The notes under the pieces: generated by a model
Databases searched by the model: none
What the model saw: the letters and a program-made list of their open reading frames with translations, nothing else
What the model was told of the DNA's origin: nothing
In this document: positions 1-29,487 of the stretch, one piece after another
Layout: every line of letters begins with the position of its first letter
Numbering within the stretch: position 1 is the first letter of the stretch
Made by a program: the position numbers and the translations under genes
Source: a virus
Reading direction: 5' to 3' (one strand)
UHGV virus genome: UHGV-0160150
Length of the DNA: 29,487 nt

Positions 1-466
1 TAGCGTCGCCAGTTGCCTGCCATTCGATAATCGCAGCCTGCATGACCAGAATGTTTTTCCCGATTAACAGGTCCAGTTCTTTGTACCGGTTGCGGATGTA
101 TGCATTCTCGCTTTGTAATTTTGCGTTGCGCTTCTCTGCGGCTTCCAGCTCAACACGCAGCTTCCCTACCGTTAGCGCAATTTCCTCGTTCTCCTGGTCG
201 CGTGATTTGATGTATTGCTGGTTTCTTTCCCGTTCATCCAGCAACGCCTGCACTACTTCAGGGTTGAAAGCTGCGATATAACGCGCGTTATTCTCTGCGT
301 TTTCCTGTCCATCAAAGCCGGTCCATTTGATAACGTCTTCACATCGTTTATCACCGGGTGTATGCACCGCATATGTACCAGTACCCGACGAAATAAATGC
401 GACCCATTCGCCCTGCGTGGCCTGTTTTGCTATCTCACGCAGTGCCTGATAGTCAATCTTGCTCAC
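1..466 (-). CDS. Partial CDS (3' end beyond window edge), early-left phage protein, possibly Ead/Ea22-like
   Basis: Found by reading the reverse strand; not on the ORF track because the stop lies outside the window. GTG start at 466 preceded by AAGGAGG, overlapping the upstream gene's stop (GTGA). Open frame of 155 codons to the edge; N-terminus [24 protein letters not shown]. Family assignment is from memory only. Confidence 0.4.
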   Translation of the reverse strand, partial: MSKIDYQALREIAKQATQGEWVAFISSGTGTYAVHTPGDKRCEDVIKWTGFDGQENAENNARYIAAFNPEVVQALLDERERNQQYIKSRDQENEEIALTVGKLRVELEAAEKRNAKLQSENAYIRNRYKELDLLIGKNILVMQAAIIEWQATGDA

Positions 467-1065
467 TGGTTGCCTCCTTTTCGAAGCTGGGCGGCGATAT
501 CTTCGAGAACGCCATCAGAGAATGAGCGGTCAAAATCGCCTTCCGGCGCATTAGCCATAAACTCAGTAGAGGTAAGAATCATCCGGGCAATATCCGCGGC
601 GTTCTTCGCAGTATCATCAATAAAACCAGCTTCCCAGGCAGCCAGCATTCTGTTCGCCACAAAGTAAGCGCCCTCCTTGCGTGCTTCAGTCTTCACTTCA
701 GCCAGGAAAGCATCGGTGGCTGGTGTTTGCGGCATCCCTCCATCTGTTGCGCAGATATACGCATCAGATATTTCATCCTGCTCGCCATCAAACACGTAGC
801 AACTCTGTGCGATAAATTTATTCAGCCCAGCATTCTCCGCTGCCAGTGCTGAAAACTTCTCGTGTGCCAACTTAACAGCAGAATCAGCCTGCTTAATTGA
901 CTCAATCGCTTTCTGTTGGTCTTCGGACAGAGCTGAAATCTTGGCCTCCGCTTCAGTAAATTTGCGTACCAGATATTCAGCATTTGTTTCGTTAACCTTT
1001 AAATCACATGGGATGCATTTACCTTTCAGAAAACCATCCATCTCAATTAGTGACATTTGTTTCAT
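463..1065 (-). CDS. Hypothetical phage early protein (~200 aa)
   Basis: Long minus-strand ORF (track 463..1083). ATG at 1065 (MKQMSL) has GGAG upstream and overlaps the stop of the preceding small ORF (ATGA); the track start at 1083 is GTG. No motif recognised. Confidence 0.55.
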
Positions 1066-1226
1066 TTCTTCCCACTCCGCCACATCGCATTCAGATATTT
1101 GTTGTCATTAACAGAACCGAAACTCTTTCTCTTAAGTAATTCCTCTCTCGATGGCATTGGCTTTACGCGTTGGCGAATAATCATTTCTGCCGGAAGAATG
1201 CCGGGATTGTATGCAAGTCCTCTCAT
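1062..1226 (-). CDS. Small hypothetical protein (~54 aa)
   Basis: Part of track ORF 1062..1259. The internal ATG at 1226 (MRGLAYN) is preceded by GAGGA at 8 nt; the stop is coupled to the downstream gene start. Confidence 0.3.
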
Positions 1227-1236
1227 GGTAAATTCC

Positions 1237-1533
1237 TCAGTCATTACTGATAGCGCCATAGCGTGAGCGGTAATTACGCAGGCGCGGGTCGATATATTCA
1301 GGGAATTTGTCTATTGTCGCTTTTCGCAACGGTCTCATTGCTGTTTCGTTTGTTCGGTCCTTCTCCTGTTTTAGCGCGAGTTGTATATCGCGTCGGTACA
1401 TCCGTTCTGCTTTTGTTTCTGGTGTCAGAGCAAGAAACGCGTCGAAATTGTTTTTGATATTTTCCAGCACCTCCGCCTTGGAGCTACCGGAGCAATTGCG
1501 CGGGTCATCCGCACCATACAGAGGCGCTGGCAT
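1237..1533 (-). CDS. Hypothetical phage protein (98 aa)
   Basis: Minus-strand ORF in an operon-like array downstream of the DUF669-like gene, with an AAGG-type RBS. No domain recognised. Confidence 0.5.
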
Positions 1534-1556
1534 AATGGGAGCCTTATTTTCAATAA

Positions 1557-2144
1557 TCAGAAAGGAGGGTAATCGTTCTGGCTGTAACCATAATCATCTG
1601 CATGATTCTGGCTTACGTTTTTAGAGCGATTGTCTTTATCTTTGAGGCTGGCAACCATGTTGGCGATAGTTTCTGGTTGCTTGCCTTCCGCCTTTTCTTT
1701 AAGGGTTTGACCTGTTTGTGCAATAAACGGGATGCGTATTTCCATCTGGTAGCTGTCTGCGCCAGTCTTTTTGTTTGTGGTTAATACTTTCTGGAGCACT
1801 AACCCGATTTTCTTTCCATGAAACTCAGGAGCAACAAATTTACTGGCGGAAACCATATGTTGCGTTAATTGTCCAATCCCGGCACACCCCATCATGGCGT
1901 GAACGACATTTGCGCCAAATTTGTTTTCCGTTCCGTCATTTTTCTGAACACAGACGCTAAGATATTGGATTTTACGTCCGTCGTCGGATTCTCCAGAAAA
2001 CTCAATAAATTTGGCTCCTTTTTCTGATTGCTTTAGTTCTGCTTCAGTAATGGTAATGATATGGGCGCCAGTTTCGTTAATAAAACCACCTTGCCCTGCG
2101 GTCAGTGCTGCTTCTTCGTTATAAGTAAAAATCACGTTGCTCAT
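1557..2144 (-). CDS. DUF669-like phage protein, usual partner of Sak4 (putative SSB-like recombination accessory)
   Basis: 195-aa ORF whose ATG overlaps the Sak4 stop (ATGA at 2141-2144). The Sak4 plus DUF669 pairing is a recurrent phage recombination module; family assignment by context and size, not motif. Confidence 0.55.
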   Translation of the reverse strand: MSNVIFTYNEEAALTAGQGGFINETGAHIITITEAELKQSEKGAKFIEFSGESDDGRKIQYLSVCVQKNDGTENKFGANVVHAMMGCAGIGQLTQHMVSASKFVAPEFHGKKIGLVLQKVLTTNKKTGADSYQMEIRIPFIAQTGQTLKEKAEGKQPETIANMVASLKDKDNRSKNVSQNHADDYGYSQNDYPPF

Positions 2145-2821
2145 GCGGCGTTTTCCTTAATTTGATGAACATTATTGATGCCGTAGTAATCACAAACAGT
2201 GGCATCGACGAAAGAGAGATCGTTATCAATCTCATTGGAATCAAACATTCCCATTGGGGATTTGACAGTGTCTGCACCGTTGTTTTTCGTGGTGAAAAAG
2301 AACTGGTCATCGCGGGTAAGAGTGCGAAGAACTATAGTAAACATGCCTTCGACAGTGATTTTCTCGTCCAGCATTTTGCCGATAGTTTTCATTTTCACGC
2401 GCCCCATAGGGGTTTCTTCGGTATGTGCAAGAAAATAGACTCTCAGGTCATCAGGTGCATCCTGTGCAGCCTTAATCACCTCCCATGCGTGGCGGCCTAT
2501 CTCAGTAAATTTATCAAACGATTTTTCTTCTGAGCGGCGCATAAACTCATTGCTCATCACATACTGGAAGTCATCAACAATAACGATTCTTTTTCCGTAT
2601 TCGTGAGCACGCTTAATTGCAGCAACTATTACGTCCCATTTGTCAGTGGTAACTACGGTTCCTTTTTTTGCTCTGGCATCCCATGCAAGCCAGTCTTTTG
2701 ATTTAAATGGTAGCGGCTTGCCTATTGGTTTTATAAGTATTGCTTCCTCTGGATTGATATTTCTCATGCTGGTTGATTTTCCGGTGCCAGATTCACCGAG
2801 TATTAATGTCGCAGTTCCCAT
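2141..2821 (-). CDS. Sak4-like RecA-fold ATPase (phage single-strand annealing/recombination protein)
   Basis: 226 aa with N-terminal Walker A (LILGESGTGKST) and Walker B-like hydrophobic stretch ending in DD (RIVIVDDF). GAGG RBS. Occupies the slot lambda uses for bet/exo, downstream of kil. Confidence 0.75.
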   Translation of the reverse strand: MGTATLILGESGTGKSTSMRNINPEEAILIKPIGKPLPFKSKDWLAWDARAKKGTVVTTDKWDVIVAAIKRAHEYGKRIVIVDDFQYVMSNEFMRRSEEKSFDKFTEIGRHAWEVIKAAQDAPDDLRVYFLAHTEETPMGRVKMKTIGKMLDEKITVEGMFTIVLRTLTRDDQFFFTTKNNGADTVKSPMGMFDSNEIDNDLSFVDATVCDYYGINNVHQIKENAA

Positions 2822-2829
2822 AATTTGCC

Positions 2830-3030
2830 TCAGAATGGTAATTCGGATGGGCAGGAAAGAAATTCGCGCTCATTCATGCGCTCTCTTTGCGCCTGCCATA
2901 AACAAAGTTGTTTCTTTGATTTATCTCCCGCTTTACGCCAGTAACGAGCCTCAGCAATGTGATACTCTCTTTTTAATCGACTTAACTCTGGAGTTTTCGC
3001 CAGTTCTACCGGAATCATTTTGACCTCCAT
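2830..3030 (-). CDS. Small hypothetical protein (62-66 aa) in the gam-equivalent slot
   Basis: ORF between kil and Sak4. Two candidate starts (MEVKM... or MIPVE... with GGAGGT RBS). No motif recognised. Confidence 0.4.
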   Translation of the reverse strand: MEVKMIPVELAKTPELSRLKREYHIAEARYWRKAGDKSKKQLCLWQAQRERMNEREFLSCPSELPF

Positions 3031-3128
3031 TTTCTGTAGGCTTCTACGGCTTCACGAAACATCTTTTCATCGCCAATAAAAGTGGCGATAGTGAATTTAG
3101 TCTGGATAGCCATAAGTGTTTTATCCAT
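3015..3128 (-). CDS. kil: Kil-like small protein (host cell-division inhibitor)
   Basis: 37-aa frame MDKTLMAIQTKFTIATFIGDEKMFREAVEAYRKWRSK. ATG at 3128 sits in ATGGATAA, overlapping the cIII stop. Resembles lambda Kil from memory and lies directly downstream of cIII. Confidence 0.45.
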   Translation of the reverse strand: MDKTLMAIQTKFTIATFIGDEKMFREAVEAYRKWRSK

Positions 3129-3261
3129 TTTTGGGAACTCCTGGCTGATTAAGTATGTCGATAAGGCGTTTCCATCCATCACGTAATTTACGTGTGATTC
3201 GTTCAAGTAAAGATTCGGAAGGGCAGCCAGCAACAGGCCACCCTGCAATGGCATATTGCAT
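3121..3261 (-). CDS. cIII: CIII-like protein (FtsH protease inhibitor, stabilises CII)
   Basis: 46 aa MQYAIAGWPVAGCPSESLLERITRKLRDGWKRLIDILNQPGVPKNG, matching lambda CIII as I recall it. Strong RBS AAGGAG 6 nt before ATG at 3261. Confidence 0.65.
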   Translation of the reverse strand: MQYAIAGWPVAGCPSESLLERITRKLRDGWKRLIDILNQPGVPKNG

Positions 3262-3287
3262 GGTGTGCTCCTTATTTATACATAACG

Positions 3288-3310
3288 AAAAACGCCTCGA
3301 GTGAAGCGTT
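3288..3310 (-). terminator. Putative intrinsic terminator (minus strand), upstream of cIII
   Basis: Minus-strand hairpin AACGC...GCGTT followed by a TTTCGTT tract. Confidence 0.35.
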
Positions 3311-3321
3311 ATTGGTATGCA

Positions 3322-3348
3322 TATAAAAAGGCCCTCACACTGGAGGGC
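3322..3348 (-). terminator. Putative intrinsic terminator (minus strand), tL1-like position between ral and cIII
   Basis: Minus-strand hairpin GCCCTC-CAGTGT-GAGGGC followed by CTTTTTA. Confidence 0.5.
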
Positions 3349-3410
3349 AAAGAAGATTTCCAATAATCAGAACAAGTCGGCTCCTGTTTAGTTACGAGCG
3401 ACATTGCTCC

Positions 3411-3438
3411 GTGTATTCACTCGTTGGAATGAATACAC
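3411..3438. repeat. Perfect 9-bp inverted repeat GTGTATTCA / TGAATACAC with 10-nt loop
   Basis: Read directly; lies in the noncoding gap between ral-like and cIII. Confidence 0.6.
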
Positions 3439-3484
3439 AGTGCAGTGTTTATTCTGTTGTTTATGCCAAAAATAAAGGCCACCA

Positions 3485-3685
3485 TCAGGCAGCCTTGTTA
3501 TTCTGTTTACCAAGTTCTCTGGCAATCATTGCCGTCGTTCGTATTGCCCATTTATCGACATATTTCCCATCTTCCATTACAGGAAACATTTCTTCAGGCT
3601 TAACCATGCATTCCGATTGCAGCTTGCATCCATTGCATCGTTTGAATTGCCCACACCATTGATTTTTATCAATAGTCGTAGTCAT
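3485..3685 (-). CDS. ral: Small Cys-rich protein, Ral-like (restriction alleviation) candidate
   Basis: 66 aa MTTTIDKNQWCGQFKRCNGCKLQSEC... with four Cys in CX5CX2CX5C spacing. Size, position (between N side and cIII) and my recollection of lambda Ral fit; unverified. Confidence 0.45.
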   Translation of the reverse strand: MTTTIDKNQWCGQFKRCNGCKLQSECMVKPEEMFPVMEDGKYVDKWAIRTTAMIARELGKQNNKAA

Positions 3686-3755
3686 AAGGATAGTCCTGGT
3701 ATTGTTCCATCACATCCTGAGGATGCTCTTCGAACTCTTCAAATTCTTCTTCCAT
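3669..3755 (-). CDS. Tiny acidic ORF (28 aa), orf28-like position upstream of ral
   Basis: MEEEFEEFEEHPQDVMEQYQDYPYDYDY with GAGGTG RBS 5 nt before ATG at 3755. Overlaps the start of the ral-like gene in another frame. Below the ORF-track size cutoff; found by eye. Confidence 0.3.
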   Translation of the reverse strand: MEEEFEEFEEHPQDVMEQYQDYPYDYDY

Positions 3756-3936
3756 ATATCACCTCAAATAAGTGGTTTGCTGCCTAATTTCATTTTCTGG
3801 CGACCAACACAAGTCACACCCATTTCACTGCGTGGCTTGCGGTAGTAAAGATTGTGCCTGTCTTTTAACCACATCAGGCTCGGTGGTTCTCGTGTACCCC
3901 TACAGCGAGAAAAATAGTAAAATCCTCTTCACCCCC

Positions 3937-4299
3937 TTACTTTGTCAGGGGGATATCTCCTTCAGTTCTGACCATTCGCCTTAATACTTTCCTTAAGTCG
4001 ATGTAAAGTTGAATGTCTCCATTTGCTGCGGCATCAGCCATTTTTTGCCTGACAAGCAGTAATGTTTCATACGGCTCAATAAGAATATCGTCATGAGTAA
4101 TTAGGTGAAGCGTTGCCGCATCAACTATTCCTAGAGCTGCGCCAAGTATCAAAAATTCCCTGCTATTTTTGTCGCATGAGGAGATAAGCGTATTTAGCGC
4201 ATACCTAATATTCTTTATAGCTGTTGTTAATGCTGCAATTTCTTCTATGGCGTCTTCTTCAATGAGCTTTTTAAGCTCATATTTTTCTTCCTGACCCAT
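3937..4299 (-). CDS. Hypothetical AT-rich accessory protein (120 aa), immediately downstream of N
   Basis: Track ORF 3937..4383. Internal ATG at 4299 (MGQEEKYELKK) has GAGGT RBS and directly follows the N stop. No TM segment or recognised motif. AT-rich relative to neighbours. Confidence 0.55.
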   Translation of the reverse strand: MGQEEKYELKKLIEEDAIEEIAALTTAIKNIRYALNTLISSCDKNSREFLILGAALGIVDAATLHLITHDDILIEPYETLLLVRQKMADAAANGDIQLYIDLRKVLRRMVRTEGDIPLTK

Positions 4300-4301
4300 A
4301 A

Positions 4302-4571
4302 TTACCTCGCCGTCAGTTGTTTTGATTTCCGGTAGCCTGCCGCGTAAATAGCTACGTTTGGCAGGCAAATACTTCCACTGCATTCATCTGCCTTCTTGCA
4401 GCGAAGGCTTCCGAGTGATGCTGCTTTATCTGCTCTGACGCAACCAGAGAGCTTTAGCGCAATTTTTCGTGCCAATCGCTGTTCTTGCATTGCCTGTTCA
4501 CGTTGAGCCTGTCTGCGTGCTCTGCGGCGATTTCTGGCGTTATCATCAGCCAGATAAGTAACGATTATCAT
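4302..4571 (-). CDS. N: N-like transcription antiterminator (arginine-rich motif)
   Basis: 89 aa from ATG at 4571 (GGAGG RBS, 5-nt spacer). N-terminal ARM DDNARNRRRARRQAQREQ resembles lambda N's QTRRRERRAEKQAQW. First gene downstream of pL/nutL; matching nut sites are present on both operons. Confidence 0.65.
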   Translation of the reverse strand: MIIVTYLADDNARNRRRARRQAQREQAMQEQRLARKIALKLSGCVRADKAASLGSLRCKKADECSGSICLPNVAIYAAGYRKSKQLTAR

Positions 4572-5001
4572 GTTGACCTCCGATGATTGGCTTTGGTGAT
4601 TAGGTGGACGGTACTGATCTCCGGCTTGGTTAGTGCTTCGCCTGGTCATTATCACGCCTAGTGACCCCCTGAGGATCGTCTCCTCGCCAGTGCAGGTCAT
4701 ATCGCATCAGTCTGCGCATTCACCCAATCCCAAAGCCAACTACTCTTTGACTCACACTCTCGCAGTGAGCGCGCTCATGCCATTGAGTCTCTGCCGCTTC
4801 ATCGCCGCTGATAACCGGTGCGCGTCTGGCATTCGCGCTGCTTTACCGGAGCTACTTTTAATATATTGACCCTAACCCGATGCTAAGCAGGCTCGCTCAA
4901 TGGCGACTCAGGGCAGCATCATTACTGCTGCATTGCCTTTCGGCTGCGGTCTAACCGCGTTAGTGCACCATTACGGCACCTCCTGTTTGGTTAAACTCAG
5001 T

Positions 5002-5042
5002 TCCCGCATTTCGGCGGGACAATCCCATCAATGTTAAAGAGC
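5002..5042 (-). promoter_or_regulatory. nutL candidate (boxA-like GCTCTTTAACA plus boxB hairpin)
   Basis: Minus-strand transcript reads GCTCTTTAACA, a 12-nt spacer, then TCCCGCCGAAATGCGGGA; the same boxA and boxB occur on the plus strand after cro. Confidence 0.55.
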
Positions 5043-5084
5043 CTGCCAATCTGTTCCGTTTGGCTTCCAGCGTCCTGCTGATGG

Positions 5085-5175
5085 CTTAAAGATAACTTAG
5101 GTTATAGGTGTGGTCAATAACCTAATTTATATTTTATGGTAAATAAGTTATAAGTGATGGATAACAAAGGTATTT
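5085..5175 (-). promoter_or_regulatory. oL/pL: leftward early promoter with ATAAC-N4-GTTAT operators
   Basis: Perfect operator ATAACTTAGGTTAT at 5092-5105; imperfect copies at 5117-5130 and 5161-5174. Minus-strand -35 TTGACC (5112-5117), 17-bp spacer, -10 TATCTT (5089-5094). Confidence 0.5.
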
Positions 5176-5304
5176 TATTTTTGTAAATGTTGCTGATTGA
5201 TTGGTGTTTGAGGGCTTACGTGCGGGGTGAAGGTGTTACCTTTGGCTTGATGCTTGTCTATGATGAGGATGGTTGATTGGGTGGTGAACGGCAGGAAAAG
5301 AAAA

Positions 5305-5330
5305 CCCGGCGCTGAGGCCGGGTGTTTTTA
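5305..5330 (-). terminator. Intrinsic terminator ending the cI operon
   Basis: Hairpin CCCGGC-GCTGAG-GCCGGG with T-rich tracts on both sides (possibly bidirectional), immediately 3' of the 98-aa gene stop. Confidence 0.6.
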
Positions 5331-5624
5331 GTCTTTTCTTTTGCTTAGCATTTCGTCGATTTCTAAGTCAATACGATATTGATCTATTGCTTTTCTCTCG
5401 TTTGGGGTTGGTATTTTATACTGTTCAATTAGATCTGTTGTGTATTTTATTTCATCTAATGTGATTTTTATATCAGAGAGAATCTCTTTTATATCAATTA
5501 GATGCTCTTCTTCTTTTGCGCGATTAGAGCTATGTTCAATCATTTGAGATAGCTTTTTGCTAATGCTTAGCAAAACAAAAAGAATGATGACCAAAACAAC
5601 AACAAAAACTATCAGAAATTCCAT
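5328..5624 (-). CDS. Small membrane-anchored coiled-coil protein (98 aa) in the rexAB-equivalent slot; function unknown
   Basis: N-terminal hydrophobic helix (FLIVFVVVLVIILFVLLSI) followed by a charged, heptad-like region. GGAGGG RBS; 40 bp downstream of cI on the same strand. Markedly AT-rich. Followed at once by the terminator. Confidence 0.6.
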   Translation of the reverse strand: MEFLIVFVVVLVIILFVLLSISKKLSQMIEHSSNRAKEEEHLIDIKEILSDIKITLDEIKYTTDLIEQYKIPTPNERKAIDQYRIDLEIDEMLSKRKD

Positions 5625-5664
5625 TATCCCTCCGCACTTCCGTAAGTCTTCTTCTGATTATCGG

Positions 5665-6372
5665 TTACCAACTATGAGACGACCAGAATACTCTGCCAAT
5701 AATCCTTACGGTTTCATGAAATTCATCTCTATCCATTACTTCATCCGGGTACTCTTCGCGATTTATTGATCTGATTATCACCGATGTAGGGGTGGCGATT
5801 AATGTTTTTACTCGTAACAAATCAGACTGGCAAATAGCGTAGGTTTTACCATCTCTGATTGTGGTATCTTGCGTGTTAACACCAACAACATCGCCATCGT
5901 GAAGCGTTGGTTCCATGCTTTGCCCTACAACCCTAACTAGCTTGGCTGATCTTTCTGATACTCCCATCTTTTTCAGATAGTGCTTTCTGAAAACCAAAGA
6001 GAACTCCGATGATTCCTCTAGCTCGCAGCTACCGCTTCCAGCTGAAAGCGAAACGTTAAGAAGAGGCAACGCAACAAACTCGTCATCGTTTCTTTTAATG
6101 TCTTCCCATACCACAGCTTTTAAAGATGACTCACGGACATTGGATGGTTCTTCATGTGCACCATCCCTCATTTCACCAATACCAGAACTAAGCCATTCAG
6201 GACGCACTTTTAAAGCATTGGCTAATTCAACCATCTTGCGAGATCCGTTTGTTTTACCGGACGACATCTTCTGTATGGCTGGCTGAGATATTCCAACCAT
6301 GTCAGCAAGCTGTGATTGTGATACCCCTGCTGAGCTCATGGCTGCATTTAGTCTTTCTGCGAATGTTTTCAT
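5665..6372 (-). CDS. cI: CI-type prophage repressor (HTH plus LexA/S24-like autocleavage domain)
   Basis: 235 aa from ATG at 6372 (MKTFAERL); the track start at 6402 is TTG. HTH SQSQLADMVGISQPAIQKM; C-terminal S24-like region (GQSMEP serine context, conserved Lys). Apparently leaderless: pRM -10 TAGATT lies 7 nt upstream. Divergent from cro. Confidence 0.85.
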   Translation of the reverse strand: MKTFAERLNAAMSSAGVSQSQLADMVGISQPAIQKMSSGKTNGSRKMVELANALKVRPEWLSSGIGEMRDGAHEEPSNVRESSLKAVVWEDIKRNDDEFVALPLLNVSLSAGSGSCELEESSEFSLVFRKHYLKKMGVSERSAKLVRVVGQSMEPTLHDGDVVGVNTQDTTIRDGKTYAICQSDLLRVKTLIATPTSVIIRSINREEYPDEVMDRDEFHETVRIIGRVFWSSHSW

Positions 6373-6379
6373 ACTCACA

Positions 6380-6450
6380 AATCTATAACTACGGTTATCC
6401 AAAGTAAAATAACAAAGGTTATTGCTATTTTTTATAACTTGAGTTATCTT
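6380..6450. promoter_or_regulatory. oR with divergent pRM and pR; three perfect 14-bp operators ATAAC-N4-GTTAT
   Basis: Operators at 6385-6398, 6409-6422 and 6434-6447. pRM (minus): -10 TAGATT (6380-6385), -35 TTACTT (6402-6407). pR (plus): -35 TTGCTA (6422-6427), 17-bp spacer, -10 TATCTT (6445-6450), the same -10 as pL. Confidence 0.6.
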
Positions 6451-6483
6451 TGGTTATAAGTAATGACCACAAGAGGTATGCTC

Positions 6484-6708
6484 ATGAATTTAGTAATTCA
6501 ACGAGCCTTGAAAATTGTCGGTAGCCAAAAGCGCCTTGCCGACAAGTGTGGTGTAACGCAGCCAGCAGTACACAAATGGCTGAAAGGCGGGTTGGTCTCT
6601 CCAGAGAAAGTTACCGCCATCGTTAACGCCACTGGAGGGCAGATCAAGGCTTACGAAATTCGCCCCGATTTGCCACACCTGTTTCCAAAACCGAATCAGG
6701 CAGCATAA
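6484..6708 (+). CDS. cro: Cro-like HTH regulator
   Basis: 74 aa from ATG at 6484 (AAGAGG RBS); HTH QKRLADKCGVTQPAVHKW. First gene of the rightward operon, divergent from cI. Confidence 0.7.
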   Translation: MNLVIQRALKIVGSQKRLADKCGVTQPAVHKWLKGGLVSPEKVTAIVNATGGQIKAYEIRPDLPHLFPKPNQAA

Positions 6709-6716
6709 GTAACACC

Positions 6717-6760
6717 GCTCTTTAACAGTCATGGTCCTCATTCCCGCCGAAATGCGGGAA
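6717..6760 (+). promoter_or_regulatory. nutR candidate (boxA-like CGCTCTTTAACA plus boxB hairpin TTCCCGC-CGAAAT-GCGGGAA)
   Basis: Same boxA and boxB as the minus-strand nutL site; located between cro and cII as in lambda. Confidence 0.55.
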
Positions 6761-6817
6761 TACAACGCGCATCAGTTGGTGCGCATAACTTCTTATTTGT
6801 TAAGGAAATACTTACAT

Positions 6818-7096
6818 ATGCAACTTACAAGTACTCGCAAGAAAGCGAATGCAATTACAAGCAACATCCTAAATCGAATTGCTGTACGTGGTCAGCGAAA
6901 GGTTGCTGATGCATTAGGGATCAATGAATCGCAAATTTCGCGATGGAAAGACAGCTTTATCCCAAAGATGGCCATGCTTCTGGCTGTGCTGGAGTGGGGT
7001 GTTGAAGACGAGGAATTAGCGGAGCTGGCAAAGAAAGTAGCCATGGTGCTGACAAAAGAAAAGCCTCAAGACTGCGGCAACAGTTTTGAGGCCTGA
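6818..7096 (+). CDS. cII: CII-like transcriptional activator
   Basis: 92 aa from ATG at 6818 (AAGGA RBS). Conserved ...[29 protein letters not shown]... matches lambda CII's SQISRWK...[10 protein letters not shown]. Confidence 0.8.
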
Positions 7097-7130
7097 TGTA
7101 GAAAGACTGGATCAATCCACAGGAGTCATT

Positions 7131-7277
7131 ATGACAAAACAACTCAGTCCTTACCAGGACAAAATTCACAAACACATACTACGTGATCGCTTCCTGTCCA
7201 GCTTCAAGCAGCCTGGTCGATTCCGGGCTGAGTTGGAAAAAGTGAAGCTGATGCAGAAGGAGAAAGGTCATGAGTAA
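7131..7277 (+). CDS. Small hypothetical protein (48 aa) between cII and O
   Basis: ATG at 7131 preceded by AGGAG (6 nt); the stop overlaps the O start region. Confidence 0.4.
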
Positions 7278-8130
7278 TCTTGCAACCGTAACACATTTAA
7301 GGCCCTCACAACGGCCTGTGGAGCGTCGTGTGGCAGAAGTTGAAGATGGTTATACCCGTCTTGCAAATGCCCTGTATGAAGAGCTTATCGGCGCAGATTT
7401 AACAAAAAATCAGAGCAAGGTTGCCCACGCCATATGCCGTAAAACATACGGATACGGTAAAAAGATGGATCGCATCTCTGATAGTCAGTTAGCTCAAATT
7501 ACCAGGCTGCCAAGACAGAAGGTAAACAAGGCCAAGAATGAGCTTATCGCGATGAAGGTAATCCTTCGCGAAGGCCAGCAAATCGGGCCTAACAAGAACA
7601 TCGAGGAATGGCAAATCGAAGGGTGTCACTACTCTGGTGATAATGTCACTGCATTGGTGACAAAAAGTGTCACCAAAACGGTGACAGCGCTGTCACCAAA
7701 ACAGGGACACACAAAAGAAACTATTACAAAAGAAAAAAGAAATAATAAAAACACTATGTCCGAAAGTGTTCGGACGGAGTGTGAAAAATCATCTGACCGT
7801 CACGAAGAAACCGACAAGGCATTCGAGGAAATATTCTGGTGTGCAGGCATGCGGAAAGCCGGGAAAAAAAACGCAGCTTCGGCATTCAGAACACAGTTCA
7901 GGGAATGGCGTAAAACTACCAGGGGTACGGCAAGCGAGTTTGCCACGATGCTGGCAGAAGACATCGCATGCAGGAATGGTAAGCAGTTCGGATTCGACAG
8001 GTTGTTACCATCGAGCTACTTGAACGGTCAGCGCTGGAACGACGAAAAGCCAGAAACCATTCAACCACAATCCAAACCATCATCCGCAATCACCGTATCG
8101 AAAACTGGCTACGTGTTTTTCGACAGGTGA
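7270..8130 (+). CDS. O: Replication initiator, lambda O-like N-terminal domain
   Basis: 286 aa. N-terminal region ([53 protein letters not shown]...GPNKNIEEW) matches lambda O's ori-binding domain as recalled; C-terminal half differs. Contains the iteron ori. Confidence 0.8.
7624..7775. repeat. Putative replication origin inside the O gene: iterons, AT-rich tract, palindrome
   Basis: Palindromic iterons GGTGACA-AAAAG-TGTCACC (7656-7674) and GGTGACA-GCGC-TGTCACC (7680-7697) plus degenerate TGTCAC copies upstream; an A-rich stretch 7711-7750; inverted repeat GTCCGAA-AGTG-TTCGGAC (7758-7775). Same layout as lambda ori. Confidence 0.6.
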
Positions 8131-8133
8131 ACC

Positions 8134-8241
8134 ATGAAATCAAAAATCAAATCGCTACTGGTCGCTGGTTATAACCACGGCTGGTTAAGTATTTCGTTTG
8201 TCGATTTCTGGTTTAAAAATCTCAATCTGAGGGAATCATGA
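8134..8241 (+). CDS. Small ORF (35 aa) coupled between O and the primase-helicase
   Basis: ATG at 8134 with AGGTGA RBS overlapping the O stop; its TGA overlaps the primase-helicase ATG (ATGA). Found by eye. Confidence 0.3.
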   Translation: MKSKIKSLLVAGYNHGWLSISFVDFWFKNLNLRES

Positions 8242-10118
8242 GGCCAAGTGAACTTAGCGACCTGCTTTGGGCGCAGGTTGACAGGGTGGCTCCGCACCTG
8301 TTGCCAAATGGCAAGAAAGAGGGGCATGAGTGGGTTGCCGGTAACGTCAACGGTGACAAGGGAAACAGCCTTAAGGTCAACCTTAGCGGCAAGAAAAAAT
8401 GGGCTGATTTCGCTGAGGGAGACGGCGGTGACATGCTTGATTTGTGGATGGCATGTCGTGGAATTAACCTGCATCAGGCTATGCAGGAAGCGAAAGCATT
8501 TCTCGGTATCAAGGATGACGATCACCATTTCGATGCCAGACGTGAGAAAAAATTCTCCAGACCTGATCGCAAGAAAATCGCCCGCTACGTTACCAGAACA
8601 GAATCCCATCTTGAGTACCTGCAATCGCGTGGCATATCGCCAGAAATCGTAAAGCGCTACGAGGTTGTCAGCGGCAAGGTGTGGAATGGAGAGCGGGAAC
8701 TGGATGCTCTGGTGATTCCGTACAAACGCGATGGTGAGTTGTTGCAGGTCAAGCGAATCAGCACTGAGCGCCCGGACGGGAAGAAAGTCATTATGGCAGA
8801 AGGTGATTGCGAACCTTGCCTGTTCGGATGGCAGGCTCTGGACGCTGGCGTGAGGGCGGTTGTACTTTGCGAAGGCGAAATTGATTGTATGAGCTATGCG
8901 CAATACGGCATCTCGGCGTTATCCGTACCGTTTGGTGGAGGGAAAGGCGCTAAGCAACAGTGGATTGAGTTTGAGTATCACAACCTCGACAGGTTTGAGG
9001 AAATATTCATCTCGATGGACGTTGATGATGTTGGTCGTGAAGCCGCAAGGGAAATCGCAAGCCGACTCGGTGAACATCGTTGCCGTCTTGTTACTCTGCC
9101 GTGCAAAGACATCAACGAATGCCTGATGAACGGTGTTACCGAGGATGAAATCTGGCAGTACATCGGCACGGCATCCTACTTCGATCCTGAAGAACTCTAC
9201 AGCGCGCGAGAGTTTTACCAGGACACTATCAACGCTTTCTACGGCAAGCAGCAGTATCTGTTTAATCCACCGTGGGAATCTCTGGCAGATAAATTCCAGT
9301 TCCGTGAGGCAGAGTTGACGCTGGTCAATGGTGTGAACGGTCACGGAAAAACGGAGGTTGTCGGGCATATGGCACTTGAGGCAATGCGTCAGGGTGTGAA
9401 GACGTGCATCGCGTCACTTGAGCTGAAGCCTGGTATTCTCCTTAAGCGCCTTACCCGTCAGGCGACGTGCTGCAAGATGCCGCCAGTGCTGGAAATTGAC
9501 TCTGCATTTAAATTTTATGACGAAAGACTTTGGGTGTTTGGCCTGACCGGAACGGCGAAAGCCGACAGGCTGATCGAAATATTCGACTACGCTCGCCGCC
9601 GATACGGGATCCAGTTATTCATCATCGACAGCCTGATGAAATGTGGCATAGGCGACGATGACTATAACGGGCAGAAGGCGTTTGTTGACTCGATTTGCGA
9701 CTTCAAAAACAAAACAAACTCCCACGTCATTCTCGTTACTCACTCGCGAAAAGGAGACAGCGAAGAAAAACCAACCGGGAAAATGGACGTAAAAGGCTCT
9801 GGAGCGATAACAGACCTGACAGACAACCTTTTCATCATCTGGCGTAACAAGGCTCGCGAGAGAGCGTTACAGAGAGTTCAGAGTGGTGAAAAGATGTCAG
9901 AGAAGGACGAACAGCTACTGGCATCTCCGGCATCTGTTTTGATGCTTGAAAAACAACGTAACGGCGAAGGTTGGGAAGGTGGTGTCCCGTTGTTCCTTGA
10001 CGAGCAATCGCACCAGTTCCTGCAACTTGAATCAGGATCGCCATATAGCTACATCGCCAATATGCCGAAATCGGAATATGACGAGGCGTGGCGACAGGAA
10101 AACGTGACGGAGTATTAA
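8238..10118 (+). CDS. Primase-helicase fusion (Toprim primase N-terminal region, DnaB/RecA-like helicase C-terminal region)
   Basis: 626 aa. Toprim-like acidic motifs (VVLCEGEIDCMSY, ISMDVDDVGREAA); C-terminal Walker A-like VNGVNGHGKTE and Walker B-like LFIIDSL. Takes the place of lambda P. Confidence 0.8.
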   Translation: MRPSELSDLLWAQVDRVAPHLLPNGKKEGHEWVAGNVNGDKGNSLKVNLSGKKKWADFAEGDGGDMLDLWMACRGINLHQAMQEAKAFLGIKDDDHHFDARREKKFSRPDRKKIARYVTRTESHLEYLQSRGISPEIVKRYEVVSGKVWNGERELDALVIPYKRDGELLQVKRISTERPDGKKVIMAEGDCEPCLFGWQALDAGVRAVVLCEGEIDCMSYAQYGISALSVPFGGGKGAKQQWIEFEYHNLDRFEEIFISMDVDDVGREAAREIASRLGEHRCRLVTLPCKDINECLMNGVTEDEIWQYIGTASYFDPEELYSAREFYQDTINAFYGKQQYLFNPPWESLADKFQFREAELTLVNGVNGHGKTEVVGHMALEAMRQGVKTCIASLELKPGILLKRLTRQATCCKMPPVLEIDSAFKFYDERLWVFGLTGTAKADRLIEIFDYARRRYGIQLFIIDSLMKCGIGDDDYNGQKAFVDSICDFKNKTNSHVILVTHSRKGDSEEKPTGKMDVKGSGAITDLTDNLFIIWRNKARERALQRVQSGEKMSEKDEQLLASPASVLMLEKQRNGEGWEGGVPLFLDEQSHQFLQLESGSPYSYIANMPKSEYDEAWRQENVTEY

Positions 10119-10200
10119 ATGACAATCTACATCACTGAGCTAATAGCAGGGTTATCGTTACTAATGGTTCTTACTGTATATATTATTAAGTATATTCTTT

Positions 10201-10812
10201 ATGCGAATAAAAAAAACAATTGATCACGATGAGCTTCTGTCAACATTATCATATGACTCAGAAACAGGAATATTTAAATGGCTAAAAACAAATTCAGTAG
10301 TAAGAGTAAAAGGTAGTATTGCTGGAGGTGTTAGTGGTGGTTATATATGCATTAGCATAAATAATGTTTTGTATTATGCGCATAGGCTTGCTTGGTTCTA
10401 TGTATACAAAAAATGGCCTCCTAAGTTTATTGATCATGTAAATGGGAACAGACTTGACAATAGGATTTCAAATCTAAGACTGGCAACAGAGGAGCAGAAT
10501 GCAAGAAACATTGTAGGTAATAGGTTAAACACATCCGGTGCGATTGGAGTGTCTTGGGATAAGACAACTGGCAGGTGGAAGTCTTATGTTGGTTATAAAA
10601 ATAAGACAATATCGTTAGGGTATTTCGATAGCAAAGAAGATGCAGCATTCATAGCAGCACTAGCAAGAAAGAAACTATATGGAACTTATGCGAGTAAAGC
10701 ACTTAATTGCGAGCATGAGCTTTTATCTCAATTTAATAATGATGAGGATAAACTTGCGGAATATCTTAAGGAAAAATCTAAAAGGACTCGAAAGCGTGTT
10801 AAAAAAAGATAA
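10201..10812 (+). mobile_element. HNH homing endonuclease with AP2-type DNA-binding domain (free-standing)
   Basis: 203-aa ORF. N-terminal LLSTLSYDSETGIFKWL, HNH core IDHVNGNRLDNRISNLRLATEEQN, AP2-like segment GVSWDKTTGRWKSYVGYKNKTISLGYFDSKEDAA. Strongly AT-rich island between the replication and nin modules. Confidence 0.75.
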
Positions 10813-10859
10813 AGGCCTGCTGGTAATCGCAGGTCTTTTTATTTGGGGGAGAGTAAATC

Positions 10860-11066
10860 GTGGCTGAGTTAATTTTCTCTGCATTGAGGCTTCTCGGTGC
10901 TATGTGGATGGTGGCGACGTTCATTGTGATTGCTGGCTGTTTTGTCCGGTTGGTAGGCGAAGGTAAAGACCTGGTGGGTGTGCTTTTCGGTAGCATTCTC
11001 CTGTGGGTGATTATCGGTGTTGCGCCTGTTGCTGTAGCAAAAATGGCGTGGCGTTTTGTTAGTTGA
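10860..11066 (+). CDS. Small hydrophobic protein (68 aa, two predicted TM helices)
   Basis: ORF with GTG start at 10860. Two hydrophobic stretches (MWMVATFIVIAGCFV and VLFGSILLWVIIGVAPVAV). Confidence 0.4.
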   Translation: MAELIFSALRLLGAMWMVATFIVIAGCFVRLVGEGKDLVGVLFGSILLWVIIGVAPVAVAKMAWRFVS

Positions 11067-11073
11067 GGTGACA

Positions 11074-11484
11074 ATGAAGCAAACAATCTTCCTCCGAACT
11101 AAGCAACAACAGCAAGCTGCAATAAATGCCATCCTCGCAACACCACTCGATAAAGACAAGCCAGTCACCATCCGCATTACTGACTACAAGCGCAACCTTG
11201 ACCAGAACGCAAAATTTCACGCGATGCTGGCGGATATCGCACGTCAGGTTCAATGGTGCGGCAAATGGTTAAAACCAGAACAATGGAAGGTTTTGTTGAT
11301 TAGCGGTCATGCAGTGGCAACAAAGCAGGAAGCTGATGTTTTGTCCGGCCTTGAAGGCGAATACGTCAACATTCGCGAAAGTAGCGCGCAGATGAGTGTG
11401 AAGCGTATGGCAAGTCTGATTGAGTACACGACAGCATGGGCTATTGGTCAGGGCGTCAGATTTACCGACAGGAGGTACGAATGA
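11074..11484 (+). CDS. ninB: NinB (Orf-family recombination mediator)
   Basis: 136 aa from ATG at 11074 (GAGGTG RBS). Motifs [31 protein letters not shown] parallel lambda NinB. Confidence 0.8.
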
Positions 11485-11663
11485 GACGACAGCGACGAAG
11501 TATCACCGACATAATCTGCGAAAACTGCAAATACCTTCCAACGAAACGCTCCAGAAATAAACGCAAGCCAATCCCAAAAGAATCTGACGTAAAAACCTTC
11601 AATTACACGGCTCACCTGTGGGATATCCGGTGGCTTAGAGAACGTGCGAGGAAAACAAGGTGA
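11481..11663 (+). CDS. ninE: NinE
   Basis: 60 aa [69 protein letters not shown]; ATGA overlap with the ninB stop. Near-identical to lambda NinE as recalled. Confidence 0.75.
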
Positions 11664-11830
11664 TTGACCCAAATCGAAGTTACGAACAAGGAAGTGTCGA
11701 GCGAGCTTTAACGTGCGCTAACTGCGGTCAGAAGCTGCATGTGCTGGAAGTTCACGTGTGTGAGCACTGCTGCGCAGAACTGATGAGCGATCCGAATAGC
11801 TCGATGCACGAGGAAGAAGACGATGGCTAA
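11660..11830 (+). CDS. ninF: NinF
   Basis: 56 aa from GTG at 11660 overlapping the ninE stop (GTGA): [56 protein letters not shown]. Found by eye (below track cutoff); matches lambda NinF as recalled. Confidence 0.65.
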
Positions 11831-12434
11831 ACCAGCGCGAAGACGATGTAAAAACGATGAATGTCGGGAATGGTTTCACCCTGCATTCGCCAATCAGTGG
11901 TGGTGCTCTCCAGAGTGTGGAACCAAGATAGCACTCGAACGACGAAGCAAAGAACGCGAAAAAGCGGAAAAGGCAGCAGAGAAGAAACGACGACGAGAGG
12001 AGCAGAAACAGAAAGATAAACTGAAAATTCGAAAACTCGCCTTAAAGCCCCGCAGTTACTGGATTAAACAAGCCCAACAAGCTGTAAACGCCTTCATCAG
12101 AGAAAGAGACCGCGACTTACCATGTATCTCGTGCGGAACGCTCACGTCTGCTCAGTGGGATGCCGGACATTACCGGACAACTGCTGCGGCACCTCAACTC
12201 CGATTTGATGAACGCAATATTCACAAGCAATGCGTGGTGTGCAACCAGCACAAAAGCGGAAATCTCGTTCCGTATCGCGTCGAACTGATTAGCCGTATCG
12301 GGCAGGAAGCAGTAGACGAAATCGAATCAAACCATAGCCGCCATCGCTGGACTGTCGAAGAGTGCAGGGCCATCAAGGCGGAGTATCAGCAGAAACTCAA
12401 AGACCTGCGAAATAGCAGAAGTGAGGCCGCATGA
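11823..12434 (+). CDS. ninG: NinG (Rap; recombination/junction-resolving nuclease)
   Basis: 203 aa, Cys-rich and basic; sequence and size match lambda NinG as recalled. Confidence 0.85.
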
Positions 12435-12637
12435 CGTTCTCAGTAAAAACCATTCCAGACATGCTCGTTGAAGCATACGGAAACCAGACAGAAGTAGCAC
12501 GCAGACTGAAATGTAGTCGCGGTACGGTCAGAAAATACGTTGATGATAAAGACGGGAAAATGCACGCCATCGTCAACGACGTTCTAATGGTTCATCGCGG
12601 ATGGAGTGAAAGAGATGCGCTATTACGAAAGAATTGA
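12431..12637 (+). CDS. ninH: NinH
   Basis: 68 aa [37 protein letters not shown]..., matching lambda NinH. ATGA overlap with the ninG stop. Confidence 0.85.
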
Positions 12638-13280
12638 TGGCAGCAAATACCGAAATATTTGGGTAGTTGGCGATCTGCACGGATGCTACACGAACCTGAT
12701 GAAAAAACTGGAGACGATAGGATTCGACACCAAAAAAGACCTGCTTATCTCGGTGGGCGATTTGGTTGATCGCGGTACAGAGAACGTCGAATGCCTGGAA
12801 TTAATCACATTCCCCTGGTTCAGAGCTGTACGTGGAAACCATGAGCAAATGATGATTGATGGCTTATCAGAGCGTGGAAACGTCAATCACTGGCTGCTTA
12901 ATGGCGGTGGCTGGTTCTTTAATCTCGATTACGACAAAGAAATTCTGGCTAAAGCTCTTGCCCATAAAGCAGATGAACTTCCGTTAATCATCGAACTGGT
13001 GAGTAAAGGAAAAAAATATGTCATCTGCCACGCCGATTATCCTTGTGATAAATACGAGTTTGGAAAGCCAGTTGATCATCAGCAGGTAATCTGGAACCGC
13101 GAACGAATCAGCAACTCACAAGACGGGATCGTGAAAGAAATCAAAGGCGCGGACACGTTCATCTTTGGTCATACGCCAGCAGTGAAACCACTCAAGTTTG
13201 CCAACCAGATGTATATCGATACCGGCGCAGTGTTCTGCGGAAACCTCACATTGATTCAGGTACAGGGAGAAGGCGCATGA
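12615..13280 (+). CDS. ninI: NinI Ser/Thr protein phosphatase (calcineurin-like metallophosphatase)
   Basis: 221 aa from ATG at 12615 (MRYYERIDG). Metallophosphatase motifs GDLHG, GDLVDRG, GNHE. Size and sequence as lambda PPase. Confidence 0.9.
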
Positions 13281-13900
13281 GACTCGAAAGCGTAGCTAAA
13301 TTTCATTCGCCAAAAAGCCCGATGATGAGCGACTCACCACGGGCTACTGCTTCTGACTCTCTTTCCGGTACTGATGTGATGGCTGCTATGGGGATGGCGC
13401 AATCACAAGCCGGATTCGGAATGGCTGCATTCTGTGGTAAGCACGAACTCAGCCAGAATGACAAACAAAAGGCTATCAACTATCTGATGCAATTTGCACA
13501 CAAGGTATCGGGGAAATACCGTGGCGTGGCAAAGCTTGAAGGAAATACTAAGGCAAAGGTACTGCAAGTGCTCGCAACATTCGCTTATGCGGATTATTGC
13601 CGTAGTGCCGCTACGCCGGGCGCAAGATGCAGAGATTGCCACGGTACAGGCCGTGCGGTAGATATAGCAAAAACAGAGCAGTGGGGGAGAGTTGTTGAGA
13701 AAGAGTGCGGAAGATGCAAAGGCGTCGGCTATTCCAGGATGCCAGCAAGCGCCGCATATCGCGCTGTAACGATGCTAATCCCAAACCTTACCCAACCCAC
13801 CTGGTCACGCACTGTTAAGCCGCTGTATGACGCTCTGGTGGTGCAATGCCACAAAGAAGAGTCAATCGCAGACAACATTTTGAATGCGGTCACACGTTAG
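13277..13900 (+). CDS. Q: Late-gene antiterminator Q
   Basis: 207 aa, Cys-rich zinc-binding region (CRDCHGTG...CGRCKGVG). Followed by the pR' promoter, as for lambda Q. Confidence 0.9.
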
Positions 13901-13942
13901 CAGCATGATTGCCACGGATGGCAACATATTAACGGCATGATA

Positions 13943-13971
13943 TTGACTTTTTGAATAAAGTTGGGTAAATT
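13943..13971 (+). promoter_or_regulatory. Late promoter pR' (qut region follows)
   Basis: -35 TTGACT (13943-13948), 17-bp spacer, -10 TAAATT (13966-13971). Confidence 0.6.
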
Positions 13972-14008
13972 TGACATCAACGATGGATAAATGCACTCGT
14001 TAAATAAA

Positions 14009-14037
14009 GCCCTGAGTTAATATCTCGGGGCTTTTTG
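14009..14037 (+). terminator. tR'-like intrinsic terminator
   Basis: Hairpin AGCCCTGAG-TTAATAT-CTCGGGGC followed by TTTTT. Confidence 0.6.
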
Positions 14038-14334
14038 CGTTTTAAGCACGGCCTTTCTGAAAGCACATCAAACCAAATACCAGACAGACAAAAATAATCA
14101 CCTTATCCGCTGTGGCTACGGTGCGGTGTGCTTTGCATAAAAGAAAACCAGCGCAATGGCTGGCTTCGTGAAAGCGGGTGGCATGAGGTTGCCCTAACAA
14201 CCTCCTGCCGTTTTGCCCGTGCATATCGGTCACGAACAAATCTGATTACTAAACACAGTAGCCTGGATTTGTTCTATCAGTAATCGACCTTATTCCTAAT
14301 TAAATAGAGCAAATCCCCTTATTGGGGGTAAGAC

Positions 14335-14658
14335 ATGAAGATGCCAGAAAAAAATGACCTGTTAGCCGCCATTCTCGCGGCAAAGGAACAAGGCATCGGG
14401 GCAATCCTTGCGTTTGCAATGGCGTACCTTCGCGGCAGATATAATGGCGGTGCGTTTACAAAAACAGTAATCGACGCAACGATGTGCGCCATTATCGCCT
14501 GGTTCATTCGTGATCTTCTCGACCTCGCCGGACTAAGTAGCAATCTCGCTTATATAACGAGCGTGTTCATCGGCTACATCGGTACTGACTCGATTGGTTC
14601 GCTTATCAAACGCTTCGCTGCTAAAAAAGCCGGAGTAGAAGATGGTGGAAATCAATAA
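14335..14658 (+). CDS. S: Holin S (class I, dual-start holin/antiholin)
   Basis: 107 aa with MKM dual-start N-terminus and three TM segments; matches lambda S as recalled. Confidence 0.9.
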
Positions 14659-15118
14659 TCAACGTAAGGCGTTCCTCGATATGCTGGCGTGGTCAGAGGG
14701 AACTGATAACGGACGTCAGAAAACCAGAAATCATGGTTATGACGTCATTGTTGGCGGAGAGCTATTCACTGATTACTCCGATCACCCTCGCAAACTTGTC
14801 ACGCTAAACCCAAAACTCAAATCAACAGCAGCCGGACGTTACCAGCTTCTTTCCCGTTGGTGGGATGCCTATCGTAAGCAGCTTGGCCTGAAAGACTTCT
14901 CTCCGAAAAGCCAGGACGCTGTGGCACTGCAACAGATTAAAGAGCGTGGCGCTTTACCGATGATTGATCGCGGTGATATTCGTCAGGCTATCGACCGTTG
15001 CAGCAATATCTGGGCTTCACTGCCGGGCGCTGGTTATGGTCAGTTCGAGCATAAGGCTGACAGCCTGATTGCAAAATTCAAAGAAGCAGGCGGAACGGTC
15101 AGAGAGATTGAGGTATGA
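14642..15118 (+). CDS. R: Endolysin R (lytic transglycosylase)
   Basis: 158 aa; start overlaps the end of S as in lambda; sequence as lambda R. Confidence 0.9.
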
Positions 15119-15582
15119 GCAGAGTCACCGCGATTATCTCCGCTCTGGTTATCTGCATCATCGTCGGCCTGTCATGGGCTGTTAATCATTACCGTGATAA
15201 CGCCATCGCCTACAAAGAACAGCGTGATAAAAAAGTCAGTGAGCTGAAGCAGGCGACCGCCACCATTACTGACATGCAGCAACGCCAGCGTGCTGCTGAT
15301 GCACTCGATGCTAAATACACGAAGGAGTTAGCTGATGCGAAAGCTGAAAATGATGCTCTTCGGCGCAAGCTTGATAATGGTGGCAGGGTGCTCGTCAAAG
15401 GAAAATGCCCTGTGCCATCCTCAGCCGAAACCTCCAGCGCCTCCGGCATGGGCAATGATGCCACCGTCGAACTCTCTCCAGTTGCTGGACGAAACGTTCT
15501 CGGTGTCCGGGACGGAATTATCCGCGACCAAACAGCACTGAGAACGCTTCAGGAATACATCAGGACGCAATGCCTGAAATAA
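15115..15582 (+). CDS. Rz: Rz (inner-membrane spanin)
   Basis: 155 aa; N-terminal TM and coiled coil; ATGA overlap with the R stop. N-terminal half lambda-like, C-terminal half apparently divergent. Confidence 0.85.
15335..15541 (+). CDS. Rz1: Rz1 (outer-membrane lipoprotein spanin), embedded in Rz in another frame
   Basis: 68 aa with signal peptide and lipobox (LIMVAGC), proline-rich mature part; fully nested in Rz. Confidence 0.75.
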
Positions 15583-15615
15583 TTTTTTTTGCAAATCACA
15601 AAGTCCATTTAATGA

Positions 15616-15637
15616 GCCTCGCGATGCGGGGCTTTTT
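15616..15637 (+). terminator. Intrinsic terminator after the lysis cassette
   Basis: Hairpin GCCTCGC-GAT-GCGGGGC (one G-U pair) followed by TTTTT. Confidence 0.55.
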
Positions 15638-15644
15638 GCAATAA

Positions 15645-15669
15645 ATGCGTACCGCAACGCATGTTTTTT
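15645..15669 (+). terminator. Second, tandem intrinsic terminator
   Basis: Hairpin ATGCGT-ACCGCA-ACGCAT followed by GTTTTTTA. Confidence 0.5.
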
Positions 15670-15784
15670 ACACCGAACCTGCCCCTTTGGAATGGGCCTT
15701 TGAGGATACCAGTTAGTGCTGGCGAGCCTCGGTGGGCTGGTTTCCTATGCGGCAAAGGTTCATTTCAAATGGTAGGTAAACGTT

Positions 15785-16306
15785 ATGAATATCGTGCCAC
15801 TTAATTACAAAGGTGAAATTGTCAGTTTCAACACTGATGGTTGGATCAACGTCACAGGTGTTGCTGAGAGATTTGGGAAACGCATTGATAACTGGATGCG
15901 TTTGGCAGAAACGCTTGAATACGTTCGTGCTTTAGACGAAGCGTTGACCGGGAAAGAATCTGAAATTTTACATCCCTCACAATCGAGGTATGTAAAAACC
16001 AGCAAGGCACGAAAGGACAGGGGTGGTGGTACGTGGCTACATCCAAAACTTTCAGTTGCATTTGCCCGTTGGTGTGATGCTCGTTTTGCTGTGTGGTGCG
16101 ACCTGCACATTGATAGTCTGCTTCGCGGTGAACTGACTGAGCAGCAGAAATATGAGCAAGCATGTCGCATTCGCGATGACCGGAAATCAAAAGCCAGCAA
16201 TGGGGCAAGAGAGATGGCTCGCTGGCGATGGGATAAGCCGGTTATTGAAGCAAATGTTGAGTACTGGCGCGAGCAACTGCAGTTGACTCTCGATATCGCG
16301 TGCTGA
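15785..16306 (+). CDS. KilA-N domain protein
   Basis: 173 aa; KilA-N-type pattern (GWINVTGVAERFGK...GGGTWLHPKLSVAFARWCDARFAVWCD). Lies between the lysis cassette and the packaging genes. Confidence 0.65.
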   Translation: MNIVPLNYKGEIVSFNTDGWINVTGVAERFGKRIDNWMRLAETLEYVRALDEALTGKESEILHPSQSRYVKTSKARKDRGGGTWLHPKLSVAFARWCDARFAVWCDLHIDSLLRGELTEQQKYEQACRIRDDRKSKASNGAREMARWRWDKPVIEANVEYWREQLQLTLDIAC

Positions 16307-16595
16307 TGGCAAACGCAAAACTGCGTTATCGGAAAAATCAAAGCATTACGAGAACTGAGCAACGGCTATCCATTACAAAGCCCATCTACGGGTGGGCTTG
16401 ATAATGAAACCGGAGTTAATTTCTGGTCACTAATTAACGGCAGTACAGCGAAACAACCCAAGCCAGAAAGTGGGGAAATAACACTGGCAGCCACTGAAAG
16501 ATGAACCTCCTGCCTTATGGCAAAAAAGATTCTTTGTGGTGGCGGACTGATGGAAAGACATCCTAATCAAGCAACCACTCCACAGGGTCATAATT

Positions 16596-16976
16596 ATGAA
16601 CGACCAGCAAATCGAAAAAGAAATCGTTGAGAAAGGCAAAACCGCTCCGCGAGTTACCCCGCAGCACATCGAAGACGTGATTAAAAGCGAGCATTACTTT
16701 ACTGCTTATGATGGACGAAATGGTGCCATTTCCAGCAACGAATATTGTGGCAGGGAAAAACCAGAAGAAGGCGATCGTGATTTATCACCATTGAAGTTGC
16801 TCACTTTCTGCGTACTGGTGCTGAAGAATGGCTTCACCGTCACCGGAGAGAGTGCCTGTGCAAGCCCGGAAAACTTTGATGCAGAAATTGGTCGGAAGAT
16901 TGCCCGGCAGAATGCTGTAAACAAAATCTGGATGCTTGAAGGTTACTTGCTGAAGCAGAAGCTAAGCGAACAGTAG
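16596..16976 (+). CDS. Hypothetical phage protein, possibly Gp49/Sf6 gp66-like family
   Basis: 126-aa ORF upstream of the terminase genes; family assignment is tentative, from context and memory. Confidence 0.4.
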   Translation: MNDQQIEKEIVEKGKTAPRVTPQHIEDVIKSEHYFTAYDGRNGAISSNEYCGREKPEEGDRDLSPLKLLTFCVLVLKNGFTVTGESACASPENFDAEIGRKIARQNAVNKIWMLEGYLLKQKLSEQ

Positions 16977-17076
16977 TTATTACAAAAGCCATTCAATGAG
17001 TGGTCTCGACAATGGCTTATACCCTACACGGGATAACTTAACTGATATCCCTTTTAACGGATAAACGGAGCCAACA

Positions 17077-17319
17077 ATGGCAGAGATTATTCCCATGACT
17101 GAAGAACAGAAATTCCAGTTAGAGATTTACAAACTGGTCATGAACCAGAACGCAGCCGCAGAAGAAGCATTTCAATTCATTGGCACTGACGAACTGAAGC
17201 TTGAGCTATTCAAAATTCACTTCCAGTCAGGCGGCGCTAATTCGGATATCACGACCCGCACTATCGAAGCGGTGCGTAAATCGAAGGAAGCGTTAGACCT
17301 GTTCACTACCGGAGCATAA
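17077..17319 (+). CDS. Hypothetical small protein (80 aa)
   Basis: ORF immediately upstream of the small terminase subunit. Confidence 0.5.
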   Translation: MAEIIPMTEEQKFQLEIYKLVMNQNAAAEEAFQFIGTDELKLELFKIHFQSGGANSDITTRTIEAVRKSKEALDLFTTGA

Positions 17320-17321
17320 AC

Positions 17322-17762
17322 ATGGCACGCCCAACAAAGTATCAAGAGGCGTATGCCGAACAGGCACGCAAACTGTGCTTGCTGGGCTACACCGATGCAG
17401 AACTTGCTGATTTCTTTGAAGTCAGTGAGTCAACTATTAACAAGTGGAAGCTTGATTATCCTAAGTTTTCGGAGTCCATAAAAAAGGGTAAGGCCGTCGC
17501 TGATGCAGAAGTTAGTGATCGTCTTTATCAACGCGCTATGGGCTTCGTGGCTCCAGACATCGATATTCGTGTTATTGAAAATAGAATTGTCGAAACTCCG
17601 CTTGAGAAGTATTACCCGCCTGATACAACCGCCGCCATCTTCTGGCTTAAGAACCGACAGAAGGATAAATGGCGCGACAAGGTTGATCACGAGCTAACAG
17701 GCAAAGACGGCGGCGCAATTCAGATTGAAACATCACCGATGAGCACTCTATTCGGAAAATGA
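17322..17762 (+). CDS. Terminase small subunit
   Basis: 146 aa with HTH-like segment (YTDAELADFFEVSESTINKWK); its stop overlaps the large-subunit start (ATGA). Confidence 0.7.
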   Translation: MARPTKYQEAYAEQARKLCLLGYTDAELADFFEVSESTINKWKLDYPKFSESIKKGKAVADAEVSDRLYQRAMGFVAPDIDIRVIENRIVETPLEKYYPPDTTAAIFWLKNRQKDKWRDKVDHELTGKDGGAIQIETSPMSTLFGK

Positions 17763-19174
17763 CCTCGATTAATCCTATCTTTGAACCGTTCATTGAGGCG
17801 CATCGCTATAAAGTCGCCAAAGGCGGTCGAGGTAGCGGTAAGTCATGGGCAATCGCGAGGCTGCTTGTTGAAGCGGCGCGTCGGCAGCCGGTGCGTATTC
17901 TCTGCGCTCGTGAACTGCAAAACAGTATCAGCGATTCGGTAATTCGGTTGCTTGAAGACACCATAGAGCGGGAAGGGTATTCGGCTGAGTTTGAAATTCA
18001 GCGTTCAATGATTCGTCATCTCGGAACGAATGCTGAGTTCATGTTCTACGGCATCAAAAACAACCCGACGAAGATTAAATCGCTCGAAGGCATTGATATC
18101 TGCTGGGTGGAGGAAGCGGAAGCGGTAACGAAGGAATCATGGGATATCCTGATACCAACCATCCGTAAGCCGTTCTCTGAAATATGGGTGAGCTTTAACC
18201 CGAAGAACATACTCGACGATACCTATCAGCGATTCGTTGTAAATCCTCCCGATGATATTTGCCTGCTGACGGTGAACTACACCGACAACCCGCACTTTCC
18301 TGAAGTTCTCCGTCTGGAGATGGAAGAGTGTAAACGCAGAAATCCGACACTATATCGTCACATCTGGCTTGGTGAGCCAGTGAGCGCAAGTGATATGGCA
18401 ATCATCAAACGTGAATGGCTTGAAGCCGCAACCGATGCGCACAAGAAACTCGGATGGAAAGCGAAAGGCGCTGTTGTCTCTGCGCATGACCCGTCAGATA
18501 CAGGACCGGATGCTAAAGGTTATGCATCGCGCCACGGTTCGGTAGTTAAACGCATTGCCGAAGGCCTGCTGATGGACATCAACGAGGGTGCTGACTGGGC
18601 TACTTCGCTGGCGATTGAAGACGGCGCTGACCATTACCTGTGGGATGGTGATGGTGTTGGTGCCGGGCTACGCAGACAGACAACGGAAGCGTTCTCCGGC
18701 AAGAAAATCACCGCCACGATGTTCAAGGGCAGTGAATCGCCATTCGATGAAGATGCGCCGTATCAGGCCGGAGCATGGGCTGATGAAGTCGTACAGGGTG
18801 ACAACGTTCGCACTATTGGCGATGTGTTCCGCAATAAGCGAGCACAATTCTATTACGCGCTGGCTGACAGGCTGTATCTGACATATCGGGCGGTTGTTCA
18901 CGGTGAGTATGCAGACCCAGACGACATGCTGAGTTTCGACAAAGAAGCGATAGGCGAGAAGATGCTGGAGAAGCTGTTTGCAGAACTGACGCAGATTCAG
19001 CGCAAATTCAATAACAACGGGAAGCTGGAGCTTATGACCAAGGTCGAAATGAAGCAGAAGCTCGGTATTCCATCTCCTAACCTGGCTGATGCGCTGATGA
19101 TGTGTATGCATTGCCCGGAGTCGGCTGCGAAACCCGACTATTCCAGTTACTCAATTCCTTGTGGTGTAGGTTGA
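17759..19174 (+). CDS. Terminase large subunit (ATPase/nuclease)
   Basis: 471 aa; N-terminal Walker A (VAKGGRGSGKSWA); Walker B-like ICWVEEAE. Confidence 0.9.
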   Translation: MTSINPIFEPFIEAHRYKVAKGGRGSGKSWAIARLLVEAARRQPVRILCARELQNSISDSVIRLLEDTIEREGYSAEFEIQRSMIRHLGTNAEFMFYGIKNNPTKIKSLEGIDICWVEEAEAVTKESWDILIPTIRKPFSEIWVSFNPKNILDDTYQRFVVNPPDDICLLTVNYTDNPHFPEVLRLEMEECKRRNPTLYRHIWLGEPVSASDMAIIKREWLEAATDAHKKLGWKAKGAVVSAHDPSDTGPDAKGYASRHGSVVKRIAEGLLMDINEGADWATSLAIEDGADHYLWDGDGVGAGLRRQTTEAFSGKKITATMFKGSESPFDEDAPYQAGAWADEVVQGDNVRTIGDVFRNKRAQFYYALADRLYLTYRAVVHGEYADPDDMLSFDKEAIGEKMLEKLFAELTQIQRKFNNNGKLELMTKVEMKQKLGIPSPNLADALMMCMHCPESAAKPDYSSYSIPCGVG

Positions 19175-19175
19175 T

Positions 19176-21374
19176 ATGGCAGAAAAAAAGATGACTGACT
19201 GGCATCGCAAGGTGCTGTGCAACTTTGATAATGCCTGGTCAGCAACGCAGGATATGCGTGAGCAGATTATTGAGGCTCAACGTTTCGTCCGGGTGTCCGG
19301 CGCACAGTGGGAAGGCAGCACAAACGCTGGTTACTCATTTGATGAAGGCAGGTTTGAGCATTACCCGCGCTTTGAACTGAATAAGATTGCCCGTGAATGT
19401 GATCGCATCATTGGCGAGTATCGACAGAATCGCATCAGCGTTAAATTCAGGCCGAAGGATGACAAGGCATCGGAAGCGTTAGCCGAAAAGATGAACGGCA
19501 AATTCCGCGCTGATTATCAGGAAACATCCGGTGGCGAAGCGTGTGATAACGCATTTGATGATGCTGTAACGGGCGGATTCGGTTGTTTCCGCATGTGTGC
19601 TGATTACGAAGATGAAATGGATCCGAGTAACGAGCAGCGACGCATCAGCCTTCTTCCTGTTTACGACCCGGCGACATGCGTCTTCTTCGATCAGGACAGC
19701 AAGCAATATGACCGCTCTGATGCTATGTGGGCTATGGAAATGTTCTCCATGACGCCTAAAGCGTTCGAGGCTGAATACCCTGATTCCATCGCGGCAAGCC
19801 TTTCTCGTGATGACACTGGTACTCAGTATGACTGGTCAACGCCTGACGCCATCTATGTTGGACGCTACTACGAAGTCCGCATAGAGAAGGTGAAGCTCAC
19901 AGCATGGCGTAACCCTGTCAGCGGAGAAACGGCAATCTATGATGAAGAGCAAATCAAAGATATTGTCGACGAGCTGACCGATGGTGCATTCGAACTGATT
20001 GGCGAGCGAACGGTGAAGAAACGCCGAGTTTATTGCGGTCTTCTGTCTGGCGCTGAATGGCTGGAAGAACCGAAGCGTATTCCGGGCGAACATATTCCTC
20101 TCATCCCGGTATATGGGCGTCGTTCATTTGTTGATAATCAGGAGCGAATCGAAGGCCACGCAGCAAAAGCGATGGATGCACAGCGTCTTGAGAACCTGAT
20201 GGTTTCCATGATTGCAGATAACGCCACTCAGGCTGGCGGTGATGGCATTCCTATCGTGGATGTTGATTTCATTCCCGGCCCATTAATGAACCACTGGGCA
20301 GAGAGGAATAAGAAAAGACCTGCAGTTCTTCCTATGACCAGCAAGAAGGACAAAAACGGAACGGTCATTTCAGAGGCTCAGGTTGCTGGCTGGACACCTC
20401 CGACACAAATGCCTCCAGCTCTTGCCGGGCTATTGCAGTACACTGGAACGGCTATTCAGCAAATTACAGGTGCGTCGCAGCTTGAGAACATGCCGAGCAA
20501 CGTCGCTACCGATACCGTTGATAGCATCTTTAACCGGATGGACACGCAGTCCTATATCTACATGGACAACATGGCTAAATCCATGCGCCGTGCTGGCGTC
20601 GTGTGGCTTTCTATGGCTCGTGAAGTCTATGGCAGTGATACGCCGATGCGTATCGTTAATGAGGACGGCAGCGATGACGTGGCGCTGATGACTGGTGAAG
20701 TGGTTGACCGTCAGACAGGGCAGGTTATCGCGCTTAATGACCTTTCGCAGGGTAACTATGAAGTGACTGTCGATGTTGGCCAGTCGTTCGCTACTCGCCG
20801 TGATGCAACGGTTAAGTCGTTACTTTCCATGCTGGCACTTATCCCACCGGGAACGCAGAAGCACGACCTTGTATCGTCGATGATTCTCGACAATATGGAC
20901 GGCGAAGGGATGGACGACCTTAAAGAATACAACCGCAATCAGTTGCTTCTGTCTGGCGTTATCAAGCCGAGAACGCCTGAAGAACAGCAGATGGTTGAAC
21001 AGGCGAAACAACAACAGGCCAGTCAGCCAGATCCGGCTATGGTTGCAGCGCAAGGTCAACTTCTTGCTGGTCAGGCTGAATTGCAGAAAGCGCAGAACGA
21101 ACAAGCAGCCATTCAGGTTAAAGCATTCCAGGCACAGACGGATGCTCAGGTTGCTGCGGCAAATGTTGTGAAAATCCTCGCATCTGCCGATAGCCAGCAA
21201 AAATCTGATATCCGTGAGGCGCTGAAACTGCTCGGACAGTTCCAGCAACAGCAAGGAGACAATGCCCGTGCTGATGCAGAGCTTGTCCTGAAAAGTCAGG
21301 CGCAGGGACATGCACAACGCATGGACATCAGCAGCATCCTGCAAAAATCAACTCAGCAACAACCACAGCAGTAA
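19176..21374 (+). CDS. Portal protein (P22/Sf6-like)
   Basis: 732 aa directly after the large terminase; Gln-rich C-terminal tail as in P22-type portals. Confidence 0.85.
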   Translation: MAEKKMTDWHRKVLCNFDNAWSATQDMREQIIEAQRFVRVSGAQWEGSTNAGYSFDEGRFEHYPRFELNKIARECDRIIGEYRQNRISVKFRPKDDKASEALAEKMNGKFRADYQETSGGEACDNAFDDAVTGGFGCFRMCADYEDEMDPSNEQRRISLLPVYDPATCVFFDQDSKQYDRSDAMWAMEMFSMTPKAFEAEYPDSIAASLSRDDTGTQYDWSTPDAIYVGRYYEVRIEKVKLTAWRNPVSGETAIYDEEQIKDIVDELTDGAFELIGERTVKKRRVYCGLLSGAEWLEEPKRIPGEHIPLIPVYGRRSFVDNQERIEGHAAKAMDAQRLENLMVSMIADNATQAGGDGIPIVDVDFIPGPLMNHWAERNKKRPAVLPMTSKKDKNGTVISEAQVAGWTPPTQMPPALAGLLQYTGTAIQQITGASQLENMPSNVATDTVDSIFNRMDTQSYIYMDNMAKSMRRAGVVWLSMAREVYGSDTPMRIVNEDGSDDVALMTGEVVDRQTGQVIALNDLSQGNYEVTVDVGQSFATRRDATVKSLLSMLALIPPGTQKHDLVSSMILDNMDGEGMDDLKEYNRNQLLLSGVIKPRTPEEQQMVEQAKQQQASQPDPAMVAAQGQLLAGQAELQKAQNEQAAIQVKAFQAQTDAQVAAANVVKILASADSQQKSDIREALKLLGQFQQQQGDNARADAELVLKSQAQGHAQRMDISSILQKSTQQQPQQ

Positions 21375-21464
21375 TTAACCCATAACGTGCAATGGCTGTC
21401 TTTATGAGGCCTGGCACCCTATTGCCTTCCGATGGGCTGAACATCGAGTAAACAGGGGTAACAA

Positions 21465-22361
21465 ATGGACCAGATGGCAGAAAACACACCAGAAGTTGAA
21501 ATCGAAACCGACGCGTCAGAGCAGATTCCTGATGATGTCGAACTGGCTGAAGAAGTCGAAACAGAAGATGGCAGTGAGTCCTCCGGCAATGATGCAGAGG
21601 AAGCTACTGAAACTGATGACGACGAATCAGAACAGGAATTCTACTTTGGTGACGAAAAGCTGGATTCGCCAACCAGCGAAGATGGCGCTGAGCATGGACT
21701 GGTAAAACACCTGCGCAAGACGATTAAAGAGAAAGACCGCGAGCTGAAAGAGCTGATGCGTCAGTCCCAGAAACCCGTCGAGCAGCAGCCGGTAATCACT
21801 CAACCACCGCGAATGCCAAAACTGGATGATGAGGACATCGGTTTTGATGAAGAAATCTACCAGCAACGCATGGCTAAGTGGGCAGAGGATAACGGCAAAT
21901 ACCAGGAGCAAGTACGAGAGCGGAAACGAGAGGAAGAGGCGCGTACCGCAACGCTTCAGCAGAAAGCAGCCAATTACATGCATAGAGTAAAAGCACTGAA
22001 AGTGGCTGGTTACCAGGATGCAGAGCAGGCTGTACGCGAAGATGTTCCTGTTCACATTCAGGACATGATCCTTCTTGAGTCAGAGAAGCCGGAAATCGTT
22101 GTTCTGGCACTCGGTCGCAACACTGAACTGCGCAAGCAACTGGCAGAAGCTACCAACCCCGTAGCAATTGGTCGTCTGCTGGAACGTATCGAATCGAAGG
22201 CCAGAATCATGCCAAAAGCAAAAACCACGGCAGCCACAACCCCGACAGTTAAGGGGAGCAACGGCGCAGTAATCAATAACCTCGACAAACTTCTCGAAAA
22301 AGCGCGCGACACCGGTGATTACACCGAATACCGGGCGGCGAAGAACAAAGCTAAAAAATAA
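21465..22361 (+). CDS. Scaffolding protein
   Basis: 298 aa, highly acidic N-terminus, helical and charged; lies between portal and coat. Confidence 0.7.
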   Translation: MDQMAENTPEVEIETDASEQIPDDVELAEEVETEDGSESSGNDAEEATETDDDESEQEFYFGDEKLDSPTSEDGAEHGLVKHLRKTIKEKDRELKELMRQSQKPVEQQPVITQPPRMPKLDDEDIGFDEEIYQQRMAKWAEDNGKYQEQVRERKREEEARTATLQQKAANYMHRVKALKVAGYQDAEQAVREDVPVHIQDMILLESEKPEIVVLALGRNTELRKQLAEATNPVAIGRLLERIESKARIMPKAKTTAATTPTVKGSNGAVINNLDKLLEKARDTGDYTEYRAAKNKAKK

Positions 22362-22381
22362 TCCATCGGAGCTAAATACCT

Positions 22382-23641
22382 ATGTCTAACCAGTTAACAA
22401 AAGACCTCGAAATCCTCTTTGAGAGCGTCATTGATAGTTTTGAGGCGTCCAATGTCGTTTCCCGCGAGTGCAGCAAGTTCCGACCGGGCGACATTGAAAT
22501 GCAGCGCGCTGGCGACGTTGTTTATCGCCCTCAGGGCTACCACCTGAAAACCGTGAGCGGACTTGATCTGACTTCGGCCACTGCAAACTCACTCGTTCAG
22601 CGTCAGGTGCCTGCTCGCTTCCGCGAGCCAGAGAACGTCATCTACGAACTGGACGCAAAAGAAATGCGCGATCCGTGGCACAAAGAGCAGGCTGGCAAGG
22701 CGGCGGGTCGCCAGTTGGCGGCGTGGGTTGATAACATGATCGTCGATGAGGTGGTCGCTCGCTCCACCAACGTGGTCACCATTAAATCGGCGTCCACCGG
22801 TAGCACTCTCGGCGAAGAACTCTGGAACGCATCGGCTGACGTTGATGCAATGATGCTGTCCATTGGTGTGCCTCAGGGTGGTCAGCGCAAGGCGTTCTAC
22901 AACCCGTTCAACTACAAAGACCTGGCTAAGGAGCTTGGCTCTCGCGCATATGCGGTCGGTGCAACTCTGACAGCCTATGAGAAAGCTCAGATTCCACCTG
23001 TGGCATCCTTCGACAGTTTCCGCGTTGATTATGCTGGCGCAATGAAGGCTGGTTCAGCTACCGCTGTAACTCTCGGCGGCGCAGTAGCACATAAAGTTAC
23101 CGCGATGGATTCCAACGGAGCGCCTACCGATAACCGCCAGGGTGATATCACCGTATCCGCTGAGAACGTACTGGCTGTCGGTGATGCATTCACTATCGAA
23201 GGCGTTAACAGTGTCCATATGATCAAGAAGGTGGATACAGGTCAGCCGCAGGTATTCCGCGTCCTGGATGTAAAAGGCACTACCGTTACCATCAGCCCGA
23301 AAATTCTGCCACCAGACAACGCGGATAAGGCGTCTATTCCTTACCAGAACGTTACCGCCAATCCGAAGAATAGCGCGAAGATCAACATCCTCAACAAGAA
23401 GGCTGCGGCTTCCAACATCTTCTTCGCTGAGGGTTCTGTTGAGCTGATGTATGGCAAGTTGGCATTCCCTACCGGCCAGGGTCCGCAGGTTATGACCGCA
23501 ACGACCGAGCAGGGTGCGACCATCATCATGGCTTACCAGTTCGACGCTAAATCTGGCAAAACGTGGACTCGCTTCACCACGCTGGCTGGCGCAAGCGTAC
23601 TGGTCCCGGAATTCACCGGCCTGGTACTGGCTAACCAGTAA
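22382..23641 (+). CDS. Major capsid (coat) protein, P22/Sf6-like
   Basis: 419 aa after the scaffold gene; followed by a strong terminator. Confidence 0.8.
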   Translation: MSNQLTKDLEILFESVIDSFEASNVVSRECSKFRPGDIEMQRAGDVVYRPQGYHLKTVSGLDLTSATANSLVQRQVPARFREPENVIYELDAKEMRDPWHKEQAGKAAGRQLAAWVDNMIVDEVVARSTNVVTIKSASTGSTLGEELWNASADVDAMMLSIGVPQGGQRKAFYNPFNYKDLAKELGSRAYAVGATLTAYEKAQIPPVASFDSFRVDYAGAMKAGSATAVTLGGAVAHKVTAMDSNGAPTDNRQGDITVSAENVLAVGDAFTIEGVNSVHMIKKVDTGQPQVFRVLDVKGTTVTISPKILPPDNADKASIPYQNVTANPKNSAKINILNKKAAASNIFFAEGSVELMYGKLAFPTGQGPQVMTATTEQGATIIMAYQFDAKSGKTWTRFTTLAGASVLVPEFTGLVLANQ

Positions 23642-23645
23642 TCCA

Positions 23646-23671
23646 AGGGGCTTCGGCCCCTCTTTTTTTTT
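23646..23671 (+). terminator. Intrinsic terminator after the coat gene
   Basis: Hairpin AGGGGC-TTCG-GCCCCT followed by a run of nine T. Confidence 0.8.
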
Positions 23672-23681
23672 GGAGATCGAA

Positions 23682-23870
23682 ATGTCTCAAATCATGCTTT
23701 ATAAGCCGGGATCGATGATCACCTGCGGCCCCCACTCGCTGGATTACATCATCGTTGATGACGAAGAAGTTAAATCTCACCTGAAAAAAGGCTGGGTAAA
23801 AACTCCTGAAGAAACCGCAACGAAGCAAAAAGTGGCTAAGGCGGAAGAAGATGGCGAAAACGAAGGGTGA
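23682..23870 (+). CDS. Small hypothetical protein (62 aa) between coat and the gp4-like gene
   Basis: ATG at 23682 with GGAG RBS just after the coat terminator: MSQIMLYKPGSMITCGPHSLDYIIVDDEEV... Overlaps the next gene by 20 nt. Confidence 0.45.
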   Translation: MSQIMLYKPGSMITCGPHSLDYIIVDDEEVKSHLKKGWVKTPEETATKQKVAKAEEDGENEG

Positions 23871-24312
23871 TCTCGTTCTAAAGGCTTTACGAAAAGCCGG
23901 GCTGTATTCCAATGCCACGTTGATAGATGCCGACCCTCAGGCAATTGAAGATGCTATTAATGACCTCGAAGACATGATGGCAGCATGGCAGGCGAAAGGT
24001 ATCGAGCTTGGATATCAGTTTGCTGATACAGAAAACGGCATCATGCCGTTACCTGACGATGATTCAGGTATCCCTGCATGGGCAAATGATGGCGTCGCTT
24101 TGAAACTCGCTGTGCAAGTGTGCATGGATAACGTCATTCAGCCGTCGGATGCTCTCCTTACCGCTGCTGACAGCACATATCAGACAATCTGCATCGCTTT
24201 AACCAAAATACCACCACTTGAGCGACGAAATGACATGCCTCGCGGGGCGGGGTTAAAAAGCGCGTTTACGTGGAATCGGTTTTACATCGAGAAAGATGAT
24301 CCGAGTACGTGA
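23851..24312 (+). CDS. Head completion / tail accessory protein (P22 gp4-like position)
   Basis: 153 aa, first in the P22-order series; assigned by gene order. Confidence 0.6.
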   Translation: MAKTKGDLVLKALRKAGLYSNATLIDADPQAIEDAINDLEDMMAAWQAKGIELGYQFADTENGIMPLPDDDSGIPAWANDGVALKLAVQVCMDNVIQPSDALLTAADSTYQTICIALTKIPPLERRNDMPRGAGLKSAFTWNRFYIEKDDPST

Positions 24313-24321
24313 GGTGAATAA

Positions 24322-25740
24322 ATGCCGATTCAGCAACTTCCGCTTATGAAAGGTGTCGGCAAAGACTTTCGAAACGCCGACTATATCGACTATCTGCCAG
24401 TGAATATGCTGGCTACGCCCAAAGAAATACTCAACAGCAGCGGATATCTTCGCTCATTCCCGGGCATTGCCAAACGTTCTGATGTGAACGGCGTATCGCG
24501 GGGCGTCGAGTACAACATGGCGCAGAATGCTGTTTATCGCGTATGTGGTGGTAAGCTGTACAAAGGAGAAAGTGAAGTCGGTGACGTCGCCGGAAGTGGT
24601 CGCGTATCAATGGCGCATGGTCGAACATCACAGGCGGTAGGCGTTAATGGTCAACTGGTCGAATACCGCTATGATGGCACGGTTAAAACCGTCTCAAACT
24701 GGCCTACAGACAGCGGATTCACGCAGTATGAGTTAGGCTCAGTCCGCGACATTACGCGCTTGCGTGGGCGTTATGCGTGGTCAAAAGACGGCACTGATTC
24801 ATGGTTTATCACTGACCTTGAAGACGAATCGTATCCTGACCGTTACAGCGCACAATATCGCGCAGAATCTCAGCCGGACGGCATCATCGGCATCGGAACA
24901 TGGCGAGACTTCATCGTCTGCTTTGGCTCATCGACGATTGAATATTTCTCCCTGACGGGTGCAACCACTGTTGGTGCCGCTTTGTATGTCGCCCAGCCAT
25001 CGTTGATGGTGCAAAAAGGAATCGCCGGAACCTACTGCAAAACGCCGTTTGCTGATTCGTATGCGTTCATCAGCAATCCGGCAACAGGTGCGCCGTCTGT
25101 TTACATCATCGGCTCCGGTCAGGTATCACCAATCGCCAGCGCGAGCATTGAGAAAATCCTCCGCTCCTACACTGCTGATGAACTGGCTGATGGCGTGATG
25201 GAGTCTCTGCGCTTTGATGCTCATGAGTTGCTGATTATCCACCTTCCGCGCCATGTTCTCGTGTACGACGCATCTTCAAGCGCCAATGGTCCGCAATGGT
25301 GTGTGCTGAAAACAGGCTTGTATGACGATGTGTACCGCGCTATCGACTTCATTTACGAAGGCAATCAGATAACGTGCGGAGATAAGCTGGAATCGGTTAT
25401 CGGCAAATTGCAGTTCGATATCAGCAGCCAGTATGGGCTACAGCAAGAACACCTGTTGTTTACACCACTCTTCAAAGCTGAGAACGCCAGATGTTTTGAT
25501 CTGGAAGTTGAATCATCGACTGGTGTCGCTCAGTACGCTGACCGCCTGTTCCTCTCTGCAACCACTGACGGCATCAATTGGGGAAAAGAGCAGATGATTG
25601 AGCAGAATGAACCGTTCGTTTACGACAAACGCGTTTTGTGGAAGCGAGTAGGGCGCATCAGGAAAAATGTCGGCTTCAAATTGCGCGTTATCACGAAGTC
25701 ACCTGTCACTCTGTCTGGCGCTCAGATAAGGATCGAGTAA
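24322..25740 (+). CDS. Tail accessory / head-to-tail adaptor (P22 gp10-like)
   Basis: 472 aa, the size I recall for P22 gp10; stop overlaps the next start (TAATG). Confidence 0.7.
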
Positions 25741-26441
25741 TGGCTGATTCGAATCTCAACACCCCTGTTATTGTACAGGCGACGCGGCTCGATACATCAA
25801 TCCTTCCACGCAATATATTCAGCCAGTCTTACCTGCTGTATGTCATTAATCAGGGGGCTGATGTCGGCGCAATTGCCGGGAAGGCAAATCAGGCTGGTCA
25901 GGGCGCTTACGATGCTCAGGTGAAAAACGATGAACAGGACGTCGAACTGGCAGATCACGATTCAAGAATCACCGCAAACACAAAAGCGATAAATCTCCTT
26001 GAGGTCAGGTTAACAACCGCCGAAGGGAAGATAGTCGTACTGCGTAGCGATGTTGATTACTTGCTGGATGAGGTTATCGATATTCAGGCGCATCTGGTCA
26101 CTGTTGACAAAAGACTGGATGGCGTAGAAAGCGATGTATCTGACATTAAGAGTGATTACGTATCGAAAACCGTAACCAAATTGCAGTCTCTTGCGTCACC
26201 GCTGGATGTAAAAACATCATATTCAGTTGATGGAATTCAGGTTGTTGGAGCAAGAAATACCGGATGGACTGCAGCCACAGGTACGCCACTTCTTGGCTCA
26301 TTCAACGCTAACCAGTCATACACGGTCGGCACTACGTACACACAATCCGAAGTCGCAGCTCTCGCTACAGGTTTGCAGCAGGCGCGGCAGCGTATTCTGG
26401 CGCTTGAAACAGCACTTAGATTACATGGGCTGATTGACTGA
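25740..26441 (+). CDS. Tail needle (P22 gp26-like, trimeric coiled coil)
   Basis: 233 aa from ATG at 25740 ([25 protein letters not shown]...), resembling the P22 gp26 N-terminus; heptad-rich centre. Confidence 0.8.
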
Positions 26442-26896
26442 TGATTACATTCAAACCAACGCGAAACATCGACCTGATAGAAGCAGTCGGAAATCACCCT
26501 GACATTATTGCCGGGAGCAACAACGGTGATGGATACGACTACAAGCCTGAATGCCGTTACTTTGAGGTTAACGTGCACGGTCAGTTTGGCGGCATTGTTT
26601 ACTATCAGGAGATTCAGCCGCTTACATTCGATTGCCACGCCATGTACCTGCCAGAGGTTCGCGGATTCAGCAAGGAAATCGGGCTGGCGTTCTGGCGATA
26701 CATTCTGACTAACACCACCGTTCAGTGCGTCACATCGTTCGCTGCACGCAAATTCCGCCACGGGCAGATGTACTGCGCAATGATTGGCCTTAAGCGTGTC
26801 GGAACCATCAAGAAATACTTCAAGGGCGTGGATGACGTGACGTTTTACAGCGCCACACGTGAAGAACTAATCGACTTCCTGAATCACGGGAGATAG
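26441..26896 (+). CDS. Virion assembly protein (P22 gp14-like position)
   Basis: 151 aa between the needle and ejection-protein genes; assigned by order only. Confidence 0.45.
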   Translation: MITFKPTRNIDLIEAVGNHPDIIAGSNNGDGYDYKPECRYFEVNVHGQFGGIVYYQEIQPLTFDCHAMYLPEVRGFSKEIGLAFWRYILTNTTVQCVTSFAARKFRHGQMYCAMIGLKRVGTIKKYFKGVDDVTFYSATREELIDFLNHGR

Positions 26897-26898
26897 CC

Positions 26899-27588
26899 AT
26901 GTTATATGCATTTAAGCTGGGCAGAAAACTGCGCGGCGAGGAACCTTATTGCCCTGAAAAAGGCGGGAAAGGTGGCTCTGATAAAAGCGCAAAGTATGCC
27001 GCAGAAGCTCAGAAGTATGCCGCAGACCTGCAAAATCAGCAGTTCAATACCATCATGAACAACCTGAAGCCGTTTACTCCTCTGGCTGGGAAGTATGTCG
27101 GCAGCCTTGAGAACTTATCGTCTCTGGAAGGCCAAGGTCAGGCACTTAACCAGTATTACAACTCTCAGCAGTACAAAGATCTTGCTGGTCAGGCTCGCTA
27201 TCAGAGTCTGGCGGCAGCGGAAGCAACAGGTGGATTGGGTTCCACCGCAACCAGTAATCAGTTAGCAACAATCGCACCAACGCTTGGTCAGCAATGGCTG
27301 TCTGGACAAATGAACAATTACAACAACCTGGCAAATATCGGTCTTGGCGCTCTTCAGGGGCAGGCAAACGCCGGGCAGACATATGCCAACAACATGAGCC
27401 AGATTTCACAGCAAAGCGCGGCTCTTGCAGCGGCAAACGCCAACCGACCGTCAGCATTGCGGCAGGGTGTTAGTGGTGCTGCATCCGGTGCGCTTTTGGG
27501 TGGTGGCATAGCCAGTGCTCTCGAGCTATCAACTCCGTGGGGTGCTGGTATCGGTGCTGGTCTTGGTCTGCTTGGCTCGTTGTTTTAA
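26899..27588 (+). CDS. Ejection / internal virion protein (P22 gp7-like)
   Basis: 229 aa, Gly/Ala/Gln-rich low-complexity protein; size and position fit P22 gp7. Confidence 0.65.
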   Translation: MLYAFKLGRKLRGEEPYCPEKGGKGGSDKSAKYAAEAQKYAADLQNQQFNTIMNNLKPFTPLAGKYVGSLENLSSLEGQGQALNQYYNSQQYKDLAGQARYQSLAAAEATGGLGSTATSNQLATIAPTLGQQWLSGQMNNYNNLANIGLGALQGQANAGQTYANNMSQISQQSAALAAANANRPSALRQGVSGAASGALLGGGIASALELSTPWGAGIGAGLGLLGSLF

Positions 27589-27598
27589 GGGGTAATCA

Positions 27599-29014
27599 AT
27601 GGCTACGTGGCAACAGGGTATTAATTCTGGTGGTTTTCTGGCTGGCATCGGTACGCAAAATGAGAATGCGCCAAAGGCAAGCGACATTAACGCAACGCTT
27701 GGTCTGATCCGCGAAAACAATGAACTGGCTCGATCAGGTGCAAATAACGTTGGTCTGACCGCGTTACGTGGTCTGGCTGGAGTTGCTGATATTTACAATC
27801 AGGAACAGCAACAGAAAGCTATTAGTGCGTTCAATAAGGTTCACGCTGATGCATGGGCTTCTGGTGATCCATCGGGACTATTTAAGTTTGCCCAGGAAAA
27901 TCCAGCGTTTGTTGCACAGGCACAACAGGCGTTTTCCGGTCTTAATGAGCAGCAACGCAACGATATGGGCGATTTAGCCATGAGGGCTAACGTCGCTCTT
28001 TCTCAGGGACCGGAAGCCTACAGTAAATTCATTACTGACAACAAGGACAGGTTAAATCGCGTGGGGGCGAATGCTGATTGGATGATTCAGACAGGTATCC
28101 AGAATCCAGAGCAGCTATCACACATGCTGACTACTATGTCTCTCGGTGCGCTTGGACCAGAAAAGGCGTTTGCTGTTCAGGATAATATGGCTGGTCGTGA
28201 AATTGACCGAGGCAGGCTGGCAGAGACAATCCGCAGCAATCAGGCTGGTGAAGCACTTCAGGCGAGAGGGCAAAACCTTTCCTATCAGTCAGCAATGACT
28301 GGGCACAATATCGCAGCACAACGCTTGGCTCTGGATCAGCAAGAGTTCGGGTTTAAGATGCAGCAAGCGCAGGAAAAGGCTCAGCAGTTGATTAGCGAAG
28401 CACCTAAGCTGTCAGTAAACATGGAAAAAGGCATCGAGACGGCTGTAAACAATGCTACAGCATCATCAAACTCAGCCAATTCTATGAGTGCGCTTGCTCA
28501 ACAGTTCAGAGCAGAAAAACCAACGACAGGTTTGTTCGGTAACGCACAGAACATGTTCGCAAAACTTACCGGAAGCGATACAACATTGCGTGATTTGCGC
28601 ATTCGCCAAAATGCCCTTGTTAACAGTCAGGTTCTTAAATTCCTACCTCCCGGCCCAGCAACGGATAAAGACGTTGAGATCGTTCGACAGGGTGCGCCAA
28701 CTGACATGGATAACCCTGAGACGGTCGCAAGATGGCTTGATGCAATGGCAAACCTTGAGCGACGAAACGCGCAGTTTAATGAGTTTAAAGCCGAGTGGAT
28801 GAGCGCGAATGGCAACCCTGGACAATCGCGTAATGGCGGTCAGATATTGGGGTTGGATGTTAAAAAAGGTGAATCATTGGGGAGTGCCGTTAAGCGGTAT
28901 ATGTCAATGAATACTGACGCAGCGCCAGCACAAGATTCGACACCTTCAGGAGAACCACGGAATCAGGTTGGATCATATACCTCAAAATCAGGCATTCAAT
29001 TTACGGTGGAATGA
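27599..29014 (+). CDS. Ejection / internal virion protein (P22 gp20-like)
   Basis: 471 aa; size and position fit P22 gp20. Confidence 0.65.
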
Positions 29015-29487
29015 TGAAAGTAACTGCAAATGGTAAGACATTTACCTTTCCTGATGGTACGAGCACGGAAGATATTGGGTCCGCCATTGATGAGTATTTT
29101 GCTGGTCAGTCAGCGCCAACACAACAAGGTGTTCAGCAATCGCCAGCAGACAACTCACTTGCATCAGGATATGCACAGCTTGCCACTCAGCAGAAGGAAG
29201 GACTAGATCGCTCTGCTGAGCAAGGGGCTGTTTTAGGTGCTGCAATGCGCGATGCCGTTACCGGTGAAAGCCGAATGACACCAGAAATGGAGAGACTGCA
29301 AAATGTTGGGGCTGCCCCTGAGTTGAACTCACTAAGCATGGATGCCCTGAAGGCTGGATGGTCTCAACTTTTCGGCTCCGACGCGTCTCAGGAAAAGATT
29401 CTTCAGAGTACCTGTGTGTCCTCGCTCATGGCGATGTTCATGTTTTCTGAAGCCTTCACCTCGCGGTCTACGAAACCGAGGTAAGAA
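29011..29487 (+). CDS. Ejection protein (P22 gp16-like), 5' partial, truncated at window end
   Basis: Begins [23 protein letters not shown]...; ATGA overlap with the upstream stop; open to the window edge. Confidence 0.65.

What the first reader, a model, noticed from the sequence alone, without database searches (positions are those of the whole stretch)
3937..4299. AT-rich 120-aa unknown gene immediately after N (sieB/ral-type accessory slot)
The first gene after N on the pL transcript has a GAGGT RBS abutting the N stop and is clearly AT-poorer in GC than its lambda-like neighbours, suggesting horizontally acquired cargo. It is soluble (no TM helix) with no motif I recognise. Very early genes at this position are commonly anti-restriction, anti-defence or exclusion functions.
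Basis: partly seen in the sequence, partly recalled or inferred. Interest (0 to 1): 0.6.

Follow-up and report, generated by a model that had tools for sequence, protein, structure and literature searches.

The report
Uncharacterised early phage gene hkaQ after N
The 120-codon gene right after the phage's N antiterminator is real and is a near-identical copy of hkaQ, a gene annotated but never characterised since phage HK620 was sequenced; it is a swappable, non-essential cassette switched on at the very start of infection, its function is still unknown, and a counter-defence role is a reasonable but untested guess.

Summary
The ORF is real. It lies on the minus strand, 4299..3937, 120 aa. Its ATG is 2 nt after the N stop codon, and a GAGGT ribosome-binding site overlaps that stop.

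It is 99% identical to hkaQ of phages HK620, HK629 and HK630 (phrog_7374, function unknown). It occurs in 96 of 5426 complete E. coli genomes.

Every homologue found, down to 40% identity, sits 2 nt after an N gene with the same 21-aa C-terminal tail. Only about 14% of N genes with that tail carry hkaQ. Others carry one of four unrelated coupled ORFs, or none.

Similarity breakpoints (about 4360 and about 3920) define a cassette of roughly 440 bp. dN/dS of 0.17–0.27 shows a protein under purifying selection.

No predicted terminator lies between pL and the gene, and a terminator insulates pL from the repressor transcript. It should therefore be expressed immediately on infection and be silent in lysogens.

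The AF2 model is all-helical (pLDDT 75). An invariant TLHLxxHxDxLxEP segment is modelled with low confidence.

Best guess: a protein-binding inhibitor of a host or prophage anti-phage function. Function is untested.

The parts
3937..4299 (-). hkaQ coding sequence (120 aa plus stop). The model has helices at 3-40, 47-62/68, 78-93 and 96-110. The conserved core is residues ~24-76, with invariant N30, R32, D60, T63, H65, H69, D71, E75 and P76.
   Evidence: Translation. 99.2-99.4% nucleotide identity to HK620, HK629 and HK630 hkaQ. phrog_7374, E=3.7e-79. AF2 models. Invariant columns. dN/dS.
4304..4308 (-). GAGGT Shine-Dalgarno for hkaQ. It lies inside the last codons of N, shares one base with the N stop codon TAA (4304..4302), and sits 4 nt before the ATG.
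   Evidence: Read directly. The junction GCGAGGTAANNATG is conserved in all loci listed, including the 40-64% homologues.
4302..4571 (-). N antiterminator homologue (89 aa) with an arginine-rich N-terminus. Its C-terminal tail CLPNVAIYAAGYRKSKQLTAR travels with hkaQ.
   Evidence: PF25694, E=2.2e-15. phrog_271. Tail conserved upstream of every hkaQ while the rest of N varies, with at least 5 types.
4302..4365 (-). Conserved N-tail segment. It forms the upstream arm of the hkaQ mosaic module, and recombination breakpoints cluster at about 4340-4369.
   Evidence: Limits of similarity among the loci. Tail DNA variants.
3912..3936 (-). Downstream edge of the module. Similarity to other hkaQ loci ends at about 3920-3949, and lambda-like DNA (lambda 34453 leftwards) begins at about 3912. 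A CCCCC/GGGGG hairpin (3952..3932) spans the stop codon but is not a canonical terminator.
   Evidence: The fold of 3860-3975 has z=0.10, so it is not significant. It is not reported by the terminator scan.
5089..5117 (-). pL-like promoter (TTGACC-17-TATCTT). It is the only promoter-like site upstream of N-hkaQ on this strand.
   Evidence: Consensus scan. The position matches the pL of HK620 relative to N.
5002..5043 (-). nutL-like element: boxA-like GGCTCTTTAAC (5043..5033) and a boxB-like hairpin TCCCGC-CGAAAT-GCGGGA (5019..5002).
   Evidence: Read directly. No statistical test was run, and the strict boxA pattern found only nutR at 6716.
5304..5323 (-). Intrinsic terminator after the 98-aa gene downstream of cI, in the tIMM position. 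It insulates pL, N and hkaQ from the prophage repressor transcript.
   Evidence: Terminator scan. Analogous to tIMM in the HK620 annotation.
3485..3755 (-). Next genes on the transcript: the orf28 homologue (3755..3669) and ral (3685..3485). The first predicted intrinsic terminator on this strand follows at 3496..3475.
   Evidence: Translation. Ral PF11058, E=1.6e-48. Terminator scan. 97.6% identity to lambda.

Best explanation
The ORF is hkaQ. It is a non-essential, horizontally exchanged cassette that lambdoid phages of Enterobacterales carry directly behind their N antiterminator gene.

**Shown:**
- It is a conserved protein-coding gene.
- It is always placed 2 nt after the stop codon of an N gene, and the last codons of that N gene supply its ribosome-binding site.
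- It moves as a module of about 440 bp (N tail plus hkaQ).
- It is one of at least five unrelated alternatives in that slot.
- It has no detectable relative of known function or fold.

**Inferred from the anatomy:**
- It is transcribed from pL ahead of any predicted intrinsic terminator and translated in step with N. That makes it an immediate-early product made before and independently of antitermination.
- It is not made in the repressed prophage.

**Inferred mechanism (my commitment, untested):**
- HkaQ is a small, mildly acidic helical protein. Its helix-hairpin scaffold (residues ~24-68) presents an invariant, poorly ordered segment, T-L-H-L-x-x-H-x-D-x-L-x-E-P (63-76).
- It acts stoichiometrically. 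It binds and neutralises a host- or resident-prophage-encoded factor that would otherwise abort or restrict the incoming phage, such as a defence or exclusion protein.
- In timing and logic this resembles the first-expressed anti-restriction genes of other phages, and Ral and Abc2 further down the same operon.
For: **Identity.** 99% to HK620, HK629 and HK630 hkaQ and a full-length match to phrog_7374.

**Real gene.** dN/dS is 0.17-0.27 across lineages. Within the E. coli clade the core 47-79 is nearly invariant, and the polymorphisms lie outside it.

**Coupling to N.** All loci listed show the N stop, 2 nt, then ATG, with GAGG inside the N tail. This holds in Yersinia, Symbiopectobacterium and unknown-host lineages at 40-64% identity.

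**Accessory cassette.**
- hkaQ is present in 16 of 116 viral contigs with the same N tail. The others have unrelated coupled ORFs of 74, 237, 138-150 or 97 aa, or none.
- hhalign and BLASTP find no homology between the cassettes.
- Module edges are sharp.
- GC is low, at the 4th percentile.
- It occurs in 96 of 5426 complete E. coli genomes.

**Timing.**
- No terminator-like site lies between pL (5117-5089) and 3937 on the minus strand, and a terminator sits upstream of pL.
- The HK620 annotators place tL1 downstream of hkaQ.

**Operon theme.** Ral, Abc2 anti-RecBCD and Kil lie on the same transcript.

**Binding-protein features.**
- All-helical AF2 model, pLDDT 75-76.
- The most conserved segment (69-76) has pLDDT below 50.
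- pI 5.0.
- No enzyme family or fold match.
Against: - No functional evidence of any kind exists. No similarity was found to any known anti-defence, anti-restriction or exclusion protein.
- HkaQ is not a strongly acidic DNA mimic (net charge -5).
- PADLOC is a defence library, not an anti-defence library, and no anti-defence library could be searched.
- Position in a variable early slot is only a prior. Genes in such slots also include regulators and host-killing functions.
- The cluster of invariant polar residues (D60, H65, H69, D71, E75) could equally be a metal or catalytic site.
- The hydrophobic helix 49-67 could mean membrane association.
- The AF2 models rest on 4-7 sequences and have pTM of only 0.45-0.46.
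- Rho-dependent terminators are not detected by the scan, so N-independent expression is inferred, not shown.
Confidence: 0.4

Rival explanations
1. HkaQ is a modulator of the phage's own early programme. It might be a partner or stabiliser of N (for example protecting N from Lon, or tuning its C-terminal tail on RNA polymerase), or it might bias the lysis-lysogeny decision.
For: It is always coupled to an N gene with one particular C-terminal tail, across 40-99% identity. The translational coupling implies co-production with N. NCBI names it 'antitermination N domain protein'.
Against: - About 86% of N genes with the identical tail have no hkaQ, so N does not need it.
- The N body upstream of hkaQ is of at least 5 unrelated types.
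- There is no similarity to N or to any N Pfam family. The NCBI name therefore has no support from sequence similarity, and I suspect an annotation artefact.
- The N tail is conserved with the other cassettes as well.
Confidence: 0.15
2. HkaQ is a host-takeover or membrane-acting protein of the Kil or cIII type. It would insert or dock by its hydrophobic helix 49-67 and perturb a host inner-membrane function, or a membrane exclusion protein such as SieB.
For: - Kyte-Doolittle mean of 2.03 for residues 49-67. That is higher than the best 19-mer of lambda SieB.
- The segment after the helix is acidic, which is compatible with an N-in topology.
- In four lineages the convergent next gene is SieB (PF14163), overlapping hkaQ at the 3' ends.
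- kil and cIII lie in the same operon.
Against: - Invariant Asp60 and His65 sit in the middle of the helix.
- The Hessa sum is +2.8 to +8.3, and hydrophobicity falls to 1.5 in the distant homologues.
- AF2 buries the helix in a bundle.
- SieB next to N is the general lambdoid layout, as in lambda itself.
- hkaQ occurs without SieB or HkaP, as in this window, and HkaP homologues occur without hkaQ.
- There is no similarity to SieB or HkaP.
Confidence: 0.15
3. HkaQ is a superinfection-exclusion or defence function expressed from the prophage (a sieB or rex type moron).
For: It occupies the place where sieB lies in lambda. It is AT-rich, as morons often are.
Against: - It lies on the pL strand and is translationally coupled to N.
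- No promoter-like site lies upstream other than pL. The only internal one, at 4152-4124, is inside the ORF.
- A terminator separates it from the cI transcript.
- There is no PADLOC hit.
- Real exclusion genes at this locus are convergent and have their own promoters.
Confidence: 0.05
4. HkaQ is a very small metal-dependent enzyme. It would use the invariant D60, H65, H69, D71 and E75, for example to hydrolyse a nucleotide or a defence signal.
For: An invariant acidic/histidine cluster, with an H-x3-H-x-D pattern, is conserved down to 40% identity.
Against: - No match to any enzyme family or fold.
- The conserved core of about 60-90 residues is a helical hairpin, which is too small for known hydrolase folds.
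- One lineage has HND in place of HDD.
- The motif is modelled as disordered.
Confidence: 0.05

Closest known systems
HkaQ of coliphage HK620 (NP_112050; also HK629 gp44 and HK630 HkaQ; PHROG 7374)
   Same: Same gene. It shares 99.2-99.4% nucleotide identity, the same length and the same position 2 nt after N, and matches phrog_7374 full length.
   Different: The downstream neighbour differs. HK620, HK629 and HK630 have the convergent hkaP. This window joins directly to lambda-type orf28/ral and has no hkaP or sieB. Only the last residues differ among alleles. No function has been reported. The only paper found used the hkaP/hkaQ intergenic region as a neutral insertion site (PMC4506075).
Ral of lambda (PF11058), an early pL-operon anti-restriction protein
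   Same: It is a small protein on the same pL transcript in the N-proximal accessory region, and is non-essential. This window carries a true ral 250 bp further down.
   Different: There is no sequence similarity. Ral is basic (pI 8.8) and 66 aa, while HkaQ is acidic and 120 aa. HkaQ precedes Ral and is coupled to N.
SieB of lambda and P22 (PF14163), superinfection exclusion B
   Same: It occupies the DNA immediately after the N stop codon in lambda, and is the convergent neighbour of the distant HkaQ homologues.
   Different: It lies on the opposite strand, has its own expression in lysogens and carries N-terminal membrane segments. It has no similarity to HkaQ. This window has no SieB.
First-expressed anti-restriction proteins such as T7 gp0.3 Ocr (DNA mimic)
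   Same: The logic is the same: a small acidic protein made at the very start of infection, before other phage genes. This comparison rests on my own knowledge of T7 and was not tested here.
   Different: HkaQ has a net charge of only -5 and pI 5.0. Fold searches returned no specific match of any kind. There is no evidence of anti-restriction activity.

Membership tests
HkaQ / PHROG 7374 | Full-length sequence match to the family profile | tested here: met
   phrog_7374, E=3.7e-79, residues 1-120 against profile 1-120. 99% nucleotide identity to HK620 hkaQ.
HkaQ / PHROG 7374 | Position directly downstream of, and coupled to, an N gene with the CLPNVAxYAAGYRKSKQLTAR tail | tested here: met
   The window and all loci listed show the N stop, 2 nt, then ATG.
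Phage N antitermination proteins (as the NCBI name 'antitermination N domain protein' suggests) | Match to an N family profile (PF25694, PF26859) or similarity to N, and an arginine-rich RNA-binding motif | tested here: not met
   No N family appears among Pfam hits at E<=1. There is no NCBIfam hit. BLASTP against the window's own N gives no alignment at E<=100. No arginine-rich motif is present in the sequence.
Ral (PF11058) | Match to the Ral profile | tested here: not met
   HkaQ gives no hit. The Ral profile matches the separate gene at 3685..3485, E=1.6e-48.
SieB (PF14163) | Profile match and N-terminal transmembrane segments | tested here: not met
   No Pfam hit. hhalign against the Yersinia SieB gives probability 0.2. 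The only hydrophobic helix is borderline and central, not N-terminal.
SieB (PF14163) | Expression from the prophage (own promoter, orientation opposite to pL) | tested here: not met
   The gene is on the pL strand and coupled to N, with no promoter-like site upstream except pL and a terminator between the cI operon and pL. Expression itself cannot be measured with these tools.
DNA-mimic anti-restriction proteins (Ocr/ArdA type) | Very high negative charge density mimicking DNA, and the corresponding fold | tested here: not met
Anti-defence proteins in general (functional class) | Relieves a defence system when expressed, and the phage lacking it is restricted | not testable with these tools
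   This needs plating assays. Only circumstantial support exists: immediate-early position, a variable slot, and an operon with Ral and Abc2.
Known anti-phage defence systems (PADLOC-DB) | Match to any defence protein model | tested here: not met
   Zero families at E<=10 for HkaQ. No hits for the P0003 and P0007 homologues.

The most novel reading that the evidence does not exclude
HkaQ founds a new family of immediate-early counter-defence or anti-exclusion proteins. More broadly, the position translationally coupled to the N stop codon would be a dedicated hotspot where lambdoid phages swap unrelated first-strike inhibitors: HkaQ, phrog_5305, phrog_2539, and the 97- and 138-150-aa families. 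That would be comparable to anti-CRISPR loci or the P2/P4 hotspots, and it would offer a simple positional rule for mining new anti-defence genes.
Probability: 0.3. Interest if true: 0.6.

Novelty: new member of a known kind. Interest (0 to 1): 0.4.

Why it matters
The sequence itself is not new: hkaQ has been annotated since HK620 was sequenced. It has no assigned function, no relatives outside a few Enterobacterales phages and no recognisable fold. It sits in Stx1-type and other prophages in about 2% of complete E. coli genomes, including strain H19.

If it is a first-strike inhibitor of a host or prophage barrier, two things follow. It would add a new anti-defence family. It would also give a cheap positional rule for finding more: take the ORF coupled to the N stop codon.

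If it has no such phenotype, it remains one more lambdoid ORFan.

Tried and rejected
**Sequence homology found nothing of known function.**
- Searched: Pfam, PHROGs, NCBIfam, PADLOC, PDB sequences (single sequence and profile), phmmer against 1.84 billion representatives, and a profile search of 5.8 billion proteins.
- The three long repeat proteins (P0009-P0011) are summed chance matches to a repeat, not relatives.

**Fold searches were uninformative.**
- Foldseek against BFVD and the PDB gave nothing below E=0.2.
- afdb50 was unavailable.
- A second AF2 run with a more diverse alignment did not raise confidence.

**Cognate pairing with the convergent neighbour (an Esc/SieB-like self-immunity idea) was rejected as an obligate link.**
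- Near-identical hkaP is always next to hkaQ (15 of 15). However, the 63%, 52% and 28% HkaP homologues have no hkaQ.
- hkaQ occurs without hkaP or SieB.
- N next to a convergent exclusion gene is the generic lambdoid layout.
- There is no similarity of HkaQ to SieB or HkaP.

**Common ancestry of the alternative slot cassettes was rejected**.

**The terminator hairpin at the stop codon is not significant**.

**Rfam found only the cIII thermoregulator**.

**Literature.**
- No paper mentions a function for hkaQ. Only PMC4506075 uses the hkaP/hkaQ intergenic site.
- The accessory-gene screen PMC12373910 does not contain the sequence in its supplements.

**SSB-tail-like 'GDIPL' at the C-terminus was considered and dropped.** It is not C-terminal and not conserved in the short forms.

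Full report
**1. What is there**

Window 3937-4299 holds, on the minus strand, an ORF of 120 codons plus stop.

- Immediately upstream on the same strand is an N antiterminator homologue. It runs 4571..4302, is 89 aa, and matches Pfam PF25694 at E=2.2e-15 and phrog_271.
- N ends ...ACG GCG AGG TAA. GAGGT (4308..4304) shares its last base with the stop codon. Four bases later comes the ATG at 4299..4297.
The strand is minus.
- A longer 148-aa reading from an ATG at 4383 exists and is used in some NCBI records. It overlaps N out of frame. All homologues, including distant ones, start at the ATG 2 nt after the N stop, so 120 aa is the real product.

**2. Composition**

- The gene has 39.7% GC, against 49.3% for N and 48.1% for the whole window.
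- That is the 4th percentile of all 363-nt windows, and the 9th percentile within the early-left region.
- The lambda-derived neighbour ral is similar at 41.3%. The AT-richness is real but stands out mainly against N.

**3. Identity**

- The DNA is 99.2-99.4% identical to hkaQ of HK620, gp44 of HK629, HkaQ of HK630 and a Stx1a phage. All of these are annotated as unknown or hypothetical.
- The protein matches phrog_7374 (unknown function) over its full length.
- It is found in 96 of 5426 complete E. coli genomes, always on the chromosome. These include many O26:H11 strains and strain H19.
- NCBI often labels it 'antitermination N domain protein'. I found no basis for that name:
  - no N family among Pfam or NCBIfam hits;
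  - no alignment to the adjacent N protein;
  - no arginine-rich motif.

**4. Family size and selection**

- phmmer against 1.84 billion representatives and word-indexed searches of 5.8 billion proteins, with a single sequence and with a profile, recover only the following:
  - the E. coli, Salmonella and E. albertii form (96-99% identity);
  - a 64% form of unknown host (P0003);
  - 92-93-aa forms at 39-41% identity over the full alignment (44-54% in the best local segment), from Yersinia pekkanenii, Symbiopectobacterium purcellii and two unassigned contigs.
- Three long repeat proteins are chance matches.
- dN/dS is 0.17 (window against P0003) and 0.27 (Yersinia against Symbiopectobacterium).
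- Within the E. coli clade there are 22 non-synonymous and 13 synonymous variants, almost all outside residues 47-79.
- This is a real protein with a constrained core.
- Invariant residues are N30, R32, D60, T63, H65, H69, D71, E75 and P76, plus hydrophobic positions.
- The short forms lack helices 3-4, so the core is residues ~24-76.

**5. Context and module structure**

- In every locus listed, the gene follows an N gene at the same 2-nt spacing. Each N has the tail CLPNVA(I/L/V)YAAGYRKSKQLTAR (CLPEVAKFAAG(F/H)RKSESLTAR in Yersinia).
- The remainder of N falls into at least five unrelated types.
- Limits of nucleotide similarity to the window cluster at two places upstream: about 4590 (whole N shared) and about 4340-4369 (only the tail shared). 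Downstream they cluster at about 3920-3949.
- From about 3912 leftwards the window is 97.6% identical to lambda 34002-34453, which is orf28 and ral.
- In lambda itself the convergent sieB abuts the N stop codon. This window has no sieB.
- The unit that moves is therefore about 440 bp: the N tail plus hkaQ.
- This agrees with published observations that N/gp24 proteins exchange C-terminal segments (PMC8022706).

**6. The slot is variable**

Of 116 assessable loci:

| Content directly after the N stop | Loci |
|---|---|
| hkaQ | 16 |
| 74-aa ORF (phrog_5305) | 18 |
| 237-aa ORF (phrog_2539, with a Zn-ribbon stretch resembling the Lar/endonuclease VII PHROGs) | 4 |
| 138-150-aa ORF | 3 |
| 97-aa ORF | 1 |
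| No ORF of 60 aa or more | the rest (74) |

- All of these ORFs are coupled to the N stop, and two families use the identical GAGGTAATTATG junction.
- The families are not detectably related to HkaQ, and none has a known function.
- The counts are not dereplicated.
- hkaQ is thus dispensable for N and for the phage, and is one of several alternative cargos.

**7. Neighbour on the other side**

- After hkaQ the most common E. coli neighbour is the convergent hkaP. It is 164 aa, belongs to phrog_1244, has a C-terminal CxxC...CxxC motif and is not PF14163.
- In the distant lineages the neighbour is a convergent true SieB (PF14163) overlapping hkaQ's 3' end.
- In the P0003 lineage it is a GhoS-like gene.
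- I tested whether this means cognate pairing, with an exclusion gene matched to an early antidote. It does not:
  - near-identical hkaP is always beside hkaQ (15 of 15), but HkaP homologues at 63%, 52% and 28% have none;
  - hkaQ often lacks both;
  - 30 of 88 hkaQ-less loci have SieB;
  - HkaQ has no similarity to SieB or HkaP.
- The adjacency reflects the general layout of N followed by a convergent exclusion gene.

**8. Expression logic (inferred)**

- The only promoter-like site upstream on this strand is the pL-like TTGACC-17-TATCTT at 5117-5089.
- A boxA-like sequence (GGCTCTTTAAC) and a boxB-like hairpin follow at 5043-5002.
- No terminator-like site lies between pL and 3937. The first ones on this strand are at 3496-3475 and 3348-3331, after ral.
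- In HK620 the annotators place tL1 downstream of hkaQ.
- Upstream of pL, a strong terminator (5323-5304) ends the cI-side transcript.
- HkaQ should therefore be made together with N from the first transcripts of an infecting or induced phage, without needing antitermination, and should be silent in a lysogen.
- This argues against a sieB/rex-type exclusion role and for a function needed at once on entry.
- Rho-dependent termination cannot be assessed with these tools.

**9. The protein**

- It has pI 5.0 and net charge -5.
- Two AF2 runs, with 4 and 7 sequences, give the same all-helical model: pLDDT 75-76 and pTM 0.45-0.46. Helices lie at 3-40, 47-62/68, 78-93 and 96-110.
- The best-conserved stretch, T63-L-H-L-I-T-H-D-D-I-L-I-E-P76, is the least confident internal part, with pLDDT below 50 for residues 69-76.
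- High conservation with low confidence is what one expects of a segment that orders on a partner. A metal or catalytic site is an alternative.
- Helix 49-67 is hydrophobic. Its Kyte-Doolittle mean is 2.03, against 3.67 for the clear transmembrane helix of the window's 98-aa protein. It contains invariant Asp and His residues, is much less hydrophobic in the short forms, and has a positive Hessa sum.
- I regard the protein as probably soluble, but membrane association is not excluded.

**10. Best explanation and rivals**

- Shown: the gene is an accessory, horizontally exchanged cassette coupled to N.
- Inferred: it is an immediate-early gene.
- My commitment (confidence about 0.4): it acts as a stoichiometric protein-binding inhibitor of a host or resident-prophage anti-phage function. 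This fits its timing, dispensability, diversity of alternatives, and an operon that also carries Ral, Abc2 and Kil.
- Rivals:
  - an N or developmental modulator (0.15);
  - a membrane or host-takeover protein (0.15);
  - a prophage-expressed exclusion factor (0.05);
  - a mini-enzyme (0.05).
- None of these can be separated further without experiments.

**11. Novelty and score**

- The gene is already in databases as HkaQ, so the sequence is not new. Its function is unknown, and I found no paper addressing it.
- If it proves to be a counter-defence gene, it would be a new member of a known kind.
- The N-stop-coupled cassette slot is a modest but useful generalisation.
- Interest: 0.4.

Noticed in passing
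window 4302-4571; loci L001-L049: N proteins upstream of hkaQ are chimeras. One conserved 21-aa C-terminal tail (CLPNVAxYAAGYRKSKQLTAR) is joined to at least five unrelated N-terminal and middle modules. Recombination breakpoints cluster at window ~4340-4369.
   Followed up: partly
L054, L081, L129 and about 40 other N-tail loci (just after the N stop): In many loci the DNA after the ...LTAR stop still encodes, out of frame, MTCVGRQK(I/M)KLGSKPLI. From memory this looks like the lambda/phage-21-type N C-terminus, so it may be a fossil of an alternative N tail left by recombination. I ran no comparison to confirm that identification.
   Followed up: no
L050, L052, L130, L131, L153, L158 (ORF starting at the N stop): Four other unrelated ORF families occupy the same N-coupled slot: 74 aa (phrog_5305), 237 aa (phrog_2539, with a Zn-ribbon stretch similar to the Lar-like/endonuclease VII PHROGs), 138-150 aa and 97 aa. 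All are of unknown function.
   Followed up: partly
window 5328-5624 (minus strand): A very AT-rich (30% GC) 98-aa ORF has a strong N-terminal transmembrane helix (KD 3.67). It lies between cI and pL, in the rex/hkaS position, and is followed by a terminator at 5323-5304. It matches phrog_18389 (unknown function). It is a likely prophage-expressed moron.
   Followed up: partly
window 3121-3261 and 3216-3274 (minus strand): cIII is truncated to 46 aa by an internal stop, as the HK620 annotation notes for its own cIII. The Rfam lambda cIII thermoregulator RNA (RF01804, 88.5 bits) is intact.
   Followed up: partly
window 10201-10812 (plus strand): The lowest-GC stretch of the window (31%, around 10111) holds an HNH_3 + AP2-domain ORF. 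This is probably a homing endonuclease inserted after the primase/helicase gene.
   Followed up: no
L001 4394-4888 (HK620 hkaP); hits H69-H99: HkaP is labelled a putative exclusion protein in HK620, but it is not a PF14163 SieB. It has a coiled-coil N-terminus and a CxxC...CxxC C-terminus. It has 27-33% homologues in Pseudomonas Mu-like phages (DMS3, JBD30, D3112 orf25, MP42) and in Klebsiella phages.
   Followed up: partly
L003/L004 (P0003 lineage), e.g. L004 1009-1281 and 2652-2948: These loci carry two different N-type genes on the same strand. One is a PF25694 N directly before the HkaQ homologue. The other is a PF26859 Phage_N_antitermin gene about 1 kb downstream.
   Followed up: no
L048 / L187: One hkaQ copy is frameshifted. 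The ORF breaks after 17 codons, and tblastn hits fall in two frames. This shows the gene can decay in some prophages.
   Followed up: no
window 3669-3755 (minus strand): The lambda orf28 homologue encodes an extremely acidic 28-aa peptide (MEEEFEEFEEHPQDVMEQYQDYPYDYDY). It overlaps the ral start by 17 nt, and its function is unknown.
   Followed up: no

Follow-up and report, generated by a model that had tools for sequence, protein, structure and literature searches.

Putative nutL and nutR sites of the HK620 type, with identical boxB hairpins, in a P22-like phage genome

Do two boxA-like words, each followed by one and the same hairpin and lying on either side of an immunity region, represent the nutL and nutR sites of an N-type antitermination system, and does this system have a specificity of its own? 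In phage lambda, the arginine-rich motif (ARM) of N binds the GNRA-like pentaloop of boxB, and NusB and NusE bind boxA. The locus was found in a stretch of 29,487 nucleotides, UHGV virus genome UHGV-0160150, which was analysed over its whole length and is called the window below. The window is a P22-like (Lederbergvirus-type) E. coli phage genome with HK620, CUS-3, Sf6 and Sf101 as relatives; the paper cited for HK620 is that of Clark et al. 2001 (J Mol Biol 311:657). The two candidate sites are as follows.

5002-5042, minus strand: nutL, with boxA GCTCTTTAACA at 5042-5032, a 12-nt spacer at 5031-5020 and boxB at 5019-5002
6717-6759, plus strand: nutR, with boxA at 6717-6727, a 14-nt spacer at 6728-6741 and boxB at 6742-6759

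The boxB of both sites is the same 18-nt sequence, TCCCGCCGAAATGCGGGA, i.e. TCCCGC-CGAAAT-GCGGGA, and is preceded on its 5' side by an rrn-like boxA (consensus CGCTCTT(T)A); the spacers are TTGATGGGATTG in nutL and GTCATGGTCCTCAT in nutR. A search of the 29.5-kb window with the pattern GCTCTTTAACA-N(8-20)-TCCCGCCGAAATGCGGGA returned exactly two matches, the nutL and nutR spans listed above. The full pattern was matched in none of 100 dinucleotide-preserving shuffles and none is expected by chance. In the same window, the 18-nt boxB with up to three mismatches was detected at these two places only (0.04 expected), and the 11-nt boxA with at most one mismatch at the two nut sites only. The boxB was predicted to fold as a 6-bp stem with a CGAAAU loop (-9.9 kcal/mol and z = -3.2 for nutL, -10.7 kcal/mol and z = -3.0 for nutR), and the nutR stem is extendable to 7 bp by the pair U6741-A6760. 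The loop is probably a GAAA tetraloop closed by a C-U mismatch, a GNRA-like fold being assumed. The sequence-only reading had reported this combination of boxA and boxB on the minus strand at 5002-5042 and on the plus strand from 6717 onward, and the exact pattern search confirmed it. Its spacer length of 12-13 nt is right for nutL and has to be corrected to 14 nt for nutR. Of the nutR extent that it gave, 6717-6760, the start stands but the pattern ends at 6759, base 6760 merely lengthening the stem.

The position of the sites was then considered with respect to the following features of the early region.

3216-3274, minus strand: cIII RNA thermometer (lambda cIII thermoregulator, Rfam RF01804, 88.5 bits)
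3310-3291 and 3348-3331, minus strand: two terminator-like hairpins downstream of N and upstream of cIII (terminator scan)
3475-3496, minus strand: terminator-like hairpin (terminator scan)
4302-4571, minus strand: N gene, 89 aa, first gene of the pL operon (Pfam, PHROG, identity with HK620)
5089-5117, minus strand: predicted pL, TTGACC-17-TATCTT, with the operator TATAACCTAAGTTATC between the hexamers (consensus scan and regular expression)
5665-6372, minus strand: cI repressor, HTH and S24 peptidase (Pfam)
6422-6450, plus strand: predicted pR, TTGCTA-17-TATCTT, with the operator TATAACTTGAGTTATC between the hexamers, located between cI and cro
6484-6708, plus strand: cro, forming with cI an immunity module that is not HK620-like
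6767-6784, plus strand: hairpin GCGCATC-AGTT-GGTGCGC followed by a U-rich stretch, in the position of tR1 between nutR and cII
6818-7096, plus strand: cII (Phage_CII, E = 7e-45)

The predicted pL and pR share the same build, with a TATAAC-N4-GTTATC operator between the hexamers in each. The boxA of nutL starts about 40 nt (about +41) into the predicted pL transcript and that of nutR 9 nt past the cro stop codon (6706-6708), in agreement with the earlier placement of the sites just past the pL start and just after cro. Both sites are in the sense orientation of the early transcripts, one per early operon, and flank the immunity region. The region 6709-6830, which includes the hairpin at 6767-6784 (plus strand), folds with z = -3.7; this hairpin may act as the tR1 terminator, a function suggested by its pattern match, and the HK620 record (AF335538) annotates tR1 directly after nutR. 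The hairpins at 3291-3348 (minus strand) correspond to tL2B and tL2A of HK620, the window aligning from 3001 to 3454 with the HK620 locus 155-608 where these two terminators are annotated. All the tR1 and tL candidates are hairpin pattern matches, and Rho-dependent termination is not predictable by sequence.

Several side observations were made in this region. When Rfam was applied at its gathering threshold, the cIII thermometer was the sole match in the whole window. The cIII ORF (3121-3261, minus strand) encodes 46 aa, a length equal to that of the HK620 cIII CDS, which is described in the HK620 record as shortened by an internal stop codon. Between cI and OL/pL lies a 98-aa ORF with an N-terminal membrane helix (5328-5624, minus strand), which matches PHROG 18389 (unknown function) and no Pfam family and occupies the position of rexAB in Hafnia phage yong1; it is followed by a two-way terminator hairpin (5304-5323) at the position of HK620 tIMM. 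In the predicted fold of the nutR-tR1 segment (6717-6810, plus strand; z = -3.7), a stretch overlapping the cII Shine-Dalgarno sequence, UUGUUAAGGA (about 6797-6806), is paired with boxA (about 6719-6728), so that boxB and the hairpin at 6767-6784 are enclosed between the two strands of this helix. We take this fold to resemble the alternative NUT RNA structures described for H-19B.

The 89-aa product was assigned to the N family by its match to Pfam N_peptide PF25694 (E = 2.2e-15, 57.4 bits for a cut-off of 27.9) and to PHROG 271, "anti-termination protein N-like" (E = 2.5e-33). Its ARM, DDNARNRRRARRQAQREQAMQ, is visible at about residues 9-30. The 89-aa N-like protein with an arginine-rich motif that had been proposed from the letters was thus matched in both family databases. 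The ORF is intact and a GGAGG Shine-Dalgarno sequence lies 5 nt upstream of its ATG. The comparison of N with solved structures gave merely spurious low-complexity matches to RNF168.

The nut sites were compared with those of HK620, whose GenBank entry (AF335538) carries the features "nutL; putative N-utilization leftward" and "nutR; putative N-utilization rightward". From boxA through the spacer to boxB, the HK620 nutL and nutR are base for base the same as those of the window, its N is 94% identical to the 89-aa protein, and the gene order N - nutL - pL ... pR - cro - nutR - cII is the same. The homology covers N and the nutL-pL segment (5000-5182) and resumes at nutR-cII (6708-7277), whereas the cI-cro core of the window (about 5183-6707) is of another type than that of HK620 and has its best match, with 99% identity, in the Stx1a-converting phage Stx1a_10051. 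As read from these alignments, the pattern is classical mosaicism, the immunity module being swapped between the two putative nut sites. A further difference concerns the nutL-N gap, which is about 108 nt in HK620 and 430 nt in the window, a 250-nt structured insert included. The boxB TCCCGCCGAAATGCGGGA at both nut sites and the ARM NARNRRRARRQAQ are present in the window as in HK620, mEpX2 and CUS-3, and the sites are assigned, by sequence identity, to the HK620-type class of the lambdoid N/nut family. The candidate sites are already known ones, annotated in HK620 since 2001, and because identical sites are annotated there the observation is correct but ordinary.

By analogy with the lambda system, the following scheme is proposed. 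After derepression, RNA polymerase starting from pL and pR would transcribe each nut site. NusB/NusE would be recruited by the boxA RNA GCUCUUUAACA, which matches the core of the E. coli rrn boxA exactly, and the boxB hairpin would serve as the binding site for the arginine-rich N-terminal region of N, the 89-aa product of the gene that comes first on the pL transcript. The rest of N, its middle and C-terminal parts, would lock onto the elongation complex together with NusA and NusG and render it termination-resistant. The modified polymerase would then continue through tR1 into cII and the replication genes and, on the other side, through the tL terminators in the direction of cIII and kil. 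In this scheme the RNA binding, the use of Nus factors and the terminator read-through are inferred from the biology of lambda, P22 and phage 21. The proposal of N-type antitermination is supported by the operon position and orientation of the sites, the rrn-like boxA, the identical boxBs, the N-family gene and the identity with HK620, and 5002-5042 and 6717-6759 are very probably functional nutL and nutR sites for the N of the window.

The relation between the ARM and boxB was examined in other phages. One and the same N terminus with the ARM YLADDNARNRRRARRQAQREQAMQ is found in the N proteins of the window, HK620, mEpX2 and CUS-3, and all four phages have the same boxB at both nut sites, yet the C-terminal halves of N diverge despite this common pair, being P22-like in mEpX2 and phage-21-like in CUS-3. 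A scan of IMG/VR with the full nut pattern found at least 120 stretches and, among the matches listed, 85 loci with a divergent nutL/nutR pair. In these 85 loci the two sites are about 1100, 1650, 1950, 2200, 2800 or 2900 bp apart and, since there are at least six such distances, several immunity modules are involved. Among the matches listed, 96 nutL sites had at least 700 nt downstream, and in 92 of these 96, which were selected for carrying the exact boxB, N[AS]RNRRRARR is encoded within 1.1 kb downstream. The ARM and boxB are thus inherited together across mosaic N proteins and immunity types, and these comparative data support a cognate pair.

The converse situation is encountered in phage 21, where boxA and its left flank GGCAGGCTCTTTAACAT are identical to those of the window and the middle segment of N, LARKIALKLSGCVRADKAASLGSLRCKKA, is nearly identical, but the ARM differs (GTAKSRYKARRAELIAERR) and so do the boxBs (TCTCAACCTAACCGTTGAGA in nutL and CACCTCTAACCGGGTGAG in nutR), which have a larger, CUAACC-type loop. 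The N proteins of Stx phages (H-19B / 933W-type) are 92-95% identical to the window N over the C-terminal 24 residues or so (CLPNVAIYAAGYRKSKQLTAR), and P22-type gp24 is 55-59% identical over residues 46-89, whereas the N-terminal ARMs of P22 gp24 and Stx-phage N are unlike that of the window; their boxB targets presumably differ as well. A paper on phage L places the specificity of gp24 in its N-terminal part, with C termini exchangeable between P22 and L. Two further loci were noted. The phage mEp213 (JQ182733) has two N genes in its pL operon: a lambda-type N, accompanied by a lambda-type nutL and nutR, and an HK620-type N located behind a decayed boxB (GCCCTCCGAAATGCGGGA), without boxA, and behind a copy of the structured insert of the window. 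The latter gene looks like an orphan gained by recombination. In Hafnia phage yong1, the N homologue has a third ARM, MNAKQRCKLRRLERRSEERN, and a candidate nutL (about 2930-2964, minus strand) consists of boxA AGCTCTTTAAA and the hairpin GTATGCC-GAGA-GGTGTAC, directly followed by a copy of the same insert; its N/boxB may be another specificity class.

With lambda, the window shares the architecture of the N-nut system and the gene positions, the RRRxRR core of the ARM and a boxB loop that contains GAAA. The differences lie in the stem and the closing pair of boxB (GCCCU-GAAAA/GAAGA-AGGGC in lambda versus UCCCGC-CGAAAU-GCGGGA, with its C-U closing pair, in the window), in the loop length (6 nt in the window versus 5 in lambda and P22), in boxA (CGCTCTTA in lambda versus the rrn-like GCTCTTTAACA) and in N itself, which has 107 aa in lambda versus 89 aa, with unrelated middle and C-terminal parts. 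The sequence comparison thus bears out the earlier statement that the boxB stem and loop are unlike those of lambda. An N-boxB specificity distinct from that of lambda, which had been suggested on this basis, is plausible and, as we infer from the comparative support, likely. Literature searches for the ARM and boxB strings and for HK620 nut found no binding, reporter or read-through experiment on the HK620-type N/boxB class.

Three other explanations were weighed against this reading. The repeated hairpins could be no targets of N at all but terminators, RNase III sites or chance inverted repeats beside boxA-like words, as a GC-rich hairpin taken by itself carries little weight and the nut regions, when folded over a longer span, are no better than shuffles (z = -0.25 and -0.9). 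This is most improbable given that the whole 41-43-nt pattern was absent from all 100 shuffles, that a U tract is absent after either boxB hairpin and that the same divergent boxA-boxB pair recurs, with the same ARM and different immunity modules, in 85 viral contigs among the matches listed. A stronger case can be made for genuine nut sites whose N and boxB form no separate class and cross-react with lambda. The window ARM, A-R-N-RRR-A-RR-QAQ, is close to A-Q-T-RRR-E-RR-AEKQAQ of lambda through the common RRRxRR core, G-A-A-A is found both in the lambda loops GAAAA/GAAGA and in CGAAAU, and the title of a cited paper announces that the P22 and lambda boxB requirements overlap. Cross-reaction nevertheless seems unlikely. 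Stem sequence, closing pair and loop length are all unlike lambda, Trp18 of lambda N has no counterpart in the window N, and the HK620-type ARM lies downstream of 92 of the 96 IMG/VR nutL sites chosen, among the matches listed, for their exact boxB. The coexistence in mEp213 of a lambda-type N with a lambda-type nut pair and an HK620-type N with a decayed boxB is also what would be expected if the two systems were not interchangeable.

It could finally be argued that the system is a relic in the prophage of the window, the 250-nt insert disturbing nutL function or N expression and impairing antitermination: the insert begins only 2 nt past the boxB stem and is carried by just 6 of the 96 IMG/VR nutL sites among the matches listed. 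Such a decay is very unlikely, since nutL is undamaged in boxA, spacer and boxB, the N ORF is intact and preceded by a good Shine-Dalgarno sequence, and the order nutL-element-N is also encountered in Stx2_EH1904, Stx2_5044 and Hafnia phage yong1, the last of which is listed with its host, Hafnia paralvei. A functional nutL/nutR pair of the HK620 type is the reading retained here, and the insert was characterized within it as follows.

4750-4999, minus strand: 250-nt block between the nutL boxB and the N leader, absent from HK620 and Stx1a_10051 (junction mapping)
4984-4979, minus strand: Shine-Dalgarno sequence AGGAGG upstream of a minigene
4971-4960, minus strand: minigene ATG GTG CAC TAA (AGGAGG-N7-ATG, whole span 4984-4960)
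about 4958-4751, minus strand: structured RNA core of about 210 nt

In HK620, GCGGGAAC is directly joined to CAAAGAGTAG, and the 250 extra nucleotides of the window (4999 down to 4750) are found exactly at this junction. Homologues of the core, encountered in many enterobacterial phages, are 69-99% identical, never annotated and always co-oriented with the flanking genes. Most copies have a strong Shine-Dalgarno sequence and a start codon followed by 0-3 more sense codons, the stop codon lying 1-2 nt ahead of the first hairpin. A 19-mer of the core was detected in at least 120 IMG/VR stretches, which gave 93 distinct 240-nt variants; the element is present in 16 phage records and the core in 117 of 5426 complete E. 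coli genomes. The element precedes N in Stx2_EH1904, Hafnia phage yong1 and mEp213. In Klebsiella RothC it has Q upstream and tRNAs and the lysis genes downstream, in Escherichia phage 733R5 it is found among the late genes, between those for lysis and those for terminase, and Edwardsiella EPP-1 and Providencia PSTCR7lys carry it in their early-left regions. Among the matches listed, the gene upstream encodes, among others, a Q protein of one of two unrelated families (10 and 4 cases), a CI repressor (9 cases) or an Rz spanin (9 cases), and N is located downstream in 13 cases.

The evidence for a structure comes from covariation. RNAalifold applied to 8 diverse copies predicted 53 pairs, 14 of them with compensatory changes. 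This structure was projected onto a sequence-based alignment of 96 distinct copies, in which the pairs were counted: 88.5% of the cells pair, versus 29-37% after sliding of the partners, double changes occur in 20 pairs, and covariation scores 0.125 versus 0.02-0.05. None of 500 shuffles reached any of the observed pairing or covariation values. RNAalifold run directly on the 96-sequence MAFFT alignment gave 26 pairs only, because the central variable domain is misaligned there. The single-sequence fold of the element is no more stable than that of shuffles (z = -0.9) and the structural support is therefore drawn from covariation only. Its many G-U alternatives assign the RNA to the transcript-sense strand. 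The core is predicted to contain about 11 supported helices, joined by highly conserved junction sequences (CCAGACGCGCACCGGUUA and CUCAAGGGCAUGAGCG).

Other identities of the element were tried and set aside. A helix between the minigene and the 3' part was dropped, 49% of its cells being paired. Coding potential was rejected, as the core lengths are evenly distributed modulo 3 (30/33/33) and no sense frame is open; on the antisense strand, one frame is open over at least 60 aa in 42% of the sequences only. ARAGORN rejected a tRNA or tmRNA. The 16-mer matches in genome contigs come from unrelated taxa of many phyla and were taken as chance. Rfam gave no relevant match at E <= 10 in the window segment 4300-5300, which comprises nutL, the N leader and the element, and no match to the element at E <= 0.1 in 7 loci with other copies, including both longer variants of the central domain. 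A literature search for its conserved strings found no paper. In one contig where the element follows a Q gene, the sRNA STnc100 (Rfam RF02076, 95 bits) was detected at 567-761 (minus strand), about 130 nt downstream, the two non-coding RNAs standing in tandem in a late-operon leader.

These results point to the element as a probable new structured RNA family. We would go further only tentatively, with the odds slightly against us: the element may be an undescribed family of structured phage RNAs that act in cis or are set free from antiterminated operons, out of their leaders or intercistronic regions. This idea follows from the variety of places behind which it is found, namely nutL, two unrelated Q families, cI and Rz. 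It might serve as a sensor, as a processing or stabilising element, or as a decoy.

Little is at stake in the finding itself, a correct annotation of the signals for early antitermination in a P22-like prophage, since these signals are known. The HK620-type N/boxB class to which they are assigned is common, being present in at least 120 IMG/VR stretches and in many E. coli and Stx prophages. Its ARM and its boxB, the GAAA loop of which would be closed by C-U, might form an orthogonal RNA-peptide pair and, if distinct from the ARM-hairpin pairs of lambda and P22, could serve as another orthogonal RNA-tethering tool. The inserted RNA element is the part of the locus that deserves a further look. 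The window shows that a structured RNA, large and conserved, can be accommodated in an N leader immediately after boxB and, if functional, this element would be a new testable feature of lambdoid early and late transcripts.

Follow-up and report, generated by a model that had tools for sequence, protein, structure and literature searches.

ORF98, a small protein encoded in the cI-tIMM accessory slot of lambdoid prophages: a likely accessory gene of the lysogen with a probable role in the exclusion of other phages

Small membrane proteins of phages and prophages, including HK97 gp15, T4 Imm and lactococcal Sie2009, can block genome entry without death of the cell, and the lactococcal sie genes are small and AT-rich, specify an N-terminal transmembrane (TM) segment and lie beside the repressor gene. 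Lambda CIII, a short helical peptide that inhibits FtsH on the cytoplasmic side of the inner membrane, has a part in the decision for lysogeny. Lambda RexA and RexB, a 279-aa sensor and a 144-aa four-pass membrane protein, are encoded between the cI stop codon and the terminator tIMM, on the cI strand and ahead of oL/pL. In two papers, both of which cite Degnan et al. 2007, the interval between cI and N is described as a hotspot of mosaic diversity and of accessory and defence loci such as rexAB and bstA (PMC8585504, PMC7067206), and the repressor promoter as among the most active in the prophage (PMC8585504, PMC7067206). BstA of the Salmonella prophage BTP1 is the product of a single gene just downstream of the repressor, in a position conserved across diverse prophages, and bstA is transcribed from the repressor promoter with its own Rho-independent terminator behind it (PMC8585504, PMC7067206). 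According to Owen et al., BstA localises to sites of phage DNA replication and acts by abortive infection, with a DNA element for self-immunity (PMC8585504). SieA of P22, a small inner-membrane protein of the same entry-blocking kind, is by itself necessary and sufficient for superinfection exclusion (PMC10883804). The logic of such a locus is already established, and the subject of this analysis is a small protein family in a known kind of locus; a literature search found no publication on this family and none naming either WP_000394868 or PHROG 18389.

The window, i.e. the whole stretch of DNA that was analysed, comprises 29,487 nt of the virus genome UHGV-0160150 and corresponds to the IMG/VR contig UViG_3300045988_010512. 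It belongs to a lambdoid phage whose virion module, with genes for the portal, coat and ejection proteins, is P22-like and whose early region is typical, with N, ral, cIII and its thermoregulator RNA, kil, a Sak4-like annealase gene, SSB and abc2. The cI-type repressor gene (5665-6372, minus strand; 235 aa from the ATG at 6372) encodes an HTH_3 domain and a Peptidase_S24 autopeptidase and ends with TAA at 5665-5667. The operator region oR, with three ATAAC-N4-GTTAT operators in the pRM/pR region, is at 6385-6447, and the oL operators of the same consensus (5092-5105 and 5117-5130, minus strand) overlap pL-like hexamers, TTGACC-17-TATCTT, at 5117-5089 on that strand; six matches to the operator consensus were found against 0.63 expected by chance. 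On the far side of the slot lies the N antiterminator gene (4302-4571, minus strand; PF25694, E = 2e-15), the first of the pL operon. The original prediction, made from the letters of this DNA, placed between cI and oL/pL a 98-aa reading frame co-oriented with cI and beginning 40 nt past its stop codon, with a GGAGGG ribosome-binding site (RBS), a much higher AT content than cI and a strong hairpin terminator directly behind it, and the coordinates bear out each of these features. ORF98 has 98 codons (5328-5624, minus strand, ATG at 5624), follows a 40-nt spacer (5625-5664) on the same strand as cI, and is preceded by the Shine-Dalgarno sequence GGAGGG (5628-5633, minus strand), 3 nt 5' of the start codon. 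Its GC content is 30.3%, versus 43.4% for cI and 48.1% for the whole window, which places it in the lowest 0.04% among all 297-nt stretches of the window, and the terminator stem begins 4 nt past its stop codon.

The intrinsic terminator (5295-5323, minus strand) consists of a 7-bp stem with 6 G-C pairs at 5304-5323, followed on the minus strand by TTTCTTTTC, and it scored on both strands, so that by its sequence it would be bidirectional. Positions 5297-5323 are identical at 27 of 27 nucleotides to lambda DNA just downstream of rexB, i.e. tIMM, and likewise (27/27) to the annotated 'Timm' of HK244, a wild lambda-immunity phage. ORF98 thus sits in the same slot as lambda RexA/RexB to the nucleotide, from the cI stop codon to tIMM, on the cI strand and ahead of oL/pL. 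The initial description had the gene insulated by a terminator of its own, and this part has to be given up because the 27/27 identities make the terminator common to lambdoids rather than private; it is the common boundary of many alternative cargos and, to judge from its sequence, the shared lambdoid terminator of the pRM, pRE and pLit transcripts. In three relatives a small convergent gene encoding 68-74 aa lies between the terminator and oL (L002, 6324-6530; L003, 4383-4607; L007, 2402-2611, a DUF2767 gene; all minus strand), and there the hairpin terminates both convergent genes, which fits its bidirectional form; positions 5131-5294 of the window hold no such gene. The same tIMM also ends a three-gene cargo behind a LexA-family repressor in E. 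coli CM2 (L005, 3053-4394), made up of a HigB-family toxin, an HTH protein and a 134-aa protein without assigned function.

Natural variation at the locus shows that the contents of the slot are exchanged as a unit. In an E. coli prophage (L004), window positions 5663-6730 are matched at 98.8% identity and 5024-5323 at 94.3%, so that cI/oR/cro on one side and oL to tIMM on the other are near-identical to the window, while the interval between the cI stop codon and tIMM holds about 770 bp of cargo unrelated to ORF98; positions 5324-5662 (minus strand) are therefore a swappable cassette, absent from an otherwise near-identical immunity region. The reciprocal case is a Citrobacter freundii prophage in which DNA homology to the window is restricted to 5634-5301, from the RBS through the terminator, and begins only 10 nt upstream of the ORF98 ATG; the repressor ahead of the Citrobacter homologue is 78% identical to lambda cI but 22-23% identical to the cI of the window. 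With its position between the cI stop codon and tIMM and upstream of oL/pL, its replacement by unrelated genes and a base composition that differs from that of the neighbouring core genes, ORF98 is a cargo of the lambdoid cI-tIMM accessory ('moron') slot, and its assignment to the rexAB slot in the original prediction stands on the 27/27 terminator match, the lambda-cI-like repressor of Citrobacter and the cargo swap. The placement behind the repressor is likewise that of bstA, with no sequence similarity between the two proteins.

A broader view of the slot was obtained with an exact scan of IMG/VR for the 27-mer of tIMM, which returned at least 120 loci, with a cI gene upstream in 110 of the matches listed. 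Among these 110 loci the cI stop codon and tIMM are separated by 341 to 2016 nt and in no case adjoin directly, and the slot holds at least 24 cargo layouts drawn from at least 40 protein clusters. ORF98 is the smallest cargo among the matches listed (a single gene in a 341-nt slot) and the commonest (18/110), a frequency that includes redundant sampling and partly reflects one successful prophage lineage from which most copies come. All ORF98 copies among the IMG/VR matches listed accompany one cI type, that of the window, which is represented by 19 loci and has ORF98 in 18 of them; every other common cI type occurs with 9-11 different slot lengths, and the pairing of the window's cI type with ORF98 could be clonal sampling or real linkage. 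Lambda RexA/RexB is the cargo in one of the 110 listed loci, and these genuine Rex proteins from the same slot elsewhere are unrelated to ORF98. Other slot cargos among the matches listed match the PADLOC candidates PDC-M24A/B and PDC-M63B, many are proteins without identified function, and a TM segment is present in 7 of the 40 cargo protein clusters. Still others, recognised from sequence, we take to be HigB/HigA-like and HicA/HicB-like modules. The contents of the slot as a whole thus include RexAB, toxin-antitoxin (TA) modules and candidate defence systems (see also PMC8585504). These other cargos (HK244 genes 04/05, HigBA-like, HicAB-like, PDC-M24 and PDC-M63) have boundaries identical to those of ORF98 and are interchangeable with it where the immunity regions are otherwise near-identical, although their sequences are unrelated and most are modules of two or three genes. 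One recurrent cargo consists of two genes, one for a soluble protein (about 145 aa) and one for a coiled-coil protein (118-206 aa) with a TM helix at its C-terminus; it is found in HK244 (L020, 1399-2450) and in IMG/VR clusters 9/10, 12/13 and 31/32 (e.g. L087, L140 and L033), in three divergent versions, and the single version tested had no PADLOC match.

The association of ORF98 with the repressor gene extends well beyond close relatives. In 10 of 10 Enterobacterales lambdoid loci, which represent every relative in this order with a readable context (33-77% identical to ORF98) plus the window itself, an HTH+S24 repressor gene on the same strand precedes the gene at a distance of 0-54 nt, and N comes after it. 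Across the relatives the partner Cro proteins are of three types (lambda-Cro, P22-Cro and plain HTH). Among the nine related loci compared, window included, the GC content of the ORF is below that of cI in all nine, a purine-rich Shine-Dalgarno-like RBS precedes the start codon in all nine, and a hairpin with a T-run follows the ORF in eight. Pairwise identities of the ORF and of cI are uncorrelated between loci (Spearman rho = -0.04, p = 0.79), with extreme pairs in which an ORF identity of 77% goes with a cI identity of 23%, and one of 33% with 72%; the linkage is therefore to the slot, that is to expression, rather than to one repressor, and ORF98 as a direct partner of cI was judged unlikely for the same reason. 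In three loci the gap between cI and the ORF is 0-1 nt, which suggests translational coupling of the two. By its sequence the 40-nt spacer of the window has no room for a separate conserved promoter. A promoter belonging to ORF98 itself was considered and set aside, as the consensus-like site in the 3' end of cI is within chance (three promoter-like sites found versus 4.3 expected) and the upstream DNA is not conserved. From the shared strand, the gaps of 0-54 nt and the lack of conserved DNA beyond 10 nt upstream, we infer that ORF98 is co-transcribed with cI.

The predicted protein has a simple build. Residues 3-21 (FLIVFVVVLVIILFVLLSI) form one purely hydrophobic segment with a mean Kyte-Doolittle value of 3.67, followed by KK; a linker at approximately residues 23-41 varies in length and sequence across the family; and residues 42-97 form a conserved coiled-coil hairpin in which residues 42-69 are four perfect heptads and YKIPTP at 69-74 is the turn. 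The original prediction of one N-terminal TM helix and a charged, coiled-coil-like remainder agrees with this. Conservation is concentrated in the last 55 or so residues, with the pattern IKYTTDxIEKYKLPxxxERxxIDxIxIDxEI and invariant Y69, P72, D81 and E88. AlphaFold2 gave a helix at 2-68, a loop at 69-73 and a helix at 74-97, the same with and without an alignment, at pLDDT 86 and 81 and a pTM of only about 0.3. No K or R precedes the hydrophobic segment in any of 17 family members, and the 15 residues after the helix contain one to four; these charge flanks fit the positive-inside rule, and a single-pass N-out/C-in topology is accordingly predicted from that rule only. A signal peptide or lipoprotein was rejected, as there is no positive n-region and no Cys, and the hydrophobic core of 19 residues is followed by KK. 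A role as holin or spanin was also rejected: the lysis genes are at 14335-15582 (holin PHROG 126, endolysin PHROG 90), ORF98 is 9 kb away, and it matched no holin or spanin family in Pfam or PHROG.

No family of known function accounts for the protein, in agreement with the first reading, in which it was not recognised: profile and structure searches gave no known domain, defence model or informative fold, and only generic coiled coils matched. Among solved structures a sequence search matched only designed coiled coils, and these weakly. Matches in Pfam, NCBIfam and PADLOC were at noise level and driven by the TM segment or the coiled coil; the sole match in PADLOC-DB 2.0 was to ZorB3 (E = 0.0089) through the TM region alone, and no homology to SieB (PF14163) or other known families was found in Pfam or PHROG. 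The description of ORF98 as a small membrane effector is thus retained in its first half only: the membrane anchor holds up, and the sequence looks less like an effector than like a passive anchor that carries a conserved binding module in the cytoplasm. The anchor is featureless and evolves faster, the polar hairpin behind it evolves slowly, and this combination suggests a tether with a binding module rather than a channel or an enzyme.

ORF98 is aligned over its entire length with PHROG 18389 (E = 5.2e-62, residues 1-98 on profile positions 1-98 of 98), which has no annotated function. The family is small: among 5.8 billion proteins a word-indexed search picked out 11 close clusters, from E. 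coli and Citrobacter, and 1.8 billion representatives searched exhaustively with a profile yielded no more than 14. A profile of the C-terminal domain added members from Yersinia, Enterobacter and Serratia, all matches being 73-113 aa long and of the same build, with no fusion of this domain to other domains among them. Three distant homologues (26-35% identity) lie in contexts without recognisable phage genes (L006, 5001-5351, Pelagicoccus sp.; L018, 4001-4342; L019, 1229-1570) and retain the motif YKLP...ER..LD; no S24 repressor or recognisable phage gene is beside them and their neighbours are uninformative; the homologue in L019 follows a gene for a SHOCT-domain protein. The Citrobacter homologue is 77% identical to ORF98 in protein and 81% in DNA, and the comparison gives a dN/dS of 0.16 overall at a synonymous divergence of 0.8. 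This value and the full-length PHROG match identify ORF98 as a real gene rather than a chance reading frame. The ratio is 0.35 for codons 1-43, the anchor and linker, versus 0.067 for codons 44-98, and the hairpin is under strong purifying selection. Approximately 98 of 5,426 complete E. coli genomes (about 2%) carry the cassette with the ORF intact, including that of O26:H11 strain 11368, and the copies in complete E. coli genomes are mostly at least 99% identical. In strain 11368 the prophage that carries the cassette is P22-like, and its annotation shows no stx between Q and the holin gene. Among 50,697 deposited phage genomes only one has ORF98, the Stx1a-converting phage Stx1a_10051, a separate record in which the gene is unannotated. 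Two E. coli variants depart from the usual build: P0010, of 75 aa, has the TM anchor replaced by an unrelated N-terminus, and P0005 has a 5-aa deletion (TDLIE) inside the conserved helix.

Taken together, the most likely reading of ORF98 is an accessory gene of a small family that is expressed in the lysogen and probably serves to exclude other phages. Its function is here read from location and build only, and the exclusion or abortive-infection reading from position alone. We assign a probability of roughly 0.4 to the specific proposal that the product is an exclusion factor made in the lysogen, tethered to the inner membrane and binding its target on the cytoplasmic side. ORF98 would be read from cI transcripts, initiated at pRM in the lysogen and at pRE during establishment and both ending at tIMM, and its strong RBS would drive translation of a protein that spans the inner membrane once and exposes a very short N-terminus on the outside. 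The flexible linker of variable length would keep the conserved acidic hairpin in the cytoplasm, where it would probably oligomerise, and the tethered hairpin may then capture or obstruct a target on the inner side of the membrane, leaving the lysogen protected from other phages. A membrane-tethered binder seems most likely, rather than an enzyme or a pore, and we favour an effect that spares the cell, exerted as the genome enters or just afterwards, over a suicide response. By analogy, the identity of tIMM, the natural swap of cargo and a slot shared with RexAB, TA modules and PADLOC candidates speak for exclusion, as does the build of the protein, and a membrane component made in lysogens, as ORF98 would be, is a feature of the Rex system as well. 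Against exclusion it must be said that the family has no experimental or homology link to defence, and that purifying selection on the hairpin and the distant homologues outside recognisable prophages are more in keeping with a conserved target in the host than with a phage target that evolves fast. The well-studied blockers of genome entry, moreover, work mostly via periplasmic or multi-pass parts, and the bulk of ORF98 is predicted to be cytoplasmic. This placement also separates it from the SieA-type proteins, to which it has no homology, and SieA is encoded elsewhere in the P22 genome.

In the strongest alternative the target of the tethered hairpin is a conserved factor of the host at the inner membrane, and other phages are not affected; candidates would be the FtsH complex, a transporter or the division machinery, and the protein would tune how lysogeny is established, maintained or induced, or else some host trait. 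We regard this as a serious rival while finding exclusion the more probable. A hairpin dN/dS of 0.067 is in its favour, the retention of the motif by distant homologues that lie outside lambdoid prophages points to a target with wide conservation, and the strict linkage to cI, with gaps of 0-1 nt in three loci, suggests that the protein is made whenever cI is made, including from pRE. A cytoplasmic, membrane-proximal placement, as predicted, would suit targets of the FtsH type, and CIII serves as a model for how such a protein might work. The phage already has cIII with its thermoregulator RNA, however, and ORF98 has no similarity to CIII or other known modulators; cIII is separately present in the window, belongs to the pL operon and is not made in an established lysogen. 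The low GC content, discrete mobility and free exchange with unrelated cargo point to a dispensable accessory gene rather than a core regulator, and the uncorrelated ORF and cI identities speak against modulation by direct binding of cI.

It is unlikely, although the slot and its expression logic are the same as for RexAB, that ORF98 is a one-protein analogue of RexA/RexB, in which the hairpin would sense a phage product, oligomerise, cluster the TM helices and so damage the membrane and kill the cell. The coiled coil could drive oligomerisation, and membrane proteins do occur among the slot cargos (the 7 of 40 clusters in the matches listed). In the TM helix, however, no residue is polar or charged, and conservation within the protein is lowest there, as is typical of an anchor and not of a channel lining, and 98 residues leave little room for both a sensor and an effector. 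ORF98 is a single protein with a single pass where RexAB comprises two, and it matched neither RexB nor any effector model: neither Pfam nor PADLOC gave a match to RexAB, and no sequence or profile similarity was found. That the gene is an AT-rich remnant, a passenger without current function in a recombination hotspot, is very improbable, since the absence of a detectable domain, the rarity of the family (the single deposited phage genome) and truncated or deleted variants such as the anchorless P0010 and the 5-aa deletion of P0005 are outweighed by a dN/dS of 0.16 at a synonymous divergence of 0.8, by a length, RBS and architecture conserved down to 26% identity across several genera and by an intact ORF in the 98 or so complete E. 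coli genomes.

A more far-reaching suggestion, offered tentatively, is that the family represents a new one-protein mechanism, in which a membrane-tethered hairpin coupled to cI engages a conserved target on the inner side of the membrane, either to exclude phages in an undescribed way or to set lysogeny or induction. Should this be true, an effect on lysogeny or induction would span many enterobacterial lambdoid prophages, and the strict linkage to cI across unrelated repressors would reflect a need for repressor-coupled dosage. The slot downstream of the highly expressed repressor operon is where RexAB and BstA were found, ORF98 is compact and conserved, and natural cargo swaps of the L004 type provide a ready isogenic control; either a minimal way of excluding phages or a new input into the control of lysogeny would come to light.

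Several other features of the window were recorded along the way. Directly downstream of N, a 148-aa ORF (3937-4383, minus strand) matches PHROG 7374, whose function is not annotated, and occupies the position at which the related prophages L007 and L015 have sieB-type exclusion genes. An HNH endonuclease gene (10201-10812, plus strand; PHROG 99) with a GC content of 34.8% follows the primase-helicase gene (50.9% GC) and resembles a homing-endonuclease insertion; L004 also has an HNH gene, after cII. An isolated perfect copy of the operator consensus (ATAACGCGCGTTAT) is at 278-291, at the left end of the window and distant from oL and oR. The lambda cIII thermoregulator element (3216-3274, minus strand) scored 88.5 bits and is the sole Rfam match in the window at gathering score.

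Follow-up and report, generated by a model that had tools for sequence, protein, structure and literature searches.

The 111 bp between two divergent genes, one for a cI-like repressor and one for a Cro-like protein (exactly 6373-6483, between the cI start codon ATG 6372..6370 on the minus strand and the cro start codon ATG 6484 on the plus strand), raise the question of whether this is the right operator/promoter region of a lambdoid prophage immunity switch and, if so, to which immunity group the switch belongs. All positions refer to the window, i.e., the whole stretch of 29,487 bp of viral DNA which was analyzed. We consider it very probable that the region is indeed the OR of such a switch.

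The preliminary description had placed three perfect 14-bp palindromes of the form ATAAC-N4-GTTAT in this region, and the sequence and a pattern search confirmed them to the base (OR3, OR2 and OR1 in Table 1). The six half-sites of OR1 to OR3 are all identical. The perfect pattern occurs 5 times in the window, compared to 0 times in each of 100 dinucleotide-preserving shuffles; when up to two mismatches were allowed, 23 matches were obtained vs. 9.6 expected. The centre-to-centre spacing of the OR sites is 24 and 25 bp, corresponding to about 2.3-2.4 helical turns. The earlier estimate of roughly two helical turns was therefore somewhat loose, the spacing being nearer to the 24/23 bp of lambda than to exactly two turns. 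Neighbouring dimers at OR would be located 100-140 degrees apart around the helix, and cooperative pairing of the repressor dimers is assumed in analogy to lambda.

Table 1. Coordinates of predicted regulatory elements, genes and further candidates in the window.
Feature	Position	Strand	Sequence or product	Remarks
OR3, predicted operator	6385-6398		ATAACTACGGTTAT	perfect 14-bp palindrome; fills the pRM spacer, 1 nt in common with the pRM -10
OR2, predicted operator	6409-6422		ATAACAAAGGTTAT	perfect palindrome; abuts the pRM -35, 1 nt in common with the pR -35
OR1, predicted operator	6434-6447		ATAACTTGAGTTAT	perfect palindrome; fills the pR spacer, 3 nt overlap with the pR -10
pR, predicted promoter	6422..6450	+	TTGCTA (-35, 6422-6427), 17-bp spacer, TATCTT (-10, 6445-6450)	8/12 consensus
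pRM, predicted promoter	6380..6408	-	TTTACT (-35, 6408..6403), 17-bp spacer, TAGATT (-10, 6385..6380)	8/12 consensus
OL1, predicted operator	5092..5105		ATAACTTAGGTTAT	perfect palindrome; overlaps the pL -10, same register to TATCTT as OR1
OL2, predicted operator	5117..5130		ATAACCTAATTTAT	one mismatch; 25 bp from OL1, touches the pL -35
pL, predicted promoter	5089..5117	-	TTGACC, 17-bp spacer, TATCTT	9/12 consensus; leftward to nutL and N
OL3, candidate	5138-5151		half-site GTTAT (5147-5151)	orphan half-site, left half degenerate; conserved across family subgroups
Distal OL element	5161-5174		ATAACAAAGGTATT	2 mismatches; half-site ATAAC (5161-5165) conserved across family subgroups
cI	5665..6372	-	repressor, 235 aa	Pfam HTH_3 and full-length Peptidase_S24; PHROG 4 transcriptional repressor
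cro	6484..6708	+	Cro, 74 aa	Pfam YdaS_toxin, HTH_3, P22_Cro; PHROG 35
cro Shine-Dalgarno	6471-6476		AAGAGG	7 nt upstream of the ATG
N	4700..4302		N antiterminator	left of cI
Hairpin downstream of pL	5002-5019	-	TCCCGCCGAAATGCGGGA	18 nt; position expected for nutL boxB
Hairpin downstream of cro	6742-6759	+	TCCCGCCGAAATGCGGGA	18 nt; position expected for nutR boxB
Candidate fourth OR site	6444-6457		TTATCTTTGGTTAT	2 mismatches; overlaps OR1 by 4 bp
Candidate downstream pR	~6439-6466		TTGAGT, 16-bp spacer, TAATGA	-10 with 2/6 consensus
Match to OR3 of BAA2326/P13374	6448-6466		CTTTGGTTATAAGTAATGA	18/19 positions
Further perfect palindrome	278-291			encodes NNARY in an ead/Ea22-like gene

The hexamers named in the preliminary description (pRM -10 TAGATT, pR -35 TTGCTA and pR -10 TATCTT) were all found where they had been claimed, and the overlap of the operators with the hexamers of both predicted promoters was confirmed as well. 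The pRM -35 hexamer TTTACT is an addition to this set. A generic scan for σ70 promoters, using a threshold of 9/12, listed neither pR nor pRM, because both score 8/12. Among the matches listed, 52 distinct OR regions of relatives were compared. OR1 holds the same place in these regions, and 45 of them keep the pR -10 TATCTT in place. For the pR -35, TGGACA was found in 38 and TTGCTA in 6 of these listed regions, and the subgroup of the window carries the latter, weaker version. Likewise among the listed matches, the pRM -10 has the form TAnATT in 50/52 and the pRM -35 is TTTACT in 37/52.

In the window, the pRM -10 is separated from the cI start codon by 7 nt (TGTGAGT), and a gap of 6-7 nt was found in 48 of the 52 listed OR regions. 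A Shine-Dalgarno sequence would not fit into this gap, and a leaderless cI transcript from pRM, as in lambda, is thereby supported. Both the promoter positions and the leaderless start are predictions backed by conservation within the family. The longest ORF for cI would start at TTG 6402. This start was rejected, as the family N-terminus MKTF is kept and a 1-nt indel is present upstream of the ATG. OR2 is centred about 43.5 bp before the ATG of cI.

The genes on both sides were analyzed for domains and structural relatives. In cI, the recognition helix of the 434-like HTH domain reads SQPAIQKM. The closest solved structure for the N-terminal domain is the 434 repressor (1per/2or1 and related entries, phmmer E 3e-7), to whose five-helix DNA-binding domain residues 6-67 align without gaps over the full domain. 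The S24 autoprotease domain contains, as read from the sequence, an Ala-Gly pair (LSA/GSG), the serine motif GQSMEPT and the lysine motif RVK. These three are features of LexA-type autoproteases. In Cro, the recognition helix is TQPAVHKW, and the closest solved structure is the Cro protein 3bd1. To the right of cro, genes for cII (Phage_CII, E 7e-45), an O-type initiator and a primase-helicase follow; to the left of cI, an ORF for a 98-aa membrane protein, a bidirectional terminator and N are found. The same hairpin, TCCCGCCGAAATGCGGGA, is present on the transcribed strand downstream of both pL and cro, where the boxB elements of nutL and nutR would be expected. With cI, Cro, cII, O, N and the hairpins in place, the region has the full lambda early-control architecture.

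The palindrome recurs at a second early promoter. The predicted pL, which is the sole 9/12 promoter of its area in the promoter scan, is covered by one perfect copy (OL1) and one copy with a single mismatch (OL2). At both OR and OL, right half-site and -10 hexamer merge in the sequence GTTATCTT, and one base of the second site falls within the -35 hexamer. Among the matches listed, OL1 was found in 54 distinct OL regions, and the position of OL2 carries exactly one mismatch, mostly TTTAT, in 54/54 of them. The regulatory copies are thus confined to two early promoters and have the same geometry at both, which is strong evidence that the palindromes are operators of the cI repressor. A clean third site was not found in the distal OL of this phage when 5138-5174 was inspected. 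Two incomplete elements are present there as candidate sites (Table 1). In the HK639 subgroup, the first distal position holds a full site with 1 mismatch. The fifth perfect palindrome of the window (278-291) was rejected as an operator, since it lies within coding sequence and is regarded as a coding coincidence.

Conservation was determined at several distances. In the Stx1a-converting phage Stx1a_10051 the immunity region is 99.3% identical, and the region is also present in SH2026Stx1; for OR itself, the identity to Stx1a_10051 and to some of the E. coli chromosomes reaches 99-100%. PA28 is more diverged (cI 85% identical, DNA ~79% identical to the window). Its OR retains the half-sites, one of the two at OR2 being ACAAC, whereas the three central spacers and the DNA between the operators differ. 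HK639 has a Cro with 84% identity and three perfect OR sites; in Salmonella phage S.Kent 1-2-1, two of the OR sites are perfect and the other has a single mismatch. Conserved half-sites next to diverged central spacers and inter-operator DNA were seen in PA28, HK639, S.Kent 1-2-1 and dozens of viral contigs.

For a broader comparison, viral contigs were scanned for two adjacent sites, which gave at least 120 loci; together with 5 loci of named phages, 125 loci were compared. Among the matches listed, a perfect triple at 24/25 bp is present in 97/125 loci (94/120 viral contigs and 3/5 named phages), a number which partly reflects a selection effect, as the viral loci were mostly gathered by the operator pattern and include many close relatives. 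Most of the 125 listed loci also have a remote perfect OL1. Loci were therefore also gathered by the Cro protein alone, and all 8 of them have the triple at 24/25 bp with 0-1 mismatch per site; this genome scan used strict Cro peptide patterns and yielded 8 loci only. They belong to eight species, namely Enterobacter, Hafnia, Serratia, two Xenorhabdus, Kluyvera, Symbiopectobacterium and an unclassified proteobacterial MAG. Among 5,426 complete E. coli genomes, 163 (~3%) contain an OR of this type, always in the chromosome. Gene context, the copy at OL, conservation in the family and the sampling by Cro alone all support the OR1-OR2-OR3 layout which had been proposed from the window itself.

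The recognition helices were compared across the same relatives. Among the matches listed, the cI helix (I/V/L)(S/T)QPA(I/V)QK(M/L) is essentially invariant in 46 distinct cI proteins, and the Cro helix (S/T)QPAV(H/C)KW is essentially invariant in 24 distinct Cro proteins. The helices SQPAIQK of cI and TQPAVHK of Cro are near-identical, as would be expected for competitors for the same sites. The N-terminal 68 residues of the cI proteins are 57-100% identical to those encoded in the window, whereas the remainder is only 18-38% identical between subgroups. A single DNA-binding module has thus been combined with several different C-terminal modules.

The preliminary description had suggested comparing the half-site with those of other repressors carrying the same recognition helix. 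In this comparison, the same helix goes along with the same sites (eight species) and altered helices go along with altered half-sites. PhiR26_1 encodes SQAAIQK in cI and SQQAVYK in Cro and has the half-sites ACAAC and AAAAC. For phiEt88 (SQANIQK in cI, SQAAVGK in Cro), the half-sites are ATAAC, ACAAC and AAAAC, and ST160, with AQPTIWR in cI and KQPTVWR in Cro, has the operator ATACG-N4-CGTAT. The putative operator ATAAC-N4-GTTAT is robustly defined by both its repetition within the genome and its association with particular cI and Cro helices across genomes.

Since the six OR half-sites are identical, differential occupancy would not come from the contacted bases. The central 4 bp differ between the sites. 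In the 52 distinct OR regions among the listed matches, OR1 has a conserved TTGA or TTGG with a mean G+C of 1.31 of 4, OR2 typically has AAAG (37/52) with a mean of 0.96 of 4, and OR3 is variable with a mean of 2.54 of 4. For the operators of phage 434, G+C-rich centres weaken repressor binding, and affinity is tuned through the non-contacted central bases. By this precedent, the repressor would bind most weakly to OR3, the site with the most G+C-rich centre, and this fits the position of OR3 inside pRM.

The 434 repressor contacts its operator with Q28, Q29 and Q33, as known from co-crystal work. With the helices aligned, these contacts would be transferred to the present cI as follows. The Gln at the place of Q28 is kept and would face position 1, which is A in both operators; Q29 is replaced by Pro and would face position 2, which is C in 434 and T here; and Q33 is replaced by Lys and would face the G of position 5, which is a fixed C:G pair here.

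Taken as an immunity switch, the region would function as follows. During lysogeny, dimers of the 235-aa cI would occupy the three 14-bp operators via the 434-like domain with the helix SQPAIQK. Binding at OR1 and OR2 would block pR and hence silence cro, cII and replication, while binding at OL1 and OL2 over pL would silence N. A dimer at OR2, which lies beside the pRM -35 and ~43 bp upstream of the start, could activate the weak pRM, from which a leaderless cI mRNA would be produced. At high cI levels, OR3 inside pRM would be filled as well and cI synthesis would be switched off. Induction would occur when the S24 domain, stimulated by RecA, cleaves itself at Ala-Gly, upon which Cro, with its helix TQPAVHK, would occupy the same sites and shut pRM. 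As in phage 434, cooperativity and the four central base pairs, which are not contacted, would determine the order in which the sites are filled.

Other readings of the same DNA differ in the number of sites, in the position of pR or in the nature of the palindromes. OR might have four functional sites, with either TTATCTTTGGTTAT (6444-6457) or an GGTTATAAGTAATG element over the pR start repressing pR or cro translation. We regard this as unlikely. The candidate site has two mismatches, its half-site GGTTAT (6452-6457) is kept in PA28 despite diverged flanks, a related motif (GTTATAAGTRATG) recurs in OL, and a precedent exists in H-19B, whose OR has four operators according to a review (PMC8065619). 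However, the candidate shares 4 bp with OR1, so that both would never be filled at once, and it is missing from HK639 and the other subgroups, all of which retain OR1 to OR3. The H-19B precedent is uninformative for this phage as well, because cI, cro and operators are unrelated.

Very unlikely is a pR located further downstream (TTGAGT-16-TAATGA), which would make OR1 overlap the -35 instead of the -10. In the RefSeq record of HK639, a 'putative pR' is indeed annotated at the corresponding place, but in the window the -10 of this candidate agrees with the consensus at 2/6 positions only. The upstream pR, on the other hand, is backed by TATCTT in 45/52 and TGGACA in 38/52 relatives among the listed matches, and its -10 and operator register are those of the 9/12 pL. 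Finally, there is next to no probability that the palindromes recur by chance or are bound by some other factor (e.g., host protein, recombinase, replication protein). The perfect copy at 278-291, outside any regulatory region, would fit such a reading, yet it is explained by coding constraint (NNARY in the ead/Ea22-like gene); the shuffles gave 0 perfect sites by chance, the regulatory copies are limited to two early promoters, and they track the cI/Cro helix across eight species and change with it.

The OR of phage lambda consists of OR1, OR2 and OR3 at 24/23 bp between divergent cI and cro genes, with a pRM -10 of TAGATT and a leaderless cI. The present region resembles it in the divergent cI and cro, the three dyad-symmetric operators (24/25 bp here vs. 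24/23 bp), the contact of OR3 with a predicted TAGATT pRM -10, the predicted leaderless cI start 6-7 nt past this -10 and the position of OR2 beside the predicted pRM -35. A matching OL over the predicted pL and the same order of N/nut, cII and O are further common features. It differs from lambda in the operator, which is of the 14-bp type ATAAC-N4-GTTAT instead of the 17-bp TATCACCGCCAGTGGTA type, and in the identity of all six OR half-sites. The proteins differ as well: cI is without the N-terminal arm of lambda cI and closer to the 434 repressor, and Cro is of the all-helical YdaS/P22-Cro-like family instead of the lambda Cro family.

The operators of phage 434 are 14 bp long with the consensus ACAA-N6-TTGT. 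The operator length, A at positions 1, 3 and 4 and near-identical cI and Cro helices are shared with the present phage, and the affinity tuning by central bases in 434 fits identical half-sites with site-specific spacers. The differences from 434 are a T in place of C at position 2, a fixed C at position 5, the helix SQPAIQK (TQQSIEQ in 434) and the operator spacing of 24/25 bp; moreover, neither the C-terminal domain of cI nor Cro is 434-like. With the half-site ATAAC and the helix SQPAIQK, the phage was assigned to an immunity group different from that of 434.

In HK639 and the Stx1 phages SH2026Stx1, Stx1a_10051 and PA28, operator consensus, spacing, predicted promoter positions and cI/Cro helices are all the same as here. 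The helix SQPAIQK, the Cro helix (S/T)QPAVHKW and three sites at 24/25 bp are shared by the window, HK639 and more than 50 distinct relatives. We infer an HK639-type immunity group, defined by shared helices and operator, which would include this phage, SH2026Stx1, Stx1a_10051 and PA28. The HK639 type and other subgroups differ from this phage in cI C-terminal domains of 18-38% identity, in the stronger pR -35 TGGACA and in a better third OL site. In none of the records of HK639, SH2026Stx1, Stx1a_10051, PA28 or related prophages are operators annotated, and the RefSeq record of HK639 contains only the 'putative pR' mentioned above. In the literature searched (half-sites, HK639 and H-19B operators; an incomplete check), no experimental description of the ATAAC-N4-GTTAT operator was found. 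The earlier claim of an operator differing from that of lambda, and of a distinct specificity, holds, and it extends to 933W, H-19B and BAA2326; the specificity is not unique to this phage, being common to HK639 and many prophages.

Overall, the sequence data support a genuine lambdoid OR/pR/pRM switch, which is widespread, conceptually standard and of a type present in numerous enterobacterial prophages, and which would involve no new regulatory principle. Stx1-converting prophages of both O26 and O157 E. coli have this immunity type. In Stx phages, spontaneous induction and the release of toxin are controlled by the behaviour of repressor and operators. The operator consensus and the promoter map offer ready targets for EMSA and reporter work, the list of homoimmune phages allows superinfection immunity among prophages to be predicted, and the variants of helix and half-site form a natural series for the study of 434-type recognition. 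A more far-reaching combination appears improbable, namely that site preference resides wholly in the non-contacted bases, as an extreme form of the indirect readout in 434, that this one specificity has been recombined with three or more unrelated C-terminal modules of cI, and that the cI of a co-resident heteroimmune Stx prophage represses pR via the 19-nt element over the pR start (6448-6466). If true, homoimmune phages with one specificity but different C-terminal modules would differ in induction and cooperativity.

Several Stx phages were compared as possible sources of the same immunity. 933W, H-19B and BAA2326, whose operators have been mapped by experiment, resemble the present phage in having lambdoid switches with cI, Cro and a multi-site OR and OL. 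The 933W Cro is named in an annotation note of PA28. The 933W operator is a 15-bp site which has one base pair at its centre and is conserved at positions 2-5 (PMC3317979). Identity with 933W immunity was rejected, as the site found here has 14 bp, even symmetry and a different half-site. The comparison with H-19B was prompted by the unusual four-site OR described in reviews and by O26 strains among the E. coli matches. H-19B immunity (AF034975) was rejected as well, since cI gave a BLASTP E-value of 0.13, Cro could not be aligned and the OR sequences are unrelated. In BAA2326, the repressor resembles lambda cI and its sites are weakly symmetric (PMC5977221); with the helix TQSAVNQ it belongs to a different family, and identity with BAA2326/P13374 was rejected. 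The sequence CTTTGGTTATAAGTAATGA agrees at 18/19 positions with the OR3 footprinted for the repressor of BAA2326/P13374 (O104:H4 Stx2 phage), and may represent either a relic of recombination or a site for a heterologous repressor.

The repressor gene cI (5665-6372) is, as judged from sequence comparison with L004, L022 and other related loci, a domain mosaic. The N-terminal 68 residues of the protein are 57-100% identical throughout the operator-sharing family, i.e. the relatives with the same operator and recognition helices, whereas the linker and C-terminal domain reach only 18-38% identity between subgroups. At least three C-terminal types occur in this family. Since the N-terminus is shared and the C-terminal types are diverse, phages that are presumably homoimmune differ in the oligomerisation and cleavage module. 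The ORF immediately downstream of cI matches only PHROG 18389, a group of unknown function. It fills the slot which holds rexAB in lambda and is a candidate for a lysogen-expressed exclusion or defence gene.

In those OR regions that otherwise scarcely differ from that of the window, variable bases are concentrated at the triplet 6459-6461 (AGT, ATT, ATC or ACT), which would correspond roughly to positions +2 to +4 in the transcript predicted for pR. At 18 of its 19 positions, the sequence CTTTGGTTATAAGTAATGA equals the OR3 mapped by footprint for the repressor of BAA2326/P13374, an O104:H4 Stx2 phage (PMC5977221). This repressor is heteroimmune to the window phage. The OR3-like element could be a recombination relic or else a site of cross-repression. 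A related sequence, GTTATAAGTGATGG, is found in the distal part of OL, the operator set over predicted pL. In this distal part (5138-5174) a clean OL3 is absent; two orphan half-sites conserved across the family take its place and are followed by a conserved A/T block resembling AATTTATTTTTGTAAA.

Features of the window outside the principal operators
Feature	Position	Strand	Location or remark
Palindrome ATAACGCGCGTTAT, perfect, fifth copy	278-291		within ead/Ea22-like reading frame (minus strand)
N antiterminator	4700..4302		nutL/nutR boxB expected for this protein
Hairpin TCCCGCCGAAATGCGGGA	5002-5019	minus	downstream of pL
GTTATAAGTGATGG	5147-5160		distal OL
Orphan half-site GTTAT	5147-5151		distal OL
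Orphan half-site ATAAC	5161-5165		distal OL
A/T block TATTTTATTTTTGTAAA	~5171-5187		adjoins distal OL half-sites
Bidirectional terminator	5304-5323		beyond 98-aa ORF
98-aa ORF	5624..5328	minus	N-terminal membrane helix
CTTTGGTTATAAGTAATGA	6448-6466		spans predicted pR start
Hairpin TCCCGCCGAAATGCGGGA	6742-6759	plus	downstream of cro
TTGC-N6-TTGC, imperfect second copy	6827-6840		
TTGC-N6-TTGC, perfect (TTGCTTGTAATTGC)	6851-6864	minus	antisense, just within cII 5' end
Replication module	7270-10118		lambda-O-like initiator, fused primase/helicase

The two 18-nt hairpins are identical, each lies on the transcribed strand, and their positions are those expected for boxB of nutL and nutR. In lambda, the cII-activated promoter pRE is found at the position matching TTGCTTGTAATTGC. 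The replication module encodes a 626-aa fusion of a Toprim primase and a DnaB-like helicase in place of a P-type loader, unlike the Stx phages PA28 and H-19B, which carry O and P.

The reading frame containing the fifth palindrome continues past the left end of the window. The palindrome codes for NNARY in this frame, which makes coincidence within a coding sequence its most likely explanation.

Follow-up and report, generated by a model that had tools for sequence, protein, structure and literature searches.

A probable lambda-type replication origin with TGTCAC iterons inside the O-like gene of a lambdoid phage

A cluster of inverted repeats within an O-like initiator gene is very probably the theta-replication origin of a lambdoid phage of the P22/HK620-like mosaic kind, and it is built like oriLambda. 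The DNA analysed is a stretch of 29,487 nucleotides from a viral genome (UHGV-0160150), referred to here as the window or the 29.5-kb window. It corresponds to the early region of a phage or prophage that belongs to the lambdoid P22/HK620/Sf101 mosaic group. When the window was compared with phage records, none covered 80% or more of it.

The genes preceding the array are those of a cI-like repressor (5665-6402, minus strand), a cro-like gene (6463-6708), cII (6731-7096) and a DUF2740 ORF (7086-7277). The O-like gene follows at 7270-8130 on the plus strand. It encodes a replication initiator of 286 aa that matches the Pfam family Phage_rep_O over aa 20-114 (E = 1.1e-37), and its DNA, with the whole origin included, is 98-99% identical to the O genes of mEp043, Sf101, SEN22 and vB_EcoP-720R6. 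A putative winged-helix origin-binding domain occupies the N-terminal part (aa about 20-115; 7327-7614, plus strand), as assigned from an AF2 model and the Phage_rep_O match, and a C-terminal domain of the ES18 gp59 type is encoded at 7777-8127 (plus strand). The array starts at codon 119 of 286, in the linker between these two domains. An earlier reading made from the sequence alone (the sequence-only reading) had placed an origin inside the O-like gene, and the position of the array in the linker of a Phage_rep_O gene agrees with this.

Two further ORFs lie downstream on the plus strand. The first encodes 35 aa (8134-8241) with 97% identity to ES18 gp60 and has no Pfam match. The second encodes a phage primase-helicase of 626 aa (8238-10118) of the T7 gp4/Twinkle type, with the Pfam domains Toprim_2, AAA_25 and DnaB_C; it matches T7 gp4 structures (E = 7e-25) and is 94% identical to ES18 gp61. 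No Rfam family was found near the origin, and the sole Rfam match in the window was the cIII thermoregulator at 3216-3274.

The steps by which such an origin would act can be drawn from lambda biochemistry (Tsurimoto and Matsubara 1981; Zahn and Blattner 1985, 1987; Dodson et al. 1986; summarised in PMC7466680). By homology with lambda, dimers of the O N-terminal domain would bind each of the four iterons through a helix at aa 82-94, the bound dimers would assemble an O-some and bend the DNA, and the O-some on supercoiled DNA would melt the adjoining A-rich tract at 7710-7757. Gene linkage suggests that the ES18 gp59-type C-terminus would then bring in the phage's own T7-gp4-like primase-helicase instead of P-DnaB. 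Initiation might in that case proceed without P-mediated loading of host DnaB, and probably without DnaG.

The A-rich tract and the dyad to its right

The sequence-only reading described an A-rich stretch of roughly 40 bp beside the iterons, and we found it directly to the right of the last iteron at 7710-7757 (plus strand). Its composition and its near identity to lambda 39119-39150 mark it as the presumed DNA-unwinding region. A 40-nt segment starting at 7713 contains 72% A and 85% A+T, no other 40-nt stretch in the window is as rich in A as 7711-7750 (72% A), and GC content drops to 0.175 at 7720-7759. The tract opens with the box CACAAAAGA, which is common to all lambdoid origins examined. 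Downstream of the iterons CAAAACAGGGACACACAAAAGAAACTATTACAAAAGAAAAAAGAAA in the window matches CAAAACAGGGGGACACAAAAGACACTATTACAAAAGAAAAAAGAAA in lambda, and the tract is nearly base-for-base that of lambda.

The right-hand element is the inverted repeat GTCCGAA-AGTG-TTCGGAC, likewise picked out in the earlier reading and located at 7758-7775, with imperfect arms extending to 7751-7782. Its folding energy as single-stranded DNA is -11.9 kcal/mol (z = -6.8). Divergent dyads were collected by two single-sequence scans, a profile scan with the C-terminal domain having given only near-identical relatives. Across 20 distinct right halves of the primase-helicase type, the eight-pair dyad was paired in 88% of cells on the plus strand and 91% on the minus strand. 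Three of the four variable pairs changed on both sides (16 cells), with replacements that included TCC..GGA to AGC..GCT and C..G to T..A. The covariation score was reached by none of 500 shuffles, and controls slid along the alignment paired at no more than 49%. The replacements move between serine codon families and turn Thr into Ser, so it is the nucleic acid that is under selection.

A more speculative reading, less likely than not, is that lambdoid origins have a second cis-acting determinant of specificity in the dyad, which would be matched to the helicase system. In this module it would form a hairpin, or bind a dimer, so that the T7-gp4-like primase-helicase can be loaded or primed. 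Origin function would then depend on two matched pairs: iterons and O N-terminus in one, dyad and O C-terminus plus helicase in the other. Such a role fits a dyad that lies in coding sequence and is kept by compensatory double substitutions, and it fits the observation that the P, DnaB-type and primase-helicase modules each travel with their own kind of dyad. In lambda, two iterons and the A-rich tract suffice for unwinding in vitro (PMC7466680).

It is unlikely that the dyad is instead a hairpin that is no component of the origin, either a leftward (antisense) intrinsic terminator or a structure in the rightward O mRNA. The minus-strand hairpin, followed by a T-run that is the complement of the A tract, does score as terminator-like, and the compensatory changes that maintain the dyad would suit a hairpin; the same covariation is, however, to be expected from the site of a dimeric protein. 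All five one-sided changes are C.A on the plus strand and hence G.T on the minus strand, which accounts for the rise in pairing from 88% to 91%, but this bias is not significant since two or three events probably account for all five wobble cells, and we dropped it as evidence. A dyad to the right of the A-rich tract is moreover common to the origins of lambda, phi80, P22 and HK97, with unrelated sequences, which fits an origin-linked role at least equally well. A rightward intrinsic terminator at the dyad was rejected, as no T-run follows it on the plus strand and the terminator-like matches were on the minus strand only.

Register and constraint of the iterons

The array consists of four units of a 19-bp hyphenated palindrome, TGTCAC-N7-GTGACA (TGTCACCAAAACGGTGACA in the lambda register), starting at 7624, 7644, 7668 and 7691. 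Iteron 1 (TGTCAC-TACTCTG-GTGATA, 7624-7642) has a degenerate right half, iteron 2 is TGTCAC-TGCATTG-GTGACA (7644-7662), and iteron 3 (TGTCAC-CAAAACG-GTGACA, 7668-7686) is a perfect dyad that aligns with lambda iteron 3. The right half of iteron 4 (TGTCAC-CAAAACA-GGGACA, 7691-7709) is degenerate as in lambda iteron 4, with which the unit aligns column for column. Start-to-start spacing is 20, 24 and 23 nt, about two helical turns, and the N7 spacer is constant in all four. Of the 13 TGTCAC hexamers that the 29.5-kb window contains, six are clustered in the 73 bp from 7624 to 7696. In the lambda GenBank record, O-binding iterons are annotated at 39034, 39054, 39078 and 39101, that is, with the same spacing of 20, 24 and 23. 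The central spacer CAAAAC is shared by lambda and the window, and the flanks are homologous to those of lambda on both sides, the upstream flank being the coding sequence for GPNKNI.EW.

A different unit had been proposed in the sequence-only reading, namely GGTGACA-N4/5-TGTCACC (GGTGACAAAAAGTGTCACC) in two perfect copies preceded by degenerate ones. The two perfect copies are present, with N5 at 7656-7674 and N4 at 7680-7697, against 0.00 expected from 100 shuffles. The half-sites were thus correctly recognised, but the phasing was half a repeat off: the proposed units are the junctions between iterons 2 and 3 and between iterons 3 and 4. The supposed degenerate upstream copies did not hold up either, as they differ in geometry, this phasing giving spacers of 1, 5 and 4 nt.

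The eight half-sites alternate in orientation, so that the two registers are indistinguishable from one sequence alone. We read the array as four iterons in the lambda register because of the constant N7, the identical spacing of the mapped lambda sites, the homologous flanks and the CAAAAC spacer. There is little likelihood that the protein-binding unit is GGTGACA-N4/5-TGTCACC, with two good sites at 7656-7674 and 7680-7697 and the flanking hexamers as weak extras, even though both units are perfect palindromes absent from shuffles. That register replaces a constant spacer of 7 nt with variable ones and orphans two half-sites, at 7624 and 7704. It is the TGTCAC-N7-GTGACA units that align with the annotated O-binding sites of lambda, and their internal spacer that matches lambda's. 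The minimal site for lambda O is a 19-bp inverted repeat (PMC7466680), and the 19-bp geometry with N7 recurs in every other lambdoid type examined. The alternative register was therefore rejected on spacer geometry and on homology to the mapped sites of lambda.

Viral contigs were scanned with a DNA pattern in which only the half-sites of iterons 2 and 3 were specified, which gave at least 120 loci. The matches listed include 67 distinct origins, in which iterons 1 and 4 are un-ascertained. Among these 67, the left half TGTCAC of iteron 1 stands exactly 20 nt before iteron 2 (position -20) in 61, that of iteron 4 stands at +47 in 65, and the right half of iteron 4 is the degenerate GGGACA in 56; the spacers within and between iterons are more variable than the half-sites. 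Third-codon conservation was 0.94 in the un-ascertained half-sites of iterons 1 and 4, compared with 0.62 in the upstream domain-coding sequence (p = 2.4e-4). The opening 24 nt of the A-rich tract scored 0.91 against the same upstream value of 0.62 (p = 1.2e-3). The hexamer TGTCAC is read in three frames, giving Cys-His in iteron 1, (x)Val-Thr in iterons 2 and 3, and Leu-Ser-Pro in iteron 4. By this pattern of conservation, the iteron repeats are constrained as DNA and not as peptide.

We also considered whether the array binds O without firing, for autoregulation, titration or incompatibility only, with the primase-helicase starting replication elsewhere. T7-type primase-helicases function without an O-like initiator in T7, and phage replication can be inhibited when plasmids carry additional lambda iterons (PMC3349717). 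A silent array is nevertheless very improbable, given that the complete lambda-type set of iterons, A-rich tract and dyad is conserved at synonymous sites, that O C-terminal domain and helicase gene go strictly together, and that no second iteron array was seen within the 29.5-kb window. Finally, the array is translated and its peptide looks repetitive, but it is scarcely credible that the repeats are the mere DNA image of a low-complexity peptide linker without function as DNA, and we rejected such an artefact on reading frames and synonymous-site conservation: the hexamer yields different residues in iteron 1, iterons 2 and 3, and iteron 4, synonymous positions in the half-sites are far more conserved than the adjoining domain-coding sequence, nothing at the protein level would explain why the half-sites are inverted, and the same architecture with unrelated half-sites occurs in every lambdoid O gene examined.

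Initiator domain, helicase and two modules

The N-terminal domain of O was compared across the loci that carry the array. At 119 of the 120 loci among the matches listed, the N-terminal 115 aa are 65.8-100% identical to those of the window and 48-62% identical to lambda O, although iterons and domain lie less than 30 nt apart, so that this strict pairing is partly expected and shows co-inheritance, not binding. The one remaining locus is cut. A tblastn search of phage genomes with the domain returned 13 records at 99% identity or more (mEp043, Sf101, SEN22, 720R6 and the PhiR12 phages), as well as Proteus phage vB_BPM-V3 at 69%. TGTCAC iterons were confirmed by reading the origins of mEp043, PhiR12_1 and vB_BPM-V3. 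Relatives below about 65% N-terminal identity carry other half-sites: TGTATCC in Omnitron, TGTTACC in Midgardsormr38 and phiEt88, TGTCTCC in Pocitis76 and CurroJimenez, TCCCTC in lambda and ES18, TTTACC in P22 and PhiR5_1, TTAGC(C) in HK97 and EhrS_49, and TTCCCG in phi80.

A sequence search of the PDB found no solved O protein structure. The AF2 model of O aa 1-125 is a winged helix with helices at 46-59, 71-78 and 82-94 and a hairpin at 98-107 (pLDDT 72, core about 90); the alignment behind it was shallow, and the homologue search gave mostly truncated proteins. Its best fold matches in the PDB were the dimeric winged helices of CRP, MarR and CodY, and these were weak (E >= 6.5e-3, TM about 0.4). 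The third helix of the predicted domain, aa 82-94, is the putative recognition helix, a term that denotes assignment by fold class in view of the moderate model quality and the weak PDB matches.

This helix is invariant in 55 distinct domains of the TGTCAC type. It reads SRQNVNKAKKEL in the TGTCTC type and SRSKANIAKNEL in the TGTTAC type, and its counterparts are PVKRCNEAKLEL in lambda, APTKCSTAKNEL in P22 and HHTHVCAAKRQL in HK97. Iteron and helix thus form the pairs TGTCAC with PRQKVNK, TGTCTC with SRQNVNK, TGTTAC with SRSKANI, and TCCCTC with PVKRCNE, a series that fits a helix which reads the half-site. The proposal that a different iteron sequence goes with a different initiator is supported comparatively, both by the association of the listed loci with this N-terminal clade and by a helix that differs where the iterons do. 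From this we infer a distinct replication specificity.

In a megablast search, the matches to the O gene divide at the origin. The segment 7270-7742 is 99% identical to the PhiR12 phages, and 7697-8130 is 93-96% identical to ES18, epsilon34 and g341c. PhiR12 homology ends at about 7742 and that of ES18 begins at about 7697, so that the crossover zone comprises the last iteron and the first part of the A-rich tract, which is conserved. The O C-terminus is essentially identical to ES18 gp59 from about aa 165 on, and this domain belongs to no Pfam family. Identity to lambda O is 49% over aa 1-157, with no similarity found beyond aa 157. The right half of the primase-helicase type occurs with at least five iteron types. 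The type of O C-terminus went with the type of the next gene at all loci compared among the matches listed (primase-helicase after the window type, 39/39; P after the lambda type, 14/14; a DnaB-like gene after the P22 type, 19/19), a pairing between neighbouring genes that is likewise partly expected from adjacency.

On these comparisons, the origin is made of two exchangeable modules joined within the A-rich tract. The left module, consisting of the N-terminal domain and the iterons, would set origin specificity, and the right module, consisting of the dyad, the C-terminal domain and the helicase system, would set helicase specificity. In 1978 Furth, Yates and Dove reportedly found with lambda-phi80 and lambda-82 hybrids that ori is matched to the N-terminus of O and P to its C-terminus. 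The two-module split seen in the window matches these classical hybrid results.

Distribution and comparison with known origins

The same 241 bp were found in 182 of 5,426 complete E. coli genomes (about 3%), where they carry no annotation other than "replication protein". Among species representatives, 15 have the array, all of them Enterobacterales, and the DNA-only scan placed it in at least 120 viral contigs. The mEp043 record contains no origin feature, the Sf101 paper does not mention iterons or an origin, and a literature search for the iteron sequence returned a single match, an unrelated schistosome paper. The TGTCAC iteron class appears to be undescribed, though trivially inferable. 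Lambdoid origins as a kind of element have been textbook material since about 1980; the origin is an ordinary, widespread member of this well-known kind, and the established picture of lambdoid replication is unchanged by these results.

The analysis does provide a usable origin annotation for the viral contigs, for prophages of the 15 Enterobacterales species and for about 3% of complete E. coli genomes. The series of iteron and recognition-helix pairs could help to work out how O-family winged-helix domains read DNA. Replication specificity would predict which co-resident lambdoid prophages can cross-activate the initiators of one another or titrate them. The results also place a favoured crossover point of phage mosaicism inside the A-rich tract.

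With oriLambda the window shares a position in the middle of a Phage_rep_O gene, inside the O linker; four dyad iterons of ~19 bp at the same spacing, with an A-rich central spacer; a near-identical A+T-rich tract; a dyad to the right; and co-variation of iterons with the O N-terminus. Judged from sequence, this lambda-like layout is a matter of homology, not analogy. The half-site and helix differ, being TCCCTC and PVKRCNE in lambda and TGTCAC and PRQKVNK in the window. The O C-terminus is unrelated, the right-hand dyad has another sequence, and a phage primase-helicase with Toprim and DnaB-like domains stands downstream in the place of P, a gene the window lacks; the origin is accordingly not of the lambda O-P-DnaB subtype. 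The sequence-only reading had likened the whole layout to lambda ori. That comparison is sound for iteron spacing, A-rich tract and linker position, but the right half and the O C-terminus are of the ES18 type and not lambda-like.

The origin does carry the ES18-type module. From the A-rich tract on, the right half resembles that of ES18, epsilon34 and g341c (gp59-gp60-gp61), with the dyad GTCCGAAAGTGTTCGGAC included, and the likeness to ES18 takes in the gp59-type O C-terminus, the 35-aa ORF and the primase-helicase at the identities given above. The ES18 record annotates the equivalent place as "similar to lambda ori". The iterons and N-terminal domain of ES18 itself are of the lambda type, in contrast to the TGTCAC type of the window (TCCCTC versus TGTCAC, with N-terminal identity of about 50%). 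In the PhiR12 phages, the N-terminal domain and iterons are exactly those of the window; PhiR12_1 differs to the right of this shared half, where its dyad and O C-terminus are of the lambda type and P is present.

P22 (gene 18/gene 12), HK97 and phi80 have the same architecture inside an O-family gene, each with its own iteron sequence, a principle of lambdoid O-family origins set out in PMC8022706. In the P22 and phi80 records, the corresponding segments are labelled as the origin or as sites of initiator binding. These phages differ from the window in their half-sites (TTTACC, TTAGCC and TTCCCG, respectively), in their partner, which is a DnaB-type helicase in P22 and HK97 and a P-like protein in phi80, and in their right-hand dyads, which are GC-rich or of the lambda type.

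Iteron plasmids offer a more distant parallel. Their initiators (pPS10 RepA, F RepE, R6K pi) are winged-helix proteins as well, and repeated sites lie beside an A+T-rich unwinding element. In the plasmids, however, Rep monomers bind direct repeats and the rep gene does not contain the origin, whereas the units in the window are inverted repeats, presumably bound by dimers, in an origin inside the gene.

The box adjoining the last iteron and the right half of iteron 1

At window positions 7710-7718 the box CACAAAAGA adjoins the last iteron, and when the equivalent place was read in the other origin loci compared (L001-L016), it directly abutted that iteron in all examined lambdoid origins but one. 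This count comprises origins whose stretch reaches the iteron boundary; PhiR5_1 and Gifsy-2, whose stretches end at or before the boundary, were left out. Carriers included lambda, ES18, P22 and HK97, together with Erwinia, Hafnia, Proteus and Citrobacter phages. Presence of the box was independent of iteron sequence or helicase module among these origins, and its synonymous sites were conserved. The sole exception was phi80, which lacks the box and has GACACCCAATACAAGAAC at the iteron boundary.

The right half of iteron 1 (7637-7642) is GTGATA in the window. Among 67 distinct related origins (L017-L136, found by the TGTCAC array pattern), the expected GTGACA was rare (4/67), and the commonest form was GTGTCA (31/67). 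With the GTGTCA variant, iteron 2 gains an adjacent extra TGTCAC that runs in the direct orientation.

Half-sites, putative recognition helices and a divergent N-terminal domain

When L006-L010 were compared with the window, the half-sites formed a graded set with a common TGT..C skeleton (TGTCAC, TGTCTC, TGTTAC and TGTATC), and the putative recognition helices paired with them differed at only 2-4 residues. These pairs could provide a natural series with which to map DNA reading by the O family.

At locus L237 (IMGVR_UViG_3300031415_000119, 2386-3315), a very different N-terminal domain is joined to the window-type right half, which runs from the last part of the A-rich tract through the dyad and the ES18-type C-terminal domain to the primase-helicase. 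This N-terminal domain gave a sub-threshold match to Phage_rep_O (E = 0.009). The 19-bp palindromes are replaced in L237 by direct repeats of approximately 11-12 bp (GAGGTAACAAA / GAAGTAACAAA), and the box CACAAAAGA is absent.

On the minus strand, a leftward reading meets first the dyad (7758-7775) and then the complement of the A tract, which is T-rich; the site scores as intrinsic-terminator-like. All five one-sided dyad substitutions observed in relatives (5/5) give G.T on the minus strand and C.A on the other.

Neighboring genes and relationship to known phages

Between O and the primase-helicase lies a 35-aa ORF, MKSKIKSLLVAGYNHGWLSISFVDFWFKNLNLRES (8134-8241), whose stop overlaps the primase-helicase start as ATGA. 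It matched no Pfam family and is 97% identical to ES18 gp60. A homing-endonuclease-like ORF with HNH_3 and AP2 domains (10201-10812) separates the primase-helicase from NinB in the window, whereas NinB directly follows the primase-helicase in mEp043; because of this adjacency, the ORF looks like an insertion.

Only one Rfam family reached its gathering score in the window, namely Lambda_thermo, the cIII thermoregulator (3216-3274, minus strand, 88.5 bits). Since no phage record covered 80% of the window when positions 1-25000 were compared, the window phage is a new mosaic made of known modules. The best record for this region was vB_EcoP-720R6, with 55% coverage and 94% identity.

What the first reader, a model, noticed from the sequence alone, without database searches (positions are those of the whole stretch)
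8134..10118. O-type initiator paired with a primase-helicase fusion instead of a P-type helicase loader
The lambda-like O N-terminal domain is followed by a divergent C-terminus, a coupled 35-aa micro-ORF, and a 626-aa Toprim plus DnaB/RecA-like helicase protein. The phage appears to bring its own primase and helicase rather than hijacking host DnaB through a P-type loader.
Basis: partly seen in the sequence, partly recalled or inferred. Interest (0 to 1): 0.45.

Follow-up and report, generated by a model that had tools for sequence, protein, structure and literature searches.

The report
ES18-type phage replication module
This prophage starts DNA replication with a lambda-O-like origin-binding protein, a conserved 35-residue protein and its own T7-gp4-like primase-helicase instead of a lambda-P-type loader. 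The arrangement is real but has been annotated since phage ES18 (2005), so it is ordinary.

Summary
Window 7270-8130 encodes a 286-aa O-type initiator: a Phage_rep_O N-terminal domain, four iterons, an A-rich tract inside the gene, and a C-terminal half unrelated to lambda O. A 35-aa ORF follows at 8134-8241, three bases after the O stop, and its stop overlaps the next start (ATGA). The 626-aa product of 8238-10118 is a T7 gp4/Twinkle-type primase-helicase. Every catalytic residue checked against T7 gp4 is conserved, but the four zinc-ligand cysteines of the N-terminal domain are absent. No P-, DnaC- or DnaB-like gene is in the window.

The module is already known. ES18 gp59-gp60-gp61 carry the same annotation, it is described in epsilon34 and the P22-like Anderson typing phages, and its Stx-phage form is "Eru5". 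Parts of the 3.9-kb region match 1173 of 5426 complete E. coli genomes.

New details found here:
- The 35-aa ORF is a real gene (always 35 codons, median dN/dS 0.29).
- The O C-terminal domain belongs to a widespread family with no Pfam model. It occurs behind many different DNA-binding domains and also beside P-like or DnaC-like loaders.
- An 18-bp dyad with compensatory changes lies right of the A-rich tract.

Independence from host DnaB and DnaG remains untested.

The parts
7270..8130 (+). O-type replication initiator, 286 aa. It has an N-terminal Phage_rep_O DNA-binding domain (aa 20-114), a linker that carries the origin, and a C-terminal domain (aa ~157-286) unrelated to the lambda O C-terminus.
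   Evidence: Pfam and TIGR01610 matches. Lambda O aligns only over its aa 1-155. The C-terminal part matches phrog_33384. It is 97.6% identical to ES18 gp59 over the last 123 aa.
7624..7709 (.). Four ~19-bp dyad-symmetric iterons (TGTCACyaaaacGGTGACA) at 7624-7643, 7644-7662, 7668-7686 and 7691-7709. These are the presumed initiator binding sites (ori).
   Evidence: the repeat finder families D1/D3 and inverted repeats I1/I2; sequence read. The position and layout match the annotated lambda iterons and the 'similar to lambda ori' feature of ES18.
7710..7757 (.). A-rich tract (ACAAAAGAAA repeated), the presumed DNA-unwinding element of the origin.
   Evidence: Sequence and direct repeat D2. It is analogous to the 38-bp AT-rich tract of ori-lambda (PMC3349717).
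7758..7775 (.). 18-bp dyad (GTCCGAA agtg TTCGGAC) at the right edge of the A-rich tract. It lies at the left edge of the block that is co-inherited with the primase-helicase.
   Evidence: Inverted repeat I4. It sits at the same position in 13 distinct variants: 89.7% of cells are paired against 3-54% in slid controls, and 5 of 9 pairs have changes on both sides. Function unknown, and not specific to primase-helicase modules.
8134..8241 (+). Conserved 35-aa protein (ES18 gp60 family, phrog_21848), closely spaced or overlapping with both neighbouring genes, consistent with translational coupling.
   Evidence: It is exactly 35 codons in all 17 related loci examined. Invariant residues are M1 K2 K6 L9 G12 Y13 N14 G16 V23 F27 R33. 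Variable sites by codon position are 24/14/31, and median dN/dS is 0.29 over 67 pairs. The only family match is phrog_21848 (unknown function); Pfam and NCBIfam give nothing. PGAP does not annotate it.
8238..10118 (+). T7 gp4/Twinkle-type bifunctional primase-helicase, 626 aa. It has a zinc-less ZBD-like domain (aa 1-~95), an RNA-polymerase/Toprim domain (aa ~110-310), a linker, and an SF4 RecA-type helicase domain (aa ~355-600).
   Evidence: Family and structure matches. AlphaFold model of aa 1-330 has pLDDT 92.5. Foldseek hits are Aquifex DnaG ZBD+RPD, T7 gp4, Twinkle and the DnaG ZBD 1d0q. T7 residues R84, E157, D207, D209, D237, K318, E343, D424, H465 and R522 are all conserved, while C17/C20/C36/C39 are not.
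10119..10860 (+). Not part of the module: a ninA gene interrupted by a low-GC HNH-AP2 homing-endonuclease gene (10201-10812), followed by the ninA 3' end with a tR2/L2-type terminator (10811-10838). This marks the right boundary of the replication genes.
   Evidence: Pfam HNH_3 plus AP2. Alignment with mEp043 and ES18, which lack the insert. Terminator-like site. GC 0.39.

Best explanation
This is the replication module of a P22-like lambdoid prophage, of the type first annotated in Salmonella phage ES18 (gp59-gp60-gp61).

Proposed mechanism, all of it inferred from homology, anatomy and co-inheritance:
1. The O-like initiator binds through its N-terminal Phage_rep_O domain to four iterons inside its own gene.
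2. It opens the adjacent A-rich tract, as lambda O does.
3. Lambda O would then use its C-terminal domain to capture a P-DnaB complex. This phage instead supplies its own ring helicase fused to a DnaG-type primase, a T7 gp4/Twinkle-family SF4 enzyme.
4. That enzyme is loaded on the melted origin, probably by ring opening and without a separate AAA+ or P-type loader. The initiator's C-terminal domain and/or the 35-aa protein may help.
5. It then unwinds DNA 5'->3' and primes for the host DNA polymerase III.

The three genes are closely spaced or overlapping and are probably made together.

Shown here: the gene and domain architecture, conservation of the catalytic residues, the origin anatomy, absence of a loader gene, co-inheritance of the O C-terminal half, the micro-ORF and the primase-helicase as one block, and purifying selection on the micro-ORF.
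For: - Domains and folds.
- Catalytic residues: all T7 gp4 Toprim, Walker A/B, catalytic-base, H465 and arginine-finger residues are invariant across relatives down to 25% identity. So is R84, which PMC9198812 reports as needed for primase activity, helicase activity and ssDNA binding.
- Origin anatomy: iterons, A-rich tract and dyad lie inside the initiator gene. This matches the annotated ori-lambda and the ES18 rep_origin feature.
- No loader: no P, DnaC or DnaB homologue in the window.
- Block inheritance: identity to ES18 and to Stx2a phage F451 jumps from about 0.5 to 0.95 near 7750. The iterons and N-terminal domain are exchanged separately from the C-terminal half, micro-ORF and primase-helicase. 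Three different N-terminal domains carry the same block: Phage_rep_O of two specificities, HTH_36, and an unassigned domain in LMessi/Fraca.
- Co-occurrence: all 20 IMG/VR loci whose C-terminal domain is at least 49% identical have the primase-helicase downstream. All 17 of them that were examined for it have the 35-codon ORF.
- More distant Vibrio and Pseudomonas relatives of the primase-helicase also directly abut an initiator-like gene.
- Published annotation agrees: AY736146, PMC2629481, PMC10307801.
Against: - No experiment on host dnaB/dnaG dependence, on enzymatic activity or on protein contacts was found for any member of this module.
- The ZBD-like domain has none of the four zinc-ligand cysteines, and no member of a 53-sequence family alignment has a CxxC...CxxC pattern. 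From my own knowledge, the T7 ZBD is required for template-directed priming.
- The initiator C-terminal domain family is not specific to this helicase. Relatives at 30-44% identity are followed by P-like, lambda-P-like or DnaC-like loaders. The domain may therefore do something other than bind the primase-helicase.
- Its predicted structure was poor (pLDDT 63) and matched nothing solved.
- Vibrio and Pseudomonas versions lack the micro-ORF, so it cannot be universally required.
Confidence: 0.75

Rival explanations
1. The fusion protein supplies only the helicase. Its primase half is inactive or repurposed because the zinc-binding domain has lost its zinc site, and host DnaG makes the primers. 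P22 gp12 works with DnaG in this way.
For: None of the T7 ZBD cysteines C17, C20, C36 and C39 is conserved across this clade (C36 coincidentally aligns with C73 of the window protein), and none of the 53 family members has a Cys4 pattern. From my own knowledge, T7 gp4B, which lacks the ZBD, does not do template-directed priming. Animal Twinkle has lost primase activity through sequence changes in its primase domain (abstract of PMC3610141). P22 gp12 is reported to act with DnaG primase (Wickner 1984, as cited in PMC8022706).
Against: Unlike animal Twinkle, all Toprim acidic residues (E212, D261, D263, D291) and the R84 equivalent are invariant down to 25% identity. The ZBD fold itself is retained, strongly conserved and confidently modelled. 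From my own knowledge, DnaG is recruited through the N-terminal domain of DnaB, which a gp4-type helicase lacks.
Confidence: 0.15
2. Origin firing still uses host DnaB. The initiator's C-terminal domain recruits DnaB directly or through a host loader, and the primase-helicase serves a later stage such as rolling-circle replication or restart.
For: The same C-terminal domain family occurs in initiators followed by P-like, lambda-P-like and DnaC-like loaders, all of which act on host DnaB. So the domain's common partner could be a host protein.
Against: No loader gene is present. The primase-helicase occupies exactly the P/gp12 slot, in tight gene coupling with the initiator. It is co-inherited with the C-terminal half in every close relative. 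From my own knowledge, lambda O alone does not load DnaB.
Confidence: 0.07
3. The 35-codon ORF has no function as a peptide. It is only a relay that couples translation of the primase-helicase to that of the initiator.
For: It starts 3 nt after the O stop and overlaps the next start. Vibrio and Pseudomonas modules do without it, and there the initiator stop overlaps the primase-helicase start directly. The only family match is a PHROG of unknown function, and Pfam and NCBIfam give nothing. It evolves faster than its neighbours (pN 0.17 against 0.007-0.014 for window versus F451).
Against: The length is fixed at 35 codons in every variant. Eleven residues are invariant, including a GYNxG motif. 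Median dN/dS is 0.29 and third-position variability is in excess. It is retained intact where an HNH gene separates it from the primase-helicase (L028 and L031).
Confidence: 0.2

Closest known systems
Salmonella phage ES18 gp59-gp60-gp61 (AY736146). The same module is in epsilon34 (genes 50-52), g341c, SEN22, mEp043, Sf101 and the P22-like Anderson typing phages STMP5/17.
   Same: Same three genes in the same order. The last 123 aa of O are 97.6% identical, the 35-aa protein differs at 2 residues, and the primase-helicase is 93.9% identical. mEp043 and Sf101 are 98% identical in DNA over the whole O-to-primase-helicase stretch. The ES18 record already calls gp59 lambda-gpO-like with an internal lambda-like ori, and gp61 a T7-gene-4-like primase/helicase.
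   Different: The N-terminal domain and iterons here are of the mEp043/Sf101 specificity (TGTCAC...GTGACA). ES18 has the lambda specificity (ATCCCTC...GAGGGA). The window also has an HNH gene inserted in ninA just downstream.
'Eru5' replication region of Stx2a-converting phages (Stx2a_F403 AP012529, F451, 24B, Min27; PMC8951638).
   Same: The C-terminal half of the initiator, the 35-aa ORF and the primase-helicase are shared at about 97% DNA identity from window position ~7746 onward.
   Different: The Stx phages have an HTH_36 N-terminal domain with GC-rich 21-bp iterons instead of Phage_rep_O. Their primase-helicase carries a 342-aa LAGLIDADG intein after the Walker A lysine. The window allele has no intein.
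Bacteriophage lambda O/P with ori-lambda.
   Same: The N-terminal domain is 49% identical to lambda O aa 1-155. Four iterons and an A/T-rich tract lie inside the initiator gene. The genomic position after cII and before the nin region is the same.
   Different: The C-terminal domain is unrelated at the BLAST level. There is no P gene. A primase-helicase occupies the P slot, so capture of host DnaB is not expected.
Phage P22 gene 18 / gene 12.
   Same: An O-type initiator is paired with a phage-encoded replicative helicase rather than a loader, in a P22-like genome.
   Different: P22 gp12 is a DnaB-type helicase without a primase domain and is reported to work with host DnaG (Wickner 1984, as cited in PMC8022706). 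tblastn with gp12 finds nothing significant in the window.
T7 gp4 and mitochondrial Twinkle (SF4 primase-helicases).
   Same: ZBD-like, RPD/Toprim, linker and RecA-type helicase architecture. All catalytic residues of both halves are conserved. These are the best PDB matches by sequence and by fold.
   Different: Only about 25% identity. The zinc ligands are absent. The protein acts in a temperate phage that encodes an origin-binding initiator and, as far as the window shows, no DNA polymerase. It must therefore cooperate with the host polymerase (inference).

Membership tests
T7 gp4 / Twinkle-type SF4 primase-helicase | Toprim fold with the acidic metal-binding residues (T7 E157, D207, D209, D237) | tested here: met
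   Toprim_2 E 3.5e-12. E212, D261, D263 and D291 are invariant in the alignment with T7. The predicted fold matches T7 gp4 and DnaG RNA-polymerase domains.
T7 gp4 / Twinkle-type SF4 primase-helicase | C-terminal RecA-type helicase domain with Walker A (K318), catalytic base (E343), Walker B (D424), H465 and arginine finger (R522) | tested here: met
   K371, E395, D464, H502 and R574 align and are invariant. AAA_25 is above its cut-off and DnaB_C is just below (23.8 against 27 bits). PDB T7 gp4 E 7e-25 over aa 192-539.
T7 gp4 / Twinkle-type SF4 primase-helicase | N-terminal zinc-binding domain with four Cys ligands | tested here: not met
   The fold is present: 1d0q DnaG ZBD and 2au3 are hit, and TIGR01391 dnaG matches aa 26-143. 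The ligands are not: of the four T7 cysteines only C36 has an aligned Cys (C73), and it is not conserved in the clade. No Cys4 pattern occurs in 53 relatives.
T7 gp4 / Twinkle-type SF4 primase-helicase | Hexamer formation, NTP-driven 5'-3' unwinding and primer synthesis | not testable with these tools
   Biochemistry is required. No published assay for this protein family was found.
Lambda O-type initiator | Phage_rep_O N-terminal DNA-binding domain | tested here: met
   Pfam E 1.1e-37. TIGR01610 at 105 bits against a cut-off of 45.5. 49% identity to lambda O aa 1-155.
Lambda O-type initiator | Origin (about four dyad-symmetric iterons plus an A/T-rich tract) inside the initiator gene, between the two domains | tested here: met
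   Iterons at 7624-7709 and an A-rich tract at 7710-7757. Same layout as the annotated lambda iterons.
Lambda O-type initiator | C-terminal domain of the lambda type, which binds P | tested here: not met
   No BLAST similarity to the lambda O or P22 gp18 C-terminal halves. The domain belongs to a different family without a Pfam model.
ES18-type replication module (O-like + 35-aa protein + primase-helicase) | Three syntenic genes with the shared C-terminal half of O, gp60 homologue and gp61 homologue | tested here: met
   All 17 related loci examined for gene order have the same arrangement.
Lambda P / DnaC-type helicase loader | Presence of a P-like or AAA+ DnaC-like gene next to the initiator | tested here: not met
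   tblastn with lambda P, two P-like proteins and a DnaC-like loader gave no hit in the window. The ORF list shows no other candidate between O and ninB.

The most novel reading that the evidence does not exclude
The enterobacterial form of this module may contain a dedicated, so far unstudied route for placing a T7-type ring helicase on a lambda-type origin. In this reading, the conserved 35-aa protein (GYNxG motif) bridges the initiator's C-terminal domain and the primase-helicase. The covarying 18-bp dyad at the right edge of the A-rich tract would be the entry or positioning site. The zinc-less ZBD would give a primase with a new mode of template recognition.
Probability: 0.2. Interest if true: 0.5.

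Novelty: already known. Interest (0 to 1): 0.2.

Why it matters
- As found, the module is a textbook case of lambdoid mosaicism. The origin-recognition half (N-terminal domain plus iterons) and the helicase-side half (C-terminal domain, micro-ORF, primase-helicase) are exchanged as separate units.
- It is common. Parts of the 3.9-kb region match 1173 of 5426 complete E. coli genomes, and it is present in Stx2a phages of outbreak strains as "Eru5".
- A phage that brings its own helicase and primase should not depend on host DnaB, DnaC or DnaG. That would affect host range, prophage induction kinetics and Shiga-toxin output, and sensitivity to defences that watch replication origins.
- None of this has been tested biochemically, so the module is a reasonable but not surprising target for experiments.

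Tried and rejected
- AlphaFold model of the O C-terminal domain (aa 154-286, 17-sequence alignment): pLDDT only 63, with three helices. Foldseek against the PDB gave no match with E below 2. No fold assignment is possible.
- Pfam at E up to 1 gave nothing for the O C-terminal domain. Pfam at E up to 0.01 gave nothing for the micro-ORF. NCBIfam at E up to 0.01 matched only the N-terminal domain of O and gave nothing for the micro-ORF.
- The idea that the O C-terminal domain is a primase-helicase-specific adaptor is rejected as stated. Homologues at 30-44% identity precede P-like, lambda-P-like or DnaC-like genes. The domain follows HTH_36, DUF1376, Phage_rep_O, DnaD_N and Lin1244_N domains.
- The idea that the 18-bp dyad is the helicase-specific half of ori is not supported. 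A similar GTCCG...CGGAC dyad occurs in a locus with a lambda-P-like partner (L055). None occurs in the Vibrio or Pseudomonas primase-helicase modules.
- The two homologous-protein searches on the C-terminal domain returned almost only partial or near-identical proteins. They added little depth to the alignment.
- The ES18 genome paper (PMC545730) is not held, so its text could not be quoted. The GenBank annotation was used instead.
- No paper reporting dnaB/dnaG dependence or biochemistry of this module was found.
- The window-versus-ES18 comparison of the micro-ORF alone was uninformative, with only two differences. More distant variants were needed.
Full report
**What is in the sequence**

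Between cII (6731-7096) and the nin region, the + strand carries three closely spaced genes.

The first, 7270-8130 (286 aa), has a Phage_rep_O domain at aa 20-114 (Pfam E 1.1e-37; TIGR01610). tblastn with lambda O aligns only its residues 1-155 (49% identity) to 7270-7740 and nothing after that.

Inside this gene, between the two protein domains, lie four ~19-bp dyad-symmetric repeats (TGTCACyaaaacGGTGACA; 7624-7709). An A-rich tract follows at 7710-7757, and then an inverted repeat. This is the layout of ori-lambda as annotated in NC_001416 and described in PMC3349717.

The second gene, 8134-8241, encodes 35 residues. It begins 3 nt after the O stop, and its TGA overlaps the next ATG.

The third, 8238-10118 (626 aa), matches Toprim_2 (aa 209-296), AAA_25 and, just under its cut-off, DnaB_C. 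It also matches phrog_239 'DNA primase/helicase' at E 1e-171. Among solved structures its best matches are T7 gp4 (E 7e-25) and Twinkle. The stated span (8134-10118) omits the O gene itself.

**The primase-helicase**

I aligned the protein with relatives down to 25% identity, including T7 gp4. The following T7 residues are invariant in that alignment:
- the Toprim acidic residues E157, D207, D209 and D237 (window E212, D261, D263, D291);
- R84, which PMC9198812 reports as needed for primase activity, helicase activity and ssDNA binding;
- the helicase residues K318, E343, D424, H465 and R522 (window K371, E395, D464, H502, R574).

An AlphaFold model of residues 1-330, built on 53 sequences, is confident (pLDDT 92.5). 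Its best Foldseek matches are Aquifex DnaG (zinc-binding plus RNA-polymerase domains), T7 gp4 and Twinkle. The isolated DnaG zinc-binding domain 1d0q is also hit.

The N-terminal ~95 residues therefore have the ZBD fold, but the four zinc-ligand cysteines of T7 are not conserved here. None of the 53 relatives has a Cys4 pattern. Helicase function is well supported. Primase function is likely but not assured.

**No loader**

tblastn with lambda P, P22 gp12, a DnaC-like loader and two P-like proteins found nothing significant in the 29.5-kb window. The gene after the primase-helicase is ninA, interrupted by an HNH gene, followed by ninB.

**It is a known module**

- The ES18 GenBank record annotates gp59 as lambda-gpO-like with an internal 'similar to lambda ori' feature. 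It lists gp60 (35 aa) as function unknown, and gp61 as 'putative primase/helicase; similar to phage T7 gene 4'.
- The window proteins are 97.6% (last 123 aa of O), 33/35 residues and 93.9% identical to these.
- mEp043, Sf101 and vB_EcoP-720R6 are 98% identical in DNA across the whole stretch.
- The epsilon34 paper describes the same region (PMC2629481).
- In Stx phages the block is the 'Eru5' replication region, represented by Stx2a_F403 (PMC8951638). That phage is hit H14.
- Parts of the 3.9-kb query match 1173 of 5426 complete E. coli genomes.

**Modular inheritance**

DNA identity between the window and ES18, or the window and Stx2a phage F451, rises from about 0.5 to about 0.95 near position 7750. 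Many phage hits begin at window ~7746.

The N-terminal domain travels with its iterons. The C-terminal half of O travels with the micro-ORF and the primase-helicase.

The same right-hand block is found behind several different N-terminal domains:
- Phage_rep_O of lambda specificity in ES18 (iterons ATCCCTC...GAGGGA);
- Phage_rep_O of another specificity here;
- an HTH_36 domain with GC-rich 21-bp repeats in F451;
- an unassigned domain in LMessi and Fraca.

In 46 IMG/VR loci recovered with the C-terminal domain, all 20 with at least 49% identity have the primase-helicase downstream. Loci at or below 44% identity instead have P-like, lambda-P-like, DnaC-like or unidentified partners.

A full HMMER scan found 357 cluster representatives with this domain, among the 150 listed mostly at the C-terminal end of proteins of roughly 200-400 aa. 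In 114 of them the N-terminal domains include HTH_36 (21), DUF1376 (12), Phage_rep_O (10), DnaD_N (9) and Lin1244_N (4). No Pfam model covers the C-terminal domain itself.

The 'divergent C-terminus' is thus a widespread, uncharacterised initiator domain. It is co-inherited with the primase-helicase in the close clade but is not exclusive to it across the family.

**The 35-aa ORF**

It is present and exactly 35 codons long in every one of 17 related loci examined, giving 15 distinct DNA sequences when the window and ES18 are included. Eleven residues are invariant (MK...K..L..GYN.G......V...F.....R..). Variable sites by codon position are 24/14/31, and median dN/dS is 0.29. Only this frame is open in all five variants tested.

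It stays intact where an HNH gene has been inserted between it and the primase-helicase (L028 and L031).

It is a real gene, but it evolves faster than its neighbours. It is absent from the Vibrio and Pseudomonas forms of the module, where the initiator stop overlaps the primase-helicase start. Its function is unknown. An accessory role in helicase recruitment is a guess.

**The dyad**

At 7758-7775 (GTCCGAA agtg TTCGGAC), immediately right of the A-rich tract, an 18-bp dyad occupies the same position in 13 distinct variants. 89.7% of cells are paired, against 3-54% when partners are slid by 1-3 columns. Five of nine pairs change on both sides, and no shuffle out of 500 reaches the observed covariation score.

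The sequences fall into only about five lineages, so this is suggestive rather than conclusive. The dyad lies within coding sequence (SESVRT).

A similar dyad occurs in a locus with a lambda-P-like partner, and none occurs in the Vibrio or Pseudomonas modules. I do not tie it to the helicase type.

**Mechanism and verdict**

The best reading is as follows. The O-like protein marks and opens the origin. The phage's own SF4 helicase-primase is then placed on it without a P- or DnaC-type loader, and it primes for the host polymerase. Confidence is 0.75. The architecture is shown here, and the steps are inferred.

Three rivals remain open at low probability:
- the protein acts as a helicase only, with priming by host DnaG;
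- host DnaB is still used at the origin;
- the micro-ORF is a mere coupling relay.

It should be scored as already known and of low interest.

Noticed in passing
window 10119-10860: A low-GC (0.39) HNH-AP2 endonuclease gene (10201-10812) is inserted inside ninA. The first 8 codons of ninA (MTIYITEL) start at 10119. The ninA 3' end, with a tR2/L2-like terminator, follows at 10811-10838. mEp043 and ES18 lack the insert. Only 76 of the 1173 matching E. coli genomes cover at least 80% of the query that includes it.
   Followed up: partly
L016 (Stx2a phage F451, NC_049924) 1501-4407; corresponds to window ~9350: In Stx2a phages (F451, F403, 24B, Min27) the homologous primase-helicase is 968 aa. A 342-aa LAGLIDADG/Hint intein is inserted directly after the Walker A lysine (GHGK|T). 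The window allele is intein-free. In older records the split matches were annotated as 'P' and 'primase'.
   Followed up: partly
L028 3935-4429 and L031 3936-4460 (IMG/VR loci): A 164-174-aa HNH endonuclease gene sits between the 35-aa ORF and the primase-helicase in two relatives. It is a second, independent homing-endonuclease insertion site in this module.
   Followed up: no
window 7758-7775 (outer arms 7752-7756 / 7778-7782): An 18-bp dyad right of the A-rich tract has compensatory changes across 13 variants. On the minus strand it reads as a hairpin followed by the T-rich complement of the A-rich tract and was flagged as terminator-like. Its function is unknown.
   Followed up: partly
window 8134-8241: The 35-aa gene is not annotated by PGAP in RefSeq E. 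coli genomes, where a 107-nt 'gap' separates the replication protein and the toprim protein. Between the window and F451 it is a local divergence hot spot: 22% of its nucleotides differ, against 1.5-5% in the flanking genes.
   Followed up: yes
window 7738-8130 (O aa 157-286): The C-terminal domain (FxxFW..K..K..A..F ... FGFD.L.P..YLN..RW.DE) has no Pfam model and no structural match. It occurs in at least 357 cluster representatives behind at least five different N-terminal DNA-binding domain families.
   Followed up: partly
window 8238-8522 (primase-helicase aa 1-95): The domain has the zinc-binding-domain fold but no zinc ligands. Within the family, positions 33, 48 and 56 are Cys in some members but never form a Cys4 site.
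   Followed up: partly
window 7131-7277: A small DUF2740 gene (ES18 gp58, HK97 gene 53-like) lies between cII and O, and its end overlaps the O start. PHROG labels its family 'tail protein', which is implausible for this position.
   Followed up: no

Follow-up and report, generated by a model that had tools for sequence, protein, structure and literature searches.

An HNN-AP2 type endonuclease gene inserted into the ninA-tR2 element of a lambdoid phage

Introduction

In the window analysed here, a 29,487-nucleotide stretch of viral DNA (UHGV-0160150), a strongly AT-rich segment carrying an HNH endonuclease gene separates the replication module of a lambdoid phage from its nin module. This arrangement raises the questions of where exactly foreign DNA begins and ends, how it came to occupy this position, and whether a 34-aa hydrophobic ORF that overlaps the start of the endonuclease gene was brought in with it.

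Free-standing homing endonucleases of the HNH-AP2 type form an established class (Magnani et al. 2004, as cited in PMC10448857 and PMC2248197), and such genes tend to sit at boundaries of genetic exchange (PMC10448857). The conserved boxes of the HNN-AP2 group, HRLAW, WP, DH, DNR, NLR and N, were described for endonucleases of Xanthomonas phages (PMC2248197). The gene studied here is already annotated in several phage records, and its presence in the window is real but ordinary; we found no paper defining the site of the element in ninA/tR2 or testing its activity. Here, we define the site by comparing alleles that carry the insert (filled) with alleles that lack it (empty).

Results

The insert lies inside ninA and abuts tR2

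Positions 7270-13900 of the window form a typical lambdoid early-right region. An O-type initiator gene (7270-8130, Phage_rep_O) is followed by the gene of a 626-aa primase-helicase (8238-10118, + strand) with Toprim_2 and DnaB-like ATPase domains, which ends with a TAA at 10116-10118. On the other side of the AT-rich segment, the first nin-side gene is a 68-aa membrane-like ORF of unknown function (10860-11066, + strand, PHROG 1165) that lies outside the insert and precedes NinB (11074-11484), the other nin genes and Q. The preliminary description of this DNA had reported an AT-rich island between the two modules, at 10119-10860. The compositional shift was borne out, as GC content is 0.34 within 10151-10815 and 0.50 and 0.49 in the adjoining 2-kb stretches. 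The proposed span was correct in that an insert is present, but both of its ends proved to be recipient sequence: comparison of filled and empty alleles delimits a 665-bp insert at 10151-10815 (+ strand), placed inside ninA between codon 11 and the 5' foot of the tR2 hairpin.

The empty site reads ...CTAATAACAGG^CCTGCTGGTAATCGCAGG... in lambda, HK620, HK75, HK630, mEpX1 and vB_EcoP-720R6, and the empty-allele sequence was read as ATGACCATCTACATCACTGAGCTAATAACAGG^CCTGCTGGTAATCGCAGGCCTTTTTATTTGGGGG..., where the caret marks the position taken by the 665 bp in filled alleles. In lambda, the empty site corresponds to positions 40,567-40,647. The left homology arm, common to filled and empty alleles, is the 5' end of ninA (10119-10150, + strand; 10 codons plus 2 nt); it is identical apart from SNPs in the six empty phages, where it runs straight into tR2. 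The right arm, which extends to about 10853, belongs to a 3' remnant of ninA (10816-10867, + strand) that encodes ...LLVIAGLFIWGRVNRG*. This remnant is cut off from its own start, and the next gene begins at a GTG that overlaps the remnant's TGA. The insert junctions slide within a common AGG (10148-10150 / 10813-10815) and are the same in every filled copy. Given its length of 665 bp, the insert leaves the two halves of ninA out of frame with each other.

Pairs of filled and empty phages sharing the same flanks support this placement. HK022 pairs in this way with HK75, HK630 and HK620, and the window pairs with vB_EcoP-720R6, an empty phage that has the window's own primase-helicase. Phages without the HNH gene align with the window only from position 10809 on. 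In HK620 and HK630 the intact gene, of 26-27 codons, carries the label 'NinA, similar to P22 NinA', and tR2 is annotated within it. The replication module and the nin region are joined by this ninA-tR2 element, a conserved linker of approximately 84 bp.

In the window, tR2 occupies 10811-10845 (+ strand), with a stem-loop at 10811-10838 followed by a U-tract. The stem-loop has a predicted energy of -14.7 kcal/mol and contains one G-U pair (T at 10835); the corresponding hairpin is labelled tR2 in HK620 and 'terminator' in HK75. It is rebuilt directly 3' of the HNH gene, whose TAA (10810-10812) meets the stem. The preliminary description had recognised neither the position of the element, within ninA and at the foot of tR2, nor the identity of the 10811-10838 hairpin as tR2 itself. 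An Rfam search of 9900-11200 returned only STnc370, in antisense and at chance level (E=0.94, 25.6 against 54 bits).

A further candidate, a second element sharing the left junction, was suggested by the edge of ISEc8 at position 10150 in phage 1717. It turned out to be a routine IS insertion, which lies a few bases within the island and is accompanied by an 8-bp duplication (GGTTATCG).

The insert encodes an endonuclease of the HNN-AP2 class

The HNH gene (10201-10812, + strand) encodes a 203-aa protein that matches PHROG 99 'HNH endonuclease' with E=3e-72. Residues 58-102 cover the full HNH_3 profile (PF13392, E=8e-16, 57.9 bits, gathering cut-off 24.8 bits). The AP2 match (PF00847, E=1e-7) scored 32.6 bits, 0.7 bit below the gathering cut-off of 33.3 bits, and phmmer aligned the protein with the AP2 domain of WRI1 at E=1.5e-3. 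In an alignment of 23-24 homologues, H61-R62-L63-A64-W65, P73, D78-H79, N87-R88 and N91-L92-R93 do not vary, N100 and N103 vary little or not at all, and the catalytic D78-H79, N91 and N100 are all retained in the protein of the window. The family comprises at least 1783 members at E<=1e-5, mostly with both HNH_3 and AP2.

The AlphaFold model (pLDDT 87.9) comprises an N-terminal beta region, a beta-beta-alpha finger of the beta-beta-alpha-metal fold (E76-79, E92-95, H97-102), and a three-stranded sheet packed with a helix in the AP2 part (E117-120, E125-132, E135-142, H145-163). Foldseek matched the AP2 part to two plant structures, the AP2 domains of TEM1 (7et5, rmsd 1.2 A over 48 columns) and AtERF1 (1gcc, rmsd 1.5 A over 51 columns), and the predicted model thereby confirms the AP2 fold. 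A free-standing endonuclease with HNH and AP2 motifs, as first proposed from the letters of the sequence, is upheld by the Pfam matches, the conserved boxes and the AlphaFold and Foldseek comparisons.

For the N-terminal half, Foldseek returned I-HmuI (PDB 1U3E), the intron-encoded HNH nicking endonuclease of phage SPO1, with a probability of 0.99 over 109 columns. The His-Me finger and the preceding beta-sheet align, phmmer covers residues 58-114, and the D74-H75...N96 region of I-HmuI corresponds to the catalytic boxes. However, sequence identity is about 19%, and I-HmuI is encoded within an intron and binds DNA through NUMOD and helix-turn-helix modules instead of AP2.

Close counterparts are the free-standing homing endonucleases of the HNN-AP2 class, which include group I of the Xanthomonas phages Xp10, OP1 and Xop411, IPA-HNH of ICP1, and proteins of T5, T1 and RB phages. 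The protein shares with them the N-terminal beta region, the HNN His-Me finger with all boxes and no Cys dyads, and the C-terminal AP2 domain, and the genes of the class are likewise free-standing, sporadic and found at module boundaries. Two features set the present gene apart. Unlike the genes of the Xoo phages, which have no conserved flanks, it occupies one defined, highly conserved insertion site in a micro-gene and terminator. Furthermore, it has a 38-aa basic C-terminal extension that its relatives lack and that takes the reading frame up to the terminator.

Among named relatives, HK022_57 (NP_597900, 'putative endonuclease', cited in the record of phage 1717) and the 'HNH endonuclease' of the Stx phages PA28, 1717, Stx2a_WGPS4/6 and SH2026Stx1 represent the same insert, with 97.5-98% nucleotide identity, the same junctions and the same 203-aa protein; the PA28 gene is also named 'homing endonuclease'. 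The window differs from these phages only in its flanks (the primase-helicase upstream and the PHROG 1165 ORF downstream) and in SNPs at 10124, 10216-10217 and 10835. The island of E. coli ECO20 (WP_077070034) is 100% identical to that of the window.

The element is sporadic and reassorted relative to both flanks

The preliminary description had proposed a comparison with insertion-less relatives and had asked whether the gene is ubiquitous at this position. It is not: the comparison placed the site in ninA, before tR2, and the insertion is a minority allele at this one exact site. Among 5426 complete E. coli genomes, 126 carry the insert, in 138 places (up to 3 per genome) and with 97.5-100% identity, and all of these copies are annotated 'HNH endonuclease'. 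The uninterrupted 84-nt ninA/tR2 site, counted at a coverage of at least 80%, is found in 1884 of the same genomes (about 35%), with as many as 6 places in a single genome. When viral contigs were scanned for the pattern of the ninA 32-mer, 120 stretches emerged, 117 of which were empty and only 2 filled. With one genome per species scanned, close relatives turned up in E. coli only. A more distant HNH relative with 62% identity, L042, is the sole one in a comparable position, and its 5' 200 nt are identical.

A megablast search of phage records recovered 10119-10853 at 97.5-98% identity in HK022, PA28, Stx2a_WGPS4/6, phi330, SH2026Stx1, Stx2_16002 and others. The genes upstream of the filled sites are unrelated to one another and include a P/DnaB-like helicase, Ren, a 'DnaB analogue' and an extra small ORF. 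Overall, copies of the insert that are 97.5-100% identical follow the ends of at least six unrelated upstream genes and precede several distinct right flanks, and individual island haplotypes are seen again in combination with other flanks on either side. By these sequence comparisons, the element appears site-specific, sporadic and reassorted relative to both flanks. Presence or absence at one site together with sporadic spread is the pattern of a free-standing homing endonuclease gene, as known for the HNN-AP2 class. We therefore favor the reading, with a probability of roughly 70%, that this is a free-standing HNN-AP2 homing-endonuclease gene that inserted into the lambdoid ninA-tR2 element and spreads by homing.

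Spread of the insert as passive cargo has to be weighed against this reading. The insert may have arrived once by illegitimate recombination and then moved by ordinary homologous exchange in the ninA/tR2 arms, with the endonuclease inactive, decaying or irrelevant to its spread; indeed, lambdoid mosaicism alone could move the insert through the conserved arms with no need for endonuclease activity. The ninA/tR2 region is a general mosaic joint, as both flanks reassort and the same 32-mer precedes alternative terminator hairpins (10 of the 117 empty stretches have such hairpins, with compensatory changes). The low frequency of the allele (the 126 genomes above) and the existence of degenerate copies, one frameshifted in an A-run (L021) and one with a split HNH gene (NZ_LR882978), also fit passive spread. 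A single origin would equally explain a SNP linked to the insert, at 10146 (+ strand), where a G is found in all 30 filled sites and an A in 116 of 117 empty ones; the single empty site with a G (L154) adjoins a primase-helicase gene upstream. This linkage is compatible with co-conversion of the SNP with the insert and just as compatible with a single origin. On the other hand, despite 2.5% nucleotide divergence, the ORF and its catalytic boxes are intact in nearly all copies (32 of 36 tabulated copies have an intact HNH ORF, and two others, L036 and L038, are incomplete because the retrieved stretch ends there). Moreover, in the absence of a break, recombination through arms as short as 32 and about 37 bp is inefficient, and the gene belongs to a class otherwise known as mobile. 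On balance, we consider spread as passive cargo unlikely, and homing is better supported than this or either of the rival explanations discussed below.

The 34-aa ORF is a disrupted ninA

A 34-aa ORF (10119-10223, + strand) that begins at the primase-helicase stop and overlaps the start of the HNH gene (10201-10812) had been described beforehand, and both sets of coordinates hold. Its start is the base directly after the primase-helicase TAA, its sequence is MTIYITELIAGLSLLMVLTVYIIKYILYANKKNN, and it shares 23 nt with the HNH ORF in a different frame. Its treatment as a separate feature of the island did not survive the comparison, however, as its ATG and first 32 nt are those of the recipient ninA (P22/lambda/HK620 NinA, PHROG 5907). 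As judged from the alleles compared, the micro-ORF is a disrupted ninA, a chimera (ninA') of 11 ninA codons and 23 insert-encoded codons (12-34). It has the same start, Shine-Dalgarno position, ATGA/TAAATG junction and residues 1-11 as NinA of lambda, P22 and HK620. Whereas NinA (26-27 aa) reads through the tR2 hairpin, the micro-ORF diverts into the insert after codon 11 and leaves the 3' half of ninA orphaned. Accordingly, it matches only positions 1-12 of the 27 in PHROG 5907 (E=4e-4), while intact NinA of the HK620 type matches positions 1-26 (E=1e-18), and tR2, which in NinA lies inside the gene, is found 590 nt past the micro-ORF stop.

Translation of this ORF was considered in the light of its start region. 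A GGAG Shine-Dalgarno for the ninA start lies at 10109-10112, within the last codons of the primase-helicase gene. A GGAG-like sequence is present 6-8 nt ahead of the ninA ATG in 7 unrelated upstream contexts, and the upstream genes end as ATGA or TAAATG at the ninA start. Because the Shine-Dalgarno is kept across unrelated contexts, ribosome loading at the ninA start appears to be conserved. In lambda, tR2 is placed 30 bp downstream of the AUG of NinA and 16 bp upstream of its stop codon, and the NinA initiation site 'is not weak' in a reporter (Li et al., PMC4824070); the same article credits the site to Kröger & Hobom 1982 and to lambda ribosome profiling. Given the conserved Shine-Dalgarno and these reporter data, at least the first codons of the micro-ORF are likely translated, by homology with NinA.

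Could the micro-ORF nevertheless be an independent gene for a functional small membrane protein carried in by the island? It has a good Shine-Dalgarno and start, its predicted product consists of a single hydrophobic helix followed by a basic tail as in NinA, and it is annotated in two records, as HK022_56 (AF069308) and in phi330. We joined the ninA 32-mer, post hoc, to Markov-generated or offset island sequence: an ORF of at least 26 codons with a NinA-like hydrophobic window arose in just 0.4% (Markov) and 1.8% (offset island) of these null fusions, which is mildly suggestive of a role for the tail. However, the start and first 11 codons come from the recipient and not from the island. The open frame of 34 codons is itself unremarkable, about 14% of random AT-rich continuations remaining open as long, and AT-rich DNA yields I/L/Y/K/N-rich peptides by composition; the insert-encoded tail is rich in these residues, as expected from DNA of 22% GC. 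Homologues of the tail are confined to HNH-linked copies (a tblastn search of 50,697 phage records gave 19 identical HNH-linked copies and no other homologue), and the tail offers no sequence variation on which selection would show: the 50 nt of the micro-ORF that precede the HNH start (10151-10200) have zero variable sites in 32 aligned island copies. Furthermore, PGAP makes no call for the micro-ORF, and in O157 Stx-phage lineages it is broken by the ISEc8 insertion described above and by a second IS, with the HNH ORF left intact. An independent membrane-protein gene thus seems very unlikely.

Proposed expression and homing of the endonuclease gene

Since the HNH stop abuts an intact tR2, transcription of the pR replication operon would include the gene as its last cistron. 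The + strand of the island was found to contain no sigma-70-like promoter. This result, and the fact that the sole terminator, tR2, belongs to the recipient, led us to reject a moron, which would carry a promoter and a terminator of its own.

The HNH start (10201) has no Shine-Dalgarno and lies 20 nt upstream of the micro-ORF stop, in an RNA region that is predicted to be unstructured and A/U-rich (fold z=+0.6). As part of the homing reading, we propose that the endonuclease is expressed from the end of the pR operon as follows. Ribosomes would load at the ninA start and could reach the HNH start either by termination-reinitiation or via the unstructured A/U-rich leader, and the outcome would be low, early expression of the endonuclease. 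The enzyme would then bind through its AP2 domain and introduce nicks or breaks at intact ninA/tR2 sites of other lambdoid phages, whether co-infecting or resident. Repair from the filled allele could proceed via the conserved arms of 32 bp and about 37 bp, lengths usable by Red-type recombination, and would copy the insert plus the linked G at 10146 into the new genome. We propose that the element's own site is protected because the insert splits the target, although the cleavage site need not coincide with the insertion site. The two IS insertions of the O157 lineages disrupt the micro-ORF and disconnect the HNH ORF from pR but leave that ORF whole, which indicates that this coupling is unnecessary for the ORF to persist in prophages.

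The position of the HNH stop also bears on whether the insert serves the phage that carries it. In reporters, termination at tR2 is almost abolished when a translated ORF ends a few bp ahead of it (PMC4824070), and the HNH stop touches the hairpin; the insert might, more speculatively, also raise read-through into nin and Q. Such altered read-through, or exclusion of rival lambdoid phages and prophages by cutting them at tR2, could have maintained the gene as something other than a purely selfish element, and the uninterrupted target-like sites counted above in E. coli speak for the latter. However, the allele is rare for an advantageous trait. Translation of the HNH ORF is probably weak without a Shine-Dalgarno, such that any effect of its ribosomes on tR2 may be small. 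A benefit to the phage as the reason for the element's maintenance therefore has, in our view, only a slight chance of being correct.

A more elaborate version of homing would see the element as adapted to its micro-gene and terminator target, mending both peptide and terminator. The 5' end of the insert would supply a replacement hydrophobic helix and basic tail, such that a NinA-like micro-protein is still made; the same ORF would act as a translational leader for the HNH start; and the HNH stop at the foot of tR2 might tune read-through into nin and Q. The target would then be one short sequence common to nearly all E. coli lambdoid phages, including tR2 of lambda. This idea is tentative, and we regard it as rather improbable.

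Under the simpler homing reading, the ninA/tR2 sequence of lambda provides an exact candidate target for an uncharacterised HNN-AP2 endonuclease. It also illustrates how a homing-type gene can spread among phages with unrelated neighbours by occupying an 84-bp conserved linker at a module boundary. The site is a detail within a known kind of element and leaves the current understanding of phage biology unchanged. For annotators, the 34-aa "hypothetical protein" of HK022 and phi330 corresponds to a truncated ninA fused to insert sequence.

Module joints around ninA codon 11

The ninA 32-mer that leads into the AT-rich HNH-AP2 island (window 10119-10150 for the 32-mer, 10151-10815 for the island) was also found upstream of other terminator hairpins (GGGGCTATTTACACAGTAGCCC, GGGGCCACTTACACAGTGGCC) in 10 viral contigs (L073, L099, L156 and 7 others). 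All 10 are empty alleles, i.e. they lack the island, and their alternative hairpins lie from the equivalent of window 10151 onward, with compensatory changes in the stems. Because the same 32-mer precedes differing hairpins with compensatory stems, the ninA codon-11 position is a general mosaic joint. Since the hairpins differ yet their stem changes compensate, it is the terminator, and not the NinA C-terminus, that is conserved. Phage Stx2_16002 (LC645439; L008, 2024-2284) carries an additional segment of 261 bp between the ninA ATG and the stop of the same primase-helicase gene. This segment has a small ORF of its own, so modules join on the 5' side of ninA too.

Filled ninA/tR2 sites have a G at window 10146, where nearly all empty sites have an A. 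The sole empty site with this insert-linked G (ATAGCAGGCCTGCTGG) was found on the reverse strand of the viral contig L154 (~1312-1395), with a primase-helicase gene upstream. Either this site is the target allele in its ancestral state, or it has lost the insert precisely.

At the opposite end of the island, the tR2 copy of the window has a T in place of C at 10835, in the 3' arm of the stem (GCAGGTCT), which changes a G-C pair to G-U; folding of the hairpin is kept (-14.7 kcal/mol). A 62-codon ORF on the + strand (10679-10867), in frame +1 relative to the 3' end of the HNH gene, passes through tR2, and its last codons are those of the orphaned NinA C-terminus (…GLLVIAGLFIWGRVNRG); the ORF is probably a chance occurrence.

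Chimeric and paralogous endonucleases

A chimeric endonuclease was identified in a Logan contig from SRR10380363 (L042, 2919-3516), downstream of a gene for a 626-aa primase-helicase resembling that of the window. Identity to the window extends over the micro-ORF (10119-10223) and the island's opening ~200 nt, beyond which the catalytic and AP2 parts change to those of a 171-aa relative (62% overall identity), and the right end is joined to rusA without tR2. The lambdoid-like ENA contig ERZ15185030 (L043) encodes two HNH_3-AP2 paralogues, at 812-1303 and 3001-3489, one located between a DnaB-type helicase and NinB and the other directly before the terminase genes. The replication/nin boundary is a recurrent place for relatives of this class.

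Uneven conservation and disruption of the island

The insert is not evenly conserved over its length. In 32 copies of the island, variation is absent from the first ~205 nt (10151-10355) apart from an A-run, and 13 of the variable sites cluster within 10356-10564. The A-run (10208-10217), in the overlap of the micro-ORF and the HNH gene (10201-10812), comprises 8 A in the window; most copies have 7 A, then CT instead of AC. One more A in the viral contig L021 frameshifts the HNH gene, and in E. coli NZ_LR882978 (H70) the endonuclease gene is split into separate HNH and AP2 ORFs.

The micro-ORF is interrupted by ISEc8 just inside the island (L004, 1501; L046, 938-976; phage 1717, NC_011357 14,837-17,325; also L037), with an 8-bp target duplication, GGTTATCG, at 10150-10157. 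In these O157 Stx2 phages, the HNH gene is intact but cut off from the replication operon by ISEc8. A second IS-like end (…GGATTTCCGGGGCGGTTCATAC), unlike ISEc8, abuts the island within the micro-ORF in L033 (~1976) and L036 (~24), at the equivalent of window ~10170. It represents an insertion independent of ISEc8 into the same AT-rich 50 nt of the island.

Follow-up and report, generated by a model that had tools for sequence, protein, structure and literature searches.

Arrangement of the lysis genes and upstream hairpins

Is a KilA-N gene that lies between the lysis and the packaging genes of a phage a piece of cargo that expresses itself, or does it belong to the late operon, and in what way might its expression be controlled? 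We addressed this question for the virus genome UHGV-0160150, of which a stretch of 29,487 nucleotides (hereafter the window) was analysed; all features described below are on its plus strand unless stated otherwise. The original prediction was that of a cargo gene placed behind tandem terminators. The gene is best read as one of the usual, exchangeable alleles of the rha slot, known for a long time from lambda/P22-type phages, and not as self-expressed cargo. We observed, moreover, that the intergenic regions, which had been overlooked in that prediction, are conserved structured RNA and constitute the most informative feature of the locus.

As predicted, the lysis genes precede the locus. 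The cassette ends with the Rz spanin gene (15115–15582; Pfam Phage_lysis, E = 3.4e-29), in which an Rz1 ORF from the ORF list is embedded (15335–15541). Two hairpins follow. The first, T1 (15614–15637), has the form GAGCCUCGC-GAU-GCGGGGCUU with a U-run; its GC-rich 9-bp stem occupies 15614–15634 and is continued by U5 (ΔG = −14.4 kcal/mol, z = −3.3). The T1 stem covaries across the homologues, and a rho-independent terminator is annotated at this element in HK544, Emek, ES18 and HK639. The second hairpin, HP2 (15645–15669; ΔG = −6.9, z = −1.8), is weaker and consists of a 6-bp stem with a 6-nt loop, AUGCGU-ACCGCA-ACGCAU (15645–15662), followed by G and U6.

An intrinsic terminator is a GC-rich hairpin leading directly into a U-run, and we found this arrangement for both T1 (U5) and HP2 (G, then U6), so that the predicted tandem is present in the window. 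It does not hold as a general feature, however. The U-run after HP2 is limited to the lineage of the window, and most relatives keep HP2 without it; in P22, ES18, HK620, HK639, Meifeng and RothC, this U-less HP2 is found alongside the leader described below. As HP2 is retained without the U-run in most relatives, it is not primarily a terminator. A 47-aa ORF running across the leader, with its start inside the lineage-specific U-run region of HP2, was rejected as a gene.

Domain organization of the KilA-N protein

The gene at 15785–16306 encodes a protein of 173 aa, which we analysed by Pfam scans, by its homologues and by an AF2 model. Its assignment as a KilA-N protein of DNA-binding type was borne out by a Pfam match well above the cut-off (PF04383; E = 8.5e-22, 77.5 bits against a cut-off of 23.8), covering aa 7–114 (nt 15803–16126). 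This domain is followed by an ORF11CD3-like helical hairpin at aa ∼116–169 (nt ∼16130–16291). The ORF11CD3 profile (PF10549) itself scored 16.2 bits, which is below the Pfam cut-off of 25 (E = 0.013, aa 122–169); close homologues carry both PF10549 and PF04383 in their precomputed annotations, and the AF2 model (pLDDT 88.8) has a two-helix hairpin at aa 116–169. A sequence search of the PDB with the 173-aa protein gave no match. The best PDB neighbours of the model were the APSES domains of Mbp1 and PCG2, at non-significant E-values of 0.17–0.18, and these neighbours fit the known relationship between KilA-N and APSES domains.

These features indicate that the protein is most probably a member of the Bro network, composed of a KilA-N DNA-binding domain and an ORF11CD3-like helical hairpin. 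Orf11 of the Pseudomonas phage D3 has the same architecture and is a full-length homologue (45% identity over aa 2–171). The Bro network comprises domain-swapping proteins, including those of the Orf11 type (Iyer et al. 2002; PMC10111431). The D3 and PS-1 genes differ from the present one in being inside the head-gene cluster, and the model of the leader found no match there or in most of the Pseudomonas prophage loci.

The rha slot and the cargo-gene question

In the window, as well as in P22, ES18, HK620, HK97, HK544 and Stx phage 2851, the gene is placed directly downstream of Rz/Rz1 and is co-oriented with the late genes. P22 rha (ORF201) and phi80 Rha likewise follow Rz/Rz1 directly, ahead of the small-terminase region. 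This gene order identifies the locus as the classical rha slot, which belongs to the late operon of lambdoid phages. The likeness to P22 extends to the same succession of T1, HP2 and leader, to a 98% identity of the leader over 15671–15769 and to a P22G-like block downstream in both phages. The two proteins differ at their N-terminus: P22 Rha combines a Phage_pRha domain with a C-terminal ORF11CD3 domain, whereas the window protein has KilA-N, together with the ORF11CD3 match that stayed below the cut-off. The ORF11CD3 C-terminus is common to P22 Rha and Stx KilA, and elsewhere the slot is occupied by HNH endonucleases.

[quoted passage not shown] A scan with the IHF consensus gave one match, at 16336–16348, which is the chance level.

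To qualify as a moron, a gene must have a promoter and a terminator of its own and be expressed from the prophage. If the KilA-N gene were such an autonomous unit, it would be cargo driven by its own promoter, insulated by terminators and associated with a host phenotype such as exclusion or toxicity. The locus does lie in a mosaic hotspot between the lysis and packaging genes, as was predicted, with Megablast breakpoints recurring at 15547, 16406/16412 and 16562/16567, and the gene moves as a module with sharp boundaries. Upstream terminators would insulate it. It also resembles the lambdoid morons (lambda bor and lom, and the HK97 gp15-type) in being a non-essential insert with mosaic distribution between modules of the late operon, and KilA-N domains are known in the prophage defence protein BstA (PMC8585504).

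However, the search for a promoter that could provide independent expression was negative: a consensus scan of the plus strand between Rz and the ORF (15583–15784), in which weaker sites could score below the threshold, detected no sigma-70-like site. Downstream of the gene, hairpin C (see below) is followed by GAUAAUGA and has no U-tract in any of the lineages. Moreover, the Shine–Dalgarno (SD) sequence is occluded by the leader, the GC content of the locus shows no anomaly, and P22 rha, a described late-operon gene, has the same leader. The defence function is not favoured either, as PADLOC returned no BstA match and no convincing defence family for the 173-aa protein; its sole weak match was to the candidate family PDC-S22 (22.5 bits, aa 11–50). 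A BstA-type KilA-N defence protein was also rejected on the basis of size and a different C-terminus. With terminators upstream, a predicted block to translation in the leader, a U-less 3′ hairpin and no promoter found, the locus departs from the lambdoid morons, and we consider an autonomous cargo gene to be very improbable.

A conserved leader RNA precedes the KilA-N gene

The region just before the start codon, 15671–15784, forms an RNA leader, which we delineated using covariance models and folds. This leader is a conserved structured RNA family that is absent from Rfam 15. A search of the whole window against Rfam 15 at the gathering score returned only the lambda cIII thermoregulator (3216–3274) and left the leader unmatched, and in the region 15400–17100, matches with E up to 5 were at chance level only (a rimP leader of 20 bits and a lncRNA).

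Using the covariance models, we found the leader upstream of P22 rha with a score of 115 bits and related leaders before ES18 gp79, HK620 hkbK, HK97 gp73, Stx phage 2851 kilA, HK639 rha and Hafnia Meifeng rha. Copies of the leader also precede HNH endonuclease genes, in RothC and in another context (L065). It is present in 954 of the 5426 complete E. coli genomes (18%), and its range extends to Providencia, Xenorhabdus, Pantoea and the Halomonadaceae. In all cases, including the Halomonadaceae, the element is directly upstream of the start codon. Thus, the KilA-N gene is routine, whereas its leader is uncatalogued and yet very common (P22, HK97, HK620, ES18 and many Stx phages).

Over-extended 'Rha' annotations were seen routinely to take in the leader. 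With a covariance model of the family, the starts assigned to rha-type genes would be corrected and the rha slot would be marked in prophage annotation.

The Shine–Dalgarno sequence is paired in a long hairpin

Single-sequence folds, a hand-derived pair list, two covariance models (R1 and R2) and pair counts all describe a hairpin of ∼100 nt (15677–15777), which we call the OFF fold. At its base, helix P0 (15677–15683 with 15771–15777) pairs an anti-SD strand with the SD, whose core AGGU (15774–15777) ends 7 nt before the ATG at 15785. The P1/P2 helix (15686–15702 with 15753–15769) is separated on the 3′ side by a bulge (15747–15752) from P3 (15703–15712 with 15737–15746), and helix P4 (15718–15720 with 15725–15727) carries a GGCG loop.

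RNAalifold, when applied to plain MAFFT alignments of the whole leader or of its 5′ domain, reported almost nothing, because the arms of the hairpin slip out of register in these alignments. In its place we relied on single-sequence folds, covariance-model alignments and register-free tests. Seventeen diverged leaders, each folded alone, adopted the same OFF architecture. In alignment A5, 89.9% of the OFF-hairpin cells were paired, against 31–49% when the arms were slid, and 27 of the 36 pairs were compensatory; inclusion of the Halomonadaceae (alignment A8) gave 90.6% against 32–48%, with 32 of 36 pairs compensatory. In shuffles of A8, the observed value was reached in 0 of 500 on any of five measures. 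These figures are to be read with the bias of covariance-model alignments towards the modelled structure and the phylogenetic relatedness of the sequences in mind.

The SD core is paired with a probability of 0.99 in the window. The median was 0.97 for the leaders, whereas 22 further genes in the window had a median of 0.67. Pairing was weaker at recombinant junctions, namely in P22 (0.72), ES18 (0.75) and Meifeng (0.49). A cruder measure of the accessibility of the SD region did not separate the leaders from the controls, as the SD-core measure did.

Inverted repeats of this kind could also act as DNA, either as a target of recombination or homing or as a protein-binding palindrome. The mosaic junctions between P22 and the window fall exactly at the 3′ end of the leader, and the HNH homing-endonuclease genes fused behind leader copies would suit such a role. 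However, the covariance model scored ∼15 bits on the minus strand and >100 bits on the plus strand, and many of the pairs are G·U, which become A·C mismatches on the other strand; both observations point to a structure in the plus-strand RNA. The compensatory changes, in addition, preserve the pairing and not the sequence of the half-sites. A function at the level of DNA is, in our opinion, hardly conceivable.

An alternative helix, S1, closes the 5′ domain of the leader

Next to the anti-SD strand, and abutting it, is the segment CACCGA (15671–15676). In an alternative structure, the ON fold, it pairs with UCGGUG (15729–15734) in the apical junction, which is followed by GG and then by the 3′ strand of helix P3b. 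In 32 of 36 leaders, this helix, S1, occupied the same position as an uninterrupted Watson–Crick duplex of 6 bp or more, and it existed in at least 12 sequence versions. When the strands were combined, 89% of own pairs reached at least 6 bp, but only 11% of the pairs made across lineages. In the structure-fitted alignment, S1 was 97.6% paired, with up to four pair types per position; in the unfitted MAFFT alignment, its columns showed register slips. The 5′ domain folded in isolation had S1 as its closing helix in all 17 lineages. A test anchored on the base of each MFE hairpin, which was called inconsistently between the sequences, was dropped, and the internal hairpins of the 5′ domain, Ha and Hb, showed no independent compensatory changes.

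The linker between S1 and P0 is 0 nt and that between S1 and P3b is 0–2 nt. From this geometry, S1 should not be able to coexist with P0 and the lower part of P1. The leader thus has two conserved folds, one of which hides the SD, and the linker lengths indicate that they exclude each other. Covariation supports both of these incompatible structures, the SD-pairing hairpin and the S1-closed 5′ domain. The OFF fold is by far the more stable (−38 to −53 kcal/mol, compared with −23 to −37 kcal/mol for the ON fold), and for this reason S1 might exist only in passing, as an intermediate of folding.

A model of translational gating and its alternatives

We propose that an allele of the rha slot is expressed with the late operon and gated at translation by a bistable leader, a proposal that, taken as a whole, we consider on balance probable. 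In this model, a Q-modified, terminator-resistant polymerase would transcribe the KilA-N gene, while the unmodified polymerase would be stopped by T1 (and, in the lineage of the window, also by HP2 with its U-run), so that the gene would be silent in the lysogen and its transcription confined to the late phase. Translation would then be gated by the leader (15671–15784). In the OFF state, the ∼100-nt hairpin would pair the anti-SD strand (ACCU/CCUUU) with the SD. In the ON state, the 6–8 nt immediately 5′ of the hairpin would pair with the apical junction as S1, closing a three-way-junction domain of 46–65 nt, which would tie up the anti-SD and leave the SD free. Transcription produces the 5′ domain before the complete long hairpin, but the latter is more stable by 12–20 kcal/mol; translation would therefore either be possible only for a brief co-transcriptional interval or depend on a factor that stabilizes the 5′ domain. 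Either route would keep the level of this potentially harmful DNA-binding protein low. The two exclusive folds offer a mutation-testable model for the restraint, by lambdoid phages, of Rha/KilA-type proteins, the function and regulation of which have been in question since the 1980s–90s.

The logic of SD, anti-SD and anti-anti-SD is that of translational riboswitch platforms and of the rpoS-type inhibitory leader, where also a helix-closed 5′ junction domain competes with an SD-sequestering stem. The present leader differs from them in having an OFF state much more stable than the ON state, and in matching no Rfam family. Its 5′ domain, with S1, Ha, Hb and the invariant GGCGA and GGGC, could be a true sensor, that is, a metabolite aptamer or the binding site of a protein, from the host or the phage, by which the state of the cell is signalled; this we regard as quite unlikely. 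If true, it would define a new riboswitch-like class, spanning the Enterobacterales and the Oceanospirillales, that late in infection licenses the translation of HNH endonucleases and of DNA-binding proteins of the Bro network. Such a sensor could also account for an observation made 30 years ago, namely that Rha does harm only when the host is deficient in IHF.

Alternatively, the leader may not be a switch, but a stable element that serves RNA processing or stability, or it may give rise to a trans-acting sRNA cut from the late transcript, with S1 serving only as a co-transcriptional folding guide or nuclease determinant. The sRNA in question is P22F, an 89-nt small RNA of P22, whose sequence is that of the leader hairpin (window equivalent ∼15691–15779). 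In the available part of its report (Noncoding RNA 2026;12:21; PMC13397905), this hairpin RNA builds up both in vesicles and in cells infected with P22, where RT-PCR confirmed it; it is documented by read coverage and RT-PCR only and is listed with 'no known function', an IsrK-like role being speculated upon. That part of the report contains no RNA family, covariation, SD sequestration or alternative S1 fold (PMC13397905), and the folds of the leader provide a structural rationale for this RNA. The 5′ end of P22F is inside P1 and its 3′ end is between the SD and the AUG, which would not be expected from a simple switch; a cut there would inactivate the downstream mRNA, and the ends could be the trace of a processing event that removes the SD. 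The OFF hairpin is also very stable, and its long, near-perfect stem presumably resembles the substrates of RNase III.

On the other hand, the arrangement of SD with anti-SD and of anti-SD with anti-anti-SD is kept even when the downstream genes are different, and the element never leaves its place immediately 5′ of the start codon. The leader also has no significant complementarity to the rest of the window, including the 3′ block and the 3′ UTR, as a trans-acting RNA might have had. A leader without switch function therefore appears unlikely to us, and translational gating is the reading that we retain.

Among the known prophage systems, IsrK–orf45–anrP of Gifsy-1 is similar in that an RNA element, placed just before a small ORF or a gene of the antirepressor type, decides whether a translationally inactive mRNA turns active (PMC12197685). 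It has no sequence or structure homology to the leader, and the Rfam search with E up to 5 was empty for isrK. IsrK exerts its effect in trans, on a longer isoform, in which it would differ from the leader.

Conserved elements downstream of the KilA-N gene

The distance between the end of the KilA-N ORF and the next gene, predicted to be ∼290 bp, was measured as 289 bp (16307–16595). A translationally coupled 31-aa ORF had been suspected at its beginning. The overlap exists, as the ATG at 16306 overlaps the TGA stop codon of the KilA-N gene and opens a 31-aa frame (16306–16401), but this frame is not conserved and does not represent a gene. Of the 41 distinct contexts, 20 do not have it intact: four near-identical contexts (L003, L022, L046 and L083) have a nonsense or frameshift mutation, three (L052–L054) have only 14 aa of it, and 13 lack it altogether. 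It is intact only in near-identical copies.

The RNA hairpins that the ORF overlaps are kept even where the ORF is lost. Hairpin A (16312–16327; ΔG = −6.4, z = −4.1) has the form AACGCA-AAAC-UGCGUU, and diverged homologues retain a hairpin at its position. Hairpin C (16371–16406; ΔG = −20.6, z = −5.6) is an extended stem-loop. In a plain MAFFT alignment, 98.7% of its cells were paired, compared with 32–55% when slid, and 8 of its 14 pairs were compensatory; its U·G pairs indicate that the structure is formed in the plus-strand RNA. On its right side, the minimal KilA-N module ends with hairpin C, at the breakpoints 16406/16412. Both hairpins belong to the window gene and are not found in P22.

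Farther downstream, a 43-aa ORF on the minus strand of the segment 16428–16562 was rejected as a gene. Sequence comparison showed that this segment is a near-invariant non-coding block, common to P22, HK97, HK620, ST64T, epsilon34 and others. According to the available part of the report on the P22 small RNAs (PMC13397905), the RNA called P22G contains the homologous block.

The leader RNA upstream of the KilA-N gene

The noteworthy part of this locus is the leader RNA (15671-15784) that lies between hairpin HP2 and the KilA-N ORF, and not the KilA-N cargo gene or the small ORF behind it. The 208 nt 3' of Rz fold well beyond shuffled sequences (z -3.7), and when 17 diverged leaders were folded singly, all of them adopted a common architecture, in which the hairpins T1 and HP2 lie ahead of one of ~100 nt (15677-15777 in the window). 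In the basal stem of this long hairpin, a CCUUU-type sequence (anti-SD) pairs with the AAAGG/AGGU Shine-Dalgarno (SD) sequence; above it lie a conserved 3' bulge of 6-7 nt, an upper stem and, at the apex, a small hairpin whose loop is GGCG. We refer to this structure as the OFF fold.

A first covariance model, built from near-identical seeds and the hand-derived OFF structure, recovered 22 distinct leaders, in which 89.9% of the cells were paired as compared with 31-49% for slid partners, and compensatory changes were observed at 27 of the 36 pairs. A second model found the leader 5' of HK97 gp73. Applied to 79 genome loci that code for proteins related to the window protein, it detected the leader immediately before the gene in Enterobacter, Pantoea, Providencia, Xenorhabdus, Zymobacter, Halomonas, Halopseudomonas, Cobetia, Vreelandella and Salinicola, and gave no match at most of the Pseudomonas loci. 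In this broader set 90.6% of the cells were paired, 32/36 pairs were compensatory, and no shuffle matched the observed value in any of the measures. The structure is specific to the plus strand: G·U pairs are numerous, and the minus strand scores ~15 bits. The SD core was predicted to be paired with a median probability of 0.97 in the leaders, which are not independent of each other, versus 0.67 in 22 other genes of the window. The family has no match in Rfam 15. Of 5426 complete E. coli genomes, 954 carry window-type leaders, which are unannotated or lie beneath over-long Rha CDSs.

Helix S1 defines a second fold

In the broad alignment, we observed complementarity between the 6-8 nt directly 5' of the OFF hairpin and the apical junction immediately ahead of the 3' strand of P3b, a helix of that hairpin. 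The two strands of this helix, S1, co-vary between lineages: CACCGA/UCGGUG (5'/3' strand) in the window, where the 5' strand is 15671-15676, CGUCGAA/UUCGACG in Providencia, CGAGAG/CUCUCG in HK639 and HK620, CCCGAG/CUCGGG and GCAUAGAG/CUCUAUGC at two further loci (L073 and L054, respectively), CCGUAGAG/CUCUACGG in Halomonas and CCAAGAGC/GCUCUUGG in HK97, with further versions beyond these seven. In a register-free test, 32 of 36 distinct leaders had uninterrupted Watson-Crick pairing over 6 bp or more in the same place (median 7 bp); as a control, 5' flanks and apical regions combined across lineages reached 6 bp in 11% of cases, versus 89% for own pairs. In an alignment fitted to the S1 structure, the helix was 97.6% paired (24-54% when slid), and as many as four kinds of pair were seen at a position. 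Unconstrained folding of the isolated 5' domain (46-65 nt) gave S1 as the closing helix in 17/17 lineages, enclosing the hairpins Ha, in which the anti-SD CUUUCAG is paired with a conserved CUGAGA, and Hb.

There is no linker between the S1 5' strand and the base of the ~33-bp hairpin, and only 0-2 nt separate the S1 3' strand from P3b. Because of these linkers, the geometry suggests that S1 is incompatible with the base of the OFF hairpin, where the SD is sequestered. The S1 fold is less stable than the long hairpin by 12-20 kcal/mol. As the leader is transcribed, the 5' domain would be the first to form and would give way afterwards unless stabilised.

The existence of the leader, its OFF structure and helix S1 are well supported. 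The leader is a widespread RNA family, absent from Rfam, for which the covariation supports two mutually exclusive folds with an SD, anti-SD and anti-anti-SD arrangement. We lean cautiously towards a leader that acts as a translational gate.

A June 2026 study of small RNAs during P22 infection lists two RNAs at the rha locus, gives 'no known function' for both and suggests, as speculation, a role resembling that of IsrK (PMC13397905). One of them, the 89-nt 'P22F', is exactly the leader hairpin in sequence, its 3' end lying 6 nt ahead of the rha AUG; the other, 'P22G', includes a block homologous to window 16428-16562. These data show that the leader-hairpin RNA exists and is stable in vivo; the detection of P22F does not establish a mechanism.

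Extra leader copies are joined directly to HNH homing-endonuclease ORFs, as at locus L065 (leader 3611-3724, ORF 3684-4262) and in Klebsiella phage RothC (leader 1493-1606, ORF 1565-2104 of L089), where the copy follows the Q gene and two tRNAs and precedes the holin. These copies point to one of two things: a leader that serves as a portable control cassette, or a homing target in its conserved DNA.

The KilA-N gene is an allele of the rha slot

The window phage is lambdoid and P22/Sf6-like. Its late region contains Q (13277-13900), holin (14335-14658), endolysin (14642-15118), Rz/Rz1 (15115-15582), the 173-aa KilA-N ORF (15785-16306, +), a Gp49/Sf6-gp66 family gene (PF13876; 16596-16976, +), a DUF2560 gene (17077-17319), and the small (17322-17762) and large (17759-19174) terminase genes. 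The Rfam model of the lambda cIII thermoregulator (RF01804) matches at 3216-3274 (-; 88.5 bits), which confirms the lambdoid early-left region and gives the window a second RNA regulatory element. In Escherichia phage Huey (PQ850609), the Gp49/Sf6-gp66 family gene carries the annotation 'anti-CRISPR protein'.

The original prediction of a KilA-N protein was confirmed (PF04383, E 8.5e-22). The tandem terminators placed before it stood in part: T1 (15614-15637; dG -14.4, z -3.3) is a strong terminator-type hairpin, whose counterpart other annotators labelled a rho-independent terminator in HK544, Emek, ES18 and HK639, whereas HP2 (15645-15662), found by a terminator scan and followed by G and U6, is weak (dG -6.9) and its U-run is confined to the window lineage. 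A promoter scan of the window sequence revealed no promoter-like site upstream of the ORF and the GC content of the locus is unremarkable; hence the proposal of a self-expressed cargo gene (moron) is unsupported. KilA-N cargo behind terminators is an already known, ordinary slot.

By megablast, the module 15547-16562 moves as a unit at ~98% identity with recurrent breakpoints, and is present in 44 complete E. coli genomes as well as in phages that differ in virion type (HK544, Emek, ev099). The leader alone matched 75 phage records, and a diverged version matched 146. The genes that follow include P22 rha/ORF201, ES18 gp79 (Rha-like), HK620 hkbK, Stx-phage kilA, HK639 rha and HNH homing endonucleases. 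The P22 leader is 98% identical to that of the window as far as the SD, where the rha sequence starts.

P22 Rha, read from its likely true ATG start, consists of Phage_pRha and ORF11CD3, and Stx KilA of KilA-N and ORF11CD3; the window protein has KilA-N and a below-threshold ORF11CD3 match, and is 45% identical to D3 Orf11 over its full length. From the shared leader, these domain layouts and the D3 Orf11 identity, the KilA-N gene occupies the classical rha slot as one of its alleles and is counted as a member of the domain-swapping 'Bro network' (PMC10111431). P22 rha is described in the literature as a late-operon gene that is detrimental without IHF (PMC4936722). An AF2 model of the window protein (pLDDT 88.8) has an alpha/beta N-terminal domain and a C-terminal two-helix hairpin; its closest PDB neighbours are APSES domains, the matches not being significant.

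The full-length homologues with both KilA-N and ORF11CD3 in Pseudomonas phages D3 (1492-1992 of L092) and PS-1 (1495-2079 of L093) lie inside the head-gene cluster, and the enterobacterial leader model did not match the 115-170-nt gaps before them. In P22 (NC_002371; 1276-1345 of L084), the GTG annotated as the rha/ORF201 start falls within the conserved leader hairpin. The true start is likely the ATG 66 nt further downstream, preceded by a GAAGG SD and giving MNELIANHDF... In E. coli, many of the CDSs that RefSeq names 'Rha family transcriptional regulator' (H303-H315) also overlap the leader, and are probably over-extended.

The region 3' of the KilA-N gene

The gap before the next gene measured 289 bp, as expected. 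The 31-aa ORF predicted there is a reading frame in the window and is not a real gene: it is interrupted by nonsense or frameshift mutations in four near-identical contexts, is 14 aa long in three, and is missing from 13 in which the RNA hairpins beneath are nevertheless kept. The 3' UTR has strong structure in its first 100 nt (z -4.2). Hairpin C (16371-16406) was 98.7% paired in an unfitted alignment, with U·G pairs and compensatory changes at 8/14 pairs. It lacks a U-tract and coincides with the module breakpoint 16406/16412; most simply, it would stabilise the 3' end of the kilA message or act there as a barrier to processing.

A non-coding block of ~135 nt (16428-16562, +) is 93-99% identical in >160 phage records, including HK97, P22, HK620, ST64T, epsilon34 and BTP1. 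Its right edge, after GACATC, is razor-sharp, with three alternative right flanks. No ORF survives in the block on either strand, and it has no notable structure or Rfam match.

The IHF consensus (WATCAANNNNTTR) is matched perfectly only once in the 29.5-kb window, within the KilA-N 3' UTR (16336-16348, +), a curious position beside the IHF-dependent Rha phenotype; 1.5 matches are expected by chance, and the site is unconserved in diverged homologues. A further hairpin, GAGAGCC-ACUUUCACAAC-GGCUCUC, with a stem of 7 bp and an 11-nt loop that does not vary, lies between 3'-UTR hairpins A (16312-16327 in the window) and C in diverged homologues (L052-L071), ~40-65 nt past the KilA-N stop; it is degenerate at window 16350-16372, being largely deleted in the window lineage.
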